Shown here in pieces: positions 1 to 64,000 of a stretch of 64,000 bases of DNA (position 1 is its first letter; each line of letters begins with the position of its first letter). Under the pieces are notes generated by a model, which was not told the DNA's origin, did not search any database, and worked only from the letters and a program-made list of their open reading frames with translations. The stretch lies in the NCBI GenBank assembly GCA_016721825.1, contig JADKHI010000002.1, positions 320,687-384,686 of the forward strand, given 5' to 3'. The position numbers and the translations under genes are program-made. Source of the stretch: Flavobacteriales bacterium (GTDB taxonomy: Bacteria > Bacteroidota > Bacteroidia > Flavobacteriales_F > PHOS-HE28).

Positions 1-17
1 TATGATAGAAGGAGGTT

Positions 18-38
18 GGTGTTCACCCAATGAACACC
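18..38. promoter_or_regulatory. inverted repeat GGTGTTCA-N5-TGAACACC upstream of the peroxidase gene, with a third GGTGTTC half-site at 43-49; possible operator or upstream-gene terminator
   Basis: Perfect 8-bp arms read directly, about 130 nt upstream of the CDS start at 172. Confidence 0.25.
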
Positions 39-171
39 GGCCGGTGTTCGTCCGAACGTACGATGGCCGTTAAGGGCAAGCCGAAGAGCTTTACTCTGAG
101 GCTTCACGGTCGATGGTGGAACCACGCTTGTGACGCTGGAAGACCTAGCTTCGCGATACCAGGCGAGGCGC

Positions 172-1341
172 ATGCGCACAACCCCATCCCCCCAAAGCGT
201 ATGGTCGCGAAGGCACCAATGGGCGAGGCGCTCGGCGCCGGTGGCCATCACCTTGGTGGTCGCTTTATTCGTGGGTTGTGCGAAGGATCCTGATGAGGGT
301 ACCCCGCAGCCGATGCCCGCTCCACAGCTTCCTGCCACCCTGGCGAGCTACGCCTTGCCAACGCTTCCTGCGCATTTCAATAGCGCAGCGCTTCAAGCCT
401 TCGAGAGCACCCCGTCCGACAACCCCATAACCGATGCCGGTGCCACATTGGGGCGAGTGCTCTTCTACGACAAGAACCTTTCGGCCACGCGGGCTGTCTC
501 TTGCGGAAGCTGCCACCACCAGGACCATGGCTTCGCCGACACGCGGAAGAAGAGCAAGGGCCACACGGGCCTGAGCACACGCCGCAACGCCTCACACATC
601 GTGAACCAGTTCTATACCCGCCGTCAGTTCTGGGACCTTCGCGCCAACACGTTGGAGGACCAAGTGCTCATGCCGCTTCAGGACACGGTGGAGATGGGCA
701 TGACCTTGGCGCAGGTGAACATGCGGGTCGAAGGGCTTCCTTATTACCCGCTCTTGTTCGAGGAGGCCTTCGGCGACAGCACGATCACCTCCGACCGGAT
801 AGCGCGTGCCGTGGCGCAGTTCGTCCGCTCCATAGTTTCGTACCGAACCCGCTTCGACGAAGGCGAGGCCAATGGATTCGTGGACTACACACCTATGGAA
901 CTGGCCGGAAAGGCGCTGTTCTTCAGTCAGGAGACGCGATGCAACCAATGCCACATGACGGCCAACTTCTTCACGCCGGGTTCCTTGAACAACGCGCTGG
1001 ACGTGGATTACGCGGACAATGGGGTGGGGGAGCGTACCGGTGATCCTGCCGACAACGGAAAGTTCAAGGTGCCCAGCCTGCGCAACGTGGAAGTGACCGG
1101 TCCCTATATGCACGATGGACGTTTCCTGACCTTGGAGGAAGTGGTGGAGCACTACAACAGTGGCCTGAAACCCCACGCGTACATCGATGACCGACTGACC
1201 ACGGACATGACCATTGGTGGAACGCCTTACCAGCTGGGGCTTACGACCTATGAGAAGCAGGCCTTGGTAGCCTTTCTTAAGACCTTGACCGATCTGCCTC
1301 TGATGGCCGATCCGCGGTTCTCGGATCCGTTCATGCCCTAG
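172..1341 (+). CDS. di-haem cytochrome c peroxidase (CCP/MauG family), lipoprotein-type leader
   Basis: Two CxxCH haem motifs (CGSCHH, CNQCHM). Leader is VVALFVGCAKD. ATG at 172; the track ORF opens with GTG at 130. Confidence 0.8.
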   Translation: MRTTPSPQSVWSRRHQWARRSAPVAITLVVALFVGCAKDPDEGTPQPMPAPQLPATLASYALPTLPAHFNSAALQAFESTPSDNPITDAGATLGRVLFYDKNLSATRAVSCGSCHHQDHGFADTRKKSKGHTGLSTRRNASHIVNQFYTRRQFWDLRANTLEDQVLMPLQDTVEMGMTLAQVNMRVEGLPYYPLLFEEAFGDSTITSDRIARAVAQFVRSIVSYRTRFDEGEANGFVDYTPMELAGKALFFSQETRCNQCHMTANFFTPGSLNNALDVDYADNGVGERTGDPADNGKFKVPSLRNVEVTGPYMHDGRFLTLEEVVEHYNSGLKPHAYIDDRLTTDMTIGGTPYQLGLTTYEKQALVAFLKTLTDLPLMADPRFSDPFMP

Positions 1342-1359
1342 GTCGTAAGCCTGATCTCC

Positions 1360-2784
1360 TTAACTCCGAGCCGCCACGAAGTGGCTCACATTACTACCAT
1401 CGGAGGCCCGCAAGCCTCGGAAGGTGAGGGATGAAAGCACGGTGAACAAGCCGAGCACAACGAACGCCAAATGGAGCCCTTCGATGTAGGCCGCGGTCTC
1501 GGATTGGGAGACCTCCTTAAGGAATAAGGCAGCGACCAGGGAGGCGGAAGCCACGCCGAAGCTGAGCGCCATCTGTTGGGCGGTGCTGGAGATGCTTGTG
1601 GCCTTGCTGGCGTCCGTATCCTTCACGTCAGCGAAGGTGAGCGAGTTCATGCAGGTGAACTGGAGCGAGGAGAAGATGCCCTGTGAAAGGCTCAACAAGC
1701 CGATCAGCCAGAACGGGCTTCCGATCCCGATGAAGTGGAAAGCCGCGATGTTGAGGCCGAGCAACACGGTGTTCCACACCAGGACCGTCCGATGTCCGAA
1801 ACGCTTCAGCAGCGCGCCGCTCATGATCTTCATACCGATGGCGCCGAGGGCGAGCGGCGTGGTGAGGAGACCGGCCTCGAGGGGCGAATAGCCAAGCCCG
1901 ATCTGGTAGAGCAAGGGCAGAAGGAAAGGCATGCCACCCACACCGAGACGTGTGATGAACCCGCCGATCACCGAGACGCGGAAAGTGCGCAGCAGGAACA
2001 CTTCCATGTGCAGCAGCGGATGCGGGGCGCGACGGGAGTGAATGCCGTACGCCACCAGCAGCACAATGGACGTCAGCAGCATGATGGTGATCTCCGTGGG
2101 CGGCCAGGTGTGCTCGCCGAACACCTCGAGCACGTAGGACAATAGCGCGATCCCGGCACCAAAGAGGAGCATGCCCAAGCCATCGAGCGGCGCAACACCG
2201 CGATCCACGTGATCGGGCATGTACCGCCTGATCATCCACCAGCCCACGATGCCGATGGGCAGGTTCACGAAGAAAATGGTCTGCCAAGGCAACCAATGCA
2301 CCATGAAGCCACCGATGAACGGCCCCAGGAGCGGAGCGATCAGTGCCGGGATCACCACGAAGTTCATCATGGCCAACATCTGTGACCGGGGGTAAGCACG
2401 GATCAGTGCGATGCGGCCCACGGGCGTCATCATGGCCCCACCGACGCCTTGCAGGAATCGTGAGGCCACGAGCATCGGCAGGTTCTGGGAGAGGCCGCAC
2501 AACAGCGACCCGATCGTGAATAGGGCCACCGCCATCCGGAAGATCCGTCGCGTGCCATAGCGGTCCGCCATCCAGCCACTGATCGGGATGAACACGGCAA
2601 GGGCAAGGGTGTAGGTGGTGAGCACGGCCTTCAAGCTCAACGCTGAAGTGCCAAGGTCCTCGGCAATGGTGGGCACCGCGGTGTTCAGGATGGAGATATC
2701 CAGGTTCTCCATGAACAGACCTACGGCGACCAACCAAGGCAGCACGCGCAAGTTGCGCTGATCAGGTATGGCGGTGGTGCTCAT
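1360..2784 (-). CDS. MFS transporter, DHA2/EmrB-like (14-TMS type)
   Basis: About 475 aa, highly hydrophobic with many predicted TM helices. MFS-like motif WMADRYGTRR. ATG at 2784; the track ORF starts at TTG 2802. Confidence 0.8.
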   Translation of the reverse strand: MSTTAIPDQRNLRVLPWLVAVGLFMENLDISILNTAVPTIAEDLGTSALSLKAVLTTYTLALAVFIPISGWMADRYGTRRIFRMAVALFTIGSLLCGLSQNLPMLVASRFLQGVGGAMMTPVGRIALIRAYPRSQMLAMMNFVVIPALIAPLLGPFIGGFMVHWLPWQTIFFVNLPIGIVGWWMIRRYMPDHVDRGVAPLDGLGMLLFGAGIALLSYVLEVFGEHTWPPTEITIMLLTSIVLLVAYGIHSRRAPHPLLHMEVFLLRTFRVSVIGGFITRLGVGGMPFLLPLLYQIGLGYSPLEAGLLTTPLALGAIGMKIMSGALLKRFGHRTVLVWNTVLLGLNIAAFHFIGIGSPFWLIGLLSLSQGIFSSLQFTCMNSLTFADVKDTDASKATSISSTAQQMALSFGVASASLVAALFLKEVSQSETAAYIEGLHLAFVVLGLFTVLSSLTFRGLRASDGSNVSHFVAARS

Positions 2785-2829
2785 GCGGTAGGTGCGCTCC
2801 AAGTGGTCCTTCTTGGAAAAAGCACCCGA

Positions 2830-3339
2830 TCATTCGTCCGCGTCGTCATCCCCCAGGAACGTGTTCGGGTCGAACGGATCATCGTCGTCCAGGTCCTTGT
2901 CGAAGGGACCTACCCCAGGAGGGTTGAAGAGCCCCCAACGGTCAATGATGTAGTTCTCACGATCGAACCCCGCCACCCAGTCGATGAAGAGCAGGCGGAA
3001 CTCCTCCACTTCAGCACGGAGCAGGTTGAAATAGCGGGGCTCGTTCCATCCGTAGATCTCCAGGCCCCGCAAGCCTACCACCAGGTCGCGGGCCGCCTTG
3101 CGGATAATGGAGGCGTTCTCCATGCGCAGGTCGTAGAGTGCCACGCCCTCCGCTGCGGCGATCTTGGCGGGGATCATCATCGCATCCGCCATCATCTGGT
3201 TGCTCTGCTCCTTGAGCATCTCCCCTTCGTCGCCTTCCACCTGCGGGGCAGCATCGACCAGAGAACTTACCACATGAAAGATCTCCATGGCCTTCTTGTA
3301 GATGGGAAGGTCGCGTGGGTTGGTCCTGTCTTCGCGCAT
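2830..3339 (-). CDS. hypothetical helical protein with acidic C-terminal tail (possibly four-helix-bundle-like)
   Basis: Coherent ORF with an acidic tail (DDDDPFDPNTFLGDDDADE). ATG at 3339, alternative GTG at 3381. No catalytic motif recognised. Confidence 0.5.
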   Translation of the reverse strand: MREDRTNPRDLPIYKKAMEIFHVVSSLVDAAPQVEGDEGEMLKEQSNQMMADAMMIPAKIAAAEGVALYDLRMENASIIRKAARDLVVGLRGLEIYGWNEPRYFNLLRAEVEEFRLLFIDWVAGFDRENYIIDRWGLFNPPGVGPFDKDLDDDDPFDPNTFLGDDDADE

Positions 3340-3387
3340 GGCACTGCGTACGTGGTGTGCCGGGAAGATAGCGGCCGCCACCCAAGT

Positions 3388-3822
3388 TCATTGCACCTCA
3401 ACGACCTGGGGAAGTTCCTCACCGGTCCTCAACCAATGCTGTGCCTCCTCGGGACTGCGGAAGAAGCGGATGGGGAAGGGGACAGTGCCCTGCACGGCCT
3501 CCACCACGCGCTCCAGCGTGCTGCGGTTGAAGAAGTCCGAGCTCTGCACAATGGCGGCGCGCTTCAGGGTGGTGCGACCCATGCGGGGACACCAGCTTTG
3601 GATCAGCCACAGCTCATCGTCGTGGAGGATGACACCCCGGCGGCGTTGGTCGGTGAGGAAGTAGCTGAGCTTGTGGTCCGTGATCCACTGTACCGCCAGA
3701 TCGAGCGTGCACCGATAGGTGCCACTGGGCGCGAAGTTCTTCCACGTCACGCTCAGAAGCCCGTTCTCCGGATCGGCTGAGACATTCACGTATGGCGCAT
3801 CCTGAACGTACCGCGCTTCCAT
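3388..3822 (-). CDS. hypothetical protein, STAS/SpoIIAA-like guess
   Basis: 144-aa ORF with ATG start, 6 nt upstream of the previous gene on the same strand. Fold assignment is from memory only. Confidence 0.45.
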   Translation of the reverse strand: MEARYVQDAPYVNVSADPENGLLSVTWKNFAPSGTYRCTLDLAVQWITDHKLSYFLTDQRRRGVILHDDELWLIQSWCPRMGRTTLKRAAIVQSSDFFNRSTLERVVEAVQGTVPFPIRFFRSPEEAQHWLRTGEELPQVVEVQ

Positions 3823-3968
3823 GCATTGAAGCTAACACGGGAACGGCCTCTTTCCACCGGCTCATCCCTTTGGTCGATGCGATGGCCGTAGACCGGAACA
3901 GTATTTTTTCTGAAGGGGGTGGGGGTATTCCGGCCGGTCCTTGTCATTGGGTCAACAACACGATCATC

Positions 3969-4637
3969 ATGACCTTCGATCTTTTCCGTCCCGTCGCCCT
4001 TGGCGCTCTCTTCACGCTTTCCGCAGCGCTTCATGCCCAAACCACCGAGGAGCAGCCCATGCGCACGCTCTTCGGCTCCGACCATGATCTCCATTCCGGA
4101 GGGTGGGGCGCACCCACGGCCGCTTACACCCGGATCATGGATCAGGATGCCATGCTTGTGGGCCTGCGGGGTGGATGGATCATCGACCACCGCTTCACGC
4201 TCGGCATCGCGGGCTATGGTCTGGTAACGCCGGTGAACAACGCGAACTACGATGCCCACCTGATCGCCGATGGCCTCACCCCGCAGCAGAAGAGCCGCTT
4301 CCAGACCGGTTATGGCGGACTGTTGTTGGAACCCATCATCGCCTACCGGAGCCCGATCCACATCAGCCTGCCGATCCTCATTGGGGCAGGTGGTTGCGGC
4401 TACCAGACCTTCACCGGGCTACCACAGGACTTCGACCCCTATTCCTACCACGACGACTTCCAGGCCTTCTTCGTGCTGGAACCCGGCATCGACCTGGAAA
4501 TGAACCTGGTGAAGCTGGTGAAACTGGGGCTCGGGGCTTCGTACCGCTACACCTCGGACGTTACGCTGCCGGGTACGCCGAAGAACGCGATGGAAGGATT
4601 CAACGCTTCACTGAGCATCAAGGTGGGCGTGTTCTGA
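3969..4637 (+). CDS. small outer-membrane beta-barrel-like protein
   Basis: Signal peptide MTFDLFRPVALGALFTLSAALHAQ, alternating Gly/aromatic strands, C-terminal Phe (KVGVF). Confidence 0.6.
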   Translation: MTFDLFRPVALGALFTLSAALHAQTTEEQPMRTLFGSDHDLHSGGWGAPTAAYTRIMDQDAMLVGLRGGWIIDHRFTLGIAGYGLVTPVNNANYDAHLIADGLTPQQKSRFQTGYGGLLLEPIIAYRSPIHISLPILIGAGGCGYQTFTGLPQDFDPYSYHDDFQAFFVLEPGIDLEMNLVKLVKLGLGASYRYTSDVTLPGTPKNAMEGFNASLSIKVGVF

Positions 4638-4700
4638 GAACACAGTGGTCCATCGAGCAAGGGCTAGGCGAAGTAGCTTGGCCCTCGCTGTTCCAGACCC

Positions 4701-5804
4701 ATGCACCTTCGCTCTTCCGCGTTCGCTCTTCCGCTTTTCCTGCTCTCCTCCTTAGCGCTCGCACAGACCGCTGCGTCGACCATCGAGCCACCGGCGCTGA
4801 TCGGTTATTACTCGGGCGATGGGCACGACCTCGAAAGCCGCCGCATCGACCAGCTGACGCACGTGATCTGGTGTTTCGGGCATCTTGAAGGCGACAGCAT
4901 GGTGGTGCCTCCTTCGCAGGAGAAGGTGATCCGGAAGATGGTCGGGCTAAAGCGGCAACACCCCTCATTGAAGATCCTGCTTTCGCTCGGGGGCTGGGGC
5001 AATTGTCCGACCTGTTCGGAGGTCTTCAGTCGTGACGAAGGGCGCAGGCGCTTCGCGGAAAGCGTACGGAAGCTGTTGAAACGCACCTGGACCGACGGCA
5101 TCGATCTGGACTGGGAGTATCCCGCCGTGCAAGGGCCGCAAGGACACCGCTTCGCCCCGGAGGACCGTCGGAATTTCACACTCCTCGTGCAGGAACTAAG
5201 GGATGCAGTGGGGCCGAAGGCCGAGATCAGCTTCGCCGTGGGAGGTACGGACGAGTGCATTCTGAAGGGCTTTGAATGGGACAGTGTGATGGTGCAGGTG
5301 GACCGGGTCCATGTTATGAGCTACGACCTTGTTCATGGTTTCAGCACGCGTACCGGGCATCACACGGCCTTGTTCCCGGTGAAGGAGCAATCGCTTTCCG
5401 CGGACCGCGCGGTAGAGGTGCTCGACTCGTTGCACGTACCCAGGAGCAAGGTGGTGATCGGTGCGGCGTTCTATGCGCGCTTCTGGAAGGACGTTGCAGC
5501 GAAGGACAATGGCCTCTTCCAACCCGGCGTGTTCAGTCATACCCGCACCATCAGTGCAATGGATACGGTGGTCACCGAAGCGAAGGGTTGGCGGTTGCTG
5601 CGCGACGATAAGGCCCAATCTCCCTACGCCTACCGTTCAGCCTCCAAGGAGTTCGTGACCTACGATGATGCGCAGAGCGTGGCCGCCAAGGCACGGTACG
5701 TCCGCACACAGGGGCTTGGTGGCATCATGTTCTGGCAGCTCGCGGATGACAAGCGCAAGGATGGCTTGCTGCAGGCCATTCATGATGCATTGCGATCACC
5801 TTGA
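4701..5804 (+). CDS. glycoside hydrolase family 18 (chitinase-like), secreted
   Basis: GH18 catalytic motif DGIDLDWEYP. N-terminal signal peptide ends ALAQ. Confidence 0.85.
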   Translation: MHLRSSAFALPLFLLSSLALAQTAASTIEPPALIGYYSGDGHDLESRRIDQLTHVIWCFGHLEGDSMVVPPSQEKVIRKMVGLKRQHPSLKILLSLGGWGNCPTCSEVFSRDEGRRRFAESVRKLLKRTWTDGIDLDWEYPAVQGPQGHRFAPEDRRNFTLLVQELRDAVGPKAEISFAVGGTDECILKGFEWDSVMVQVDRVHVMSYDLVHGFSTRTGHHTALFPVKEQSLSADRAVEVLDSLHVPRSKVVIGAAFYARFWKDVAAKDNGLFQPGVFSHTRTISAMDTVVTEAKGWRLLRDDKAQSPYAYRSASKEFVTYDDAQSVAAKARYVRTQGLGGIMFWQLADDKRKDGLLQAIHDALRSP

Positions 5805-5827
5805 AGCCGTCGCACGACCTTCGCACC

Positions 5828-6868
5828 ATGGAGCCGGAACACATCCAACGCAAGAAACCGATGTACCCAGTGAGCGCGGCGCTGAACACCTACCTGGAAC
5901 AGCACTCGCGCAAGGTCAGCTTACCCATCGACTATACCGAGCTGCTGCGTTTCGATGGGCTGATCCCCAAATTGGATGACAACGGCAAGGAGACCTTGTG
6001 GAACACCGTGCTGCTGCGTCCCTCGGACCAGGAGGACCTCCACGCCCGGCTTGTTGAGGTGTACCAGCTGTTGATCGCCGACGGCCGTCCGATCGACTAC
6101 CTGAAGGTGGCGAGCATCGATTACTGCATCTACGGCAACAGCCAACCCTTCCGGATCAAGATCCTGAACCAGATCAACGACAACCACGACTACTACTACA
6201 TCAAGAAGGCCGACGCAAGCCGTGTCTATGGGCTGGAACTGGAACACCTGCTGAGCCCGAACCGCATCAACTACATGTACGGCGAAGGCACCTTGGTGGA
6301 GGAGCACATCATCGGGGTGCCAGGGGATGACTTCATTGCTGCGCCTCAGCACTTCGGGGGCAACCTGAACGCCGTACGCTTAAGCAAGGAGTTCGTGAAG
6401 TTCAACGAACGTTGCTTCGTGCGGCTGCTGGGCGACATGCGCGCTTACAACTTCGTGGTGGATGTGATCCAGGACTTCGACAAGGTGCAGTACCGTATCC
6501 GCAGCATCGACTTCGACCAACAGTGCTATGAGGGCAGGCACCGCATCTACCTGCCACAATTCTTCAAGGAGAACAAGCCTTATGTGGAGCTCGCCAGCAC
6601 CACGATCGGGCTGGAGACCGCACAGCAATACGCCAATGAGGAGCGAGCATTATTGCGGAAACGCTACCGTCTGTCGCAGGACCAACTGGATCAACTCTTC
6701 GATGTGATGCGCGGTGATACCATCAGCACTCCGGAACATGTGGCCTTGTTAGCGGCGGAGCTGGCCGAAGTACATGGACTTCCGGCCCTGCGTGAGTGTG
6801 GTACCATGGGCGAACTGCTTCACCAGCACCTGCGAGCGCGCCTGGAGCTGGATCGCGTCAGCGGCTGA
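5828..6868 (+). CDS. hypothetical protein with protein-kinase-like motif pattern
   Basis: YYYIKKAD (Lys), EEHIIGVPG (hinge-like), LGDMRAYNFVV (D-x4-N), IRSIDFDQ (DFG-like). Alternative starts are TTG 5801 (overlaps the GH18 stop) and ATG 5861. Confidence 0.55.
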   Translation: MEPEHIQRKKPMYPVSAALNTYLEQHSRKVSLPIDYTELLRFDGLIPKLDDNGKETLWNTVLLRPSDQEDLHARLVEVYQLLIADGRPIDYLKVASIDYCIYGNSQPFRIKILNQINDNHDYYYIKKADASRVYGLELEHLLSPNRINYMYGEGTLVEEHIIGVPGDDFIAAPQHFGGNLNAVRLSKEFVKFNERCFVRLLGDMRAYNFVVDVIQDFDKVQYRIRSIDFDQQCYEGRHRIYLPQFFKENKPYVELASTTIGLETAQQYANEERALLRKRYRLSQDQLDQLFDVMRGDTISTPEHVALLAAELAEVHGLPALRECGTMGELLHQHLRARLELDRVSG

Positions 6869-6952
6869 TCTCTGTTCACGAACTTTCGAAGGAACTGTGC
6901 GTTGAAGGCCCCGGGCCGCCGTGTCAACAACTCCCCGGATGGCCCGGACCGT

Positions 6953-7663
6953 ATGCGTGCGCTGATCTTCCTACTTGCTTGTTCGCCTTTGGCGCTGCTG
7001 GCCCAAAGCCTCGACTATCGCTGGCCCAACCAGCCCTGTGCCCAGGTGTTGAGCTGCGACACCGGATGCACGGCCTGTAACCTGCCCGATGGCAGCAGCG
7101 CAGTGTTGCTCGGCACCAACATGGGCGCAGTGGGCGTTGATGTGTGTCCGCACCCGGTGGAAGTGGGGGACAACGCCCTGTTCACCTTCGGCTGGCCCGC
7201 GATCGCGGACAACGACCACAAGCTGCTGATCTCCGGTTTGGCCTTTCAGCCATTGCATATTGACAGTGTGATCGTGTGGCACCGGGCAGGCAGCGACGGT
7301 CCCGAGAGGCTTCGCGTCAGCATCTCCATCAACAACGCCGCTCCCGTACTCGTCTCCGACTGCTACGTGGAAGCGACCTTCACAGAGGCCACCTTCACGG
7401 ATGTGGGTGTGGTGGCGATCTCGGAGGGCAATGTGAGCGGCATGTTCCAGCTCGAACTGCAAGCCTACCAAGGCGCCGGCGGAAGCTGGGATGTGGATGA
7501 AGTGCGGATCGTGACAACGCCAGCCACGTCGACCGGTATCTCGGAGCTCGGTGCTCCCCGGTACAGCAATGCCCCCCGCTACGACATGCTGGGTCGTCCG
7601 GCGCCACGCACCGATGCTGATGGCGTCTTCATCGACCGTTTCAAGAGGATACGGGTGCAGTAG
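6953..7663 (+). CDS. hypothetical secreted protein, Cys-rich N-terminus
   Basis: Signal peptide MRALIFLLACSPLALLAQ. CAQVLSCDTGCTACN cluster and a small EATFT-EATFT tandem duplication. Confidence 0.55.
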   Translation: MRALIFLLACSPLALLAQSLDYRWPNQPCAQVLSCDTGCTACNLPDGSSAVLLGTNMGAVGVDVCPHPVEVGDNALFTFGWPAIADNDHKLLISGLAFQPLHIDSVIVWHRAGSDGPERLRVSISINNAAPVLVSDCYVEATFTEATFTDVGVVAISEGNVSGMFQLELQAYQGAGGSWDVDEVRIVTTPATSTGISELGAPRYSNAPRYDMLGRPAPRTDADGVFIDRFKRIRVQ

Positions 7664-7687
7664 GTCCCCTTCCGATCCGCGCGACCA

Positions 7688-8596
7688 TTAACGGCTTCCC
7701 GCCCTGGGATGGAAGCGCATGATGTTGCTGCGCAGGTACTCGCGGTCCAGGTGCGTGTAGATCTCCGTGGTGGTGATGCTGGCATGTCCGAGCATCTCCT
7801 GAACGGCCCGTAGATCGGCCCCGCCCTCCACCAGGTGGGTGGCGAACGAATGCCGGAAGGTGTGCGGGCTGATGATCTTCTTCACCCCGGCCAGGGCAGC
7901 CAGCTTTTTCGACAGGTTGAATACCGAAACGCGTGACAGACGGCCTCCACGCGCGTTGAGGAAAAGGATGTCCGCTGCCTTGGTTTGAACGGGCAGATGC
8001 ACACGCTCCTCGTTCCTGTAGCGTTCGATCTGCTTCATGGCCTCCGGACCGATGGGCACCAGGCGTTCCTTGTCGCCTTTACCGACCACACGGATGAAGC
8101 CTTCGCTGAAATGCAGGCGGCTCACCTGCAGGTCGCAGAGCTCACTGACCCGCAGCCCGCAGCCATAGAGGGTCTCGATGATGGCCCTGTCACGGTGCCC
8201 CAGCTTGCGGCTCATGTCGATGGCGGCAACGATGGCGTCGATCTCGGCCACGCTGAGGAAGGTGGGCAGGTAGCGGCCTGTGCGCGGGCTCTCCAAGAGC
8301 TCGGTAGGGTCGGTCGTCACCACCTTCTCGCGACGCAAGCTGCGGTAGAAGCCCCGAACGGCGCTCAGAAGACGCGCCTGGCTGGTGGCTCCCAGTCCCT
8401 GCTTGCTCACCCAGGTCGTGAAGGCCTGCAGGTCCTCCAAGGTCATCGCCTCTGGTTTCAGCGCGGGCGAATGTTCCTCGGCGAAAGTGCGCAGCTTGCC
8501 CAGATCGCGCAGGTAGGCCTCCACCGTACGATCGCTCAGCGAGCGCTCCAATTTCAGATGCACGCGCAGGTCAACAAGGGCCTGTTGCCATTCCAC
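7688..8596 (-). CDS. xerD: tyrosine site-specific recombinase XerD
   Basis: C-terminal HTFRHSFATHL...GHASITTTEIYTH (R-H-R-Y catalytic set). Start is uncertain: GTG 8596 gives about 302 aa, and the track ORF extends to GTG 8659. Confidence 0.8.
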   Translation of the reverse strand: MEWQQALVDLRVHLKLERSLSDRTVEAYLRDLGKLRTFAEEHSPALKPEAMTLEDLQAFTTWVSKQGLGATSQARLLSAVRGFYRSLRREKVVTTDPTELLESPRTGRYLPTFLSVAEIDAIVAAIDMSRKLGHRDRAIIETLYGCGLRVSELCDLQVSRLHFSEGFIRVVGKGDKERLVPIGPEAMKQIERYRNEERVHLPVQTKAADILFLNARGGRLSRVSVFNLSKKLAALAGVKKIISPHTFRHSFATHLVEGGADLRAVQEMLGHASITTTEIYTHLDREYLRSNIMRFHPRAGSR

Positions 8597-8705
8597 GGTG
8601 CGAAGTTCAAGTGGCACAGGGCGCTGCCGAGCACGGGATCCAGGAGATACAACGATCACGGTGTTATCAGCAGGCCTTCACCACCTTTGCCCCACTGCAT
8701 CCCCG

Positions 8706-9131
8706 ATGAAGCTCCTCCTCCTCAACGGCCCCAACCTGAACCTGCTTGGCAAGCGGGAGCCCGGCATCTATGGTGATCGTTCCTTCGAGGAATTCCTGCA
8801 TGCGCTTCGGAAGCACTACCCGGATCACGACCTCGATCATTTTCAGAGCAACGTGGAAGGGGAGCTGGTGAACGCCCTACAGGCAGCCGATGGCCTGTAT
8901 GTCGGTGTCGTCTTCAATGCGGGTGGCTACACCCACACCAGCGTGGCACTGCGCGATTGCATTGCGGCGATCAAGGTGCCGGTGATCGAAGTGCACATCA
9001 GCAACGTATTGAAACGTGAGGAATTCCGACACACCTCGTTGATCGGTGGCGTGTGCCTCGGCACCGTGTCAGGCCTCGGCCTCGATGGCTACCGGCTCGC
9101 AGTGGATCATCTGGTCAACCACGTCGGGTAA
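8706..9131 (+). CDS. aroQ: type II 3-dehydroquinate dehydratase
   Basis: MKLLLLNGPNLNLLGKREPGIYG start and about 141 aa length typical of AroQ. Confidence 0.9.
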   Translation: MKLLLLNGPNLNLLGKREPGIYGDRSFEEFLHALRKHYPDHDLDHFQSNVEGELVNALQAADGLYVGVVFNAGGYTHTSVALRDCIAAIKVPVIEVHISNVLKREEFRHTSLIGGVCLGTVSGLGLDGYRLAVDHLVNHVG

Positions 9132-10158
9132 AGGCCTCGCGGTCCAACCGGTCAAAGGTCTTCCAGCCGAGGATGAAGCGATCGTAGGCCACGCTGCGGC
9201 GGTACTGGCCGGTAAGGTCCGTGTGGCGGTCCAGTGTTTTCAGGCGCTTGCGCTCGCGGAGCAGACGGGGTAGTCGGCTCACGAAATGGCGGTGCGCACG
9301 GCCCACTTCCCAGGCGTGCGAGGCGTGGCCTTCGACAAGGAATTTCAATGCGGCGCAGTCATCCAGGAAGAAACGGCGCAGGATCCGCATGGGCAGCCAG
9401 CCCCGGTGCAGGTTCTTGGTAAGGACGATGAGGCTGTTGCGGAAGTTCAGGTAGGTCTTGCGCGGGCTGCCGTAGCCGAGTGCGCCACCGCCGACATGGT
9501 ACACCGTGGTGGCCGCAGTGTACCCGATGTGCCAGCCTTGACGGCGCAACCGCCAGCACAGGTCGATCTCCTCCATGTGGGCGAAGAGCGAATCATCGAA
9601 ACCGTCCGCTGCCTGGAAGGCCTTGGCCCGGATCATTAGGCATGCGCCGGTGGCCCAGAACACCTCCAGCTCGTCGTCGTACTGACCTTGGTCCTGCTCG
9701 GTGATCTCGAAGATGCGCCCGCGGCAGAAGGGATAGCCATTGCGGTCGATGAAGCCACCGGCCGCACCGGCATGTTCAAAGCGATCGCGCTGGCCATGAC
9801 TGAGCACCTTGGGCTGGCAGGCCGCCATTTCCGGGTGCCGCTCCAGGTAGCCGCGCAAGGCCGGCACCCAGCCGGGCATCACCTCCACATCACTGTTCAA
9901 GAGGACATAGAACTCGGCGTCCACATGTTTCAGGGCCTCATTATAACCACCCGCAAAGCCGAGGTTCGTGTCGTTCCGAACCACCTTCACGTTCGTGAAC
10001 CGGCTCTGGATCCACGCCACAGAGCCATCCGTGGAGCCATTGTCCGCCACGATCACGTCCGCGTCGGCACCTGTCGCAGCGACAACGTTGGGTAGGAAAC
10101 GTTCCAGCCATTGCTGGCCGTTCCAGTTGAGAATGACGACGGCGGTGTGGTGGCCCAT
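9115..10158 (-). CDS. glycosyltransferase family 2
   Basis: VVILNWNG...ADNGSTDGS...LNSDVEV pattern. ATG at 10158. The 3' end overlaps aroQ convergently by 17 nt. Confidence 0.8.
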   Translation of the reverse strand: MGHHTAVVILNWNGQQWLERFLPNVVAATGADADVIVADNGSTDGSVAWIQSRFTNVKVVRNDTNLGFAGGYNEALKHVDAEFYVLLNSDVEVMPGWVPALRGYLERHPEMAACQPKVLSHGQRDRFEHAGAAGGFIDRNGYPFCRGRIFEITEQDQGQYDDELEVFWATGACLMIRAKAFQAADGFDDSLFAHMEEIDLCWRLRRQGWHIGYTAATTVYHVGGGALGYGSPRKTYLNFRNSLIVLTKNLHRGWLPMRILRRFFLDDCAALKFLVEGHASHAWEVGRAHRHFVSRLPRLLRERKRLKTLDRHTDLTGQYRRSVAYDRFILGWKTFDRLDREAFTRRG

Positions 10159-10202
10159 GTGGCTCGGGGACCGCAAAAATGCGCGTTCCCGGTCAACCGG
10201 CG

Positions 10203-11657
10203 TCAGCGAGGTGTTTCGTAGAACTCCAGCGCGCGTTCCCCGCTCATGGTATTCACCTTCTGCGGGTCCACATTGTTCATGCTGTTGTTGCGCGAGTGGA
10301 GGATCTCGTTCCACCGGGAGTTCTGCACTTCGCCGGGCACTTCACTGTTGAGCAGTTCGTAGCAATCGCCCACCAGTTCGCGCTGGTAGAACACAAAGCG
10401 GCGGTTGGTGTACTTGCCGGCGCGGTAGTAGTGCCAGATCTGGTAGGGGTAGGCGTCCATCTCGTTCGCTCGGTCCATAATGGTGTTGGGCGCGCCGTAC
10501 TTCAGGTGCACATAGCCCCGGTCGGTGTCGAAGCCGCGGATGTTTCGGCAGCCGTAGAGCTTGTTCACCTTCACTACCTCGCGGGCGTAGCGTTCCCAAG
10601 CGGCCTGGGCATCAGGCCCGTTCTTGTTGTACCAGAAGGTGTACATGAAGCGCTTCATCAGCTCAATGTCCTTGTCCTTATACCGGTCGTCGATGATCTT
10701 CCGCTCCAAGTTGCTGGAAATGGGCCGCAGGCTGCGCAACGCGTCCGCCAACGTATCCGCATCGGTGAACACGTCGACGAACGTGTGCCCCAGTGGCGTA
10801 TCGTCCGTCAGGCTGAACTCGATGGGGTTGTTGCGCTGGATCATCTGCTCGCCCCGACCCAGCAGGGCGCCGTTGCGGTCGCGCGCTTCCATGGCGAGCA
10901 CATAGTTGCCGCTGGGCAGGGGGGCGATGTCGAACTGGGCCAGCACAGGGCTCACTTCAGCCGCCCGGATACGGGACACTTTCTTGTAGGCCCCGACCAC
11001 CTCGTGGTTCTCGTAGCTCTCCAACTGGTAGCTCAGCAGGTACATACTATCCCCTTTCAGCGCCAGCGGGGCGTTGTACACCTCCGCGTAGAAGGCCAAG
11101 CTTTTGACCTCAGAAGGGTAGTAGATGCTGGTGAAGGGAAGCACCTCGTAACCACTGCGGGACACCTTGGGGTCGGTGGACCTGTTCACTTGGGAAGCGA
11201 GGAGCACGTCGCTGAAGAACAAGCCTTCCGGTGTAGATCCGATCGGCAGGGGAAGGCGGATGCGCGAAGCGGTCGAATCACCGCTCACCAGGTCACGCAG
11301 CTCGATGGAAAGGCCGTGTTCACCGGGTTGCAGAAGAAAGCTCTCTTGGTGGATGAAGTCAGGATGCAAGCTGTCGGTGCGCTCGGGGCCGTTCACTACG
11401 GATTTTCGGAAGTCGGCGATGGCGCCATTCTTCTCGATGATGGTGATGGCCTCGATCCTGGCCTGTTGGAAGCCACGTTCATTGGCCCCCATGGTCACCG
11501 AGCCGCCGAGCATGGAGATGATCACGTCGACCCGTTCCCCTTGTCCCGGCACATGGAACACCTTGGTCTCCACGATGGCATCCGGCCCACCTTGGGCATG
11601 GAGCATGGACCCGAGCAAGAGCGCCGGGATCAGGGTTGGAAGGGTGCGCATCCTCAT
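10203..11657 (-). CDS. GWxTD domain-containing secreted protein
   Basis: Signal peptide ...LGSMLHAQ. C-terminal [17 protein letters not shown] matches the GWxTD signature with W replaced by F. Confidence 0.7.
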
Positions 11658-11761
11658 GAGCCAAAGATAACCCCGAAGCAGGGCGGGGCTGTCCCGTTGC
11701 CTGCGCGTGAATGGCCGTTCCTGACCAGCTAGCTACATTCGCGCCGCTTCCACGCACCAAA

Positions 11762-11849
11762 GGAGAGGTGGCAGAGTGGTCGATCGCGGCGGTCTTGAAA
11801 ACCGCTTTACCTACGGGTAACGGGGGTTCGAATCCCTCCCTCTCCGCCA
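11762..11849 (+). tRNA. tRNA-Ser: tRNA-Ser (anticodon UGA), encoded CCA
   Basis: Acceptor GGAGAGG/CCTCTCC; anticodon stem GCGGT/ACCGC with loop CTTGAAA; long variable arm TTACC-TACG-GGTAA; T-arm GGGGG-TTCGAAT-CCCTC; discriminator G then CCA. Confidence 0.9.
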
Positions 11850-11854
11850 GTATT

Positions 11855-11876
11855 GAAGCCGCCCGAGGGGCGGCTT
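11855..11876 (+). terminator. hairpin after tRNA-Ser (GAAGCCGCC-CGAG-GGCGGCTTC)
   Basis: 9-bp perfect stem 6 nt after the tRNA. Only a weak T tract follows. Confidence 0.4.
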
Positions 11877-11995
11877 CGTTCCTTCGGACGGCCCTGTGCT
11901 TGCACAATGGGTCGTCTGAAGGAACGAAGGATCGCGCGCAGCGCGATCGGCTTCAACGCTGTAGCCTCCCCCCAACGGGAAAGCGCGCCACGCGC

Positions 11996-12009
11996 AATCC
12001 CTCCCTCTC
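11996..12009 (+). repeat. 14-nt direct repeat of the tRNA-Ser 3' end (AATCCCTCCCTCTC, identical to 11831-11844)
   Basis: Exact match read directly. It lies 165 nt downstream of the tRNA copy, in a 273-nt non-coding gap. Confidence 0.7.
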
Positions 12010-12122
12010 GTTCGAACGACACTCTCAACCTGTGCATCATCTGTGGACGTCGGCGGTCGAATGGGGCCCAAGATCCCTCATTTTCGTCCCATACACCTTC
12101 GCCGAAGCCTTCGGCGTGAACC

Positions 12123-12899
12123 ATGCGCCTCACTTTCCTCGGCTCCGGCACCAGTCAAGGAGTGCCAATCATCGGGTGCGACTGTGCTGTTTGCACGAGC
12201 CCTGATCCGCGCGATCAGCGGCTTCGGGTGAGCGTGCTGGTGGAGACCCAGGGCAAGCGGCTGTTGATCGATGCTGGTCCGGACATGCGCCAGCAACTGT
12301 TACGCGCCAAGGTGAAGGACCTGGATGCGGTGCTGATCACCCACGCGCACATGGACCACATCGGTGGCATGGACGACCTGCGGGCGATCAGCTTCCTGCA
12401 CGAACCGCCTCGCCCGGTGCCCATCTACGCCGATGCCGCGACCACGGACTCCGTGAAGCACATGTACCACTACGCCTTCGGACCGGGCAAGTACCCGGGC
12501 GTACCGGAGTTCGACATGCGGCTGATCACGCGGGACGCCTTCACGGTGGCCGGTATCGACGTGCTTCCGGTGGAAGTGATGCACATGCAGATGCCTGTGC
12601 TGGGTTTCCGGATCGGAGGACTGGCCTACATTACCGATGCGAAGTCCATCACCCCCAAGGAACGGGAGAAGCTCCATGGCTTGGACGTTCTGGTGCTGAA
12701 CGCGCTGCGCAAGGCGGAGCACTATTCCCACCTGAACCTCGACCAAGCGCTCGAACTGGTGCGTGAATTGAAGCCCCGCCAAGCTTACTTCACCCACATC
12801 AGCCATTGGATGGGGATGCACGCCGAGGTCCAAATGGAACTCCCCCCTAACGTTTTCCTGGCCTATGATGGGCTGGTGGTGGACATCCAAGAAGGGTAG
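12123..12899 (+). CDS. MBL-fold metallo-hydrolase (PhnP-like)
   Basis: HAHMDHIGG (HxHxDH) motif, about 258 aa. Confidence 0.75.
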   Translation: MRLTFLGSGTSQGVPIIGCDCAVCTSPDPRDQRLRVSVLVETQGKRLLIDAGPDMRQQLLRAKVKDLDAVLITHAHMDHIGGMDDLRAISFLHEPPRPVPIYADAATTDSVKHMYHYAFGPGKYPGVPEFDMRLITRDAFTVAGIDVLPVEVMHMQMPVLGFRIGGLAYITDAKSITPKEREKLHGLDVLVLNALRKAEHYSHLNLDQALELVRELKPRQAYFTHISHWMGMHAEVQMELPPNVFLAYDGLVVDIQEG

Positions 12900-12974
12900 C
12901 CCATTTTCAAGGGGGCCAACGGTGGTCCGAACCGTTTCCTTCACCATCTTGTTCCTCCTGAACAACGAACCCCT

Positions 12975-15929
12975 ATGCGCTCCACCGTACTCTTCGCTTC
13001 CACCCTCACCTTCTGCGCGCTCTCCGCGCAGGCCCAGCGCGCCGTCCCAAGGGCGGAACGCCTGGAAGTGACCTTCATCAAGGATGCCCAACGACCACCG
13101 GACGATACTTGGCAGAGCACCTTGCGTGCCCGCTCCGCCTGGCGCCAGTTCGTAGCCGCGAACCCCTCCTGGACCGTGGAGTTCAACGAGGCCAACGGGC
13201 TTCCGCACCGCGCCTTTGGTCGACCGATCCCTTCAGCGGGGGCCACCCCGGCGGCTCAGGCCCAAGCCTTCCTTGCCGGACAGCTCGCTGCTTTCGGGCT
13301 GCCCTTGGATGAGCTTCAAGTGAAGCACGTATCGTCGACCACCAAGTACCACTTCGTGCATTTCAACCAGCTGCATCAAGGAGTGGAGGTGCTCTTCGGC
13401 CACGTGGTGGTGAAGCTGGACCAACAAGGGCGCGTGGTGCAGTTCGGACTGGACGCCTATCCGGGAATTGAGACCGCGATGTCGCCGATGATGGATGGCA
13501 CGACGGCCGGCAACGCGGCCACGACCGGACTATCCCAAGTGACCACGGTGGAACATCAAGGCATTCGCATTCTACCCCTGCCCGTGTGGCACGGCGTGGA
13601 GCATCGCCTCGTGCACGAGGTCACGGTGCGCACCTCGGAGGTCGGGCAACCTGGTCGCTGGCTGTGCTGGGTGGATGATGCGACAGGTGAATTGCTGTAC
13701 CGTCAGAACTTGATCATCAACCATGCACCGGACAAGGATGAGGACGTGGGCGCCGATATTCAAGTGAACAGCACTGTCTACACCTCGAATCAGCAGACGC
13801 CTTCCTCCGTGGAGGCCATGCCCGATGTTGACATCACCGTGGGTGGGCAACCCTTCACCGTGGATGGTGGTGGCTTCGTAGGTTCCGGTGTTTCCGGACC
13901 CACATCCTTCACCATGGAACTGTCCGGCACCTGGTCGCGAGTGGTACGTTTCGGTACCACTGCCACGGTCACCGGCACCTTACAGGACGGCCCGAACGTG
14001 GTCAGCTTTGACAATGTCGCCACGATCCAAGAGCGCAGCGCATACCGTTACGTCAGCATGGTACACAACCACGCCAAGGATGTGCTTCCCACGTTCACCG
14101 GCATGGACTTCCAGCTTCCCACGAACGTGGATGTGAGCGGGGGCACATGCAACGCTTTCTATGACGGGTCTTCCATCAACTTCTACGCGGAAGGCGGTGA
14201 CTGCTTCTCGATGGCCAACATCTCCGAAGTGGTGTGGCATGAATACGGCCACGGCATCAACGACAACTTCTACCAGGACAACGGTGGTTTCTTCCAGAAC
14301 GGAGGGATGGGAGAAGGCTACGCGGATTTCTGGGCGTTCAGCCTTTCGGAGGATCCGGTAATGGCAGCGGGCTATAACATGATCACGCCGAACGAGCCGA
14401 TCCGACGCTATGATGTGGACCGGAAGATCTATCCGGTGGACCTTACGGGTGAAGTGCACGCGGACGGTGAGATCATCGCAGGTGCGTGGTGGGACACGTA
14501 TCTGCTATTGGGCAACGACATGACCTTGACCGAGTCGCTTTTTGCCGAGGCTTATCCGGGGCTTCAGGCTTCGGTGCCGAACGGACAGGAAGGGCAGGCT
14601 TTCCGGGATGTGCTCCTGGACGTGCTTCAAGCGGACGATACCGATGGTGACCTGACGAATGGAACACCCAACGGGCTCGCCATCGTGGAAGGATTCGCTT
14701 TGCACGGCATCACGCTGATCAGTGGTTTCGACCTGTTGCACACCCCTCTAGCGGACCAGAACGAGAACACGGGCATCACGATCACCGCACAATCCACGGT
14801 CACGTTCCCGTATACCCAGTATATGGACGGCGTGCAGTTGAACTACCGGATCAATACAGGCACTTGGGTCTCCACGGTGATGACCAACACCGGCGGAAGC
14901 AACTATTCAGCTACCATTCCCGGCCAACCGGAAGGCACCGTGATCGCCTACTACTTGGGCATGCTCGATCTCAACCAGGAGCTGAGCGGCGTGCAGCCCA
15001 TCGGTGCAGCGGAGCCAGACCCCAACGTACCCTATTACATCCTGGTAGGCTTCGCGCTGGAGGGCACAGAGGACCTTGACTTCAACAGCCAGGTCGGTAA
15101 CTGGACCCCAGGACAGCCGGGTGACAACAACACCACCGGTACTTGGGAGATCGCGATCCCGATCGCCTCATTGAGCACCGTGGACAACAGCGAGATCCAA
15201 CCGGGCGACCAGCATACACCAGGCGGCGAACTTTGTTTCGTGACCGGCAACTCCACCAACACCACCTCACCAGGCGATAACGATGTGGATGGCGGACGCA
15301 CGACCTTGCAGAGCGGGCCGATCGATCTGTCGTCCTATGTGAACCCCACCTTCACCTACTTCCGCTGGTACACGAACAGCCCTCCCGGTGGCGCGAACCC
15401 AGGTGCGGACTGGTGGCAGGTGCAGATCACCAACGATAACCAGAACTGGATCCCGGTGGAGAACACGATGAGCAGCGACCGCAGCTGGCGTCGAGTGGCC
15501 TTCCGCGTGCAGGATTACGTGACCCCGAACGCCACGGTACGCATCCGCATGGTCGCTTCGGATAGCACCCGTGCAGGCCAGTACCTCGATGGCGGAAGCT
15601 TGATCGAAGCGGCCGTGGATGATATCCAGCTGTGGGATAACAACGGCAACATCGGCATCGGAGAGGCCGCTACGATCTCCTTTACCTCGGTCCACCCGAA
15701 CCCGGCGAACGATGTATTGAACGTGTCCATTGCGCTGAAAGGAGCGAAGGGCTTGCGTTGGCAGGTGATCGACGCGAGCGGTCGCCTTGCCATGGACCGC
15801 TTTGTGGGTGACCGTAGCGGCGAGGTACGTGATCGCTTGGATGTGAGCGCCTTGGCCGAAGGTGCCTATGTCCTCCGTGCCACTTGGACCGGCGGCAGCG
15901 CCGAGCAACGCTTCACGGTCGTGCGCTGA
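12975..15929 (+). CDS. secreted zinc metalloprotease (M36/fungalysin-like) with T9SS C-terminal sorting domain
   Basis: Signal peptide; VVWHEYGHGIND (HExxH) followed by GMGEGYADFWA; C-terminal VHPNPANDVLNVSI...YVLRATW...FTVVR, a T9SS CTD-like pattern. Confidence 0.8.
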   Translation: MRSTVLFASTLTFCALSAQAQRAVPRAERLEVTFIKDAQRPPDDTWQSTLRARSAWRQFVAANPSWTVEFNEANGLPHRAFGRPIPSAGATPAAQAQAFLAGQLAAFGLPLDELQVKHVSSTTKYHFVHFNQLHQGVEVLFGHVVVKLDQQGRVVQFGLDAYPGIETAMSPMMDGTTAGNAATTGLSQVTTVEHQGIRILPLPVWHGVEHRLVHEVTVRTSEVGQPGRWLCWVDDATGELLYRQNLIINHAPDKDEDVGADIQVNSTVYTSNQQTPSSVEAMPDVDITVGGQPFTVDGGGFVGSGVSGPTSFTMELSGTWSRVVRFGTTATVTGTLQDGPNVVSFDNVATIQERSAYRYVSMVHNHAKDVLPTFTGMDFQLPTNVDVSGGTCNAFYDGSSINFYAEGGDCFSMANISEVVWHEYGHGINDNFYQDNGGFFQNGGMGEGYADFWAFSLSEDPVMAAGYNMITPNEPIRRYDVDRKIYPVDLTGEVHADGEIIAGAWWDTYLLLGNDMTLTESLFAEAYPGLQASVPNGQEGQAFRDVLLDVLQADDTDGDLTNGTPNGLAIVEGFALHGITLISGFDLLHTPLADQNENTGITITAQSTVTFPYTQYMDGVQLNYRINTGTWVSTVMTNTGGSNYSATIPGQPEGTVIAYYLGMLDLNQELSGVQPIGAAEPDPNVPYYILVGFALEGTEDLDFNSQVGNWTPGQPGDNNTTGTWEIAIPIASLSTVDNSEIQPGDQHTPGGELCFVTGNSTNTTSPGDNDVDGGRTTLQSGPIDLSSYVNPTFTYFRWYTNSPPGGANPGADWWQVQITNDNQNWIPVENTMSSDRSWRRVAFRVQDYVTPNATVRIRMVASDSTRAGQYLDGGSLIEAAVDDIQLWDNNGNIGIGEAATISFTSVHPNPANDVLNVSIALKGAKGLRWQVIDASGRLAMDRFVGDRSGEVRDRLDVSALAEGAYVLRATWTGGSAEQRFTVVR

Positions 15930-15949
15930 TCAGCATCTCTGTTCATGGC

Positions 15950-15980
15950 GAAGGCCCTTCGGATCTTCCGGAGGGCTTTC
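15950..15980. terminator. bidirectional hairpin between convergent genes
   Basis: 14-bp stem (two G-U wobbles) GAAGGCCCTTCGGA-tct-TCCGGAGGGCTTTC, between the stops at 15929 (+) and 16001 (-). Confidence 0.5.
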
Positions 15981-16000
15981 GTCGTTCAGAGATAAGGTCA

Positions 16001-16687
16001 TCATCTAGCGAGGGACCGCTTCAAGCTCTCACGCACAAGGAGCGCAAGGTCTTTGGGGAACTTGCCATTCACGAGATGGCCCTGGTTCACCTCCAGTTCG
16101 ATGCCTGCGTAGTGTGTGGGGTGCAGCTTGCGCAGGTAGGTAGGCAAGCCGTCCGCCTTGCCGAGATACGGTCGATTCATCCGAACCTCAACGGTCGGGT
16201 CGATGGCCAGCATCGTGTCGCGCCAACGTAGGGCCCATTGCTTCTCGATCCTTCGGGACGGGTCGTAGAGCAAGCCGATGTCGAGCGTACGCACTTCACT
16301 GTTCAAGACCGGGGTGAAGGAGTGCACAGCCACATGCATCACCGTTTCGCGCTTGGTCGCCCACTTCGCGACCTGCTCTTCGACAGCGGCGCGGTAGGGT
16401 AGGTAGTAGCGCCCTAGCAGCGTCTTCCGTTCCGTCAATGGCAATGGCTTCGTGTAGCGGGAGAAGAGGGCAGGATGATGAGGAGAGCGGTTCAATTCCA
16501 CAAGCAGGCGGCTGGTGGTGCTGTGGAAGTGCGCGTCGGCATCCGCCTTCAGCCGTTCGAACAGGCCCAAGGCCCCGGGGTCCCAGCCGCGATGGCTGTG
16601 CAAGACCGCATCAGCATCCTTGAACAAGGGGCGGTAGATGGTCGGCACCTTGTTCCCGCCATGCTCACAGGTCAGCAACAACTTCAT
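16001..16687 (-). CDS. N-formylglutamate amidohydrolase (FGase) family protein
   Basis: CEHGGNKVP, HRGWDPGA, VELNR and VHSFTP motifs. The ATG at 16687 overlaps the upstream stop (ATGA). The track's longer N-terminus is an out-of-context extension. Confidence 0.75.
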   Translation of the reverse strand: MKLLLTCEHGGNKVPTIYRPLFKDADAVLHSHRGWDPGALGLFERLKADADAHFHSTTSRLLVELNRSPHHPALFSRYTKPLPLTERKTLLGRYYLPYRAAVEEQVAKWATKRETVMHVAVHSFTPVLNSEVRTLDIGLLYDPSRRIEKQWALRWRDTMLAIDPTVEVRMNRPYLGKADGLPTYLRKLHPTHYAGIELEVNQGHLVNGKFPKDLALLVRESLKRSLAR

Positions 16688-17919
16688 TCGAAGGGGCGGT
16701 CGTCCTGTAGGCAGGTGGCCAGCTCCGTGTAGACCTCGATGATCCTCTCGCGAGAAGGTTCCTTGCCTGTGCGCGCGAGAATGCGGGAGGCCAGGCAGCC
16801 GTGTTGAAGGATGTGGCTGATGCCGCGCTGGGCGTTCTCGCTCAGCTCGCTGCGTAGCTCGTTGAACAGGTGTTCCCAGAGCTTGCCAGCCGTCATGCGG
16901 TCCTCCTTCAGCACACCGAACATGATCAGGAACTCCTTGTTGGAGATCACCGACTTGCCCGCATCCTTGATCACTTGCAGGAAGATGGGCAGCAGGTCGG
17001 TCTCGCTCCAGGCACGCTGCAGGTAATTGCTCACCCAACGGCCCTTCACCATGGCGCGGCAGACGGCCACGATCAGCTCGGCGATGGCCAGGTCCATCGA
17101 GGGGCACTCCTGAATGTCGATGACGCGGATCTCAATGGCGCCCCGGTCGAAGCGTGCGATGGCGCCGCGCGAGTTCGCGAAGTGGTGGTCCATCACATGT
17201 TCGGTGTCGAACGGCGCGAGCGCTTGCGCGATGGGGCTGAAGATGGCGCGGTAATAATCCTCCTGGCTGAACACGGCCTCGGGGATCAAGGATCCCATCA
17301 GCTCGGGCAGCTTCTCCTGGTGGTGCAAGTAGGCCTCCATGCGGCCGTCGAGGAAACCGGTGGTCTTGCCGTCAAGGAGGGGGGAGCTGGCGCTGAGCGC
17401 GGGGATGATGGGCAGCACCATGCGGATGGCTGCGTGCAGCTTGCCGAACTCCTCATCGTTGGCAAAGGGAAGGTTGAGGTGTGTGCTCTGCAGATTGCTC
17501 CAGCCATGGCCGCGGCAATCGAAGATGCGGTTGTACAAGGCGTATACCTCGTTGTAGTCGTGCGGCCAGATCACGGTCTCGGTGAAGGGATCCATGAAAG
17601 GGTGTGCGGCCGTGGGCAGCAGCATGCGCCCCCGCTTGGCCAACTGGGCGTTGATGGCCTTCACCTCACTGGCGAACTTCTTCTGGAAGGAGGGGATCTT
17701 GCGGGTGGGCTTGGCGGTCTTCAGTTCCACCACGTGGCTCACCAGCTCGTTGCTCCATTCCACATCCCCGCGTTCCACATCACCGGTGATCGCGCCGGTA
17801 ACGTCCTTGAAAAGTTCATCCACCGTGGGGCTGACCTGCAGGGTCTCTCGGTCAACCACCATGTACTCCAGTTCGATGCCAGTGACCTCGAACAGCTTGA
17901 ATTTCTTCGGGGCGCTCAT
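16684..17919 (-). CDS. carboxylate-amine ligase, glutamate-cysteine ligase family 2 (GCS2/YbdK-like)
   Basis: GIELEYMVVD and SHVVELKT motifs. The ATG at 17919 overlaps the upstream stop (ATGA). Confidence 0.75.
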   Translation of the reverse strand: MSAPKKFKLFEVTGIELEYMVVDRETLQVSPTVDELFKDVTGAITGDVERGDVEWSNELVSHVVELKTAKPTRKIPSFQKKFASEVKAINAQLAKRGRMLLPTAAHPFMDPFTETVIWPHDYNEVYALYNRIFDCRGHGWSNLQSTHLNLPFANDEEFGKLHAAIRMVLPIIPALSASSPLLDGKTTGFLDGRMEAYLHHQEKLPELMGSLIPEAVFSQEDYYRAIFSPIAQALAPFDTEHVMDHHFANSRGAIARFDRGAIEIRVIDIQECPSMDLAIAELIVAVCRAMVKGRWVSNYLQRAWSETDLLPIFLQVIKDAGKSVISNKEFLIMFGVLKEDRMTAGKLWEHLFNELRSELSENAQRGISHILQHGCLASRILARTGKEPSRERIIEVYTELATCLQDDRPFE

Positions 17920-19415
17920 GCCTTGATGCTCGTTTTGCCCATGGTGGGCGTGATGCCGATGCGGCGCTCGATGGTGCGCTTCATCGATCCAATGATCTTT
18001 CGGTACAGTTCGTCGCCCAGGGCCACATCCTCCACGCCGTGGTCGATGTTCGGGCATTCGTTCACTTCGATCACATAGGGTTTGCCGGCCACCTCCTTGA
18101 TGTCCACGCCGAAGAGACCCTGATCACCGACGATGGCTTTCACAGCATGCACGGCCGCATCGATGATCTCCTTCGCACACTCATGCACATGCATCGTGGC
18201 GAAGTCGCCGCTCTGGTGCTTCTTGGTGTCGCTGCCCCAGTTGTAGATCTGCCAGTGGCCACGCGCCATGAAGTACTTGCAGGCGTATAAAGGCTCACCG
18301 TCCAACACGCCGATACGCCAGTCGAAGTCGCTGGGCATGTATTCCTGTGCGATCACCAGATCGCTCTCATCGAGCAGCTCATCCAGCTTCAGCACCAGCT
18401 CTTCGGGGGTCTTGGCCTTGGTGACACCGCGGCTGAAGGTGCTGTCGGGCAGCTTCAGCACCACCGGCAATCCGAAGCGTTCGGCCACCTCATGTCGGTT
18501 CTCGCTGTGTACGATCATGGTGCGGGGGCTGGGCACCGCGTTGGCCTCCATCACCTCGGCGAGGTAGACCTTATTGTTGCACTTCAGGATCGCGTCCGGT
18601 GCGTCCATCACGGCCAGCCCTTCCTTCTGGGCTTTGCGCGCGAAGCGGTAGGTGTGGTCGTTCACGTGCGTGTTCTCCCGGATCAGCAGGGCATCGTACT
18701 GGCCAAGCCGATCAATGTCGTTCGGACCGATGATATCGACAGCGAAGCCCATCTGCTCGGCGGCCTGCCGGAACTTCACGATCGCGCGCTTGTTGCTCGG
18801 GGCTGCCTTGTCCTCGGGGTTCACCAAGATCGCCAGATCGTACTGGCTACGGTCCTCGCGGGCCTTGTCGTAGCGTTTCTTGGCGAAGTACTCCTTGGCG
18901 AAGTGCCGCACATGGGGGAGGTGGTCCTCGGGGATCTCGTTGTAGGGAATGGCCCGCATGCCGCGCAGCTCCCACTTCTCACCCTTCACAAAGCGGGCGC
19001 GAAGGAGCGGCGCTTGGAAAACCTTGTAGAGCTCGTGCGCCAGACGGTCGTACTTGCGGTTCACGTTGCGCCCGAAGTAGATGCTGAAGATGAACTCGTC
19101 CTTGACCTTCTCGCTGAGGCTTTGTTGGATCACTTCGTCAAGGTCGCGTGACAGCACCTTCACCAAGCTCGGGTTCTTCAGATCGAGGATGGTCTTGGCA
19201 TCGGGGATCACCTTCTGCCCACGCGCTTCGGCCAGGAGGCTCACATAGTAACCGCGGCTCTGGTAACTATAGCTGCGCGCGAGGTTGAAGATGCGCACGT
19301 TGGAGATCGCAGCGTATACGGGATCGGTCAAGTAGTCCTTGCTGGACACCACTTCCACCCCCTTCACGCCCAGGTTGAAGGTGCTCGGGTCTCGGACCAC
19401 GATGATCTTTCTCAT
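17916..19415 (-). CDS. RimK-type ATP-grasp ligase with about 200-aa N-terminal extra domain
   Basis: C-terminal half resembles RimK (VVLKLPDSTFSRGV..., VIAQEYM, VIEVNECPN). N-terminal MRKIIVVRDP...SYSYQSRGYYVSLLAEARG domain. The ATG at 19415 overlaps the upstream stop. Confidence 0.75.
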   Translation of the reverse strand: MRKIIVVRDPSTFNLGVKGVEVVSSKDYLTDPVYAAISNVRIFNLARSYSYQSRGYYVSLLAEARGQKVIPDAKTILDLKNPSLVKVLSRDLDEVIQQSLSEKVKDEFIFSIYFGRNVNRKYDRLAHELYKVFQAPLLRARFVKGEKWELRGMRAIPYNEIPEDHLPHVRHFAKEYFAKKRYDKAREDRSQYDLAILVNPEDKAAPSNKRAIVKFRQAAEQMGFAVDIIGPNDIDRLGQYDALLIRENTHVNDHTYRFARKAQKEGLAVMDAPDAILKCNNKVYLAEVMEANAVPSPRTMIVHSENRHEVAERFGLPVVLKLPDSTFSRGVTKAKTPEELVLKLDELLDESDLVIAQEYMPSDFDWRIGVLDGEPLYACKYFMARGHWQIYNWGSDTKKHQSGDFATMHVHECAKEIIDAAVHAVKAIVGDQGLFGVDIKEVAGKPYVIEVNECPNIDHGVEDVALGDELYRKIIGSMKRTIERRIGITPTMGKTSIKA

Positions 19416-20119
19416 GCAGGGAGCGGCTTCTTGGAAAGGATGAGCAGGTTGGCGTCGTAGGTCACGATGCCCAGCAGAATGGAGTTGATCAAGCGGCCCA
19501 CTGGCACTTGGTAGTAGCGATCGTCGCCCAGGGGATTGTCCTGATAGGGGTCGGCAACAAGCACCTTCTTGCCTTCCATACCGCAGAGCACAACGAAGTG
19601 GCCCATGGGCTTGCCGCGCAGGTCGTCGAACACGCTCTGTCCATTGCTACCAGAGTATTCGCGCTTGCTCTTGTACAGGTAGGTGGCGCTGAGTCCGGTG
19701 AGGACCGGCAGGTCGTGATCGAAGTAGCGCTGAAGCAACGAAGGCCGCGGGTCGTCGAAGCGGACCTCGCCGCCCATCTTAAGGAACCGGGCATAGGCCA
19801 GGCAAGCGGAGTGCAGCTTCTTTCCTTCCTTGAAGCGGGTCTGCGCAACGAGCTTCTTACGGAGCATCTCGCTCGAAAGGCCTTCCCAACTGGGATCGAA
19901 CACGCGCAGGTTGTAACTGTGGATGCGGGCGTGGAAGCCATGCTTCAAGGCATGAAGACCGAGGAACACGGCCAGCGTGCCGCCATCTTCCAAATGGTGC
20001 ACCTCACCGATCACCTCGTCGAGACCGACGTCGAGTCCGAAGTACTGGTATACCGCGTGCAGCGCGGTGGGGCCGCAGGTACTGTCGTCCGGTTGGGCGA
20101 GGATCCGAATAGCGCGCAT
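19412..20119 (-). CDS. papain-fold / C39-like cysteine peptidase
   Basis: QPDDSTCGPTAL (Cys), MGHFVVL (His) and LVADP (Asp) in the order expected for C39-like peptidases. ATG at 20119; the track start at 20125 is TTG. Confidence 0.6.
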   Translation of the reverse strand: MRAIRILAQPDDSTCGPTALHAVYQYFGLDVGLDEVIGEVHHLEDGGTLAVFLGLHALKHGFHARIHSYNLRVFDPSWEGLSSEMLRKKLVAQTRFKEGKKLHSACLAYARFLKMGGEVRFDDPRPSLLQRYFDHDLPVLTGLSATYLYKSKREYSGSNGQSVFDDLRGKPMGHFVVLCGMEGKKVLVADPYQDNPLGDDRYYQVPVGRLINSILLGIVTYDANLLILSKKPLPA

Positions 20120-20208
20120 GACCAAGGCTCAAAGGTGGCACGGTGACAGGGGCTGGGAACGTTCGTCCAGCGCGCGGCATCCACGGATCGATGTGGACAG
20201 CGGAACCT

Positions 20209-21174
20209 TCAGATACCCGGGTTCAGCGGGCTGGTGGGGGTGGCGCCAGGAAGCCAATTGCCGCGCGGGCGGAAAAGGCGGGGTAGCTCCCGTTCGGCAT
20301 CGAACCACAGCAGGTTGTCCGGGTTCAGGCTGCTGCGAAGGAGGAAACGGGCATCCCGGGTCGCGAAGATGGAGACCACGATCGGCGCAGGACGGGTAAC
20401 GTCCGTTATGGTCAGCGTGGCCACTTCAGGCAGGCTGTCCAAGCTGGCACCTTTGGCTGCGGAATGGGCTTCGCTACGCGCCAGGCTGCGCAGGTAATCG
20501 GCCACACGAGCTGTATCGGAAAGGACGCTGTCGAGCATCCAGATACCATTGGAGCGCTGAAGCACGTAGTCGTTCCCCGGGAAGCGATAGTGCAGGTAGC
20601 TCCAGTTCTTCGGATCGCCGATGACCACAGTGCGCGGGCGCCAATCCTCCACCTTCATTTCGGTGACCATGCTGAGCTTTCCATCCACGGCGAAGACCTC
20701 GCGCTCACCCGGCACGTTCACGTGCGACCACGGGCCTTTCGGGCTGAAGGTGCTTTTGCCGATCAATAGCTCCTGCTTGGAACCGTCATTCAGCTCAATG
20801 ATCATGCGGTCGGCCAGCGTGTCGTTCAGGTCGTAGCGGTCTTTCACCAGGTCCATGGTGCCGACCTGCCGCTTCACACGCATGTCAGCGAGCGGTGCCA
20901 GCACGTCCAGCACGTACTTGTTGTCCACGCGTAACGTATCTGCCTTGGAGTAGAGGCGCCACAGCCCACCCTCGCGCACCACGCGTACATCCGGCCGCAA
21001 TGTGCCTCCGGGTTCGATCACGATCGCTTTCACCTCAGCCGTATCCAAGGTCAGCACCACCTCGCGGTACGTACGGTCCTTGGACCGCATGCCGTAGCGG
21101 TCCCCGATGAACCAGAGCAGGGCCAGTGCGACCACCACGATCACCAAGGCCTTGGTACGCGCGTTACTGGACAT
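20209..21174 (-). CDS. membrane-anchored protein, DUF4340-like
   Basis: N-terminal TM anchor ALVIVVVALALLWFI. Sits immediately after a GldG-like gene with an 11-nt overlap. Confidence 0.5.
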   Translation of the reverse strand: MSSNARTKALVIVVVALALLWFIGDRYGMRSKDRTYREVVLTLDTAEVKAIVIEPGGTLRPDVRVVREGGLWRLYSKADTLRVDNKYVLDVLAPLADMRVKRQVGTMDLVKDRYDLNDTLADRMIIELNDGSKQELLIGKSTFSPKGPWSHVNVPGEREVFAVDGKLSMVTEMKVEDWRPRTVVIGDPKNWSYLHYRFPGNDYVLQRSNGIWMLDSVLSDTARVADYLRSLARSEAHSAAKGASLDSLPEVATLTITDVTRPAPIVVSIFATRDARFLLRSSLNPDNLLWFDAERELPRLFRPRGNWLPGATPTSPLNPGI

Positions 21175-22690
21175 GGCCTGGGTGCATTCGTTGATCGCGT
21201 TGCTTCTTTCTCCAACGCAGCCGGAAGGCTCCATAACCCAGCACCAGCACCACCGGAAGCAGAAGCATCGACCACTTGATCAGGGCACGTTCGCCATCCG
21301 ACACTTCGTCGAGCGGCCTGTATCCGATGCCTTTGTTGCGCAGTTCGATGAGCCCTGTGCGGTCCGTGGTCCAATCCACCGCGTTCACCAGCAGGTTCAC
21401 ATTGTCCGGCTCGATCTGCATGGGCTGTTGTCCATTGCCGTTCAGCACGAAGCCGCCGTTGCCGACCACCACCATCCGCGAAGGGTGCCCGTTGGTCAGT
21501 TGACCTTCCAGCGCGGCGCCGACCGTCTGCGGGCCGAGCAGGAAGTCCATGTCGTTCCACTGCTTCTGGATGTCGATGACCTGTGGGGCAGGCAGTGAAT
21601 TGCTTCGCTTGCTGGTGAACAACAGTGGTGTCCACTTCACACGGCTGCTATCACCGGTGAAGGACAGTGGTGAGGTGAACTGGAACACCACCGCATCAAG
21701 GCCGCTGGAAACCGGATGTGGGCTGTAGCCGGAAATGATCGGGAAGTAGGGGAACATCACCGGTACCGGCATGGTGAACTGGCCTCGCTGTTGCAGCACC
21801 TGTACCTGTCCGCAGTTCGCGTCGATCAACACCCGCGGCTCCAAGCCTACGCCTCGTTGGGCAAGCCAATCGGCAAGATCGGGGCGGCGCAAGCTGATCA
21901 TGTTCGATGTGTTCACATCCGTGCTCAGGTTGGAAGAGGCCACCACGAGACCCCGTCCCTTGGCCATGAAGGCTTCGAGCTGTTTCAGTTGGAGCGCCGG
22001 AATGGAGTCCTTCGGATCGATCCAGATCAAGGCGCTGAATCGGTCGTGGATGGGGAAGCTGTCGTAGATGGCCATGGGTTCCACGGCATACAGGACGCTC
22101 AGTGCTTGTTCCAGTTGGGGCATGTTGCCCATGGCAGGTTCGCCGTGCCCCTGGATCAACCCGATGGCGGGCTTGTCCACAATACTCACGCGCTTCATGG
22201 CCGAACTCAGCTCCCACTCCAACGAACTGCCCGGCTGAAGCACAGGGATGATGGCCGTCTGCTCGCCCATCTGTACCACCGCGCCCATATACACTTTGAG
22301 CTGTTCGGCCTTGTCCTTTTCGCGCGTGTTCACGAGCACCCACCGCACCCCGCTCTCTGTCGCCTGTTTCTCCAAGCTGTCGGCGGTGTTCGGATCCACG
22401 AAGGCGAAGACAACGTTGCCTTTGCTGCGCTCGGCGTATTCCACCAACAGGTCCTTCAGGTCCTGCCGCACCATGGCCAGGTCGGGGGGAAGGTCTTCGG
22501 TGAAGTAGGCCGTCACCGTCACCGCCTCGGGCAGTGAATCCAGCATCTCGATGGTGGCTGCGCTAAGGGTGTAGCGTCCGTCGCCGGTGAGGTCCTTACG
22601 CACATGGTAGCGATGCCCGAGCAGGTTCACCAGCACGAGCGCCAGCAGCACAAGCACCACGTTGCGGAGGGAGCGGGCGCGCAGGCTCAT
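21164..22690 (-). CDS. GldG-like ABC-transporter auxiliary protein
   Basis: N-terminal TM segment plus DLTGDGRYTLSAATIEMLDSL pattern, and a C-terminal TM segment. ATGA overlap with the permease gene. Confidence 0.65.
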   Translation of the reverse strand: MSLRARSLRNVVLVLLALVLVNLLGHRYHVRKDLTGDGRYTLSAATIEMLDSLPEAVTVTAYFTEDLPPDLAMVRQDLKDLLVEYAERSKGNVVFAFVDPNTADSLEKQATESGVRWVLVNTREKDKAEQLKVYMGAVVQMGEQTAIIPVLQPGSSLEWELSSAMKRVSIVDKPAIGLIQGHGEPAMGNMPQLEQALSVLYAVEPMAIYDSFPIHDRFSALIWIDPKDSIPALQLKQLEAFMAKGRGLVVASSNLSTDVNTSNMISLRRPDLADWLAQRGVGLEPRVLIDANCGQVQVLQQRGQFTMPVPVMFPYFPIISGYSPHPVSSGLDAVVFQFTSPLSFTGDSSRVKWTPLLFTSKRSNSLPAPQVIDIQKQWNDMDFLLGPQTVGAALEGQLTNGHPSRMVVVGNGGFVLNGNGQQPMQIEPDNVNLLVNAVDWTTDRTGLIELRNKGIGYRPLDEVSDGERALIKWSMLLLPVVLVLGYGAFRLRWRKKQRDQRMHPGHVQ

Positions 22691-23424
22691 GACCGATCGA
22701 ACATGCGTTTGGCCAGGTTGCGTTCCGCCAGCACCAGCGCGAACACGATCACGCTGGCGAAGTACACGAGGTCGCGGCTGTCCACAACACCCCGGCTCAT
22801 GCTATCGAAATGCTCCGCAGTGCTCAGGAACTGGAAGAAAACGCCGAGCGGCCCAGTGAAGTTGGAGCTGAGCACCATGGCCAGCACATGGAACACCACG
22901 ATGACGAGCATGCCCACGAGAAAGGCCTCGATCTGGTTGCGGGAAAGGCTGCTCGCATAGATGCCAATGGCCACGTAACCAGCGCTCATGCACAGGAGTC
23001 CGAAGTATCCGCACCACACAGCACCGTGGTCCATGGAGCCCATGCTCGCGATGGCGAAGTAGTAGGGTAGGGTGAAGGCCAGTGCAAATACGATCAATAG
23101 CAGGCAGGCCAGGAATTTTCCACCCACGACCTGCCCGTCGGAAACATCTTTGGTCAACAACAGGTCGAGCGTTCCGGATCGACGCTCTTCCGCCAGCGTT
23201 CGCATGGTGAGCGCCGGGATGAAGAGGAAGAGGGTCCAATAGGCGGTCTGGAAGAAGGCGGAAAGGTCGGCCTGTTTTCGCATGAACACGTCCGGGTACC
23301 AGGCGCCGTACCACCAGGTGAAAAAGCCCCAGCTGCCCAGGAGGACCACCAGCAGGATGTAGGCCATGGGACCATCGAAGAAGGAGGCCAGTTCGCGCCG
23401 GGCGATGATCCAGGTCTTCCGCAT
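22687..23424 (-). CDS. ABC-2 type transporter permease (GldF-like)
   Basis: MRKTWIIARRELASFFDGPMAY start, six hydrophobic segments, 245 aa. Confidence 0.7.
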   Translation of the reverse strand: MRKTWIIARRELASFFDGPMAYILLVVLLGSWGFFTWWYGAWYPDVFMRKQADLSAFFQTAYWTLFLFIPALTMRTLAEERRSGTLDLLLTKDVSDGQVVGGKFLACLLLIVFALAFTLPYYFAIASMGSMDHGAVWCGYFGLLCMSAGYVAIGIYASSLSRNQIEAFLVGMLVIVVFHVLAMVLSSNFTGPLGVFFQFLSTAEHFDSMSRGVVDSRDLVYFASVIVFALVLAERNLAKRMFDRS

Positions 23425-23425
23425 C

Positions 23426-24349
23426 TCAGTCCAGGGTCAGTTCGCGGAACACATCCTCCAGTCGCGTTTCCACCTGGTGCAGGCCGGTAAGGATCCAGCG
23501 GCGCTGCACGCAGAGCTGGAAGATGGTGCGCTCCAGTTGCATACCCGGGGCCACACGCAGCAGATAGCCGTTGGCACCATCGGCAGTGACCTCTTCGACC
23601 TGTTCGATCGATCGGAACGCATCGAGCACTTCCTGCTGAACAGCTTCTTCGATCCGGACATTCAGCATCGCACGTCCTTGGGCCTTGCCACGCAGCTCCG
23701 CAGGACCTCCATCGGCCACGATACGGCCCTTGTCGATGATGAGGATCCGGTCACAGGTGGCCTCGACCTCAGGAAGGATGTGCGTGCTGAAGATCACCGT
23801 CTTGGCTTGTCCAAGCTCTTTGATCAGCTCACGGATCTCCACGATCTGGTTGGGGTCGAGACCGGTGGTAGGCTCGTCGAGGATGAGGACGTCCGGGTCG
23901 TGCACCATGGCCTGCGCCAGCCCTACGCGTTGCCGGTAGCCTTTGCTGAGCTCGCCAACGCGCTTGTGTTTCTCCCGGTCAAGGCAACAGGCTTCCACCA
24001 TGGTGCGCAGGCGCTCATCGATGCGGTCGGCGGGCACGGCCTGTAGCTTGGCAGCGAACCGCAGCAGGTCCAGCACCGGCATGTCCTCGTAGAGCGGATT
24101 GCTTTCGGGCAGGTAGCCGATCATGCGGCGTACCACTTCGGGTTCCGTGGCGACATCATGTCCCCCGACGGTGATCTTACCTGCGTTCGGCGCAGTGAGC
24201 CCACAGATGAGCTTCATGGTGGTGGACTTGCCCGCACCGTTGGGCCCGAGAAAGCCGAGCACTTCGCCCGCGCGCACCGTGAAGCTGATCCCGTCAACGG
24301 CCTTCTGTGGGCCGTAGCGCTTGGTCAGGTCTTCGATGCGGATGTCCAT
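23426..24349 (-). CDS. ABC transporter ATP-binding protein
   Basis: Walker A GPNGAGKST, signature LSKGYRQR, Walker B LILDEPTTGLD. Confidence 0.9.
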   Translation of the reverse strand: MDIRIEDLTKRYGPQKAVDGISFTVRAGEVLGFLGPNGAGKSTTMKLICGLTAPNAGKITVGGHDVATEPEVVRRMIGYLPESNPLYEDMPVLDLLRFAAKLQAVPADRIDERLRTMVEACCLDREKHKRVGELSKGYRQRVGLAQAMVHDPDVLILDEPTTGLDPNQIVEIRELIKELGQAKTVIFSTHILPEVEATCDRILIIDKGRIVADGGPAELRGKAQGRAMLNVRIEEAVQQEVLDAFRSIEQVEEVTADGANGYLLRVAPGMQLERTIFQLCVQRRWILTGLHQVETRLEDVFRELTLD

Positions 24350-24358
24350 GGGCGTCGC

Positions 24359-24366
24359 CGAAGATA
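24359..24366 (-). promoter_or_regulatory. candidate Bacteroidota -7 box TATCTTCG upstream of the ABC operon
   Basis: Matches TAnnTTTG with one change, 9 nt upstream of the ATG at 24349. Confidence 0.3.
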
Positions 24367-24409
24367 CCGGAGCGTTTGAACGCGGGACCGGTGGGCGCGT
24401 GAAGAACTG

Positions 24410-25021
24410 TTAAGACCCGACACGATGTGCGTCCTCCTTGCCCTTGCCTTCGCGGATCATCTCCAAGGCCTGGGCGATACGCCGTTTCCGGGTCTCGTCC
24501 TGCTTGGCATCGGTCACCCACTCGATGTATTCCTTCTTGCAGCTGTAGGTGAAACCCTCCCAGTTGGCCCAGGCAGTAGGGTCCTTGTGCAGCACGTTGC
24601 CTAGGTCATCCGGCAGCACCAGAGCCTTGCGCGCTGGCTTGGCATCCGTAAGCTTCGTGCCTTTCTCGTTCAAGGCAACGGCCTGTTTCACCAGGTCCAC
24701 GAAGGCCGCTTCGTTGATGGCATCCCCTTCGACCAGCTTGTAGGAGCGCATGCCTTTTTCCTCTCCCTTCGCCAGCTTCTCAAAGAGCGACTTGGGGTCT
24801 TTGATCAATGAGCCCTTGTGGAACCAGACGGCAACGTGCTCTTTGAAGCCTTGAAGGCCGATCATGATCCCGTTGTGGTCGAAATGCGGACTGTTCCATT
24901 TCCAGGTCTCTTCCACCTCCGCGTCCGTGGAGTGGATCAGCTGGCGACAGCGAACGAGCAGCTTGCGCTGCCATTCAGGGAGTTCGGAGATGTAACTGTT
25001 GATCTGTTCCTGGGGGAGCAT
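24410..25021 (-). CDS. DUF1801 / YdeI-type two-domain protein
   Basis: N-terminal YdhG-like region (WKWNSPHF) and C-terminal YdeI-like region (KKEYIEWVTDAK). Assignment is from memory. Confidence 0.55.
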   Translation of the reverse strand: MLPQEQINSYISELPEWQRKLLVRCRQLIHSTDAEVEETWKWNSPHFDHNGIMIGLQGFKEHVAVWFHKGSLIKDPKSLFEKLAKGEEKGMRSYKLVEGDAINEAAFVDLVKQAVALNEKGTKLTDAKPARKALVLPDDLGNVLHKDPTAWANWEGFTYSCKKEYIEWVTDAKQDETRKRRIAQALEMIREGKGKEDAHRVGS

Positions 25022-25047
25022 GGGCAGATGGACTGTTGGGAGCGCCC

Positions 25048-26664
25048 TTACTTGGCGGATTCCTTGCTGAACTGGATGAGCACCGGATAGGTCATGTCCG
25101 AGCCGAAGCCCGGTGTGCCGATGGTGACGAGGGTATTGGGGTTGAGGCGCCAGATGCTGGAGGCCTTGAAGTACCCTTGTTGTAGACCGTCCTTCATGAT
25201 CTGGCGGGGCTTCTCCGTACCATCGGGCTTGAACTCCAACAACGTGGCGTCCTTGCCTGAGCTGATACGGTCGAGGGGCTCTTTCTTCTTGCGCTTCTCG
25301 TAGTTGGCCATGTCGTCGTTCAAGAGGATGAACAAGGCTCCCTCAAAGGTCGCACAGATCAGACGGCCCGGGATGTCGTTATCGTACGACATGTCACGAT
25401 CGATCTGCTTGTACCATTTCGCATCGCCCTCAGCGCCCAGGTCCATCACATGCAGGTCCCAGTTGTCCCAGCTGTACTTGGGTTTCTTGTTGCCGCTAAG
25501 GTCGCTGACCATGGTGGTGATGCGGGCACTTCCGTGAGCCACGAGGTAGGCGCCACCATCCTTGCGGGGCATCACGCGCTCCACCACGATGTCGGTCTGG
25601 TAACGCTCTTCGTCCTTGGTCTTGATCTTCACCATCTGCTTGGCCAGCGGGTGCTGCTTCCAGTTGCCCCAGGCCATGGTGTTCACATCAAGTGTGGTGT
25701 AGTAGAGCCCCACGGCTTCGTTGCGATTGAGATCGGGCTGGCTGTACACCCCGGCCACGGCCAGGTTCCCATCAGCGCGGAAGGCGAAGGTGGCGTCCAT
25801 GGCATAGTCCTCGGCAGGTAGGTCGATGGCGGCGGTGCGCTGACCGGCGCTATCCAACTTGTAGAGCGCGTAGCTGTAACCGATCTCGCCCTTGGTCTTG
25901 GGTTCGGGGTTGCTAACGTTCTTCACCAGGTACCACACGGCGCCGGCCTTGTCCACCTGCGTGTCGAGGATCTTCACGGATCGCGCGCTGGCATCGGTCT
26001 GGAGCGTGTAGTTCCACAAGGGCTTCATGTCCTTGCCGAGCACCATGGCGAAAATGGGACAACCGGCGCTGCGGCTGGTGGTGTTGGGGGTCAGCTGCAG
26101 CAGGAGCTTGGTGCTGTCGGTGTTCACGATCGTGGTGAAGCCGATGGACATGTTGCTCTGGAAGTACTCCGGCCCCTTGCCCAAGCGGTCGTAGGGCAGT
26201 TCGGTGATGATCTGCGCTCCTTTGCCGGTGAGGCTACGGGGGCTCAGCACTTGTTGGATCAGCAGGAGCTTGTTGTTCTCGGGATCCGGCTTGGAGGCGA
26301 TCATGCGGAACTGCCCGCCGAAGTACTCGATGGTCTCAATGGCCACAGGGCCTTCGCCCCACACCACCTTGGGCTTGTCGTTCTTGATGGGCAGCATGGT
26401 CTCGGTGGCGTAGCTCCAGAGCGACCAGTCGGTCTGCACCTGGCTGAGGCCGCCCAGCACGGGGTCGCCGCCTTTGGTCTTCAGGGCCACCACGGATCCA
26501 GCGTCGCCCTTCACCACTTTCACGACCCCATGATCCTCGTCCGCCTTTCCGCCGATGTCGGCCTTCACCTTTACGCGCACCTTGCTCTCCTGGGCGAAGA
26601 GGAGGGCGGGGGCGCTAAGGAGCGCCAGCGTCAGCAGGGGAAGGGTGAGGGTCCGGAGGCGCAT
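25048..26664 (-). CDS. hypothetical secreted protein
   Basis: Signal peptide MRLRTLTLPLLTLALLSAPALLFAQ at ATG 26664. Beta-rich composition, no motif recognised. Confidence 0.6.
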   Translation of the reverse strand: MRLRTLTLPLLTLALLSAPALLFAQESKVRVKVKADIGGKADEDHGVVKVVKGDAGSVVALKTKGGDPVLGGLSQVQTDWSLWSYATETMLPIKNDKPKVVWGEGPVAIETIEYFGGQFRMIASKPDPENNKLLLIQQVLSPRSLTGKGAQIITELPYDRLGKGPEYFQSNMSIGFTTIVNTDSTKLLLQLTPNTTSRSAGCPIFAMVLGKDMKPLWNYTLQTDASARSVKILDTQVDKAGAVWYLVKNVSNPEPKTKGEIGYSYALYKLDSAGQRTAAIDLPAEDYAMDATFAFRADGNLAVAGVYSQPDLNRNEAVGLYYTTLDVNTMAWGNWKQHPLAKQMVKIKTKDEERYQTDIVVERVMPRKDGGAYLVAHGSARITTMVSDLSGNKKPKYSWDNWDLHVMDLGAEGDAKWYKQIDRDMSYDNDIPGRLICATFEGALFILLNDDMANYEKRKKKEPLDRISSGKDATLLEFKPDGTEKPRQIMKDGLQQGYFKASSIWRLNPNTLVTIGTPGFGSDMTYPVLIQFSKESAK

Positions 26665-26741
26665 GGGCAGGTGGGTGTTCCGCAATGGGGGGGTGAAAAT
26701 AGAGGTCGTCATGGAACCGGACGTTCCAAGCATCAGGCCGA

Positions 26742-27953
<1,212 letters not shown>

Positions 27954-27985
27954 GCTTGGTGCGCCGAAGGCTCGGCGATGGCTTA

Positions 27986-28426
27986 TCAGGGTTTCGGTTC
28001 TTCCTCCGGGAACCAGGGCTTGCCCGTGCGGTACACCGTGCCTTTGAACAGGGCCACGGTCTTACCGTGTTCGTCGGTGACGGTCACATGGTACACGCCG
28101 ATGCTGCGGCTCAGGCTTTTCTCCTCGCTGTTGGCCGTGAGCACATCGCCTTCCTTCAAGGCCCGCGTGTGGCTGATGGAGGTCTCCACGCTCACCGCTT
28201 GGATGCCGTGGGAGTTGGAGGCGAAGGCCAGGCAGCTATCGGCCAGGGAATAGGTGATGCCGCCATGGGCGATGGCGAAGCCGTTGAGCATCTCGTTCCG
28301 CACCGTCATCCGCAATTCACAATGGCCGGGGCGCAGTGCAACACGTTCGATCCCCAGCCAGATGCTGAAGGGGTCGTTGTCGTACATGCGGGCCACGACC
28401 TTCTCGGCCAGTTCCTGGGGCGTCAT
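27986..28426 (-). CDS. paaI: hotdog-fold thioesterase, PaaI-like
   Basis: NGFAIAHGGITYSLADS motif, about 146 aa from ATG 28426, next to the thiolase. Confidence 0.7.
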   Translation of the reverse strand: MTPQELAEKVVARMYDNDPFSIWLGIERVALRPGHCELRMTVRNEMLNGFAIAHGGITYSLADSCLAFASNSHGIQAVSVETSISHTRALKEGDVLTANSEEKSLSRSIGVYHVTVTDEHGKTVALFKGTVYRTGKPWFPEEEPKP

Positions 28427-28449
28427 CGGGCACGAAAGTAGGGTGCAGG

Positions 28450-28959
28450 CTAGATGAGCTCCTTGGGCAGCACACCCTCGTGCTCCAACAGCCACTTCTT
28501 GCGCCAGAGCTCGCCCGCATAACCGCTCAACAGGCCGTTCTTGCCGATCACCCGGTGGCAAGGCACCAGGATCAGCAGCGGGTTATCGCCACAGGCGGTG
28601 CCGGCGGAACGGGCGTTGCCACCCACCACGTCGCTAAGCTGCTCGTAGGTGAGGGCCTTGCCGAAGGCGATCTTGGAGAGTTGCTTCCAGATGCTCTTCC
28701 GGTAATCCGATCCTACTTGGAACAAGGGCAGGTCGAACTTGGTGCGCCGTCCGGCGAAGTAGCCCTTTAGCTGCTCCGTGGCCTCTTTCAAGGCCTTAGG
28801 TTGCTTACCGCCATGGCCGCGCCCCAACGACTTGAAGGAAACGCGCGTGATGCGCTCACCGTCGCATTCCACGTACACCTTGCCAATGGGGCTTTCCACC
28901 GAGGCGACGTACATGGGTCCGAACAGTTCAGGGGCTTCTCCGGGTGACCGCATTTTCAT
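28450..28959 (-). CDS. ogt: methylated-DNA-protein-cysteine methyltransferase
   Basis: Active-site PCHRV (LILVPCHRVIG). Confidence 0.85.
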   Translation of the reverse strand: MKMRSPGEAPELFGPMYVASVESPIGKVYVECDGERITRVSFKSLGRGHGGKQPKALKEATEQLKGYFAGRRTKFDLPLFQVGSDYRKSIWKQLSKIAFGKALTYEQLSDVVGGNARSAGTACGDNPLLILVPCHRVIGKNGLLSGYAGELWRKKWLLEHEGVLPKELI

Positions 28960-28995
28960 GCAAACTTGCAGGCAGGGACACGAATGTAATCACCC

Positions 28996-29661
28996 ATGGC
29001 TTGGTTCACGGACGACTTCAACCGCTTCTTCAAGGAGCTGGCAAAGAACAACAACAAGGACTGGTTCGATGCGAACCGGAAGCGCTATGAGAAGACCGTG
29101 AAGGAGCCTTTCTCGGGCTTCGTTCTGGAGATGATCAAGCGCATCCATGCAGTGGATAAGGCGGTGCACATCGAGCCCAAGGACGCGATCTTCCGCATCA
29201 ACAGGGACATCCGTTTCAGCAAGGACAAGACGCCTTACAAGCTGAACAGCTCGGCCATCATTTCATCCAGCGGTCGCAAGGACCACGGCACGCCTGGCAT
29301 CTACTTCGAGCTGGGACCTGAGCATGTGGCCATCTACGGCGGTCGCTACCAGCCGGAGCCGGAAGACCTCCGCATGATCCGGGAGCACATTGCTGGCAAC
29401 CTCAAGAAGTTCAAGACCTTGCGTGAGGACAAGACCTTCGTGAAGCTCTTCGGGACCATCCAAGGGGAGCGGAACAAGGTGCTGCCCGCCGAGTTGAGGG
29501 CGGCTGCGGAAAAGGAACCGTTGCTGTACAACAAACAATTCTACTGGACCTCGGAGCACCCCGCGAAGCTCGTTACCGACCCAACGCTGGCGGATCTCCT
29601 GATGGAGCACTACCACGCCATGCGGCCGCTGAACGCCTTCCTCGGCGGACCGAGGGGGTGA
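28996..29661 (+). CDS. DUF2461 family protein
   Basis: FFKELAKNNNKDWFDANRKRYE start pattern, recalled for this family. Confidence 0.6.
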   Translation: MAWFTDDFNRFFKELAKNNNKDWFDANRKRYEKTVKEPFSGFVLEMIKRIHAVDKAVHIEPKDAIFRINRDIRFSKDKTPYKLNSSAIISSSGRKDHGTPGIYFELGPEHVAIYGGRYQPEPEDLRMIREHIAGNLKKFKTLREDKTFVKLFGTIQGERNKVLPAELRAAAEKEPLLYNKQFYWTSEHPAKLVTDPTLADLLMEHYHAMRPLNAFLGGPRG

Positions 29662-29714
29662 AAGCAAGAAGCGCCCGCCTTTCGGCGAGCGCTCCCTCAC
29701 TTTCACCTTGGTGC

Positions 29715-30362
29715 TTACTGGGCCTTGCCCGTCAACACCACGGAGAGGACGATGTCATCGGCAAGGAACATATCCTTTGCAGGGTTCGCCCATGTGGCGC
29801 CGTACTTCTGGCGGTCGAAGATCAGTTTGCCGGTGGCGGTCACAGTGCCGTCGGCGTTCGGGGTCACCATGATCTCGGTAACCTTCTCGGTACTGGTCTT
29901 GCCACGCACGGTCAGGTCAGCGGTGGCGGTGTTGCCTTCCACAGCCGTGATCTTCACGGTGGCGGTGGGGAAACTGTCCACAGCGAAGAACGCCGGGCTG
30001 CTGAGGTGACCGATCAGGCCTTCACGGGGGTGCTCTGCACTGTAGCCGTCGTCCTTGGGATCGATGCTCTTCATGTCAGCCGTGAAATTGCCACCGGTCA
30101 ACTGGCCACCTTTGGTCATTAGAACGCCCTCGGTCAAGGTCAGCTCACCGAAGTGGCTGTAGGCCTTCACTCCGGTCATGTTGCCTTCCCACTTCACCTT
30201 GCTGGCAGCAGGGTCGATGGTGTAGGTCATTTCCTTTGATGCAGCGGCAGCGATGCTATCGGCCACGGCCTTTTCACGCGCAGCGGCCTGCTCTGCTGCG
30301 GAGGGTCCACAGGACACGAAGATCACAGCTGCAGCAGCAGCGCTCAGTACGGTCAGTTTCAT
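29715..30362 (-). CDS. YceI family periplasmic lipoprotein
   Basis: Lipobox AVIFVSCG at ATG 30362, with repeated YceI-like beta segments. Confidence 0.6.
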   Translation of the reverse strand: MKLTVLSAAAAAVIFVSCGPSAAEQAAAREKAVADSIAAAASKEMTYTIDPAASKVKWEGNMTGVKAYSHFGELTLTEGVLMTKGGQLTGGNFTADMKSIDPKDDGYSAEHPREGLIGHLSSPAFFAVDSFPTATVKITAVEGNTATADLTVRGKTSTEKVTEIMVTPNADGTVTATGKLIFDRQKYGATWANPAKDMFLADDIVLSVVLTGKAQ

Positions 30363-30467
30363 GGGATGTCGAAAAGAGGTTGGTTGAGGCCGCAAAGAAA
30401 GGCATAGAAATGATTCCATGGAAACTATTTCAATGGAATTTTCGAAGGTCACGGCAAAGGGAGCAGG

Positions 30468-31643
30468 CTAGTGGAAACGTTGCGCGTTCCGGGCCATGCG
30501 CCGGAGCAGGGGGGAGGGGCGGTATCGATCCTCGCCGAACTCGGCTTGAAGCGCGTCGAGCACGGAAAGCCAATGGGCTGCTCCCTTCTCGTCGGCCCAC
30601 GCCAGAAGCCCCTTCGGGTAGTTCACACCCTTGGTCATGGCCAGGTCGATGTCCTCCTTCGAAGCCACGCCGAGGTGGAGGGCATCGGCCGCTTCATTGA
30701 TCAGCATCGCCAGCACGCGTTCCACGATGCGGGCACCAAGCTCCGGTGCAACGCTGGGCGCAGCGCCCACTGCGGACTGGCCCTTCTCGTCATAGATATA
30801 ATAGCCGCGACCTGTCTTGCGTCCGAGCCAACCGGCCTCCACCATGCGCTGCTGGGTGAAGCTGGGGCGGTAACGCGGCTCGTAGAAAAAGCTTTCCCAC
30901 ACGGTGCGCGTTACGGTGAAGTTGATGTCGTTGCCGATCAGGTCCATTAGTTCGAAAGGCCCCATGCGGAAGCCACCGATGGTCTTGAGCGCGTGATCGA
31001 TGGTGGCCATGTCCGCCACACCTTCCTCGTAAAGCCGGATACTTTCGCCGTAATAGGGGCGGGCCACACGGTTCACAATGAAGCCCGGCGTGTCCTTGCA
31101 GGTAACGGGTACTTTGCCCCAAGCGGTCATCAGCAGCCGCGCTGCATCACAGGCCCGTGGGTCTGTGGCCACACCGGGCACCACTTCCACCAAGGGCATC
31201 AGGGGCGCGGGGTTGAAGAAGTGCAAGCCCACCACACGACCCGGCTTGGTGCAGGCCGCAGCGATCGCAGTTACGCTCAGGCTGCTGGTGTTGGTGGCGA
31301 GAAGGGCATCGGAGCTCAGCAGAGCATCAAGTTCCGCAAAGACCTTCTTCTTCACCGCGAGGTCCTCCACGATGGCCTCGATCACCAGTCCGCAGCCGGC
31401 CAGCGCCTTGATCTCCGTAGCCGGGGTGATGCGATCGCCGATGGCCTTCGCCGTTCCGGCTTCGAGCTTACCCTTCTCCACAAGCTTGTCCAACGTGCGC
31501 TGTAGTCCGGTCATGGCCTTGTCCACTGCTTCCTTGCGCGTGTCGAACAGCACGGTAGGGTGACCGGCCTGCGCGGCCACCTGTGCGATGCCGCTGCCCA
31601 TGGTGCCAGCACCGATCACGCCGACGATCATCTTGTCGCTCAT
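30468..31643 (-). CDS. 3-hydroxyacyl-CoA dehydrogenase (PaaH/Hbd-like, long form)
   Basis: NAD fold GVIGAGTMGSGIAQ and downstream HFFNPAP motif. Confidence 0.85.
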   Translation of the reverse strand: MSDKMIVGVIGAGTMGSGIAQVAAQAGHPTVLFDTRKEAVDKAMTGLQRTLDKLVEKGKLEAGTAKAIGDRITPATEIKALAGCGLVIEAIVEDLAVKKKVFAELDALLSSDALLATNTSSLSVTAIAAACTKPGRVVGLHFFNPAPLMPLVEVVPGVATDPRACDAARLLMTAWGKVPVTCKDTPGFIVNRVARPYYGESIRLYEEGVADMATIDHALKTIGGFRMGPFELMDLIGNDINFTVTRTVWESFFYEPRYRPSFTQQRMVEAGWLGRKTGRGYYIYDEKGQSAVGAAPSVAPELGARIVERVLAMLINEAADALHLGVASKEDIDLAMTKGVNYPKGLLAWADEKGAAHWLSVLDALQAEFGEDRYRPSPLLRRMARNAQRFH

Positions 31644-31668
31644 GTGGCCAAAGATCGGCGGCAGGAAA

Positions 31669-31696
31669 TGAAAAACCCCGGAACAGGTCCGGGGTT
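31669..31696 (-). terminator. rho-independent terminator after the META-domain gene
   Basis: The minus strand reads AACCCCGGA-loop-TCCGGGGTT followed by TTTTCATTT. Confidence 0.6.
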
Positions 31697-31719
31697 CTCC
31701 GTGTGTCGTAGGGAACGGC

Positions 31720-32148
31720 TCACTTTCCGCCGGTGAAGGAAGCCAGTTCGGTGCCGTCCTTCATCAGTTTCAGCAGGCCCTTGTCAAGGCTGAAGCTGTT
31801 GGCCTCGCGCAAGGCGCCCATGAAGCCATCCTCGATCTTCTGGGTGCTTTCGCAATACTTCTTGGTGCTGCCCACACCGGGGAATCCAATGGTGCTGCCA
31901 TCGAGGTTGAACTGCCCCATGAGGTTGTTGCAGCCACCGAAGCCGGAAAGCGACTTGTCCGCCGCCAGCTGGATCCACGGGTTCTGTGCGCCTTCGGGAA
32001 GTTGGAGCGCCTGTCCGGCGACGGACTGCAGCATCCACTTCTTGTCCAACACGTCGGTCATGCTCATGGCACCGCTCTTGTCCGCGCACTTGCTCGCGCT
32101 AAGCACCAGACCAAGGGCCAGGGCCACCAAGGGAAGTTTCGCGCGCAT
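31720..32148 (-). CDS. META-domain (HslJ-like) lipoprotein
   Basis: Lipobox LSASKC, WMLQS and GGCNNLMGQF META-like motifs. The start shares 1 nt with the dnaN stop (TGATG). Confidence 0.65.
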   Translation of the reverse strand: MRAKLPLVALALGLVLSASKCADKSGAMSMTDVLDKKWMLQSVAGQALQLPEGAQNPWIQLAADKSLSGFGGCNNLMGQFNLDGSTIGFPGVGSTKKYCESTQKIEDGFMGALREANSFSLDKGLLKLMKDGTELASFTGGK

Positions 32149-33269
32149 CAGCTGTTGAGCATCACGGGCATCACGAGCATCAGCACATCCTCGCCGACCT
32201 CACCAGCTTCACCGGGAAGCAGGATGCCAGCGCGGTTGGGTGCGCTCATCTCCAGCACCACGTGTTCGCAGCTCAAGTTGTTCAGCATGTCCATCAGGAA
32301 GCGGCTGTTGAAGCCGATGGTCATGTCCTCACCCTCGTAGGTGCAGGTGAGCTTCTCGTTGGCCTCGTTGCTGAAGTCCAGATCCTCGGCGCTCACGATC
32401 AGCTGGCTGCCGTTGATGCTGAGGCGCACCTGGTGGGTGGTCTTGTTGCTGAAGATTGCCACACGGCGGATCGAGCTGAGGAAGGTGGCGCGATCGATGG
32501 TGAGCTTGTTCGGGTTCTTCTTCGGGATCACCGCCTCGTAGTTCGGGTACTTGCCATCGATCAGGCGGCACACCATGAGGATGTTGTCGAAGGTGAACGA
32601 GGCGTTGTTCTCGTTGTATGCCACGCTGACCTCGGCGTTGGTGCCGCCCAAACTGTTCTTCAGCAGGTTCAGGGGCTTCTTGGGGACGATGAAGCTCGCG
32701 GGCTTGTCGGCGCGAACGTCGGTGCGCTTGTAGCGGACCAGCTTGTGGGCGTCGGTGGCCACGAAGTTCACGCTGTCTTCACCGAGCTCGAAGAAGATCC
32801 CGCTCATCACCGGGCGGAGGTCGTCGTTGCCGGTGGCGAAGATGCTCTTGTTGATGGCCGTGGCCAGGGTGCCGGCCGGCAGCACGAAGGTGCTCGGCGA
32901 TTCGAGGACGGGGCTCTTGGGGAACTCCGCGCCGCTGAAGCCGGTCATCTTGTACTTGCCCTGGTCGCTGATCAGCTCCACGCCGTGGTGCTTGCCATCG
33001 ATGCTGAAGGTGAGGGGCTGCTCGGGGAAGGCCTTGAGGGTGTCCAGGAGCAAACGGGCGGGAATGGCCACGCTGCCTTTGTCCTTCGCCTCCACGGCCA
33101 TCGTTGCAGTGATGGTGGTCTCAAGATCGCTGGCGGTCACTGTGAGCTGCTTGCCGTCGATCTCGAACAGGAAGTTGTCGAGGATGGGGAGCGTGTTGCT
33201 GCTGGCGAGCACGCCCTGCAATGTCTGCAGCTGCTTCAACAGCGCCGTACTGGACACAATGAACTTCAT
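32148..33269 (-). CDS. dnaN: DNA polymerase III beta sliding clamp
   Basis: MKFIVSSTALLKQLQTLQGV start, 373 aa from ATG 33269. Confidence 0.9.
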   Translation of the reverse strand: MKFIVSSTALLKQLQTLQGVLASSNTLPILDNFLFEIDGKQLTVTASDLETTITATMAVEAKDKGSVAIPARLLLDTLKAFPEQPLTFSIDGKHHGVELISDQGKYKMTGFSGAEFPKSPVLESPSTFVLPAGTLATAINKSIFATGNDDLRPVMSGIFFELGEDSVNFVATDAHKLVRYKRTDVRADKPASFIVPKKPLNLLKNSLGGTNAEVSVAYNENNASFTFDNILMVCRLIDGKYPNYEAVIPKKNPNKLTIDRATFLSSIRRVAIFSNKTTHQVRLSINGSQLIVSAEDLDFSNEANEKLTCTYEGEDMTIGFNSRFLMDMLNNLSCEHVVLEMSAPNRAGILLPGEAGEVGEDVLMLVMPVMLNS

Positions 33270-33339
33270 CGTTGCGGTCTTTTCCTTGGTTGCTACCGTT
33301 TCCATCTCTAGGTCTCGCCAGGTCGTTTTCCGGCGCGCC

Positions 33340-33347
33340 CAAAGATA
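33340..33347 (-). promoter_or_regulatory. candidate -7 box TATCTTTG upstream of dnaN
   Basis: Exact TAnnTTTG match, 71 nt upstream of the dnaN ATG. Confidence 0.3.
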
Positions 33348-33420
33348 GCCCGGCCCCTAGGGGCGTTCCGGTCCACTTATCAACACGGAAGCGGCTTTTT
33401 CCACAGTCCGAGCGCCTCGC

Positions 33421-34434
33421 TCAGCGCGCCACCAGCAACTGGATCGGCAAGGTGATCCGGTCGAAGTGCATCCGTTGTACCACCACCATGCAGGTATCGT
33501 CCAGCAAGGCCCACTGGCGGTCGGTGTCCTCCACCAACAGCTGGCCCTCCATGTTGCGCTCTTCCTTATAGGGCTTCTTCTTCCAGAACGGCACACGCTG
33601 CACGGCCCCGTCCGCCTTGGCGATCTCCAGTATGTGGGAAGGGGTGCTGGCCAGCACCGAATCGCGCTCTGCCTTGGTGATCTTCCGCTCGAAGTACTCG
33701 AAGTGCTGGTCCCGTAATGTGCGCATCAGGTCTTTCACCGCTGAACTGTCCATGGCCACCGCCACCTTGTCGTTCGTCAAGAGACTCAAGGCGTTGCCAC
33801 CGTCGTAGGTCACCGTCCAACCGTCAGCCGGGCGTGTTGTGTTGGTCATCGTCACCCGGCGGATCGCCGTCAGGTCCGGGTAGTTCAGGACGTCGGTGCT
33901 CCGCCAGTCATCGATGCCAGTGTGAAAGCGTGTGGTGAGAAAGCCGGAAAATCCGCTCATGGCCATCACGAAGGGGACACTGCTCTTGCCTTTGCCAGGG
34001 ATCTCCAGCAACATGAAGGTGCCGTAGTGGTCCTGCGTGGCGTGGCCCACATACCAGACCTTGGCAGGCACATCATCGCCCATGTAGATCTCCACCTTCT
34101 TGGCCGTGCTGCTCATCACCTTCAACACGTTCGCCTCGGCCGCCTTGGGCACGGGCGTACGCACTTCCACGCGCAAGAAGGTCTTCAGCAGCAACTGCAC
34201 GTTCTTGGGGTTTGCCGGCATGCCGTTCACGGTCCAGGTGCCAGGGCCGGTGCGCTTCAGGTCGGCCGTATGCCCGTTCATTTCCGCGATGAAGATCCGG
34301 TCCACCGCGCTGGTGTCGGCCACGGCGAAGTCGGTGAGGGGACCGCTGAGGGTGCTCCCCGTGTTGGAGCGGTAGAGCCAGAAGGCCACACCAGCCAGCA
34401 GCAGGAAGATCGCGAGGAGCAGGCGGCGGTTCAT
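33421..34434 (-). CDS. membrane-anchored protein, DUF4340-like
   Basis: TM anchor LLLAIFLLLAGVAFWLY. The start shares 1 nt with the gldG stop (TGATG). Confidence 0.5.
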   Translation of the reverse strand: MNRRLLLAIFLLLAGVAFWLYRSNTGSTLSGPLTDFAVADTSAVDRIFIAEMNGHTADLKRTGPGTWTVNGMPANPKNVQLLLKTFLRVEVRTPVPKAAEANVLKVMSSTAKKVEIYMGDDVPAKVWYVGHATQDHYGTFMLLEIPGKGKSSVPFVMAMSGFSGFLTTRFHTGIDDWRSTDVLNYPDLTAIRRVTMTNTTRPADGWTVTYDGGNALSLLTNDKVAVAMDSSAVKDLMRTLRDQHFEYFERKITKAERDSVLASTPSHILEIAKADGAVQRVPFWKKKPYKEERNMEGQLLVEDTDRQWALLDDTCMVVVQRMHFDRITLPIQLLVAR

Positions 34435-36182
34435 CAGGACTGCAGGGTGCTGGTTGCGTAACGACGGCGGCGGTACAGGTGGAAGAGGAAGCCGGCCAGC
34501 ACGCTGATCAGGATCGGACCGGCGATGTTGATCACCTGCCACTTGGTGCGCTCGGCCTCGGTGCGGTCCACATCCAACGTGCGTAGCGTGATCACACGTG
34601 AGCGGATGCTGATGAGGCCTTGGTCATCCAACAGGTAGTTCAATGCGTTCACGAAGAACTCACGGTTGCCGTAGACCTTGGTACCAGCATAGCGGTCGAA
34701 GCCCAGTGGGAAGTACATGCCCTTCTCGGGGTCCACACGGTTCTCAATGGCATCACCGTCGCTGATCACCACCATGGCGGTGGGGCGGCTCCATTCACGG
34801 AAGGCCACCTCAGGGTCGTTGGCGAACTCGACGGGCAAGCGGTCGGTGAAGGCGCTGCGGTATTTCCCTTCGCTCAGCACGGCCAACCAGCGGTCCGGCG
34901 TGGTGGTCTTGTCGAAGGGCGGCGGGTGGTCCACGATGCCCAGCGAGATGCGGGCGGGGTTCTTCAGCACCCAGGTGTAGGGCGAACTGGTGAGCAGCAC
35001 GGTCTTGGTGGCGCTGTCGGTGCCGATGGTGTCGATGCTGCTGGGGAAGCGCAGGTGCACCGGATCGATGTTGTTGACGATGGGGTGCGTGCTGCGCGGG
35101 ATCACGATGGGCTCGTAGGGGAAGGGGAAGCGCTCCAGCTTGCGTTGGTTGCCGAAGGGCGTGGTGTACAGCTCGATGGGCGCGCACTGCTGGTCCAGCA
35201 CCACGTCGGTGTTGATGCGCATGCCGTAGGCGAAGAGCAGGTCCGTTAGCCCGAGCTCATACGGGGTGGCAATGCTGAACTGCTGCACGCGCAGGCTATC
35301 CAGGTGCGCATTCATGGCGTCCACGCACCAGAGCACCTTGCCGCCGTTCATCACGAACTGGTCGATCACGTACTGGTCGCGGCGGCTGAAGGCGCTGTCA
35401 GGCTTGGCGATCACCAGGGCCTCGTAGCGGTTCGCCCGGTAACGGCCACCTTCCACCTTGTCGCTCAAGGCGTCGATGCGGTCGTTGATGCTGACGCGGG
35501 TCACAGTGTACTGCTCCCCCAGCACGTTGGCAATGTCCTGCACCAGCGGCGCAGGCGATTCTCCGTGGCCCTCCAGAAAGGCGATGCGTGGCTTGTTCGC
35601 ATTGGTGACCTGGCGGATGGCGTTGCTGAACTCGTACTCCAAGTTGTTCACCGAGCGGTTCACCATATCCGCATCGGGCGTGCGCAGCTGGGTCTTCAGG
35701 AGCTGCAGTGCATGGCTCTTGCCCTTGTAGGTGAGCATGGCACCGGGGAACACGATGAGCTCGCTCTGGCCGCCCTTCTCCTTGGTGCGGATGCTGGTAT
35801 ACTGCAGACCTTGCTCGGTCAGGTTCTTGTAGACCTCCAAGCGCGTCTTCTCGTCGGGGCTCGCGCTCGGGTCGGTGAACTCGTACTGGAGGTTCACATC
35901 GTTCACCGCGCGCATCTCGTCCAGCAGCTCGCGCGTGCTCTGCTCCAGCCGACGCATGTCCGCAGGCAGCTCACCATGCAGGTACACCTTCACGAAGACC
36001 ACATCGTCCAGCTTGCCGATCAGCTCTTTCGTTGCCGGGGTCAGGGTATAGCGCTTCTCGCTCGTCAGGTCGGCCCGCAGCCGAACGAAAGAGCTGATGA
36101 AAAGCACGAGCACCACGATGCCCAGACCGATGCCCAGGTCGAGCAGGTCCTTCCCCCGGTTGGTGCGCGCTTTCATCACCAT
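34434..36182 (-). CDS. gldG: gliding-motility ABC transporter auxiliary component GldG
   Basis: N-terminal TM segment plus ADLTSEKRYTLTPATKELIGKLDD, and a C-terminal TM segment. Overlaps the gldF stop. Confidence 0.75.
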   Translation of the reverse strand: MVMKARTNRGKDLLDLGIGLGIVVLVLFISSFVRLRADLTSEKRYTLTPATKELIGKLDDVVFVKVYLHGELPADMRRLEQSTRELLDEMRAVNDVNLQYEFTDPSASPDEKTRLEVYKNLTEQGLQYTSIRTKEKGGQSELIVFPGAMLTYKGKSHALQLLKTQLRTPDADMVNRSVNNLEYEFSNAIRQVTNANKPRIAFLEGHGESPAPLVQDIANVLGEQYTVTRVSINDRIDALSDKVEGGRYRANRYEALVIAKPDSAFSRRDQYVIDQFVMNGGKVLWCVDAMNAHLDSLRVQQFSIATPYELGLTDLLFAYGMRINTDVVLDQQCAPIELYTTPFGNQRKLERFPFPYEPIVIPRSTHPIVNNIDPVHLRFPSSIDTIGTDSATKTVLLTSSPYTWVLKNPARISLGIVDHPPPFDKTTTPDRWLAVLSEGKYRSAFTDRLPVEFANDPEVAFREWSRPTAMVVISDGDAIENRVDPEKGMYFPLGFDRYAGTKVYGNREFFVNALNYLLDDQGLISIRSRVITLRTLDVDRTEAERTKWQVINIAGPILISVLAGFLFHLYRRRRYATSTLQS

Positions 36183-36901
36183 TTCCGGCTTTGAAGGGAG
36201 GCGCGCGTCAGCAGCATGAAGACCGCTGTGACGCAGAGGAAGTAGCTCACATCACGAAGGTCCACCACACCGCGGCTCATGCTGGTGTAGTGCTCCTGGA
36301 TGCCAATGGCCTTGATCGGTCCTTCCAGCGCGCCCAGCAGCTCGAAGGAAGCCACGAGTTCGAAGCCCATGTGGAGCACGAAGCAAAGGAACACCGCGAT
36401 CAGGAAGGCCACGATCTGGCTTTCGGTGATGGAAGAGGCGAAGAGGCCGATGCTGGTGAAGCAGCCCGCGAGGAACACGAGGCCGAGGTAGGAGCCCCAT
36501 GTGCCTCCGCTATCCACGTTCCAGGCAGGCACCGCGAGCTGGCCGATGCTCCAGTAGTAGAAGAGGGTAGGAACCAGCGCCAGCAGCACCAATACCAAGC
36601 AGGCCGTGTACTTGGCCAGCACCAGTTGAAGCTCCGTCAACGGGCGGGTGAGCAGCAGCTCCAAGGTGCCCGTGCGCTTCTCTTCACTGAAGCTGCGCAT
36701 GGTGATGGCCGGAACGAGGAAGAGGAAGACCCATGGCCCGATCTGGAACAAGGGGCCCAGGTCGGCGTAGCCTTGGTCCAGGATGTTGTCGGGGAACACC
36801 CACAGGAAGAGCCCCGTGATCAGCAGGAACACCACGATCACAATGTGGCCGATGAGTGAGCCCAGGAAGCCCCGGACCTCTTTGCGAATGAGCGCGCGCA
36901 T
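36176..36901 (-). CDS. gldF: gliding-motility ABC transporter permease GldF
   Basis: MRALIRKEVRGFLGSLIGHIV start at ATG 36901, 241 aa, ABC-2 permease topology. The track's poly-Pro N-terminal extension is rejected. Confidence 0.75.
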   Translation of the reverse strand: MRALIRKEVRGFLGSLIGHIVIVVFLLITGLFLWVFPDNILDQGYADLGPLFQIGPWVFLFLVPAITMRSFSEEKRTGTLELLLTRPLTELQLVLAKYTACLVLVLLALVPTLFYYWSIGQLAVPAWNVDSGGTWGSYLGLVFLAGCFTSIGLFASSITESQIVAFLIAVFLCFVLHMGFELVASFELLGALEGPIKAIGIQEHYTSMSRGVVDLRDVSYFLCVTAVFMLLTRASLQSRKW

Positions 36902-36910
36902 TTCGGGGCG

Positions 36911-36942
36911 CCAAGATAGCCGGACCGATGCCGACCGATCAA
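36911..36942 (-). promoter_or_regulatory. candidate promoter of gldFG (-33 TTG at 36940-36942, -7 TATCTTGG at 36911-36918)
   Basis: 21-nt spacer. The -7 box lies 9 nt upstream of the ATG. Confidence 0.3.
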
Positions 36943-36988
36943 GCCGTTGCCCAACGGATATCAACCGGAGTGTCGGAAAGGGGTTGTC

Positions 36989-37141
<153 letters not shown>

Positions 37142-37329
37142 CTTTTCTGGCGTGTTCGCTCGGGTGTGGCCGGGTGAGCGGGGCATGCGCTGACCGCATT
37201 GCACTGGCCAGCGTTCCAGTGCCATGCCTTGCGGCATCACGCGGGGTCGTACTGCTTCGGTCATCGTTCGCGCTCCAGGGCGGCAGCGCCAGCGACGATG
37301 TGGGGACATGCGGTCGCTGGGGTCACGGC

Positions 37330-37460
37330 ATCCCAAGACGAGCTGCTGCACACCACAAGATCCGAACATCGCCAGGCCAGAGCGCCTGGAAGAAGCGGTC
37401 CTCATCTACAATACGCAGCGCCCGTTGCGACATGCGAACCCGAGCATGCACATCACAGGT
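37330..37460 (+). pseudogene. degraded C-terminal fragment of an rve (integrase-core) transposase, IS3/IS481-like
   Basis: Three frames piece together QDELLH..., ERLEEAVLIYNTQRP and ...DMRTRA, which resembles the conserved LKxE...YNxxRPHxxLGxxTP transposase tail. No intact ORF and no upstream catalytic region. Confidence 0.35.
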
Positions 37461-37629
37461 CGGCCGCGTCGCTGGCGTCGTATGCTTCAGGGGTTGTCAA
37501 CCAGCTCGGAAGATGTTGTAAACCACACAGGAATAGAACCATTGTCACTTCAGGACGCAGGTCGTGGCTAAAGGAAAAGGGCCCGGTGACGGGGATCCTC
37601 GACGTTCGGCCATGCCTGGCTTTCTCAGC

Positions 37630-38499
37630 CTAGAACTCGATAACGGTCTTCCGCTTCTTGGCGGGCTTCTTCGGGATCTTGGTAGCGTCGGTGTTGCAGT
37701 AGTTCTTTACAATGAACACGGCATCCTTGTCGCCCAAGCGGGAACTGACCTTCCAATCGGCACAGGCTTGCTCCTTGTTCTCCAAGTTGTAGTAGCAGTC
37801 GCCCCGGTAGTAGTAGGCTTCGGCTTTGCCCTCGGCATCCTGGTCGATCACCTGCGTGAACCGCACGATGGCCTCCTCATACCGTTGGGTCTCGAACAGC
37901 AGCACGCCAGAGGCCATGAGCCCGCCTGGGATCGTGGGCTTCAGGCGAAGCGCCTCTTCCACTTCGGCCAGGCCATCCTCTTCACGGTACAGTTCACCCT
38001 TGCACACACCGCTCAGGTAGAGGGCATCGGCATGCTGTGGGTTCAGCTTGAACGCGCGTTGCGCATCCTTGAGCGAGCCCTCGGTATCCTGCCCCATGTA
38101 CTTGGCGCAGGCGCTGTTGTACCAGGCGTCGGGGTCGTTCTCGTCGAGCGCCAAGGCACGCTCGCAATCCTTCAATGCGCCCTTCAGGTTGCCGTTGCTG
38201 ATGCGCAGGGCGCTACGGCTCACGTACAGCCGGGCGTCGTTCGGGTCCAGGTCCTCGGCCTTTTCATAGTCGAGCAGGGCACCGTCCATGTTCTTGGCGC
38301 GTTGGCGAAGGTCACCACGCAGCTTCCAGGCCTTAGCAAGCTTAGGGTCCAGTGCGATGGCCTTGTCCACGTGCACAAGCGCGCTGTCGTTGGCATCGCT
38401 GGCGTAGAGCGTCTGTGCAAGGCCCAACTCCTCCTTGGCAGGGGTCTGGGCATGCAACAAGGCCGGTAGCACGAACAGGAGTAGGGAGAAGGATCTCAT
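37630..38499 (-). CDS. TPR-repeat secreted protein
   Basis: Signal peptide MRSFSLLLFVLPALLHAQ and repeated A..Y..A/G...P 34-aa TPR pattern. Confidence 0.75.
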   Translation of the reverse strand: MRSFSLLLFVLPALLHAQTPAKEELGLAQTLYASDANDSALVHVDKAIALDPKLAKAWKLRGDLRQRAKNMDGALLDYEKAEDLDPNDARLYVSRSALRISNGNLKGALKDCERALALDENDPDAWYNSACAKYMGQDTEGSLKDAQRAFKLNPQHADALYLSGVCKGELYREEDGLAEVEEALRLKPTIPGGLMASGVLLFETQRYEEAIVRFTQVIDQDAEGKAEAYYYRGDCYYNLENKEQACADWKVSSRLGDKDAVFIVKNYCNTDATKIPKKPAKKRKTVIEF

Positions 38500-38527
38500 G
38501 GGCGGCGGTTGGCAAAGGCCGGGCCGA

Positions 38528-38830
38528 TCAGCCTGCCGCGTCCATCAGATGGTCACGGTCCAAGCTCCAGGCTTCGGCGGGTTGGGCGAACATACGCTTT
38601 ACAACAGGCCATACGGAAGCGAAGACCTCACTGTTACGGTAAGCCTCAAGATCTTTCGGCGAAGCCCACACGCTGTAGGTCATGAAGACGCTTGGGTCCT
38701 GGCGGTCGTGGAGCAGCTGCAACTGCTGGCAACCGGGGAAGGCGATGATGCGGTGGCGCCAGCCTTCGAACAGGTGCTGAAAAGGAGCGACCTCTTCGGG
38801 ACGAAAGGTCATCTTCACGATGCGGATCAT
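38528..38830 (-). CDS. ABM (antibiotic biosynthesis monooxygenase-like) domain protein
   Basis: 100 aa, ferredoxin-like pattern (IVKMTF...FMTYSVWAS...LEAYRNSE). ATGA overlap with the upstream gene. Confidence 0.55.
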   Translation of the reverse strand: MIRIVKMTFRPEEVAPFQHLFEGWRHRIIAFPGCQQLQLLHDRQDPSVFMTYSVWASPKDLEAYRNSEVFASVWPVVKRMFAQPAEAWSLDRDHLMDAAG

Positions 38831-39663
38831 CCGACGGGGACGGGGGCAGGGGTGGCCCGCGGTGTAAGCACAAGTTCCACGCGGACGGGGTCGTTCACAT
38901 GCAGGCCCAGAAGGCCAGCGGCGCCGCCGCCCATGCCATCCACGCCCTTGTTCAAGGCGATCTCCAGGTGGCCACTGCTGCCGAAGAAGGCGAGGCGCTC
39001 GCCCTGCGGCACATCACCGTAGGACTTGCTGAGCGTGGTGATGTCGTAGCTGTGGCGGCCGAACGTGATGCGGAAGGGCTGGCCCTTCACCAGATCCTGG
39101 AACTGCAGGCGCGCGATATTGGTGACCACGTTGCCGTAGGAATCGATGTAGATCACCGCCCCCCGGATGCTCAGGTTGTCCGTGGCCGGCCGGAAGCTCA
39201 TCATCTCCTTGATGTGGACGGTCTTGCGGCCGATCACTTCCGCCGTGCCACCCTTCAACAGGTGCGCGGCCGCCTTCACGAACACGTTCTTCAGAGGAAA
39301 GACCGCATGGTCGTCCTCCAGCTTCATGGTCAGCTCGAAGGCTTCCTGCGGCATACCGTCGAAGATGAGCGGGAAGATCCCGTTGTCCGCGCCGATGAAG
39401 AACTGGCCGTCGTGGCGCACCACCAAATGCGGACTGGTGCCGGTGGCCTCGGGGTTCACCCCGATCAAGTGCACCGTGCCACGCGGGAACTCCGGGTAGG
39501 CATGGCGCAATACGAAGGCGGTCTGCGAGTTATCGAAGGGGGTGATCGAATGGCTGATGTCGACGATGCGCGCGTCGGGCACCTGACTGTAGATCGCACC
39601 TTTCACCACGGCCACGTAGTGGTCCTTGAGGCCCATGTCGGTGGTGAGGGTGATGATCGACAT
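38827..39663 (-). CDS. SAM hydrolase / SAM hydroxide adenosyltransferase family (DUF62)
   Basis: IITLTTDMGLKDHYVAVVKG start and VDISH motif typical of DUF62. Confidence 0.7.
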   Translation of the reverse strand: MSIITLTTDMGLKDHYVAVVKGAIYSQVPDARIVDISHSITPFDNSQTAFVLRHAYPEFPRGTVHLIGVNPEATGTSPHLVVRHDGQFFIGADNGIFPLIFDGMPQEAFELTMKLEDDHAVFPLKNVFVKAAAHLLKGGTAEVIGRKTVHIKEMMSFRPATDNLSIRGAVIYIDSYGNVVTNIARLQFQDLVKGQPFRITFGRHSYDITTLSKSYGDVPQGERLAFFGSSGHLEIALNKGVDGMGGGAAGLLGLHVNDPVRVELVLTPRATPAPVPVG

Positions 39664-39767
39664 CGCGTGGTTCGGACAGCGAAGAAAATCGTTCGCGCTA
39701 CCTTCGGCCGGGTGAAAGCCCCCTTGTCGATCAACAGTCCGCAGTTCATAATTCCATCAGCCACCGC

Positions 39768-40730
39768 GTGAGCGAACATTCGATCCAGATCAACGCCGTG
39801 GACCCTGTTGAGGTGCTCGGGGCGAACGACCAGAACCTGCGGATCATCCGCAACCACTTCCCCAAGCTCAACCTGATCGCCCGCGGCGATGTGCTGAAGG
39901 TCATCGGCGCCGACGAGGACATCGCCCCCTTCCTGGAACGCTGGGACCAACTGGTGCAACACGTTGTCCATTACAACGAACTGCCGCGCAAGGTGCTGGA
40001 CGACATCATGGGCGTGGGACTGCCGAACGAAGCTGCTCCTGAAGAAGCCGATGTGCTCGTGCATGGCAACGCAGGTCTGCGTGTGAAGGCCCGCACCCGC
40101 AACCAGCAGCGCTTGGTTGAGGCTGTGAACACCAACGATATGGTCTTCGCCATCGGCCCTGCGGGCACCGGGAAGACCTACACCGCCGTCGCTCTTGCCG
40201 TGAAAGCCTTGCGTGACCGTCAAGTCCGGCGCATCATCCTCACGCGTCCCGCTGTGGAAGCAGGGGAGAATCTCGGTTTCCTTCCCGGCGACCTGCGTGA
40301 GAAGCTTGATCCCTACCTGCAGCCGCTCTACGACGCGCTCAAGGACATGGTCCCGTTGCAGCGTCTCGCGGAGCACTTGGAGAACGGCGTCATTCAGATC
40401 GCACCGTTGGCCTTCATGCGCGGACGTACGCTCGATCACGCCTTCGTGATCCTGGACGAAGCCCAGAACGCCACCTTGCCGCAGCTCAAGATGTTCCTGA
40501 CCCGCATGGGGCGCAATGCCAAGTTCGTGATCACTGGTGATGTGACCCAGGTGGATCTGCCCGAACGCCAGCCCAGCGGACTGATGCCCACCGTGACCAT
40601 GCTGAAGGATGTGGAAGGCATCAACGTGATCGAGCTCGACGAGAAGGATGTGATCCGCCACGAGCTGGTGATCCGCGTGCTCGGGGCCTTCAAGGAAATG
40701 GAGAAACGCGAAAAGGAAAAGCGCTCATGA
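39768..40730 (+). CDS. phoH: PhoH family ATPase
   Basis: Walker [10 protein letters not shown] and ILDEAQN. GTG start at 39768. Confidence 0.85.
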
Positions 40731-41683
40731 TCCCCACACTCCCCGCAACGCTCACGCGCTCGGAGCTCAACTTCCCCGGCGTCATCAAGGTCTACCATGG
40801 CAAGGTGCGCGACGTGTACCACCTGGCCGACGGCCGCATGGTGATGGTGGCCAGCGATCGCATCAGCGCCTTCGACGTCATTCTGCCGCGCGGCATTCCC
40901 CACAAGGGCCAGGTGCTGAGCCAGGTGAGCTGGAACATGCTTCAGGCCACCGCCCACCTCGTGCCCAACTGGACCATTGCAATGCCCGACCCGCAGGTGA
41001 TCGTGGGCCACGCGTGCGACCCGGTGAAAGTGGAGATGGTGGTGCGCGGCTACCTCAGCGGCCACGCCTGGCGCCAATACAAGGCCGGTCACCGTACTCT
41101 CTGTGGCGCCACCATGCCCGAGGGCTTGCGTGAGAGCGACCGCTTTCCCGAACCCATTATCACTCCGAGCACCAAGGCCGACGAAGGGCACGACGAGGAC
41201 ATCACGCCGGACGAGATCCTGAAGCGCGGCCTCTGCACGCCGGAGGAATGGGCGACCATGACGCGGTACGCACTGGCCCTGTTCGCCGAAGGAAGCCGCA
41301 TCGCCAAAGAGCGCGGGCTGATCCTGGTGGACACCAAGTACGAGTTCGGCCGCCGCAACGGCGAGATCCTCGTGATCGACGAGATCCACACGCCCGATAG
41401 CTCACGCTACTTCTATGCGGAAGGTTATGCGGAGCGGCAGGAGTGGGGCGAGGCCCAGAAGCAGCTCAGCAAGGAGTTCGTGCGCGAATGGCTCATGGCC
41501 AATGGCTTCATGGGCAAGGACGGCCAGCAGGTCCCGCACATGGACGATGCCTTCGTGCAGACCGTGAGCGAGCGCTACATCGAGCTCTTTGAGAAGATCA
41601 CGGGCCAGACCTTCGTTCCGGCCGACACCGCCGACATCGAAGGTCGGATCCTGAAGGCGGTGGAAGGGTACTTGAAGGGGTGA
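40727..41683 (+). CDS. purC: phosphoribosylaminoimidazole-succinocarboxamide synthase (long form)
   Basis: YHGKVRDVY and [12 protein letters not shown] motifs. ATGA overlap with phoH. Confidence 0.9.
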
Positions 41684-41698
41684 TCCGAACCCGTTCCC

Positions 41699-42493
41699 AT
41701 GACCCTCCCCATCTCCCTTCGCACGGTGCGCGTGTTGCGCTACATCATGCCGCTGCGCGAAGGCGGTTCGTTGCCGGGCCTTACGGAAGCGGATGACGGT
41801 TTCAAGTACGTGGTGAAGTTCCGGGGGAACGGACATGGCCCCAAGGCGTTGATCGCGGAACTGATCGGTGGCGAGGTGGCGCGTGCCATGGGCCTGCGCG
41901 TGCCGGAGCTTGTGTTCGCGGAACTGGATGAAGCATTCGGCAGGACCGAGGGCGACGAGGAGATCCAGGACCTGCTGCAAGCCAGCCAGGGGCTGAACCT
42001 GGGGCTGCACTTCCTGCCGGGCGCCATCACCTTCGATCCGGTGGTCACCAACGTGGACGCGGACCTCGCCTCACGCATTGTGTGGCTGGACGCCTTCCTC
42101 ACCAACATCGACCGCACCGTGCGCAACACCAATTTGCTCATGTGGCGCAAGGAGCTCTGGCTCATCGACCACGGTTCATGCCTCTACTTCCACCACAGTT
42201 GGAGCAACTGGGAGCGCCACGCCACCGGTCCTTTCGAGCCCATCAAGGACCATGTGCTGTTGCCACAGGCCACCCGCTTGATCGAAGCTGACGCGTATTG
42301 CCGATCACGCTTGTCCAGCGAAACGCTCCGTGCCATCGTGGCCACCATCCCCGACGATTGGTTGCGCTGGGACGATGCCGAGGGTACGCTCGACGAACTG
42401 CGCGCCATTTACGAGCGCTTCCTGATCATGCGGCTGGAACGTTCCGCTGCCTTCACCACCGAAGCCCAAGATGCACGGCAGGCACTTGTATGA
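41699..42493 (+). CDS. HipA-like (PI3/4-kinase fold) putative kinase
   Basis: FLTNIDRTVRNTNLLMW (HipA catalytic-loop-like D-x4-N) and LIDHGSCLYF (metal-binding Asp). 264 aa. Confidence 0.55.
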   Translation: MTLPISLRTVRVLRYIMPLREGGSLPGLTEADDGFKYVVKFRGNGHGPKALIAELIGGEVARAMGLRVPELVFAELDEAFGRTEGDEEIQDLLQASQGLNLGLHFLPGAITFDPVVTNVDADLASRIVWLDAFLTNIDRTVRNTNLLMWRKELWLIDHGSCLYFHHSWSNWERHATGPFEPIKDHVLLPQATRLIEADAYCRSRLSSETLRAIVATIPDDWLRWDDAEGTLDELRAIYERFLIMRLERSAAFTTEAQDARQALV

Positions 42494-42854
42494 GTACGCG
42501 GTTATCCGGCTGTTGCCGGTGCTGGCACGGGAGGAGTTCCTCAACGTGGGCATCATCCTGTTCAGCAAGCAAGCCCGCTTCATCCGTGTGCATGTGGCCT
42601 TGAACGAGGAGAAGCTGCGTTGTTTCGCCGCCGATGTGGATCTAGATCAGGTGCGCGAGAATCTGCGTTCCTTCCAATTCATTGCCGAAGGGGAGAAGGA
42701 GGGCGGCCCGATCGCGGCACTGGACATCCCCTCGCGTTTCCGCTGGCTTACGGCCGTGCGCAGTTCCGCCATCCAGACCAGCCGCCCGCACCCCGGTCTG
42801 TGCGATGACCTTGATGCCACCACGCGGCGGTTGTTCGAAGAACTGGTGGGGTAG
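42471..42854 (+). CDS. DUF3037-like protein
   Basis: YEYAVIRLLPVLAREEFLNVGIILF start pattern, recalled for DUF3037. Overlaps the upstream gene by 23 nt. Confidence 0.55.
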   Translation: MHGRHLYEYAVIRLLPVLAREEFLNVGIILFSKQARFIRVHVALNEEKLRCFAADVDLDQVRENLRSFQFIAEGEKEGGPIAALDIPSRFRWLTAVRSSAIQTSRPHPGLCDDLDATTRRLFEELVG

Positions 42855-42870
42855 GAAGTACGCACACTCA

Positions 42871-43404
42871 TCAATCCTTCCCCACCCGCGCCTTCAGCTC
42901 CACCAGCAAGCTGCCGAGCAGGATGCCCTTGTACTCGTCGGTGTTGCTGGCGATGGCCGCGTTCAGGCGCTTGATGCCGGCGAGCACGCCCTTGTCGTTG
43001 AGGAATTCGTTGTTCTCCAGCACGGTGAGGCACTCGAAGCACTCCTCGGCGTCGCCTTCCACGGCCACCGCCACCAGCGCGTCCACTTGATCACGCACAT
43101 CGAGGCCTGCATTCCAGAAGGTGGCGAGGATGGTACGCCGTACGGAGCGCAAAGCCGGATCCTGCAGGGCCTTCATCAACTCTTCCACGGCGCCGCTCAC
43201 TTTCACCTGGTAGAGCATTTCGGTGATGCGTTGCTGCACCTTCTGCTCCGAGGTCTTCGCCAGTGCGTTCAGCAGGGGCATGATCGAACGCGCATCGCCG
43301 CGCTCATCCACCGTCGCCAGGGCTTTCAGAATGCGTGCATCGTCCGCCGAGAGCAACGCCTCGAAGGTCTTGTCCATGTTGGACTTGTTGGAAGAAGTGG
43401 CCAT
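42871..43404 (-). CDS. hypothetical helical (HEAT-like repeat) protein
   Basis: 177 aa from ATG 43404, repeated Leu/Ala helical pattern, no catalytic motif. Confidence 0.45.
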   Translation of the reverse strand: MATSSNKSNMDKTFEALLSADDARILKALATVDERGDARSIMPLLNALAKTSEQKVQQRITEMLYQVKVSGAVEELMKALQDPALRSVRRTILATFWNAGLDVRDQVDALVAVAVEGDAEECFECLTVLENNEFLNDKGVLAGIKRLNAAIASNTDEYKGILLGSLLVELKARVGKD

Positions 43405-43502
43405 CGCCGCAAAAGTAGAAGAAGCTCGTGGCTCCGGTGGTCTGCGAAAAGTCCGAAGCACTTTGCTCTGCGTCTCAGCGCCTCTGCGGCTAAAAGAGCG
43501 TC

Positions 43503-44510
43503 TTAGAACTTCATGTACAAGCGGCGGCTGGGCTTGCGCTTGAACTTGTAGCTGACCTCGAAGCTGAGGTAGCTGAAGTAGTCGGGCATGCCGGGGTTGC
43601 CCCGGCGACTGCTGCGGATGCTCACGGTGCCGTCCGTCCCCCAACCAGTAGGATCGCTGATGTAGCGGGCCAGGTATTGCGAGGTGCTGTCACCGACATA
43701 CACCGAACCGATCTCACCGTAAGTGGCGTAGCGGCCGCTCACATTGTCCAGGTAGTCCGTAGCGAAGGTGTAGTAGGAGAACTCTGCACCGACGCTGATC
43801 TGCTTCGTCACCATGTACCGCACGCCCATGCCGAAGGGAATGCCGATGTGCCAGGGCGAAGGACGTTGTACGGTCACGCCTTCCTGGTTCAGGTCGCCTT
43901 CCGTGGCCCAGCTGTAAAGGTCGGTCTCGTAGGTGCCGTCCTGCTCGATCACATTGCCGCTCTCTGACTCGCGGGGTGCATCACGGATGGTGCCATCGTC
44001 CCAGTAGAAGTAGCGGTTGTCCAGGTTGGCATCACCACGGAACAGGTCGCCTTTGGGCTTGCCGTAGAACACGCCGAGGCCCGTGTAGAAGTACATGAAG
44101 AAGCGCTGCTGGAACAGCGGCTTGAAAGGCTCGCGGTAAGCGTTGAGCACCACGTGGGTGGAAACACCATAGAGGTCCGTGCGGAAGTTGAGGCCTCGGC
44201 GGAAGTTCTTCAGGTCCAGGCCGCTTAGGCCGTCGGTGGGTTCCGCTTCGTTGTAGCCAAGCCGGTGCCAGCTGAAACGCCCTTCCATGGTGAGCGAGCG
44301 CGTGACATAGCCACGCGGATTGTTGAGAAAATCGCGAACGGTGAGGCACACACCCGGTCGTGTGCTGTTCCACTGGATGGGGCTGTCCCAATTGCCAAGG
44401 TCACCGTAGTACTGCGTGGCACCCACGGCCAAGCCGACCTCCATGTTGCGCTGTGCGGACAGGGAACAGGAGAGGGCCAGAAATGCGATCGTGAGTGAAC
44501 GTCCGATCAT
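43503..44510 (-). CDS. outer-membrane beta-barrel protein (DUF6089-like)
   Basis: Signal peptide ...SCSLSAQ, EVGLAVGATQYYGDLGNW start, C-terminal aromatic residue (YMKF). Confidence 0.6.
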   Translation of the reverse strand: MIGRSLTIAFLALSCSLSAQRNMEVGLAVGATQYYGDLGNWDSPIQWNSTRPGVCLTVRDFLNNPRGYVTRSLTMEGRFSWHRLGYNEAEPTDGLSGLDLKNFRRGLNFRTDLYGVSTHVVLNAYREPFKPLFQQRFFMYFYTGLGVFYGKPKGDLFRGDANLDNRYFYWDDGTIRDAPRESESGNVIEQDGTYETDLYSWATEGDLNQEGVTVQRPSPWHIGIPFGMGVRYMVTKQISVGAEFSYYTFATDYLDNVSGRYATYGEIGSVYVGDSTSQYLARYISDPTGWGTDGTVSIRSSRRGNPGMPDYFSYLSFEVSYKFKRKPSRRLYMKF

Positions 44511-44592
44511 CCGCAGGTCGAATGGTCCATCGAAATTACATGATCAAGACGCCGAATGCGCAAAGGGTTGCCCTTTGGAGTGCCGTTTCAGG

Positions 44593-45255
44593 TCAGCGGG
44601 CAGCGAAAATGGCGGTGCCCACACGGACCATTGTGCTCCCCGCTGCGATGGCCAGGTCAACGTCCCCGCTCATGCCCATGCTCAGTTCCGTGAACTGGTC
44701 CCGGGGGAAGACCTCCGTGCTCCGGAGCTCTGCCCAAAGCGCCGCGAGGCTCTCGAATTCACCCTGCACCTGTGAGCGGTCCTCCGTATTGGTGGCCATG
44801 CCCATCACCCCGCGAACACGCACGTTCGGCCATGCCGCCCAAGGCCATGTCTTCAGTGCGGACCGCAATTCGGCGGGGGAGAGGCCGTGCTTCGTTTCCT
44901 CTTGAGCGATGAAGACCTGGAGCAGCACGTCCACGCTACGGCCTTCAGCTAAGGCGCGCTTCTGTATCTCTTCCAACAGCCTTTCGCTCTCCACACCATG
45001 GATCAGGTGAACGAAAGGGACGATGTGCTTTACGTTGCTGCGTTGCAGGTGTCCGATGAAGTGCCAGGCGATGTCATGCGGGAGGACCGGCTGCTTCTCA
45101 CGAAGCTCCTGCGGGTAGTTCTCCCCGAAGTGCCGTTGCCCCAGGTCGTAGAGGGATTGGATCTCGGCCACACTACGCGTCTTGCTCACGGCCACCAGCG
45201 TCACGTTCGGCGGAATGCCGGCCTTTACGTGGGCGTATCGTTCTGCGAGGGGCAT
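44593..45255 (-). CDS. yggS: YggS family pyridoxal-phosphate homeostasis protein
   Basis: LVAVSKTRS (PLP Lys), HFGENYPQEL, IGHLQRNK-like IGHLQRSNVK. Confidence 0.85.
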   Translation of the reverse strand: MPLAERYAHVKAGIPPNVTLVAVSKTRSVAEIQSLYDLGQRHFGENYPQELREKQPVLPHDIAWHFIGHLQRSNVKHIVPFVHLIHGVESERLLEEIQKRALAEGRSVDVLLQVFIAQEETKHGLSPAELRSALKTWPWAAWPNVRVRGVMGMATNTEDRSQVQGEFESLAALWAELRSTEVFPRDQFTELSMGMSGDVDLAIAAGSTMVRVGTAIFAAR

Positions 45256-45294
45256 TGCGAATGGTCGACCCGTGGGGTCGACTGTACATGGGCG

Positions 45295-46512
45295 TTAAAC
45301 GTCCTCCAACGAATACACGGTGAGGCCGCTGCGGAGCTTGGGTTCGATGTAGGTGCTCTTGGGGGGCATGGTGCCACCGCTATCGGCCACGGCCTTCAGT
45401 TCCTCAAAGCTCACGGGTTGCAGGTGGAAGGCGGCTTCCATGGTGCCGCTGTCCACGAGCTGCTCCAGTTCCTCGATGCCATGGGTGCCGGGGATGAAAT
45501 GTATGTGCGGGTCGGTGCGCAGGTCCTCGATACCAAGAACAGGACCCAGCACCAGTTCGCTCAGGCGGGCGGGATCGAGCTTCTCCGAGGCCGTGGCTTG
45601 CTCGGGCGGATCGGGCAGGTGAAGGGCGTGCCAACCCAGCTTGGTCCGCACACAGACAATACCATGCACCGTGCCGGGGGAATCGACCTTCTCCACTTTG
45701 CCGATGCGGGAAAGGGCCTCGATGAACTGCTCGGAGCTCAGGCCGTTCAAGGTGGTGACGGCGCGGTCGAAGTTGAAGATGTGGAGGTGCGTGTGCGGCA
45801 GCACATAGGCCAGGCACCAGGCCTTGGGGTCCACGTCCGTGGCGCCGCTGGTCTCGCCCAGGCGGGCACTGCTGGCCAGACGGTGGTGCCCATCCGCGAT
45901 GTACAGCGCCGGAAATTCGGAGAAGACATGTTGAAGCGCGTTGCGAACGGCCAGATCGCTCACGGCCCAGAAGCGGTGCCGAACGCCGTCGCCTGTGGTG
46001 AAATCGCTGTCGGGCTTGCCGTGGGTGATGGGGGTGAGCACGAACTCCATGGCGCCATCATCGGGCGCTGCCAAGAGGACAGGTTCCGCGTTGATGCCGG
46101 TGGCTTCGAGGTAATCCTTGAACAGCGATTCGCGGGCAGTGAGCGTTTGCTCGTGCACCTTGATGAGCCCGGCGCGGTAGTCGGCCACGCTAACACCGGC
46201 GATCAGGCCCAACGAGGCCACGCCATGGTTGGTCTGTTCATAGACGTAGATGCAGGGTTCCTCATCGCGCTGCAAGTAACCGAGGTCGCAGAAGGCCTTG
46301 AACTTCATCTGCACGCGGTGGTAGCGTTCCAGCCGGGGCAGGTGCGCGTCCCGCCCTTGGTCGGGGTGGATGACGTGCAGGAAGGTGTAGGGATTGCCGT
46401 CGAGCTTGGCGGACAGTTGCTCCTGCGTGTAGGCCACGTAGCTGCGGCTGCCCACGCGGTGGGCCTTCTGCTGCACCGGTCGCCACGCGCGGAACGGACG
46501 GAGCTGGATCAT
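45295..46512 (-). CDS. DUF1015 family protein
   Basis: MIQLRPFRAWRP start and ADGHHR motif. Lies next to serA/serC. Confidence 0.65.
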   Translation of the reverse strand: MIQLRPFRAWRPVQQKAHRVGSRSYVAYTQEQLSAKLDGNPYTFLHVIHPDQGRDAHLPRLERYHRVQMKFKAFCDLGYLQRDEEPCIYVYEQTNHGVASLGLIAGVSVADYRAGLIKVHEQTLTARESLFKDYLEATGINAEPVLLAAPDDGAMEFVLTPITHGKPDSDFTTGDGVRHRFWAVSDLAVRNALQHVFSEFPALYIADGHHRLASSARLGETSGATDVDPKAWCLAYVLPHTHLHIFNFDRAVTTLNGLSSEQFIEALSRIGKVEKVDSPGTVHGIVCVRTKLGWHALHLPDPPEQATASEKLDPARLSELVLGPVLGIEDLRTDPHIHFIPGTHGIEELEQLVDSGTMEAAFHLQPVSFEELKAVADSGGTMPPKSTYIEPKLRSGLTVYSLEDV

Positions 46513-46514
46513 GC

Positions 46515-47486
46515 TCAGGAGTTCACCTGAACGCTATCCCGCCAGCTGATGATCAGGTCGGCGAGCTCTTCACCAACACGGCCTTGTGCTTCCGCCGTAG
46601 CGGCTCCGATGTGCGGGCTCAGGCTAAGCTTGGGTTCGGTGAGCAGGTCGGCGCGGGGCTCGGGTTCGTTGGTAAAGACATCTAGCGCGGCACCTTTCAC
46701 GCGACCGCTCTTCAGTGCAGCGAGCAGAGCGTCCTCATCGATGCTGCCACCACGAGCGGTATTCACGATCACCACTCCAGGCTTCACTTGGGCCAGGTGT
46801 TCCGCGGAAAGCACTGGCTGTCCATCTTTCTGGCCGGGCACGTGTACGCTTATGGCATCGGCCTGGGCAAGCAGCTCTTCCATGGTCACCATCTTCACGC
46901 CGACACGCACCGTCTGACCGTTGATCTCCAGTTCGATGGCCTCGGCCACCGCACTGTTGTCCACGTAGATCACACGCATGCCACAACCCAGGGCGTAACG
47001 GGCAGTCCACTGGCCGATGCGTCCGAAGCCGATGATGCCGATGGTCTTGCCGCGCACCTCGGTCCCCTTCTCGTAGGCTTTCTTCAGGTCCTTGAACTTG
47101 GTGCGGCCGTCCACCGGCATGGTGCGGTTGCTCTCGTGCAGGTTGCGCATGAGGCCGAAGAGGTGCGCCATCACCAGTTCCGCCACCGAGATGGAAGAGG
47201 AGGCCGGCGTGTTGATCACGGGGATGCCTTTCGTCTTGGCATGTGCCACATCGATGTTGTCGAGCCCAACACCGCCGCGACCGATGAGCTTCAGTCCGGG
47301 GCAGGCATCGATCAGCTCCTTGCGGGCCTTGGTGGCGCTGCGTACCAGCAGCACGTCGACCTTTTCCGCGTTGATGAAGGCGATCAGCTGTTCCTGGGGA
47401 ACGTGGTCGGTGGTAACGGTGAACCCTTCCTCCTGAAGGCGGGTCTTGGCATCGGCGTTGATGCCGTCGTTGGCGTGAATGCGCAT
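46515..47486 (-). CDS. serA: D-3-phosphoglycerate dehydrogenase (short form 2-hydroxyacid dehydrogenase)
   Basis: NAD motif GIIGFGRIGQ, catalytic-region pattern, adjacent to serC. Confidence 0.8.
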   Translation of the reverse strand: MRIHANDGINADAKTRLQEEGFTVTTDHVPQEQLIAFINAEKVDVLLVRSATKARKELIDACPGLKLIGRGGVGLDNIDVAHAKTKGIPVINTPASSSISVAELVMAHLFGLMRNLHESNRTMPVDGRTKFKDLKKAYEKGTEVRGKTIGIIGFGRIGQWTARYALGCGMRVIYVDNSAVAEAIELEINGQTVRVGVKMVTMEELLAQADAISVHVPGQKDGQPVLSAEHLAQVKPGVVIVNTARGGSIDEDALLAALKSGRVKGAALDVFTNEPEPRADLLTEPKLSLSPHIGAATAEAQGRVGEELADLIISWRDSVQVNS

Positions 47487-47492
47487 GGGTGG

Positions 47493-48581
47493 TTATCCGT
47501 TCTTCTTCGCAAAATGCTCCATCACATCCACCAGCGCTTGCACGCTTTCAATGGGGAGGGCGTTGTACATGCTGGCGCGGTACCCGCCCACGCTGCGGTG
47601 GCCGCGTATGCCGCTGATGTTGGCCTCCTTCCAGAGAGCGTCGAACGCAGGCTCCAGGGCGGCATCGCTCAGGACGAAGGTGGGGTTCATCACGCTGCGG
47701 TCCTCCACGGCCGTGGTGCCTTTGAACACCGGCAGGCGGTCAATGGCATCATAGAGCAGCGCGGCCTTGGCGGCGTTGCGCTTCTCCATGGCGGCCACTC
47801 CGCCCATTTTCTTCATCCACTCCATGGTGAGCATGCTCACATACACGGCGAAGACGGGGGGCGTGTTGTACATGCTCTCCTTGCTGGCGTGGTTCTTCAG
47901 GTCCAGCATTGGGCTGAGCTTGCGGCCGGTGTGGCCAAGCGCATCCGGGTCCATCAGGTACACCGTAGCACCAGCGGGGCCCATGTTCTTTTGCGCACCA
48001 CCGTAGATCAGGGCGAAGTCGGCCACGTTCACCGGGCGACTGAAGATGTCGCTGCTCATGTCGCAGACCACCGGCACCGAGCTTTTCGGGAACTGCTTGT
48101 ACTGCGTGCCGAAGATGGTGTTGTTGCTGGTGAAGTGGAAATAGTCCGCATCCGCTGGGATCTCGAAACCCTTAGGGATGTAGCTGAAGTTCTTGTCCTC
48201 GCTGCTGGCCACGACAATGGTCTCGCCGATCAACTTGCTCTCCTTTACGGCACGGGTGGCCCACTCACCGGTGTTGGCATAAGCCGACTTGCCGCCGATC
48301 TTCATGTAGTTGAGCGGCACCATGTGGAAGCCGAGGCTGGCACCGCCGCCCAGGAACACCACTTGGTACTTGTCCGGAGCACCGAGAAGCTCCTTCACCA
48401 GGCCTTGGGCATTGGCCATCACGGCCTCGAAAGGCTTGCTGCGGTGGCTCATCTCCAGAATGCTGAGGCCGCTGCCTTCAAAGTCGAGCACCGCCTGGGC
48501 GGCCTGTTCGAGCACTTCCTGCGGCAGGATGCAGGGGCCTGCGCTGTAGTTGTGGACCTTCTTCTTGGTGGCCGTGAGCAT
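47493..48581 (-). CDS. serC: phosphoserine aminotransferase
   Basis: NYSAGPCILPQEVL start region. 362 aa from ATG 48581. Confidence 0.85.
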   Translation of the reverse strand: MLTATKKKVHNYSAGPCILPQEVLEQAAQAVLDFEGSGLSILEMSHRSKPFEAVMANAQGLVKELLGAPDKYQVVFLGGGASLGFHMVPLNYMKIGGKSAYANTGEWATRAVKESKLIGETIVVASSEDKNFSYIPKGFEIPADADYFHFTSNNTIFGTQYKQFPKSSVPVVCDMSSDIFSRPVNVADFALIYGGAQKNMGPAGATVYLMDPDALGHTGRKLSPMLDLKNHASKESMYNTPPVFAVYVSMLTMEWMKKMGGVAAMEKRNAAKAALLYDAIDRLPVFKGTTAVEDRSVMNPTFVLSDAALEPAFDALWKEANISGIRGHRSVGGYRASMYNALPIESVQALVDVMEHFAKKNG

Positions 48582-48722
48582 GGGGATGTGTTCTGATTTC
48601 GGCGCCAAAGGTAGAAGGACGGGGGGAGGGCGCCGGTCAATGATGTGGTGCTTCGTGAAGGGCTGATCGTTAAGAACCGGCCAACGACCCGGAACGGTCA
48701 CGCTGGTGGAGTGTTCCTCTGG

Positions 48723-49565
48723 TCAACGGCCCTTGGGAGGTGGGTTCCATGGCTTGTGGATGTCCATGTCCCGGGCGTCGATGTCGCGTTGGAAGAGCCA
48801 ATGGTCCTTGTCCCAGACGTAAGCGTCGTAGCTCATGTCCGGACCGTAGAAAGCGGCCTGTCCTTCGAGGTCCTGCCGACTGGGGCTCAGGTGGTCGAGC
48901 ACGATCCGCTTCATCGCCGCGTCCCAACGCAGGCTCATGGTGGCCTGGTAGGAGTAGCCAAAGACCTCGCGTTGCCGGCGAACCTTGCCTTCACCGAAGA
49001 GCGGGGCACCGAAGCGGGGCATGCCACCCTTGAAACTGAGCACCTCGATCACCTTGCGCGTCTCGATGGTGCTCTGGCCTTTCCAGCCCAGCAGGGTGTA
49101 GTAGACCTTGCCCCCTTTCGAAGCAGGTACAACGGCGTAGTAGACGGCCCCGTACCACTTGTCCGGTCCCAGTTCCACCGCAGTGGGCGCGGTGATCTTG
49201 GCGGACATGTCGCGCAGTTCGAACAGCACCCGGCGCTTCTTCTCCTGCACCAGGAGAAAGCCCTCGAACCCGTGGCTGCCATTGGCGTAGGGCAGGTTCC
49301 AGGTGAAGAGCCTGAACTTCCCATCCGGAGCATCGACCCGGCTCAGCTTGATGTCATCGAAGTTGGCCGTGAAGGCATCGTCAGCCTCCAGAAGGATGCG
49401 CAGTTCGTGCTTCACCAGCAGGTTCGCACTGTCCTTCGCGGCGTCGGTATCTGCAGCACCCAGCTCAGCGATCCGGGCGGCCAACGCGCTGTGGTCGGGG
49501 GGCTGTCCCTGGGCGAAGGTGCTAACGACGAGCAGAAGGAAGAGGGCTACAGAGATGCTCCGCAT
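48723..49565 (-). CDS. hypothetical secreted protein
   Basis: Signal peptide MRSISVALFLLLVVSTFAQG at ATG 49565. No motif recognised. Confidence 0.55.
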   Translation of the reverse strand: MRSISVALFLLLVVSTFAQGQPPDHSALAARIAELGAADTDAAKDSANLLVKHELRILLEADDAFTANFDDIKLSRVDAPDGKFRLFTWNLPYANGSHGFEGFLLVQEKKRRVLFELRDMSAKITAPTAVELGPDKWYGAVYYAVVPASKGGKVYYTLLGWKGQSTIETRKVIEVLSFKGGMPRFGAPLFGEGKVRRQREVFGYSYQATMSLRWDAAMKRIVLDHLSPSRQDLEGQAAFYGPDMSYDAYVWDKDHWLFQRDIDARDMDIHKPWNPPPKGR

Positions 49566-49653
49566 GGATGGACCAACGACAGGTTCCGTGCCGAAAGTAC
49601 AGGGATCAGAAACCAAGAGTCGTTCACGCTGCGTGGACGACACAAGTGTTGCC

Positions 49654-50001
49654 CTACAGGTGCATGAACTCCTTCTTCGCCATCAGCTGCTCCTTGGTCT
49701 CGCGGTGGTCGGGGTCGTCCACGCAGCAATCCACAGGGCAAACGGCGGCGCACTGGGGCTCATCATGGAAGCCTGTGCATTCGGTGCACTTATCGGTCAC
49801 GATGTAGTAGACATCCATGGCAACCGGGGCCTGGGCGCCATCGGCATCGAGCACGGTGCCCATGGGGGTGGTCTGCTGCCCGTGCAAGCTGGTGCCATCG
49901 CTAAGGCGCCATTCGACGCCACCTTCGTAGATGGCATTGTTGGGGCACTCGGGTTCGCAGGCACCGCAGTTGATGCACTCGTCCGTGATCGTGATGGCCA
50001 T
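49654..50001 (-). CDS. 4Fe-4S dicluster ferredoxin
   Basis: [12 protein letters not shown] and CTECTGF...[10 protein letters not shown] cluster motifs. Confidence 0.85.
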
Positions 50002-50013
50002 GGCAACAGGGTC

Positions 50014-50034
50014 TAATTTGGCGCCGCGAATATA
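50014..50034. promoter_or_regulatory. divergent candidate -7 boxes in a 43-nt gap (TAATTTGG on +, TATATTCG on -)
   Basis: Both lie within 25 nt of their start codons (50045 on +, 50001 on -). Each has one mismatch to TAnnTTTG. Confidence 0.25.
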
Positions 50035-50044
50035 GCCCGTACAC

Positions 50045-51133
50045 ATGCCGGTCACCTCAAATGCTCGTCCTACCGTGCCTTACGCGCAGCGCGTGTCGGC
50101 CTTCGTCCAGCTCGGGCGGGTCTTCCACCTCTTCGCTGCCAGCGCTCCCTGGCCCGGCCATGCTTGCGGTTTGGATCAAGCGGAATATGAGGAGTTCGAT
50201 GCGCTGATCCGACGGGCTAGGCAGCGCAACGGCTGGTTCACGGAAGAGAACGTGCGACATGCATTGGGTGGCCTTTCCGTGATGTTACAGGAGGAAACGC
50301 TGAAAGCATGGCTGGCGGCCTATCCGGAACTGGAGCGGCCTCGTAGCGTTGCCCGGACGGTGGGCCTGGTACTGGCAGGCAATATTCCCCTGGTCGGCTT
50401 TCACGATGTGCTATGCGTGGTGCTCAGTGGCCACCGGGCCCGCATCAAGTGTTCCAGCGATGACGCCGAGCTGATCCCGGCGGCCATCAACATGCTGGAG
50501 CACTTCGCGCCGGGTATCGCCGCGCAGGCCGAGGTGACCATGGGCAAGCTGACCGATGTGGAAGCCGTGATCGCCACCGGCAGCAACAACACCTCGCGCT
50601 ATTTCGAGCATTACTTCGGCCACTTGCCACGTTTGGTGCGCAAGGGAAGGGTGAGCGTGGCCGTGCTGGACGGAACGGAGACCGAGGCGGAACTCAAGGA
50701 TCTGGGAGAAGACCTGTTCCGCTACTTCGGTCTGGGCTGCCGCAACGTTTCCAAGCTCTACGTACCCCGCGAATACGACCTGGACCGCGTGTTCGGGGCC
50801 ATCTTCCCCTGGCAGGACATCGTGAACCACAACAAGTACGCGAACAACTACGACTACAACCGCGCGCTGTGGATGCTGGACCGCGTGCCCATCCTGGAGA
50901 ACGGATTCGTGGTCTTCAAGGAGGAAACGGCGTTGGCGAGCCCGGTCGCGGCGGTCTACTACGAACGGTATGATGACGTCAAGGCCGTCGAACGCTCATT
51001 GGAGGTGCAGGCGGAACAGATCCAGTGCGTGGTAGGGCATGGCCATGTGCCCTTCGGTTCCGCCCAATGCCCTGCCCCCGGTGAGTATGCCGACGGGGTG
51101 GATACGCTGGGGTTCTTGCTCGACCTGAAGTGA
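50045..51133 (+). CDS. acyl-CoA reductase (LuxC-like) family protein
   Basis: NGWFTEENV...[12 protein letters not shown] pattern recalled for LuxC-like proteins, which sit next to fdx and serC in Bacteroidota. Confidence 0.6.
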
Positions 51134-51140
51134 GCCTTGA

Positions 51141-52691
51141 CTAGGGTGTGAACTCGTAGCACCCCACATCCGGCGACGCATCGCGGGCATCGCCGTCGAG
51201 GTCATCGAAGACGCCCGTTCCGGCAAAGCCCTTGTCCACAGCGAAAGCGTTGACGCTGCCCAAGTGGAAGTCGGCTGCGCCAACATCCGTAAAGCCGGGG
51301 TTTTGGTTCCGCCAGATGGTCAACTGGTCTGGGAAAGGCACGGTGTCGTTGGTGGGCTGGTCAGTGCGTAGGATGCAGTTACGGAACGTGTAGTCAGCCG
51401 CATTTCCCGGGTCCAGTTCGATGAGGAACTCGTTGGTATTTCCTCCCTCCACGATCATGTTCCGGAACGAACTGGTGAAGATCTCGCGCACCTGCAGCAC
51501 GCTGTTGATCAGGTCCTCGTAGGTGTTCGTCATCACGAATGCCGGGCTGTTGCGGATGGCACCTGACACGTTCCAGTAGTTCGCTACGGTGATGAAGTTG
51601 AAGTCGTACTGCCCACCGCCGGTGAGTGCCACGCTGTACTGACCACAATCGGCGAACAGGGTGTTGGTGGCTGTCACCCGGTAGTTGCGGCTCAATAGCC
51701 CGGCAGCGGAACAGCCCCGGATGCTCACCTTGTCCAAGATCAGCTTGGCCTCGCTGGTAGCGGCATTCGGGTAGTAGGGGAAGTTCTCGCACTGGATGCC
51801 TACAAGCGCGTTGCGGATGTCACAGTTGCGGAACTCGTTGTCCTGGCCGGCCGCACCGTCGTTGATCCAGATGCGTTCCCATTGGCCGGGCACGTCCTGG
51901 TACTGCGGCTCCAAACGGTCGCCCTGGAAGGCGATGCGGTCATCAGGCTGGCCCAAGGCCTGGATCCGTCCGAACCGGTAGATCCACAGACCGCCGCCGC
52001 CATGCACGTACACCCGCACGCCAGGGTCGATGATCAGGGTGCTGCACGAGTCCACCACGCCATAGCCGTAGATCACGTAGGGCTTGTCGTTCGGCCAGGT
52101 GACCGTTTCGCAGATCACGTTGCCGTCATCATCCTCACCGGCAATGATGCTATACTTCGGCAAGCCCCCGCCACCAGCGTCAGGATAGAAGAAGTGCGCG
52201 TCCTGGCCCCAGGCGGTCAACAGCACTTCCTGGTCGTTACCGTTGGTGTTGAACAGGATATGATCCTCGATGATGAAGGGGTCATCGCTTCCCCCCGGCC
52301 CTAAGGTGGCTTCTACGAAGATGAAGATGCTGTCGCCCCCGAGGATCTCCACATCGGTGAAGCTGATGCCCGAGGCACCGTCCACGTTGATGCGGAAGGG
52401 GGAGGGACTGCCACCTTCCAGCGCGACATCGACCTTTACGGCCATATCGCCGGTGTTGCGGGCCACAAAGCGCTTGGTGACCGAGCCGACGGTGGTGAAG
52501 ATGGTGTCGAAGAGCACTGAATCCTCGCTGAATTCCAAGGTCACCCCGGAGTCGTCCGTGAACTGCAGGTCCTTGCGGCATCCCACGGAAAGGGCGAGCA
52601 GGATGAGCAGGAGGAGGGGTAGGCGGAGGGTGTGCAAAGCGCGCAAAGATGGGGTTCCGGCTGTTTGGTACGTTGGCGGAGGAAGGATCAT
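51141..52691 (-). CDS. lipoprotein with probable right-handed beta-helix region
   Basis: Lipobox LALSVGC. Repetitive G/N/D-rich beta segments and an N-terminal Ig-like region. Confidence 0.55.
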   Translation of the reverse strand: MILPPPTYQTAGTPSLRALHTLRLPLLLLILLALSVGCRKDLQFTDDSGVTLEFSEDSVLFDTIFTTVGSVTKRFVARNTGDMAVKVDVALEGGSPSPFRINVDGASGISFTDVEILGGDSIFIFVEATLGPGGSDDPFIIEDHILFNTNGNDQEVLLTAWGQDAHFFYPDAGGGGLPKYSIIAGEDDDGNVICETVTWPNDKPYVIYGYGVVDSCSTLIIDPGVRVYVHGGGGLWIYRFGRIQALGQPDDRIAFQGDRLEPQYQDVPGQWERIWINDGAAGQDNEFRNCDIRNALVGIQCENFPYYPNAATSEAKLILDKVSIRGCSAAGLLSRNYRVTATNTLFADCGQYSVALTGGGQYDFNFITVANYWNVSGAIRNSPAFVMTNTYEDLINSVLQVREIFTSSFRNMIVEGGNTNEFLIELDPGNAADYTFRNCILRTDQPTNDTVPFPDQLTIWRNQNPGFTDVGAADFHLGSVNAFAVDKGFAGTGVFDDLDGDARDASPDVGCYEFTP

Positions 52692-52726
52692 TGCCTTGGA
52701 AGGCTTTCAATTCTCAATGGATCATC

Positions 52727-52734
52727 TATCTTCG
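52727..52734 (+). promoter_or_regulatory. candidate -7 box TATCTTCG upstream of rpmE2
   Basis: 20 nt upstream of the ATG at 52755. Same octamer as upstream of the ABC ATPase gene. Confidence 0.3.
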
Positions 52735-52754
52735 CGGCCCGAAAGCGTCAAGAC

Positions 52755-53069
52755 ATGAAAAAGGGCATTCACCCCGAGAACTACCGCACCGTGGTGTTCA
52801 AGGACATGAGCAACGAGACCATGTTCCTCGGCAAGAGCTGTGCGAACACCAAGGATATGGTGACCTACGAGGACGGGAACGAGTACCCCCTCATCAAGCT
52901 GGACATCAGCAACACGTCACACCCCTTCTACACGGGCAAGATGATGCTGATCGACACGGCTGGCCGCGTGGACAAGTTCAAGAAGCGTTTCGCACGCCAC
53001 ACGAGCATCAAGGATGGTGCTCCAGCCGCCGAAGCTCCTGCTGAAGCGGGCGCTGACGAAGCGAACTAA
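52755..53069 (+). CDS. rpmE2: 50S ribosomal protein L31, type B (no CxxC zinc motif)
   Basis: MKKGIHPENYR start and HPFYTGK motif, followed by a low-complexity Ala/Glu tail. Confidence 0.9.
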   Translation: MKKGIHPENYRTVVFKDMSNETMFLGKSCANTKDMVTYEDGNEYPLIKLDISNTSHPFYTGKMMLIDTAGRVDKFKKRFARHTSIKDGAPAAEAPAEAGADEAN

Positions 53070-53090
53070 GCCTTACAAGGATCTCGAAAG

Positions 53091-53120
53091 GCCCTTCGCC
53101 ACCCGGCGGAGGGCTTTTTT
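53091..53120 (+). terminator. rho-independent terminator of rpmE2
   Basis: GCCCTTCGCC-ACCC-GGCGGAGGGC (10 bp, one G-U) followed by TTTTTT. It abuts the convergent pdeM stop. Confidence 0.8.
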
Positions 53121-53803
53121 CATTGACGGTTGCCCCGCTGTGTGCGCTGCTCACCATGGATGCCGCTCACGTCCACCACCGAGCGCTCGGTCACAGCGAA
53201 ACAGCGGTCCGTGGAGGCCGGTTCGATCACGAACAGGCCTGTGGCGGTGCCGAAAGCCGGAAGCACGGCCTGTTCCGGGGCGAACCAGAAGCAGGGCAGC
53301 CGTAGGTGCTGCTTACCAAGTCCGCTCAGGACAACGCCTGGATGGATATGGCCGCTCAAGGTGTAGTGATCCTTGACGGACCGGGGCTCGTGGGCCAGGG
53401 CGAAGGGGCCCTCGAGCAGGATCTCATCGTGCAGCTTCAGGCCGGCGTCCAGATAGCGGCGGTCGGCGAGCACATCATGGTTCCCAAGGACCAGGTGTAC
53501 CTCGAAGCGCTGTCGGAACATCCAGAGGGTGAAGAGGTCCCAGCTGCTGTTATAGGCACTGTGGAAGAGGTCGCCGAGCACAACGAGGCGTTCCGCGCCA
53601 TACTCGTTCATCAGCCAACTGAGGCGGTCCAGCAACACATCATCGTGCACATCCGGCAGGGGAAGTCCGGCCTTCCGAAAGTGGGCCGCTTTGCCCAAGT
53701 GCGCATCACTCACCATGAGCCAACGTTTCCGTGGCCAGTACAGCGCCTTGTAGGGGCTCAACAACAGCTTCTCCCCAACCACATCGATCTCCGCAGTGAG
53801 CAT
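53120..53803 (-). CDS. pdeM: ligase-associated DNA damage response metallophosphoesterase PdeM
   Basis: VSDAHLGK, VLGDLFH, GNHD and GHIHP metallophosphoesterase motifs. ATG at 53803; the track ORF opens at a non-ATG codon at 53839. Confidence 0.75.
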   Translation of the reverse strand: MLTAEIDVVGEKLLLSPYKALYWPRKRWLMVSDAHLGKAAHFRKAGLPLPDVHDDVLLDRLSWLMNEYGAERLVVLGDLFHSAYNSSWDLFTLWMFRQRFEVHLVLGNHDVLADRRYLDAGLKLHDEILLEGPFALAHEPRSVKDHYTLSGHIHPGVVLSGLGKQHLRLPCFWFAPEQAVLPAFGTATGLFVIEPASTDRCFAVTERSVVDVSGIHGEQRTQRGNRQ

Positions 53804-53866
53804 GTGCCCAAGGTAGGGCTGTGTGCCCGCGCAGGGCAAGCGCCTAAGCAGATCGGATGGCCGTGA

Positions 53867-56191
53867 TCACCGGAACCGCGCTACGAAGGCCGCATACCCT
53901 GAACAGTCCTCAATGGCGGCGTAGCTCTCCCTGCTCTTCGCGTCGTCCAAGGAGCGAACGAAGGGGTTCTCCGCCTCGTCCATACCACCCTCTCCGGCGA
54001 AGGACCACCAGTTCTTCTGGCACTCCCATGCCATGCGACAGGCCATGGCTTTCAGGATGGGATCCTTCGCCTCCTCCAACGCCAGCTCGTAATACCGCTG
54101 GGCCCGTTGACACCCGAAATAGTCCGCATCACCGGGTCCGCTCACTTCGCGATCACGCCAATCGCTCATTTCCCACATGCTCCAACCGATGCGCGACATG
54201 ATCCAGTACTTACCGTGCCAGCTCATGCTGTACGCTGCGTTGCCGAGCAGATAGTGATTCAGGGCGCGCTTCTTCGGATTTCGTTCCGCCTCGCGCTTCA
54301 AGGCGATCATGCGCTCCACGATGGTGCGCTTGGTATAACGCACGCTGTCCTCGTTGTTGTAGTTGTGCGGGTCTTCGATGTTCACCACAAAGGGGTCATC
54401 CTCCGCGAACATTGCATACGGGTGCTCTTGCCAGAAGCTATCGGGGATCTGGCGGAACACAGTGGCCGCTGCTTCAAGGCTATCCTCCCGCAGATACCAA
54501 GTAGCCTTGTAGTCGAGCAGTTTCTCGCGAGAGAATTCGGTTTGCTTGAACACCTGCTCTGTGGACTCCCAGTCAGCAGGTCGGTCGTCGGTCGCGGTCA
54601 GGTAGCGCTCGAAAGGGCTCTTGTCCGGCTTATCGAGCAGCGCGATCATGCGGTCATAGTCTGTTGGCGTGGCCTTCTCAAACACCACGATCCGAGCGTT
54701 CGTGCCCCACCAACCCATGATGGTGCCGTATAGCCGCTCGGACCTTGCCAGTAGGAACGCACCTTCCGCCAATTCGCCACGTTCGATGAGCTTCTTACCA
54801 AGGTAGAGGTGCAGTTGGTCCAGTATCACGGACCGCCGACGCTGTAGCTCCGGTGCGGTGTTCACCAGTTCCACCAAGGCCAGGACATCGTTCCGGGTAG
54901 CATCCGTAAGCTGCTTCGAATCCATGACACCGCAGAGGATCAGGTCCATGCGAGCCTGAGCGCGTACCGTGGCGGAACTGTTCGCCGACCGTTGGACCTG
55001 GCCGAGGAGGGTTCGCGCTTCATCGAGGTCACCACAGATGAAGCTCATGTGTCCGTTCAGCAGAAGCATCAAGGCTTGGTCCTTCGGCGCAGCGTGTACG
55101 GTCACACGCGAAATGAAGCGCTTCACTTGGTGGAGGTAGTCGAGGTCGGCTTTGCGTATATCGGAAGCGGATACACCATCCTCTCCATCGGACCATTGAC
55201 GGATCGCCGCGCCCATGTCCGTGAGATCCGGCGTCAGCAGCCAATCCTCCAGCTTGTTCACTTCACGGCTCAGCAGCAGGGGCAGGTGCGGGTTGGTCGG
55301 ATCCCAGTTGGCGATACGTTCCAGATCCTCCAAGGCGCGGCCGGGGTGTTGCAGGTCCCGCATCACTACGAGGGAAGCGCGCTGCTTATCGCTCGTGGCC
55401 ATCGACAGGTACGTTTCCACTTCACCGCTCACGAACAAGTTCACCATCCGCGATCGCTTGTCCAGTGCCCGATCCAGCAGATCGGCGTAGGCCAGGTCAC
55501 GCGCCGGGTTCGGCTGCATGCTCGCGAGATAGAAGGCGGCAGAAGGCTCCAACCACGTCTTGCCGCGTAAGGGTGCCAGGTGCGCATCGAACACCTGTTC
55601 CGCATCCTGCAAAGGCAACCCACCATAGTGTGCAATGCGGACCAGCTGGTAAGCCACGCGGGCTTTCAATACTGGATCGGTGGCACGCTTCAGCAAGGCT
55701 GTTCCATCGGTCCATGCTCGGCGAATTCCCACGCTGTCGTGCTCAGCAAAGCCCCACGGATCCCCTTGGTTAGCAAGTTGCTCGCAGGTCTTGGCATAGC
55801 GTATGAACTCGGGCCAACCACCCTTCAGTTCGGTCAACCGCTTCAGGAAGGCATTGCTTGCGAAGAGTTCCTGTTCATTCAACCAGAAGTCCGAGGGGGT
55901 GGTGCCGTAGAGTATCGTGCTGATCGCTTCCTCGGGAACCTTATTGCCGACCACAACTTTCCATTCCGCGATGTTGAGCTGATAGCCAATCTCCAACAGT
56001 TCCTGGTCGTCCGTCTCGTAGATGTGGTCCGTGGTGAAATAGAACGAGTGAAGCGAGCGTGATTCGGCCAGTTCGGGTTGTAACAACCAGAAACGGTAGT
56101 CCTCGCTCATGAAGCCGGGGCCGCAGCCGTTCAAGGGTTCGTACACCAACGAACCGGCAACGGCGAGGAGAAGAAGAGTTATGCGCTTCAT
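53867..56191 (-). CDS. hypothetical 774-aa secreted helical-repeat protein
   Basis: N-terminal hydrophobic leader MKRITLLLLAVAGS. Mostly helical composition with a Trp-rich C-terminal segment (WHGKYWIMSRIGWSMWEMSDW). Confidence 0.6.
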   Translation of the reverse strand: MKRITLLLLAVAGSLVYEPLNGCGPGFMSEDYRFWLLQPELAESRSLHSFYFTTDHIYETDDQELLEIGYQLNIAEWKVVVGNKVPEEAISTILYGTTPSDFWLNEQELFASNAFLKRLTELKGGWPEFIRYAKTCEQLANQGDPWGFAEHDSVGIRRAWTDGTALLKRATDPVLKARVAYQLVRIAHYGGLPLQDAEQVFDAHLAPLRGKTWLEPSAAFYLASMQPNPARDLAYADLLDRALDKRSRMVNLFVSGEVETYLSMATSDKQRASLVVMRDLQHPGRALEDLERIANWDPTNPHLPLLLSREVNKLEDWLLTPDLTDMGAAIRQWSDGEDGVSASDIRKADLDYLHQVKRFISRVTVHAAPKDQALMLLLNGHMSFICGDLDEARTLLGQVQRSANSSATVRAQARMDLILCGVMDSKQLTDATRNDVLALVELVNTAPELQRRRSVILDQLHLYLGKKLIERGELAEGAFLLARSERLYGTIMGWWGTNARIVVFEKATPTDYDRMIALLDKPDKSPFERYLTATDDRPADWESTEQVFKQTEFSREKLLDYKATWYLREDSLEAAATVFRQIPDSFWQEHPYAMFAEDDPFVVNIEDPHNYNNEDSVRYTKRTIVERMIALKREAERNPKKRALNHYLLGNAAYSMSWHGKYWIMSRIGWSMWEMSDWRDREVSGPGDADYFGCQRAQRYYELALEEAKDPILKAMACRMAWECQKNWWSFAGEGGMDEAENPFVRSLDDAKSRESYAAIEDCSGYAAFVARFR

Positions 56192-57342
56192 GGCTTGGCT
56201 GGCATTGCGACGGTATCCACAGCTATGATCTCCGGCATATCGATCACCTCCTCATGCGGTGCGGACAAGTGTTCGCCCTGCAAGGAGGAACCACGCACAG
56301 CGCCGAATGACCCATAGGTTCCGGCCAAGAACACGGTGTCCAGTTCCTGAAAAGAACGTGCACCGACTTCGAAGAAGGCGATGGCGACGGTGTCAGTGTT
56401 CACTGCATGGCGGGCCAGCTGGACGGCTTGAGTGATCTGCTCCGGCGTGATACGCTCCACACGCACTTCATCACCGAGGTGCAGCTCCGGCAGGTTCTCG
56501 TTATCCTCCACGATCACCTGCATCAACCCATCCTTCGGGTCGTGCAGAAGGCCACGACGCAATGCTTCGTCCACCTGTTCTTCCTGTAAGATCCCTTGGA
56601 AGCGGCCCTTGCGGAACTGGGCTCCCCAGGAGAAGGCCGGCAACGCCAGGTCGAGCGGAAGGGGATAGGGCTTGGCATTGGCGAAGTAGGGCGTCGCGGT
56701 GGCCTCATCGAAGATCGAGTTCACATCGCCGCGTTCCTGCAAGCGCCCCACGTTGTAGACCATCAGCATGCCTCGGTCAGCGGGTGGAACGCCGGTCTTG
56801 GTGGGGTCGGCGTATTGATGCAAACGGATCGTCGCGATCACCGGCACTTCCAGGCTATCGTTCATGCACCTAGTGAGCTGGAAGAAGCGGTCCTTGGTGC
56901 CTGGCGTCCAGTCGCAGTCCAACATCACGCCGTGGAGCTTCGCAGGGCACTCCTTCCGCAGCTTGCGTAACAGGTTGTGGACCAGCTCGTCGGTCCCTGG
57001 CGCGTCCAGCTTCTCGAAGGTGGTGTTGGTGATGTAGATGCACGGCACGAACTCCACCTTGTCCGTCCAAGGCCCGCCCTCACGAGAGTAGTCGCGCCAC
57101 TCGTACGGCACGGCCACGGAAGATACCGGATGCGCTCCGTTGGCGGGGTTCCAGCCGATGTCCAGCAGCTTGAAGTAGACGCGTTGAACCCCGTTGCGCT
57201 CCATGGCCTGGTGCTCTTCTCCGGCCAATCCGTGGCCATTGCGCCAGCGGAAGACGGACGGGATGACGGTGACCTCGCGTTCCTCGCAGCCCATGACCGA
57301 AATGACCAGAAGGAACAGGACCCAGCGAAGCATACGTTTCAT
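56188..57342 (-). CDS. hypothetical lipoprotein (384 aa)
   Basis: Lipobox ISVMGC. ATGA overlap with the downstream 774-aa gene. No catalytic motif assigned. Confidence 0.6.
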   Translation of the reverse strand: MKRMLRWVLFLLVISVMGCEEREVTVIPSVFRWRNGHGLAGEEHQAMERNGVQRVYFKLLDIGWNPANGAHPVSSVAVPYEWRDYSREGGPWTDKVEFVPCIYITNTTFEKLDAPGTDELVHNLLRKLRKECPAKLHGVMLDCDWTPGTKDRFFQLTRCMNDSLEVPVIATIRLHQYADPTKTGVPPADRGMLMVYNVGRLQERGDVNSIFDEATATPYFANAKPYPLPLDLALPAFSWGAQFRKGRFQGILQEEQVDEALRRGLLHDPKDGLMQVIVEDNENLPELHLGDEVRVERITPEQITQAVQLARHAVNTDTVAIAFFEVGARSFQELDTVFLAGTYGSFGAVRGSSLQGEHLSAPHEEVIDMPEIIAVDTVAMPAKP

Positions 57343-57422
57343 GGTGGCGGCCAGAGATGGAACGCCTGGACGAAGTTCCTATTTCATCAGCTAGCGGATC
57401 GCGTGGATCGGAGATGGACCTC

Positions 57423-59882
57423 TCAGTTCTTCTCCAACCGCTCCGTCATCTTCCTGATCCTATCCTCCAATTGCTCGCTGCTGAGCTTTTCGCGCAGCCT
57501 ATCCACAATGATGGGGAAGGCGAAGGGCGTGAACTTGCCGGGGTCTTTGAGCACCTTACGCTGGGCCTGTATGCGGAGCAGCGCTTCGCGCAGCCTTGGC
57601 AGTTCCATCTGCACATCGAATGCCTCGTCGTAAGCCTGCCGCAAGAGGAGATGCTCCGGTTCGTGATCACGGAACACATCGAAGAAGAGGCCGCTGTTGG
57701 CGCGCATATGACGTTCCTTCAGCGGTCGCCCGGGCATGCCTTTGAAGACGAGCCCTGCAATGCTGGCGATGTCGCGGAACTTCCGCCGGGCCATCTCGGT
57801 GGCGTTCATGCTGCGCTGCAGGTCGCTCAACAGGTCCTGCGGGCTGAAGAGGTCGTTATCCAAGGCCTCTTCGATCGGAATGGGCTGGTCGCTCAGCAGC
57901 TCGAAGCCGTAGTCGTTCATGGCGATGCTGAAGGTGATGGGCTTCAGCAGGCTCATGCGGAAAGCGAGGAGGGAGCCGAGGGCCTCGTTCACGAAGCGGC
58001 CTTCGAAGGGATAGACCACGATGTGATGTCCTTCCCGACTGGTGAAGCGCTCGATCAGCAGATCATCTGGGCCTGGTACGATGCTCGTCTCCCGTTGTCG
58101 CTCCAGGATCGGGGTCACAGCGGTCATCTCGACGCCCGGACGATCGGTGGTCAGCTGCTCGCGCAAGATCTTCGCCATGTAGCTGGTCAACGGCATTCTT
58201 CCTCCCTGCCAGCTGGGGATCTTGCCTTTTTGCTCGCGGCTCTTGCGCACCTGCGCCACAAGGTCCTTCACCCGCACCAGTTCCAATGAGCGCCCGGCGA
58301 ACCAGAAGACATCACCGGGCTTGAGCTGGTTGATGAACCACTCTTCCACGGTCCCGATACGACCTCCGCTCACGAATTTCACCGCGAAGCTGCTGTCGCT
58401 CACGATCGTGCCGATGCTGAGCTTGTGCCGCAGAGCGATCCGCTTGTCGTGGACGCGGACCAGCCCATCCTCATCCACCACCGCCTTGCGGAACTCCTCG
58501 TAGGCCAGAAGGCTTGTTCCACCGCTGGTGATGAAGGTGAGCAGCCAGTCCCATTCCTCTGGCGTGATGTCCTTGAAACACCAGGTGGATCGCACCTCGC
58601 CGTACACTTCGGAAGGAGAGAAGCCATTGCTCACCGCCAGGGTCACGAGATATTGCACGAGCACATCGAAGCAACGGAACAAGGGTTGGCGCGCCTCGAT
58701 GCTGCCTTCGATAGCGGCTTGTCGGAGCGCTGCGGCCTCCACCAGTTCCAGGGCATGGGTGGGCAGGAACCAGATGCGGCTGGTAGCGTCGGGACGGTGT
58801 CCACTGCGACCGGCACGTTGCACGAAGCGCGCTACGCCTTTGGGTCCGCCTACTTGCACCACGCTCTCCACCGGCCGGAAGTCCACGCCCAGATCGAGGC
58901 TGCTGGTGCACACCACGGCTTTCAGCTTGCCCGCGTCCAAGGCCTGTTCCACCCATTCGCGCACCTTGCGGTCCAATGAACCATGGTGCAGGGCGATCGT
59001 ACCCGCCAGCTCGGGTGCGATGTCCAGCAAGTGGTGATACCAGATCTCGCTCTGTGCCCGGGTGTTGGTGAAGATCAGCGTGCTTGTGCTCTGTTCGATG
59101 ATGGGCAACAGCCGGTGCGCCAGCTTCAGTCCCAGGTGTCCGGCCCAAGGATAGTGTTCGACCTTCTCGGGAATGATGCTGCGGACCTCGATCGGTCTCT
59201 TCACATTGGAACGCACAAGCACGGGCACAGGTCGATGCTGCTGGTCGACGGTACTGGTGCTATCCAAGAGGTCGGAGCCGTGAAGGACCGCCATCGCCTC
59301 CTCAAGGTTTCCGATCGTCGCGCTAATGCCCCAGATACCAAGATCCGGTCGTAGGGCTTTCAGTCGGCTCAAGGCCAATTCCACTTGCACGCCGCGCTTG
59401 CTGCCCAGCAGTTCATGCCATTCATCGGCAATGAACCAGTCCAGCTGCTTGAACTGCTCGGCGTAACCCTTCGTGGCCAGGAGCACATGCAGGCTTTCGG
59501 GCGTGGTCACGAGCAACTGAGGAAGGCTTTTCTTCTGGGCTGCACGTTCCTTGGTGCTCGTATCCCCGGTGCGGACGCCGACCTTCCAGCCGAGTCCGGC
59601 ACCGTCACACATGCGTTGGGCGCTGTCCGCGATCTCACCTGCCAAGGCCCTGAGCGGCGTGATCCATATGGCCCGCAGACCGCTGACCTTCCGGGGATGC
59701 GATCGTTCAGCGTTCACCACGCCCCCCCAGACGGCATAGGTCTTTCCTGAACCCGTTGGCGCGTTCAACAGTCCGCTGTGCCCGGCGGCCATGTGCGCCC
59801 AGACCTCGCGTTGGAAGGGCTGCGCCCTCCAGCCATGTTCCTTGAACCAGTGTTCAACGGCGGACACTGATCGACCAGCCAT
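57423..59882 (-). CDS. ligase-associated DNA damage response DExH-box helicase (Lhr-core type)
   Basis: NAPTGSGKT (motif I), FIADEWHEL (DExH), 819 aa. Confidence 0.85.
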   Translation of the reverse strand: MAGRSVSAVEHWFKEHGWRAQPFQREVWAHMAAGHSGLLNAPTGSGKTYAVWGGVVNAERSHPRKVSGLRAIWITPLRALAGEIADSAQRMCDGAGLGWKVGVRTGDTSTKERAAQKKSLPQLLVTTPESLHVLLATKGYAEQFKQLDWFIADEWHELLGSKRGVQVELALSRLKALRPDLGIWGISATIGNLEEAMAVLHGSDLLDSTSTVDQQHRPVPVLVRSNVKRPIEVRSIIPEKVEHYPWAGHLGLKLAHRLLPIIEQSTSTLIFTNTRAQSEIWYHHLLDIAPELAGTIALHHGSLDRKVREWVEQALDAGKLKAVVCTSSLDLGVDFRPVESVVQVGGPKGVARFVQRAGRSGHRPDATSRIWFLPTHALELVEAAALRQAAIEGSIEARQPLFRCFDVLVQYLVTLAVSNGFSPSEVYGEVRSTWCFKDITPEEWDWLLTFITSGGTSLLAYEEFRKAVVDEDGLVRVHDKRIALRHKLSIGTIVSDSSFAVKFVSGGRIGTVEEWFINQLKPGDVFWFAGRSLELVRVKDLVAQVRKSREQKGKIPSWQGGRMPLTSYMAKILREQLTTDRPGVEMTAVTPILERQRETSIVPGPDDLLIERFTSREGHHIVVYPFEGRFVNEALGSLLAFRMSLLKPITFSIAMNDYGFELLSDQPIPIEEALDNDLFSPQDLLSDLQRSMNATEMARRKFRDIASIAGLVFKGMPGRPLKERHMRANSGLFFDVFRDHEPEHLLLRQAYDEAFDVQMELPRLREALLRIQAQRKVLKDPGKFTPFAFPIIVDRLREKLSSEQLEDRIRKMTERLEKN

Positions 59883-59903
59883 GGCGTTCCGAAGAAGCGG
59901 TGG

Positions 59904-61040
59904 TCAGTCCTTCACCACCCGGAAAAAGCGGCCGCTGCCGTCCAGGAGCCGGATCACATAACTGCCGGTGTCCAGCGCCCCCATATCGATCGCGGCTGTA
60001 CGTGCCGTGAACGAGCCGGAACGCACCGAACGCCCTGTGGCGTCCAGCAGCTCATAAGACGTTGAAATGTTCAAGCCTTCAATCTGGAGCAGCCCGGCAC
60101 AAGGATTCGGCCAGGCCTGTAACGATAGGGCGCTCGGAGCCGTCATGCTCGTCGCAAGCTGCCCGCAACTGAAGTTCTGGAAGAAGCTCCAGATCTCCTG
60201 GCTCGCATCAATGTCCTGATTGGTGTTGCCGATGCCGCCTAATACGGCACTACTGCCCGGCCATTGGTGTCCTCCGCCGTTCACCTTCAGAAGCACCACT
60301 TCGCTACTTCCATCGCATGGTGTATACCCCTGCTTCTCGACCGTGCTGCCATCGCCCGTATCAATATCAGGAAGAGCGGTAATTACAGGTGTGGTTGGGC
60401 AGTTCAGAAGCCCGCTCCATTGCGCGATCACATCGCTTACACCGATGCCGCTGAAGATGCTGCCGTTGTAGCTGACGATGATGTCCGAAGTACCGTGGAT
60501 CTGCATGACCGGGGTGGAATGCTGCGGTGCGCAGTCATCGGAAGCGTTGTTGCTCATGGTGCCGCTCACGGAGGCGATGGCCGCGAAACAGCGGGGGCTC
60601 TCGCATGCCAGACGGTGGCTAAGGAAACCGCCCGCCGAGAAGCCGCAGGAGTAGATGCGCGTTGTGTCGATGCCGAACTCCGCGGAAAGACTATCAGCCA
60701 GCGCATCGATGAACCCTATGTCGTCCGCCGAGCTCCCACCTGGAAAACCGGAGTTCGTGTTCCATGCGTTGCCAACGCCGTTCGGGTAGGCCACGATGAA
60801 GTTGTTCGACTCCGCTACAGCGTTGAACTCGGTCACGTCCATGATCGTCTGGGCGCTCTGGGTGAATCCGTGCAGCACAAAGACCAGCGGCACGCTCTGG
60901 CCGACCTGATAGGTCGTCGGCACATACAGGATGTAGTCCCGCGTCAAGCCATCGTGCAGCATGGTCTCGTTGGTCTGCGCATGAAGGCTCCGGTAGGAGA
61001 GAAGGGCCAGGAACAGCGTGAAGTAGAGTATTGGTTTCAT
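59904..61040 (-). CDS. secreted esterase (PHB depolymerase / CE1-like) with T9SS C-terminal sorting domain
   Basis: Signal peptide ...YRSLHAQ, nucleophile elbow GFSAGG, C-terminal AWPNPCAGLLQIEGL...YVIRLLD...FRVVKD. Confidence 0.75.
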   Translation of the reverse strand: MKPILYFTLFLALLSYRSLHAQTNETMLHDGLTRDYILYVPTTYQVGQSVPLVFVLHGFTQSAQTIMDVTEFNAVAESNNFIVAYPNGVGNAWNTNSGFPGGSSADDIGFIDALADSLSAEFGIDTTRIYSCGFSAGGFLSHRLACESPRCFAAIASVSGTMSNNASDDCAPQHSTPVMQIHGTSDIIVSYNGSIFSGIGVSDVIAQWSGLLNCPTTPVITALPDIDTGDGSTVEKQGYTPCDGSSEVVLLKVNGGGHQWPGSSAVLGGIGNTNQDIDASQEIWSFFQNFSCGQLATSMTAPSALSLQAWPNPCAGLLQIEGLNISTSYELLDATGRSVRSGSFTARTAAIDMGALDTGSYVIRLLDGSGRFFRVVKD

Positions 61041-61093
61041 GGTGGGTGGAACAAGCGAAGGTGGTGGAAGTTCGATGGAAAGTTCGTGTTCGA

Positions 61094-62705
61094 TCAGCTG
61101 ATCAAGGCCTTCAGGTCGTCCAAGGTGTTCGCTTCGGACGCATTCTTGTCCCTTCGCCAACGCACAATACGCGGGAAGCGAACGGCCACACCGCTCTTAT
61201 GTCGGCTGCTGGAGCTGATGCCTTCGAACGCGATCTCGAAGACCAATTGCGGTTCCACCTGTCGCACCGGACCAAAGCGTTCGACCGTGTTCTTCTTCAC
61301 AAAGGCGTCCACCTCCTTCATTTCCGCATCAGTAAGGCCGCTGTAAGCCTTGGCGAAGGTGACGAGCTTGTCGTCCTGCCAAAGCCCGAAGGTGTGATCC
61401 GTGTAGAGGTCGGCTCTGCGGCCATGACCTTGCATGCTGAAAGTGAGGACCGCATCGATGGTCAATGGGTCCACCTTCCACTTCCACCAATCTCCACGCT
61501 TACGGCCTACCTCGTAAGTGCTCGAGCGGCGCTTGAGCATCAATCCTTCAATGCTCGTCGTTCGGGCATGTTCACGGTGTTGAACGATGTCCTGCCAAGA
61601 GGTGAAGGCGAGCTTGGAGGAAAGGAGCAACGCGGGATGCCCGGCTTCGAGCACCAACTTCTCCAAGAGCTCCCGTCGCTCAACCAAGGGACTTTGCCGG
61701 ATGTCGACCTCCTTTGTTTTCGAGCAGGTCATACGCCATGAAGACCACCGGCACGTCCGCAAGGATCTTCTTTCCGACCGACTTGCGCCCGATGCGTTTC
61801 TGCATCTCCGCAAAGGGGAGCGGGGTGCCTTCCTTCCACGCGAGGATCTCGCCATCGAGCGCCGTGCCCTGTGGCAGCACCTCGCGCAACGCTTGGAATT
61901 CGGGGTACTTGTCGGTCACCAGTTCCTCCCCGCGGCTCCAGACATAGTGCTGATGTCCTCGTACGATCAGTTGTCCACGGATACCGTCCCACTTGTGCTC
62001 TGCCTGCCAGTCCTGCGGGTCGCCCAGTGGCAAGAGCTCCGGCAGTCCCGCACCGGCGGCACGTCCTTCCTCTCCTTCAAGCCCATAGGCGAGGTAGAAG
62101 GGGTAGGGGCGAGAAGCCTGATCCGCCGCGTTCTCCGCGAAGAGCAGGTCATGAAAGGTGGTGGTGTGCGGGCTCCAGTCGCCCATAAGGCGGTGCGCGA
62201 TAGCGTCCTCCTCCAGTCCGGTGGCCTTGCTCAGGCCCTTCACCATGATCTTCTGGCTGACCCCGATCCGGAATCCGCCTGTGATGATCTTGTTGAAGAC
62301 GAAGAGCTCCATGTTCGCAAGACCCGCCCAAGCGGCCTTCACGCGGTGAGACTTCTCCGGCTCGGTGAGCAGTTTCAGCCCCTCCACGTAATGCACCCAT
62401 TCGGTGAGGCTTTGCGTGATGGGTTGCTCCAACTTGGCAATGTGAGTTACGGTCTCCGCGAAGTCACCGACCACATGATAGCTGGCCTCGAACAGCCAAT
62501 CGGGAATGCCGCTTACTTCGGCGGCCCATTGCCGCAGCTGCGTACTTGTGACAGGACGCTTAGGACGCCGACCACTGAGCAGAGCGATGGTCCACAGCTT
62601 GTCCGCATCAGTAGCCTCACTGAAATAGCGCGCCAGCGCATCGACCTTGGCGTTAGTGCCGGAAGTGGCGTCGAGTTCCTCAAAAAGCTGCGCGGCCCGT
62701 TTCAT
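61094..62705 (-). pseudogene. ATP-dependent DNA ligase (ligase-associated DNA damage response type), interrupted by a frameshift near 61705-61716
   Basis: The N-terminal ORF (61680-62705) carries KxDG (EHKWDGIRG). The C-terminal OB-domain ORF (61094-61855) continues in the +1 frame from ...AYDLLENKG to VDIRQSPLVERR. Confidence 0.75.
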
Positions 62706-63766
62706 AGGACTTCGGGCGAAGTTGGAGGTGGATCTGCGATGCGACCGCCATCCACGACGTCGGTGCCTGGTTCCGCGCCACCATCACCAGAGAATTCGGT
62801 GCTTTCCGCCGTTGCGTCATACCCGACACTTCGCAGGTACTGACTGAACACCTCCGTATAACCATGTGTAGCGATGATGCGTTCGGCCCCCGTTTCCTTC
62901 ACGGCCAGCAGGAGCGCATCCCAATCGGCATGATCGCTGAGCACGAAACCCTTGTCGATGTTTCCCCTTCGCCGCCAACCGCGCAACTGCATCCAACCAC
63001 TGGCCATCGCGGTGGCATAGGGTTTCATCTTACCTGTCCAGGGTGTACCAATGGCGCTACCCGGAGTGATCACCAGCGCATGCCGGAAGCGCTCCTTCGG
63101 TGTGTCCTTGGTGATCAGCTCCCACGCAGGAAGTTGAAGCCCGGCCGCCTCCAGCACGGTGTTCATGTTCGCCACAGCACCATGCACCAGGATGGGGCCG
63201 ATGCTGGGATCCACACCCTTGAGCACCCGTTGAGCTTTGCCCAAGCTGTAGGCACTGATGATGCTGCATATGTTGTTCACAGCGTTCTGTCGCCACCAGG
63301 CGTTCATCTCTGCGAAGACCTGTTCCGGTTCAGGCCAGCGGTAGATGGGGAGCCCGAAGGTGCATTCGGTGATGAAGGTGTCGCATTTCACCGGTTCATA
63401 GGCGTCGCTCACCCCGTCCGCCGCTCGCTTATGGTCGCCTGTGGCCACGCAGACCTCGCCCTTGTGCTCAACGCGGACCTGAACGCTTCCTGGAATGTGA
63501 CCTGCGGGATGAAAGCTGAACTGGACCCCATTGATCGTCACGGACCCGCCGCGGTCAAGCGTATCAATGCGTAGATCTTCGCCGAGGCGTGCCTGCAACA
63601 AGGGCTTGGTCACTGGGCTGCACAGGTAGTGCCCATGTCCCCGACGGGCATGATCGCTGTGGGCATGAGTGATCAGGGCCTTATCCACGCTTCGCCAGGG
63701 GTCGATGTACACATCGGCCTGCGCGCAGTGGATGCCACGGGGGCTGAATGAGAGCAGAGGGACCAT
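62702..63766 (-). CDS. ligase-associated DNA damage response exonuclease (MBL / beta-CASP fold)
   Basis: ITHAHSDHA (HxHxDH). ATGA overlap with the ligase start. Confidence 0.8.
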   Translation of the reverse strand: MVPLLSFSPRGIHCAQADVYIDPWRSVDKALITHAHSDHARRGHGHYLCSPVTKPLLQARLGEDLRIDTLDRGGSVTINGVQFSFHPAGHIPGSVQVRVEHKGEVCVATGDHKRAADGVSDAYEPVKCDTFITECTFGLPIYRWPEPEQVFAEMNAWWRQNAVNNICSIISAYSLGKAQRVLKGVDPSIGPILVHGAVANMNTVLEAAGLQLPAWELITKDTPKERFRHALVITPGSAIGTPWTGKMKPYATAMASGWMQLRGWRRRGNIDKGFVLSDHADWDALLLAVKETGAERIIATHGYTEVFSQYLRSVGYDATAESTEFSGDGGAEPGTDVVDGGRIADPPPTSPEVL

Positions 63767-63882
63767 GGTCTTGACGAACTACCCGTCAGCATAGGAAGTT
63801 CCAAGATGGGCACGAAGCGCGCCCGCTACAACGGTTCGGCGTCGTTTTCTACATTGGCACTTCACCAGACCGGAATTCCGCC

Positions 63883-64000
63883 ATGCCCGTAGCCATCGCC
63901 GAGAAGTTATGCCTGGAGTGCGGCGAGCCGATCAAAGGGCGCACCGACAAGAAGTTCTGCTCGGATGCTTGCCGCAACATCTATCATTATCACGCCAACA
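63883..64000 (+). CDS. partial CDS (5' end), small zinc-ribbon-like protein
   Basis: ATG at 63883. MPVAIAEKLCLECGEPIKGRTDKKFCSDACRNIYHYHAN... contains CxxC...CxxxC. It runs off the window end. Confidence 0.4.
   Translation, partial: MPVAIAEKLCLECGEPIKGRTDKKFCSDACRNIYHYHAN

Follow-up and report, generated by a model that had tools for sequence, protein, structure and literature searches.

A conserved bacterial operon of two amidoligases and two amidohydrolases that may make and recycle a small glutamate-containing peptide

Four minus-strand genes at positions 16001-20119 of the window (the whole 64,000-nt stretch of Flavobacteriales contig JADKHI010000002.1 analysed here) form one translationally coupled operon, one instance of an amidoligase/amidohydrolase module that is widespread and has spread horizontally. 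The operon is widely conserved in bacteria, pairs two ATP-dependent amide-bond formers with two amide-cleaving enzymes and is biochemically uncharacterised; as the original prediction had supposed, a full-text literature search found no biochemical characterisation of this operon type, nor was a homologous cluster found assigned to a published pathway. It is tentatively proposed, with confidence somewhat short of even, that the operon makes and recycles a small Glu-containing peptide independently of the ribosome.

The operon starts with a C39-like peptidase gene (19412-20119, 235 aa, ATG at 20119), followed by the genes of a RLAN + RimK-clade ATP-grasp ligase (17916-19415, 499 aa), a GCS2-family ligase (16684-17919, 411 aa) and an FGase-family amidohydrolase (16001-16687, 228 aa). 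Direct reading of the sequence together with the ORF coordinates bore out the predicted ATGA stop/start overlaps at all three junctions (19412-19415, 17916-17919 and 16684-16687, minus strand), and GenBank gene models of identical proteins have the same lengths as the four ORFs. The -4 nt overlap was kept in 49/59 loci for C39>grasp, 38/77 for grasp>GCS2 and 26/48 for GCS2>FGase, implying co-expression. Each family call of the original prediction was confirmed by Pfam profile search and all the motifs it quoted were found in the proteins; catalytic and metal-ligand residues were conserved in family alignments and, as far as checked, the catalytic residues are intact in all four proteins.

Conservation of the four families as neighbours was checked across genomes. 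Loci ordered C39>grasp>GCS2>FGase turned up in Bacteroidota, Rhodothermales, Fibrobacter, Gammaproteobacteria and CPR Uhrbacteria, covering at least five phyla, and the gene arrangement is thus not due to chance. The grasp and GCS2 genes were adjacent in 80/82 loci, with a C39-like gene in 60/81 and an FGase gene in 48/76, so that the two ligases are the conserved core and the two hydrolases, whose genes some genomes lack or carry unlinked, optional accessories. The four-gene unit originally predicted therefore holds as a recurring order but not as an obligate set, the C39-like and FGase genes each being absent from a quarter to a third of loci and the RLAN-grasp gene being alone or GNAT-fused in distant relatives. 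Specifically, RLAN-grasp genes without partners occur in Pseudomonas, Azospirillum, Tistrella and Aeromonas, which shows that the grasp enzyme does not strictly require a GCS2 product, a point against the proposed peptide pathway. In another large clade the RLAN-grasp protein comes as a GNAT fusion whose gene stands alone in the genome; the fused GNAT was closest to RimI, yet below threshold, and the GNAT-RLAN-grasp proteins gave no match to the Ngg model. No further co-occurring gene family was found among the neighbours of module loci.

The grasp protein matched RLAN (PF14401, 1.7e-45), ATP-grasp_3, RimK and Dala_Dala_lig_C in Pfam, with homologues in at least 8000 clusters, and is named 'RimK family protein' in GenBank and 'glutathione synthase/RimK-type ligase' in JGI. 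The alpha/beta RLAN domain (18912-19340, minus strand, residues 26-168) is the extra 'RimK-like N-terminal' domain half-remembered in the original prediction; it carries the invariant motif YQS[KR]GYYVSLLAEARG and has 729 representatives at 50% clustering. A profile search of the PDB gave no relative of RLAN at E<=10, and the domain lay outside the coverage of the Foldseek matches of the grasp protein. The ATP-grasp module (17946-18848, minus strand, residues ~190-490) is complete, with three subdomains and the ATP/Mg ligands K321, E358, R367, D438, E450 and N452. Foldseek related it to RimK (5zk6, 4iwx, 7qyr) and LysX/ArgX (5k2m, 3vpb), with TM to target of 0.78-0.81 and rmsd of 3.3-3.9. Using the list of RimK functional residues in PMC10092738, HMMER alignments gave equivalents for K141, E178, R189, D248, E260, N262 and R64, so that RimK and the grasp protein have equivalent ATP/Mg and acyl-phosphate residues. 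Among these, the residues in contact with the poly-Glu chain (PMC10092738), R64, R189 and N262, correspond to R246, R367 and N452. The distal poly-Glu contacts S7/R8 correspond to V198/N199 and appear not to be conserved, as mapped by eye with no tool alignment. Loop 384-403 is remodelled in a family-specific manner (H387, W388, Q389, N392, W393 and G403), unlike RimK, and its score of 65 bits with the NCBIfam rimK_fam model lies well under the cutoff, 143.

The GCS2 protein (Pfam GCS2, 4.6e-26; 'glutamate--cysteine ligase' in GenBank) shows, as G14-I-E16-L-E18, the GhExE signature defined in PMC2588565. Residues E16, E18, H62, E65, H147, E263 and R265 are invariant in the family alignment, and the sole PDB relative by profile was YbdK (1r8g, E 0.0066). 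The NCBIfam YbdK/GCL models all scored far under their cutoffs on this protein; both ligases of the operon fall well below every curated equivalog cutoff and their substrates are therefore not transferable from known enzymes. These low scores, like the difference from RimK in loop 384-403, weigh against the peptide reading. The FGase-like protein (Pfam FGase, 2e-21; 'N-formylglutamate amidohydrolase' in GenBank) belongs to a family in which C7, E8, H9, H32, D36, R60, N66, R67, H118, H122, E197 and E199 are invariant. It matched Atu2144 in the PDB (2odf, 2.9e-28), itself uncharacterised, with which it has the CEH, SHxxxDxGA, NR and HSFTP motifs in common. It also has the Pfam FGase fold in common with HutG, but the match to HutG-like 2q7s was marginal (0.006) and no NCBIfam model matched, HutG included.

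The product of 19412-20119 is a stand-alone papain-fold cysteine peptidase, C39-like (Pfam Peptidase_C39, 1.2e-7; C39_2, 2.8e-6) and presumably cytoplasmic. Q9, C15, H174 and D190 are invariant in its family and form the catalytic tetrad, alongside the family-specific invariant motifs GLSATYLY, R153/E154 and TYDAN. The AF2 model (pLDDT 86.7) was closest in the PDB by Foldseek to the peptidase domains of PCAT1/ComA/LahT (E 5e-5, TM to target ~0.7). The papain-like fold and Gln/Cys/His/Asp tetrad are common to these exporter domains, whereas the operon protein has no transporter fusion and its Cys and His halves are split by an extra helical insert of ~90 aa (about residues 76-165); unlike in the exporter systems, no double-glycine precursor was found near the operon in the small-ORF search. 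In sequence the protein also has affinity to DUF3335/GUCD1-like families, and the DUF3335 profile matched 20 of 21 members of its family. These DUF3335 relatives are often GNAT-fused (PMC10318531).

GCS2/GCL enzymes activate the gamma-carboxylate of Glu, RimK-clade enzymes couple a carboxylate to the Glu amino group, and FGase hydrolyses N-formyl-Glu to Glu. In the proposed pathway, the GCS2 enzyme would use ATP to activate the Glu gamma-carboxylate and join it to an amine, giving an N-gamma-glutamyl-capped amino acid. The RimK-clade enzyme would then activate the free carboxylate of this intermediate with ATP and add one or a few L-Glu, yielding a small cytoplasmic peptide without involvement of the ribosome; which ligase acts first is a guess. 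The FGase-type enzyme would cleave the N-acyl-Glu bond, undoing the grasp step, and the C39-like thiol peptidase would cut the cap or chain and may also bind or tune the ligase, as RimB does with RimK, both hydrolases serving optionally in turnover or editing. Such logic would most likely be that of GshA/GshB, NAT8L/RIMKLA (N-acetyl-Asp-Glu) or Ngg. In glutathione synthesis a COOH-NH2 ligase (GshA, gamma-Glu-Cys) likewise provides the cap before extension by a RimK/GshB-clade enzyme (GshB), and NAT8L/RIMKLA (NAAG) and Ngg (NAGGN) combine a GNAT cap with ATP-grasp extension, comparable to the GNAT-fused RLAN-grasp relatives. The operon differs from all three in having a RLAN domain and two hydrolases of its own, and its proteins fell short of all the equivalog models. 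Since RLAN-grasp is GNAT-fused in another clade, GNAT (N-acetyl cap) and GCS2 (N-gamma-glutamyl cap) look like interchangeable partners; this clade and the GNAT-fused DUF3335 relatives lend support to a small N-capped peptide over a protein tag. Linked ATP-grasp and COOH-NH2 ligases typically carry out successive ligations in peptide metabolites (Burroughs et al. 2015), which likewise favours the peptide.

Reversible protein tagging is a rather unlikely alternative. The RLAN-grasp enzyme would extend an unlinked protein by Glu at its C-terminus, as RimK does with S6 or LysX/ArgX with LysW, the GCS2 enzyme would form an isopeptide through the gamma-carboxylate of a tail Glu, like PafA, and the C39-like and FGase enzymes would be erasers, like RimB/Dop. 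The best Foldseek matches of the grasp module, RimK and LysX/ArgX, all act on protein C-termini, which argues for tagging and against the peptide, as does the possibility that RLAN recognises a target; the retained R246, R367 and N452 also fit tagging. The 53-60% identity of the C39-like and grasp proteins across phyla is compatible with a conserved macromolecular target as well, and polypeptides are the normal substrates of C39 peptidases, again a point against the peptide. The RimK/RimB system of S6 poly-glutamylation (E. coli, Pseudomonas) has the RimK-clade fold in common with the operon (TM 0.78-0.80) and likewise couples a protease gene to the ligase gene, as C39>grasp does in 49/59 loci, RimB binding RimK and tuning chain length (PMC10092738). 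It differs in its protease, RimB type rather than papain/C39-fold, and the operon has GCS2 and FGase partners in addition; the extra ~185-aa RLAN domain, the remodelled substrate loop and the loss, judged by eye, of the distal poly-Glu contacts set the grasp protein apart from RimK. PafA descends from GCS2, and pupylation (PafA/Dop), as the operon would, pairs a GCS2-derived ligase acting on the Glu gamma-carboxylate with a bond-reversing hydrolase (PMC2588565), but no Pup-like ORF was found here, the hydrolases have unrelated folds and the GCS2 protein is of the type proper, not the PafA/Dop type. Against tagging, besides the remodelled loop and the apparently altered distal contacts, no target or tag gene is conserved near the module and a conserved acidic C-terminus is absent from all four operon proteins. 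To our knowledge, FGase-family enzymes act solely on small N-acyl amino acids. The similarity of the fused GNAT to RimI, a ribosomal-protein acetylase, would suit tagging but is generic for GNATs and under the cutoff.

Less probable still is a cyanophycin-like storage polymer, in which the grasp enzyme would polymerise an alpha-poly-Glu backbone, GCS2 place an amino acid on its gamma-carboxylates, the C39-like endopeptidase depolymerise it and the FGase-like enzyme split the units, mirroring CphA1, cyanophycinase and isoaspartyl dipeptidase. Two ligase activities with two hydrolases follow the logic of cyanophycin metabolism, the hydrolases being dispensable like cphB, and RimK makes poly-alpha-Glu in vitro (PMC10092738). 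However, the weak NCBIfam and PDB matches to the cyanophycin synthetase G domain reflect a generic ATP-grasp signal only, and the stand-alone GNAT-fused relatives fit a capped small peptide better. We know of no storage polymer of this kind reported in the carrier lineages. The database names would suggest housekeeping genes brought together by chance (GshA and GshB of glutathione synthesis, the histidine-degradation enzyme HutG and an incidental peptidase). This is very improbable: GCL, GshB and YbdK equivalog models scored far under their cutoffs (for example 46 vs 332, 21.7 vs 272 and 64 vs 176 bits), GshB has no RLAN domain, no hut genes occur among the annotated flanking ORFs, and order and overlaps conserved across phyla argue for a single functional unit. 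RimK-like ATP-grasp ligases, GNATs and C39 peptidase domains occur together in graspetide clusters, but RiPP (graspetide/microviridin-like) maturation, with the ATP-grasp enzyme macrocyclising a ribosomal precursor whose leader the C39-fold peptidase removes, is the least credible reading, as no small ORF beside the module is conserved past close relatives (bearing out the original prediction), the 89 nt upstream are too short for a precursor gene, an ABC-exporter fusion is absent, graspetide pathways have no role for GCS2 or FGase and no microviridin-type ATP-grasp model was among the NCBIfam matches.

Systems of ATP-grasp, COOH-NH2 ligase and peptidase were reportedly predicted in silico, without biochemistry, by Iyer, Abhiman, Burroughs and Aravind in 2009 (Mol Biosyst 5:1636), work which we take to be the source of Pfam RLAN and to cover the same families and contextual linkage as the operon. 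Since GenBank already lists these very proteins under the names given above and the type of system was reportedly predicted in 2009, novelty is modest and was overstated originally, the RLAN family too being already in Pfam; the operon is of interest for its function but is not a new kind of system. Later papers credit Iyer et al. 2009 for linked ATP-grasp and COOH-NH2 ligase operons (Burroughs et al. 2015) and for GNAT-linked DUF3335 papain-like peptidases (PMC10318531).

The predicted gap upstream of the operon is 89 nt long (20120-20208), the upstream gene ending at 20209, and a sigma-70 scan, which does not cover Bacteroidota-type promoters, called no promoter in it. No defence-system signature was found for the operon, and the adjacent ABC-2/GldG transporter represents lineage-specific synteny. 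The predicted downstream hairpin proved real, with a GC-rich inner stem-loop at about 15949-15981 between the convergent FGase and T9SS protease genes (dG -26.4 kcal/mol, z = -5.4; 0/200 shuffles equally stable). It has no U tract and was not called in a consensus terminator scan; it is likely a bidirectional terminator between the two convergent genes.

Four minus-strand genes at 16001–20119 form a translationally coupled operon encoding members of four enzyme families, with intact catalytic sites, that are conserved together in other genomes. From the upstream end these are a C39-like cysteine peptidase gene (19412–20119; 235 aa, with the ATG at 20119 preferred over a TTG at 20125 as the start from homologue alignment), the gene of a ligase combining an RLAN domain with a RimK-type ATP-grasp (17916–19415; 499 aa), a GCS2 carboxylate-amine ligase gene (16684–17919; 411 aa) and an N-formylglutamate amidohydrolase (FGase)-like gene (16001–16687; 228 aa). 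Re-reading of the sequence recovered the layout of the original prediction, with ATGA at all three gene junctions (19412–19415, 17916–17919 and 16684–16687), an 89-nt gap to the upstream gene, whose stop lies at 20209, and a GC-rich hairpin at ~15949–15981 (fold −26.4 kcal/mol, z = −5.4) that has no U tract and is flanked by convergent genes. A sigma-70 promoter/terminator scan was uninformative here, the window sequence being of Bacteroidota type. The same four proteins, each identical in sequence and length, are deposited in GenBank as consecutive entries of a Flavobacteriales MAG (MBL0035665.1–MBL0035668.1) under the names “peptidase-C39 like family protein”, “RimK family protein”, “glutamate--cysteine ligase” and “N-formylglutamate amidohydrolase”.

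Profile searches bore out the family calls made earlier from motifs for all four proteins. In the ATP-grasp ligase, the extra N-terminal domain corresponded to RLAN (residues 26–168; Pfam PF14401, 1.7e-45, 154.8 bits, cutoff 25) and was followed by ATP-grasp/RimK Pfam models, an architecture common to the homologues found. Clustered at 90% identity, the homologues of this ligase number at least 8000 clusters; the RLAN domain has 729 representatives at 50% clustering. Foldseek comparison of the predicted model identified a complete RimK/LysX/ArgX-type ATP-grasp at residues ~190–490 (TM 0.78–0.81; 0.78–0.80 to RimK structures), with the matches of the full-length model confined to this module, while a profile of RLAN alone gave no PDB relative at E ≤ 10. 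The ATP/Mg ligands K321, E358, R367, D438, E450 and N452 were invariant. HMMER alignments combined with a published RimK residue list (PMC10092738) placed RimK K141, E178, R189, D248, E260, N262 and R64 opposite K321, E358, R367, D438, E450, N452 and R246, respectively, all invariant in the window ligase family. The loop at 384–403 was remodelled relative to RimK and carried its own invariant residues H387-W388-Q389, N392-W393 and G403.

The GCS2 protein matched its Pfam family with 4.6e-26 (92.3 bits, cutoff 21) and retained as invariant residues the GhExE signature defined for this superfamily (PMC2588565), here G14-I-E16-L-E18, together with H62, E65, H147, E263 and R265; its sole PDB relative by profile was YbdK (E 0.0066). 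The FGase-like protein matched the FGase Pfam family with 2e-21 (77.6 bits, cutoff 28.9), with the putative active-site residues E8, H9, H32, D36, R60, N66, R67, H118, H122, E197 and E199 all invariant. Its nearest structure was the uncharacterised Atu2144 (2odf, 2.9e-28), and no NCBIfam family was matched at E ≤ 0.01.

The C39-like peptidase matched Pfam Peptidase_C39 (1.2e-7, 32.1 bits, cutoff 22) as well as C39_2, and no NCBIfam model. Across 21 sequences, with identity down to 58%, the catalytic set Q9 (oxyanion), C15, H174 and D190 was invariant, as were the family-specific motifs GLSATYLY, R153/E154 and TYDAN. The AlphaFold model (pLDDT 86.7) gave the peptidase domains of PCAT1, ComA and LahT as best Foldseek matches (E 5e-5, TM to target ~0.7), with a ~90-residue helical insert separating the Cys and His halves. 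The papain-like fold and the Gln/Cys/His/Asp set are common to this protein and the bacteriocin-processing C39 peptidases. However, unlike the C39 peptidases of ABC exporters (PCAT), the 235-aa protein stands alone without a transporter fusion, and unlike those cutting double-glycine leaders, it has no precursor ORF conserved near its gene; the ABC-2/GldG system found nearby is of a type other than PCAT and represents lineage-specific synteny only. DUF3335 was matched by 20 of the 21 members and a GUCD1-like model by 13; GNAT fusion is frequent in this papain-like cluster according to a 2023 classification (PMC10318531). A phytochelatin-synthase-like identity was considered and dropped, Foldseek and Pfam favouring C39/DUF3335.

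The distribution of the module was analysed in 82 loci (51–96% identity) obtained by a profile scan of one genome per GTDB species plus two further contigs, a sample biased to the best-scoring relatives and containing many near-duplicates from Flavobacteriales MAGs. The full C39>grasp>GCS2>FGase arrangement was found in 37 loci, with three more having C39>grasp>GCS2 and the FGase gene a few kb off; the remainder showed C39>grasp>GCS2 (18 loci), grasp>GCS2>FGase (8), grasp>GCS2 (9), grasp alone (2) or truncated contigs (5). The expectation that the four genes would be conserved as neighbours therefore held for the two ligases, which adjoined in 80/82 loci, and less so for the C39-like gene (60 of 81 testable loci) and the FGase gene (48 of 76). 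Gene order was invariant, and overlaps of −4 nt were kept at 49/59 C39>grasp, 38/77 grasp>GCS2 and 26/48 GCS2>FGase junctions. Carriers of all four genes included Flavobacteriales, Chitinophagales, Marinilabiliaceae, Fibrobacter intestinalis and Thioalkalivibrio, along with Nafulsella, Imperialibacter and Rufibacter among the Cytophagales. Three genes were present in Rhodothermales and two in CPR Uhrbacteria. Among homologues more distant than these, Legionella adelaidensis (43% identity) has retained grasp, GCS2 and FGase, and RLAN-grasp occurred alone in Pseudomonas aeruginosa, Azospirillum, Tistrella and Aeromonas (30–40% identity). The module is common and kept in phyla that lie far apart, genome-reduced CPR bacteria among them, with an enzymology that is plainly intact. 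No further co-occurring gene family emerged from the 82 neighbourhoods beyond close Flavobacteriales relatives. Substitution by a non-orthologous peptidase in loci lacking the C39-like gene was also considered and dropped, the upstream genes being unrelated or without a Pfam match, with hhalign probabilities <1% against the C39-like profile.

Several individual loci deserve mention. In P. aeruginosa NZ_CP133752.1 (L083; labelled a plasmid, chromosomal by the look of its content), a stand-alone RLAN-grasp annotated as “RimK family alpha-L-glutamate ligase” (40% identity) is flanked by an SDR gene and a PLP aminotransferase gene, with pagP, a Glu/Asp ABC transporter and ggt nearby; this species carries RLAN-grasp besides the canonical rimK. 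At three loci of Fibrobacter spp. (L052, L054, L057), the FGase homologue lies ~4–5 kb downstream of GCS2 without adjoining it, and its linkage is therefore looser there. Loci labelled Oscillospiraceae, Alistipes onderdonkii and Sodaliphilus sp. (L050, L058, L059) look like the Fibrobacter modules in coordinates and query identity, as would be expected if Fibrobacter contigs had been mis-binned or the module had been transferred very recently. One FGase gene (L005:10780–11443) and one grasp gene (L068:8001–9446) each appeared as two adjacent BLAST pieces and may reflect frameshifts, pseudogenes or assembly errors. In the CPR Uhrbacteria locus L060, grasp-GCS2 is followed by a Fe/Mn superoxide dismutase gene overlapping the GCS2 stop (10611–11246) and by a J-domain protein gene (11332–11826), and a full DnaJ is encoded two genes upstream of a Fibrobacter module (L047:6101–7237); these neighbours may point to a connection with redox or proteostasis functions, or be coincidental.

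RLAN-grasp also occurs in a large GNAT-RLAN-ATP-grasp clade (~645–650 aa, >5000 clusters) whose members include those of Acholeplasmataceae, Clostridia, Bacteroidales, Maribellus and Izemoplasmataceae, with the GNAT at the N- or C-terminus (proteins P0353, P0416, P0429 and relatives; loci L088–L090). In three genomes with the fusion (Maribellus, Acholeplasmataceae, Clostridia), the gene stood by itself, and none of the GCS2, FGase and C39-like genes lay beside it. The fused GNAT was nearest to RimI, below threshold; an identity of the fusions with Ngg (N-acetylglutaminylglutamine synthetase) was dropped, no Ngg model being matched at E ≤ 1e-5, and the window ligase likewise differed from Ngg in having no match to the curated Ngg/GNAT-ATP-grasp model at that threshold. 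RLAN-grasp is therefore partnered either with an N-acetyltransferase, by fusion, or with a gamma-glutamyl-type ligase, by coupling. We read GNAT and GCS2 as “capping” enzymes that can stand in for each other: either would act on the amine of a small substrate, and the ATP-grasp would then extend the carboxylate of that substrate. The same capping-then-extension logic operates in GshA/GshB, in NAT8L/RIMKLA (N-acetyl-Asp-Glu) and in Ngg. Successive ligations in peptide metabolites have been described as the usual role of linked ATP-grasp and COOH-NH2 ligases (Burroughs et al. 2015).

On this basis, GCS2 would form a gamma-glutamyl amide and RLAN-grasp would append Glu, either a single residue or a few; hydrolysis of N-acyl-Glu bonds by the FGase-type enzyme would reverse the grasp step, and the C39-like thiol peptidase would cut the cap or the chain, or tune the ligase as RimB does RimK (PMC10092738). 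Taken as a whole, this scheme of capping, extension and hydrolytic turnover is put forward tentatively. Reversible protein tagging, in which a RimK-like ligase guided by RLAN would attach a Glu tail to the C-terminus of an unlinked target protein, GCS2 (of PafA-ancestor type) would make an isopeptide via the gamma-carboxylate of the tail and the two hydrolases would erase it, is rather unlikely; it is favoured by RimK/LysX/ArgX as structural neighbours of the ATP-grasp, by the unexplained RLAN domain, by a protease of peptide type and by the strong conservation. If true, Bacteroidota, Fibrobacterota, Proteobacteria and CPR bacteria would possess a modification resembling pupylation or the tubulin code. 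That the product would instead be a new poly-Glu-based, cyanophycin-like polymer seems improbable.

Canonical glutathione synthesis accompanied by HutG would accord with the GenBank names and is highly improbable. Against glutamate--cysteine ligase (GCL) models, GCS2 reached ≤46 bits for cutoffs of 332–437, and its best equivalog score, for YbdK, was 64.2 bits against 176.4. The ATP-grasp ligase fell below the cutoffs of rimK_fam TIGR00768 (65.4 vs 143.4 bits) and NF007764 (25.5 vs 331 bits). Both ligases score far below every curated NCBIfam cutoff. The FGase-like protein was only marginal against the HutG-like structure 2q7s (0.006), and no hut genes were present among the annotated ORFs flanking the operon. 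By these profile comparisons, the window proteins fail equivalog-level tests for RimK, GshB, GCL/YbdK and HutG, and the names “glutamate--cysteine ligase”, “RimK family protein” and “N-formylglutamate amidohydrolase” are probably wrong for the thousands of genes that now bear them. In contrast to graspetide (microviridin-type) RiPP clusters, no precursor gene adjoins the window ATP-grasp and, in agreement with the original prediction, no ORF of 18–110 aa within 1.2 kb of the module was conserved beyond close relatives, a graspetide cluster being exceedingly improbable here. The idea that the module modifies its own proteins was also dropped, none of the four having a conserved acidic C-terminus of the kind that a RimK/LysX-type ligase could use as acceptor.

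Systems in which ATP-grasp and COOH-NH2 ligases are linked to each other and to unrelated peptidases were reportedly predicted by computation in 2009 (Iyer et al.), the study from which the RLAN family is also reported to stem; later papers cite it for such operons. The window operon is one more member of this in-silico-defined, biochemically unexplored kind and no new category. Full-text literature searches (RLAN, RimK, GCS2, YbdK, FGase, C39, DUF3335, Atu2144, PA1345) returned no experimental work on the module. Deletion of a Francisella “rimK” (FTT0178, 490 aa; RLAN homology unconfirmed) was without attenuation, and the other related items were transcriptome lists only. The product could be a new glutathione- or NAAG-like metabolite in phyla with poorly known small-peptide metabolism or, less likely, serve a new bacterial protein modification, and knowing its identity would assign a role to all of those genes. 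With two to four soluble enzymes, the system is small, and it has cultured carriers, among them Fibrobacter intestinalis ATCC 43854, Nafulsella turpanensis, Imperialibacter, Rufibacter glacialis, Winogradskyella and Legionella adelaidensis; its function is therefore directly testable.

Directly upstream of the operon and on the same strand, 20209–24349 (−) encodes a GldA/GldF/GldG-like ABC-2 set (domains ABC_tran, ABC2_membrane and ABC_transp_aux+DUF7088) and a DUF4340 protein, the ABC set being kept in close relatives only. Convergent with the operon, 12975–15929 (+) encodes a secreted protein of 984 aa that ends in a T9SS sorting domain, contains a fungalysin/thermolysin propeptide and matches M36/M4 metalloproteases weakly; this T9SS metalloprotease gene lies downstream of the module in 19 close Flavobacteriales loci and is lineage synteny outside the module. 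In these relatives, the ABC system, the DUF4340 gene and the metalloprotease gene are all simple synteny. Long antisense ORFs of up to 402 aa within 16000–20150, such as 16870–18078 (+), are shadow ORFs such as a genome of 61% GC typically shows, some seeming “conserved” in ORF clustering only because they overlap conserved genes. rpsF was absent among the subset of window ORFs annotated, and PADLOC defence-system models gave zero matches for all four proteins. A metallo-beta-lactamase-fold gene at 12123–12899 (+) (Lactamase_B_2, 2.5e-40), sub-threshold against the anti-Pycsar Apyc1 model (22 bits, cutoff 50), is kept near the module in ~11 close relatives.
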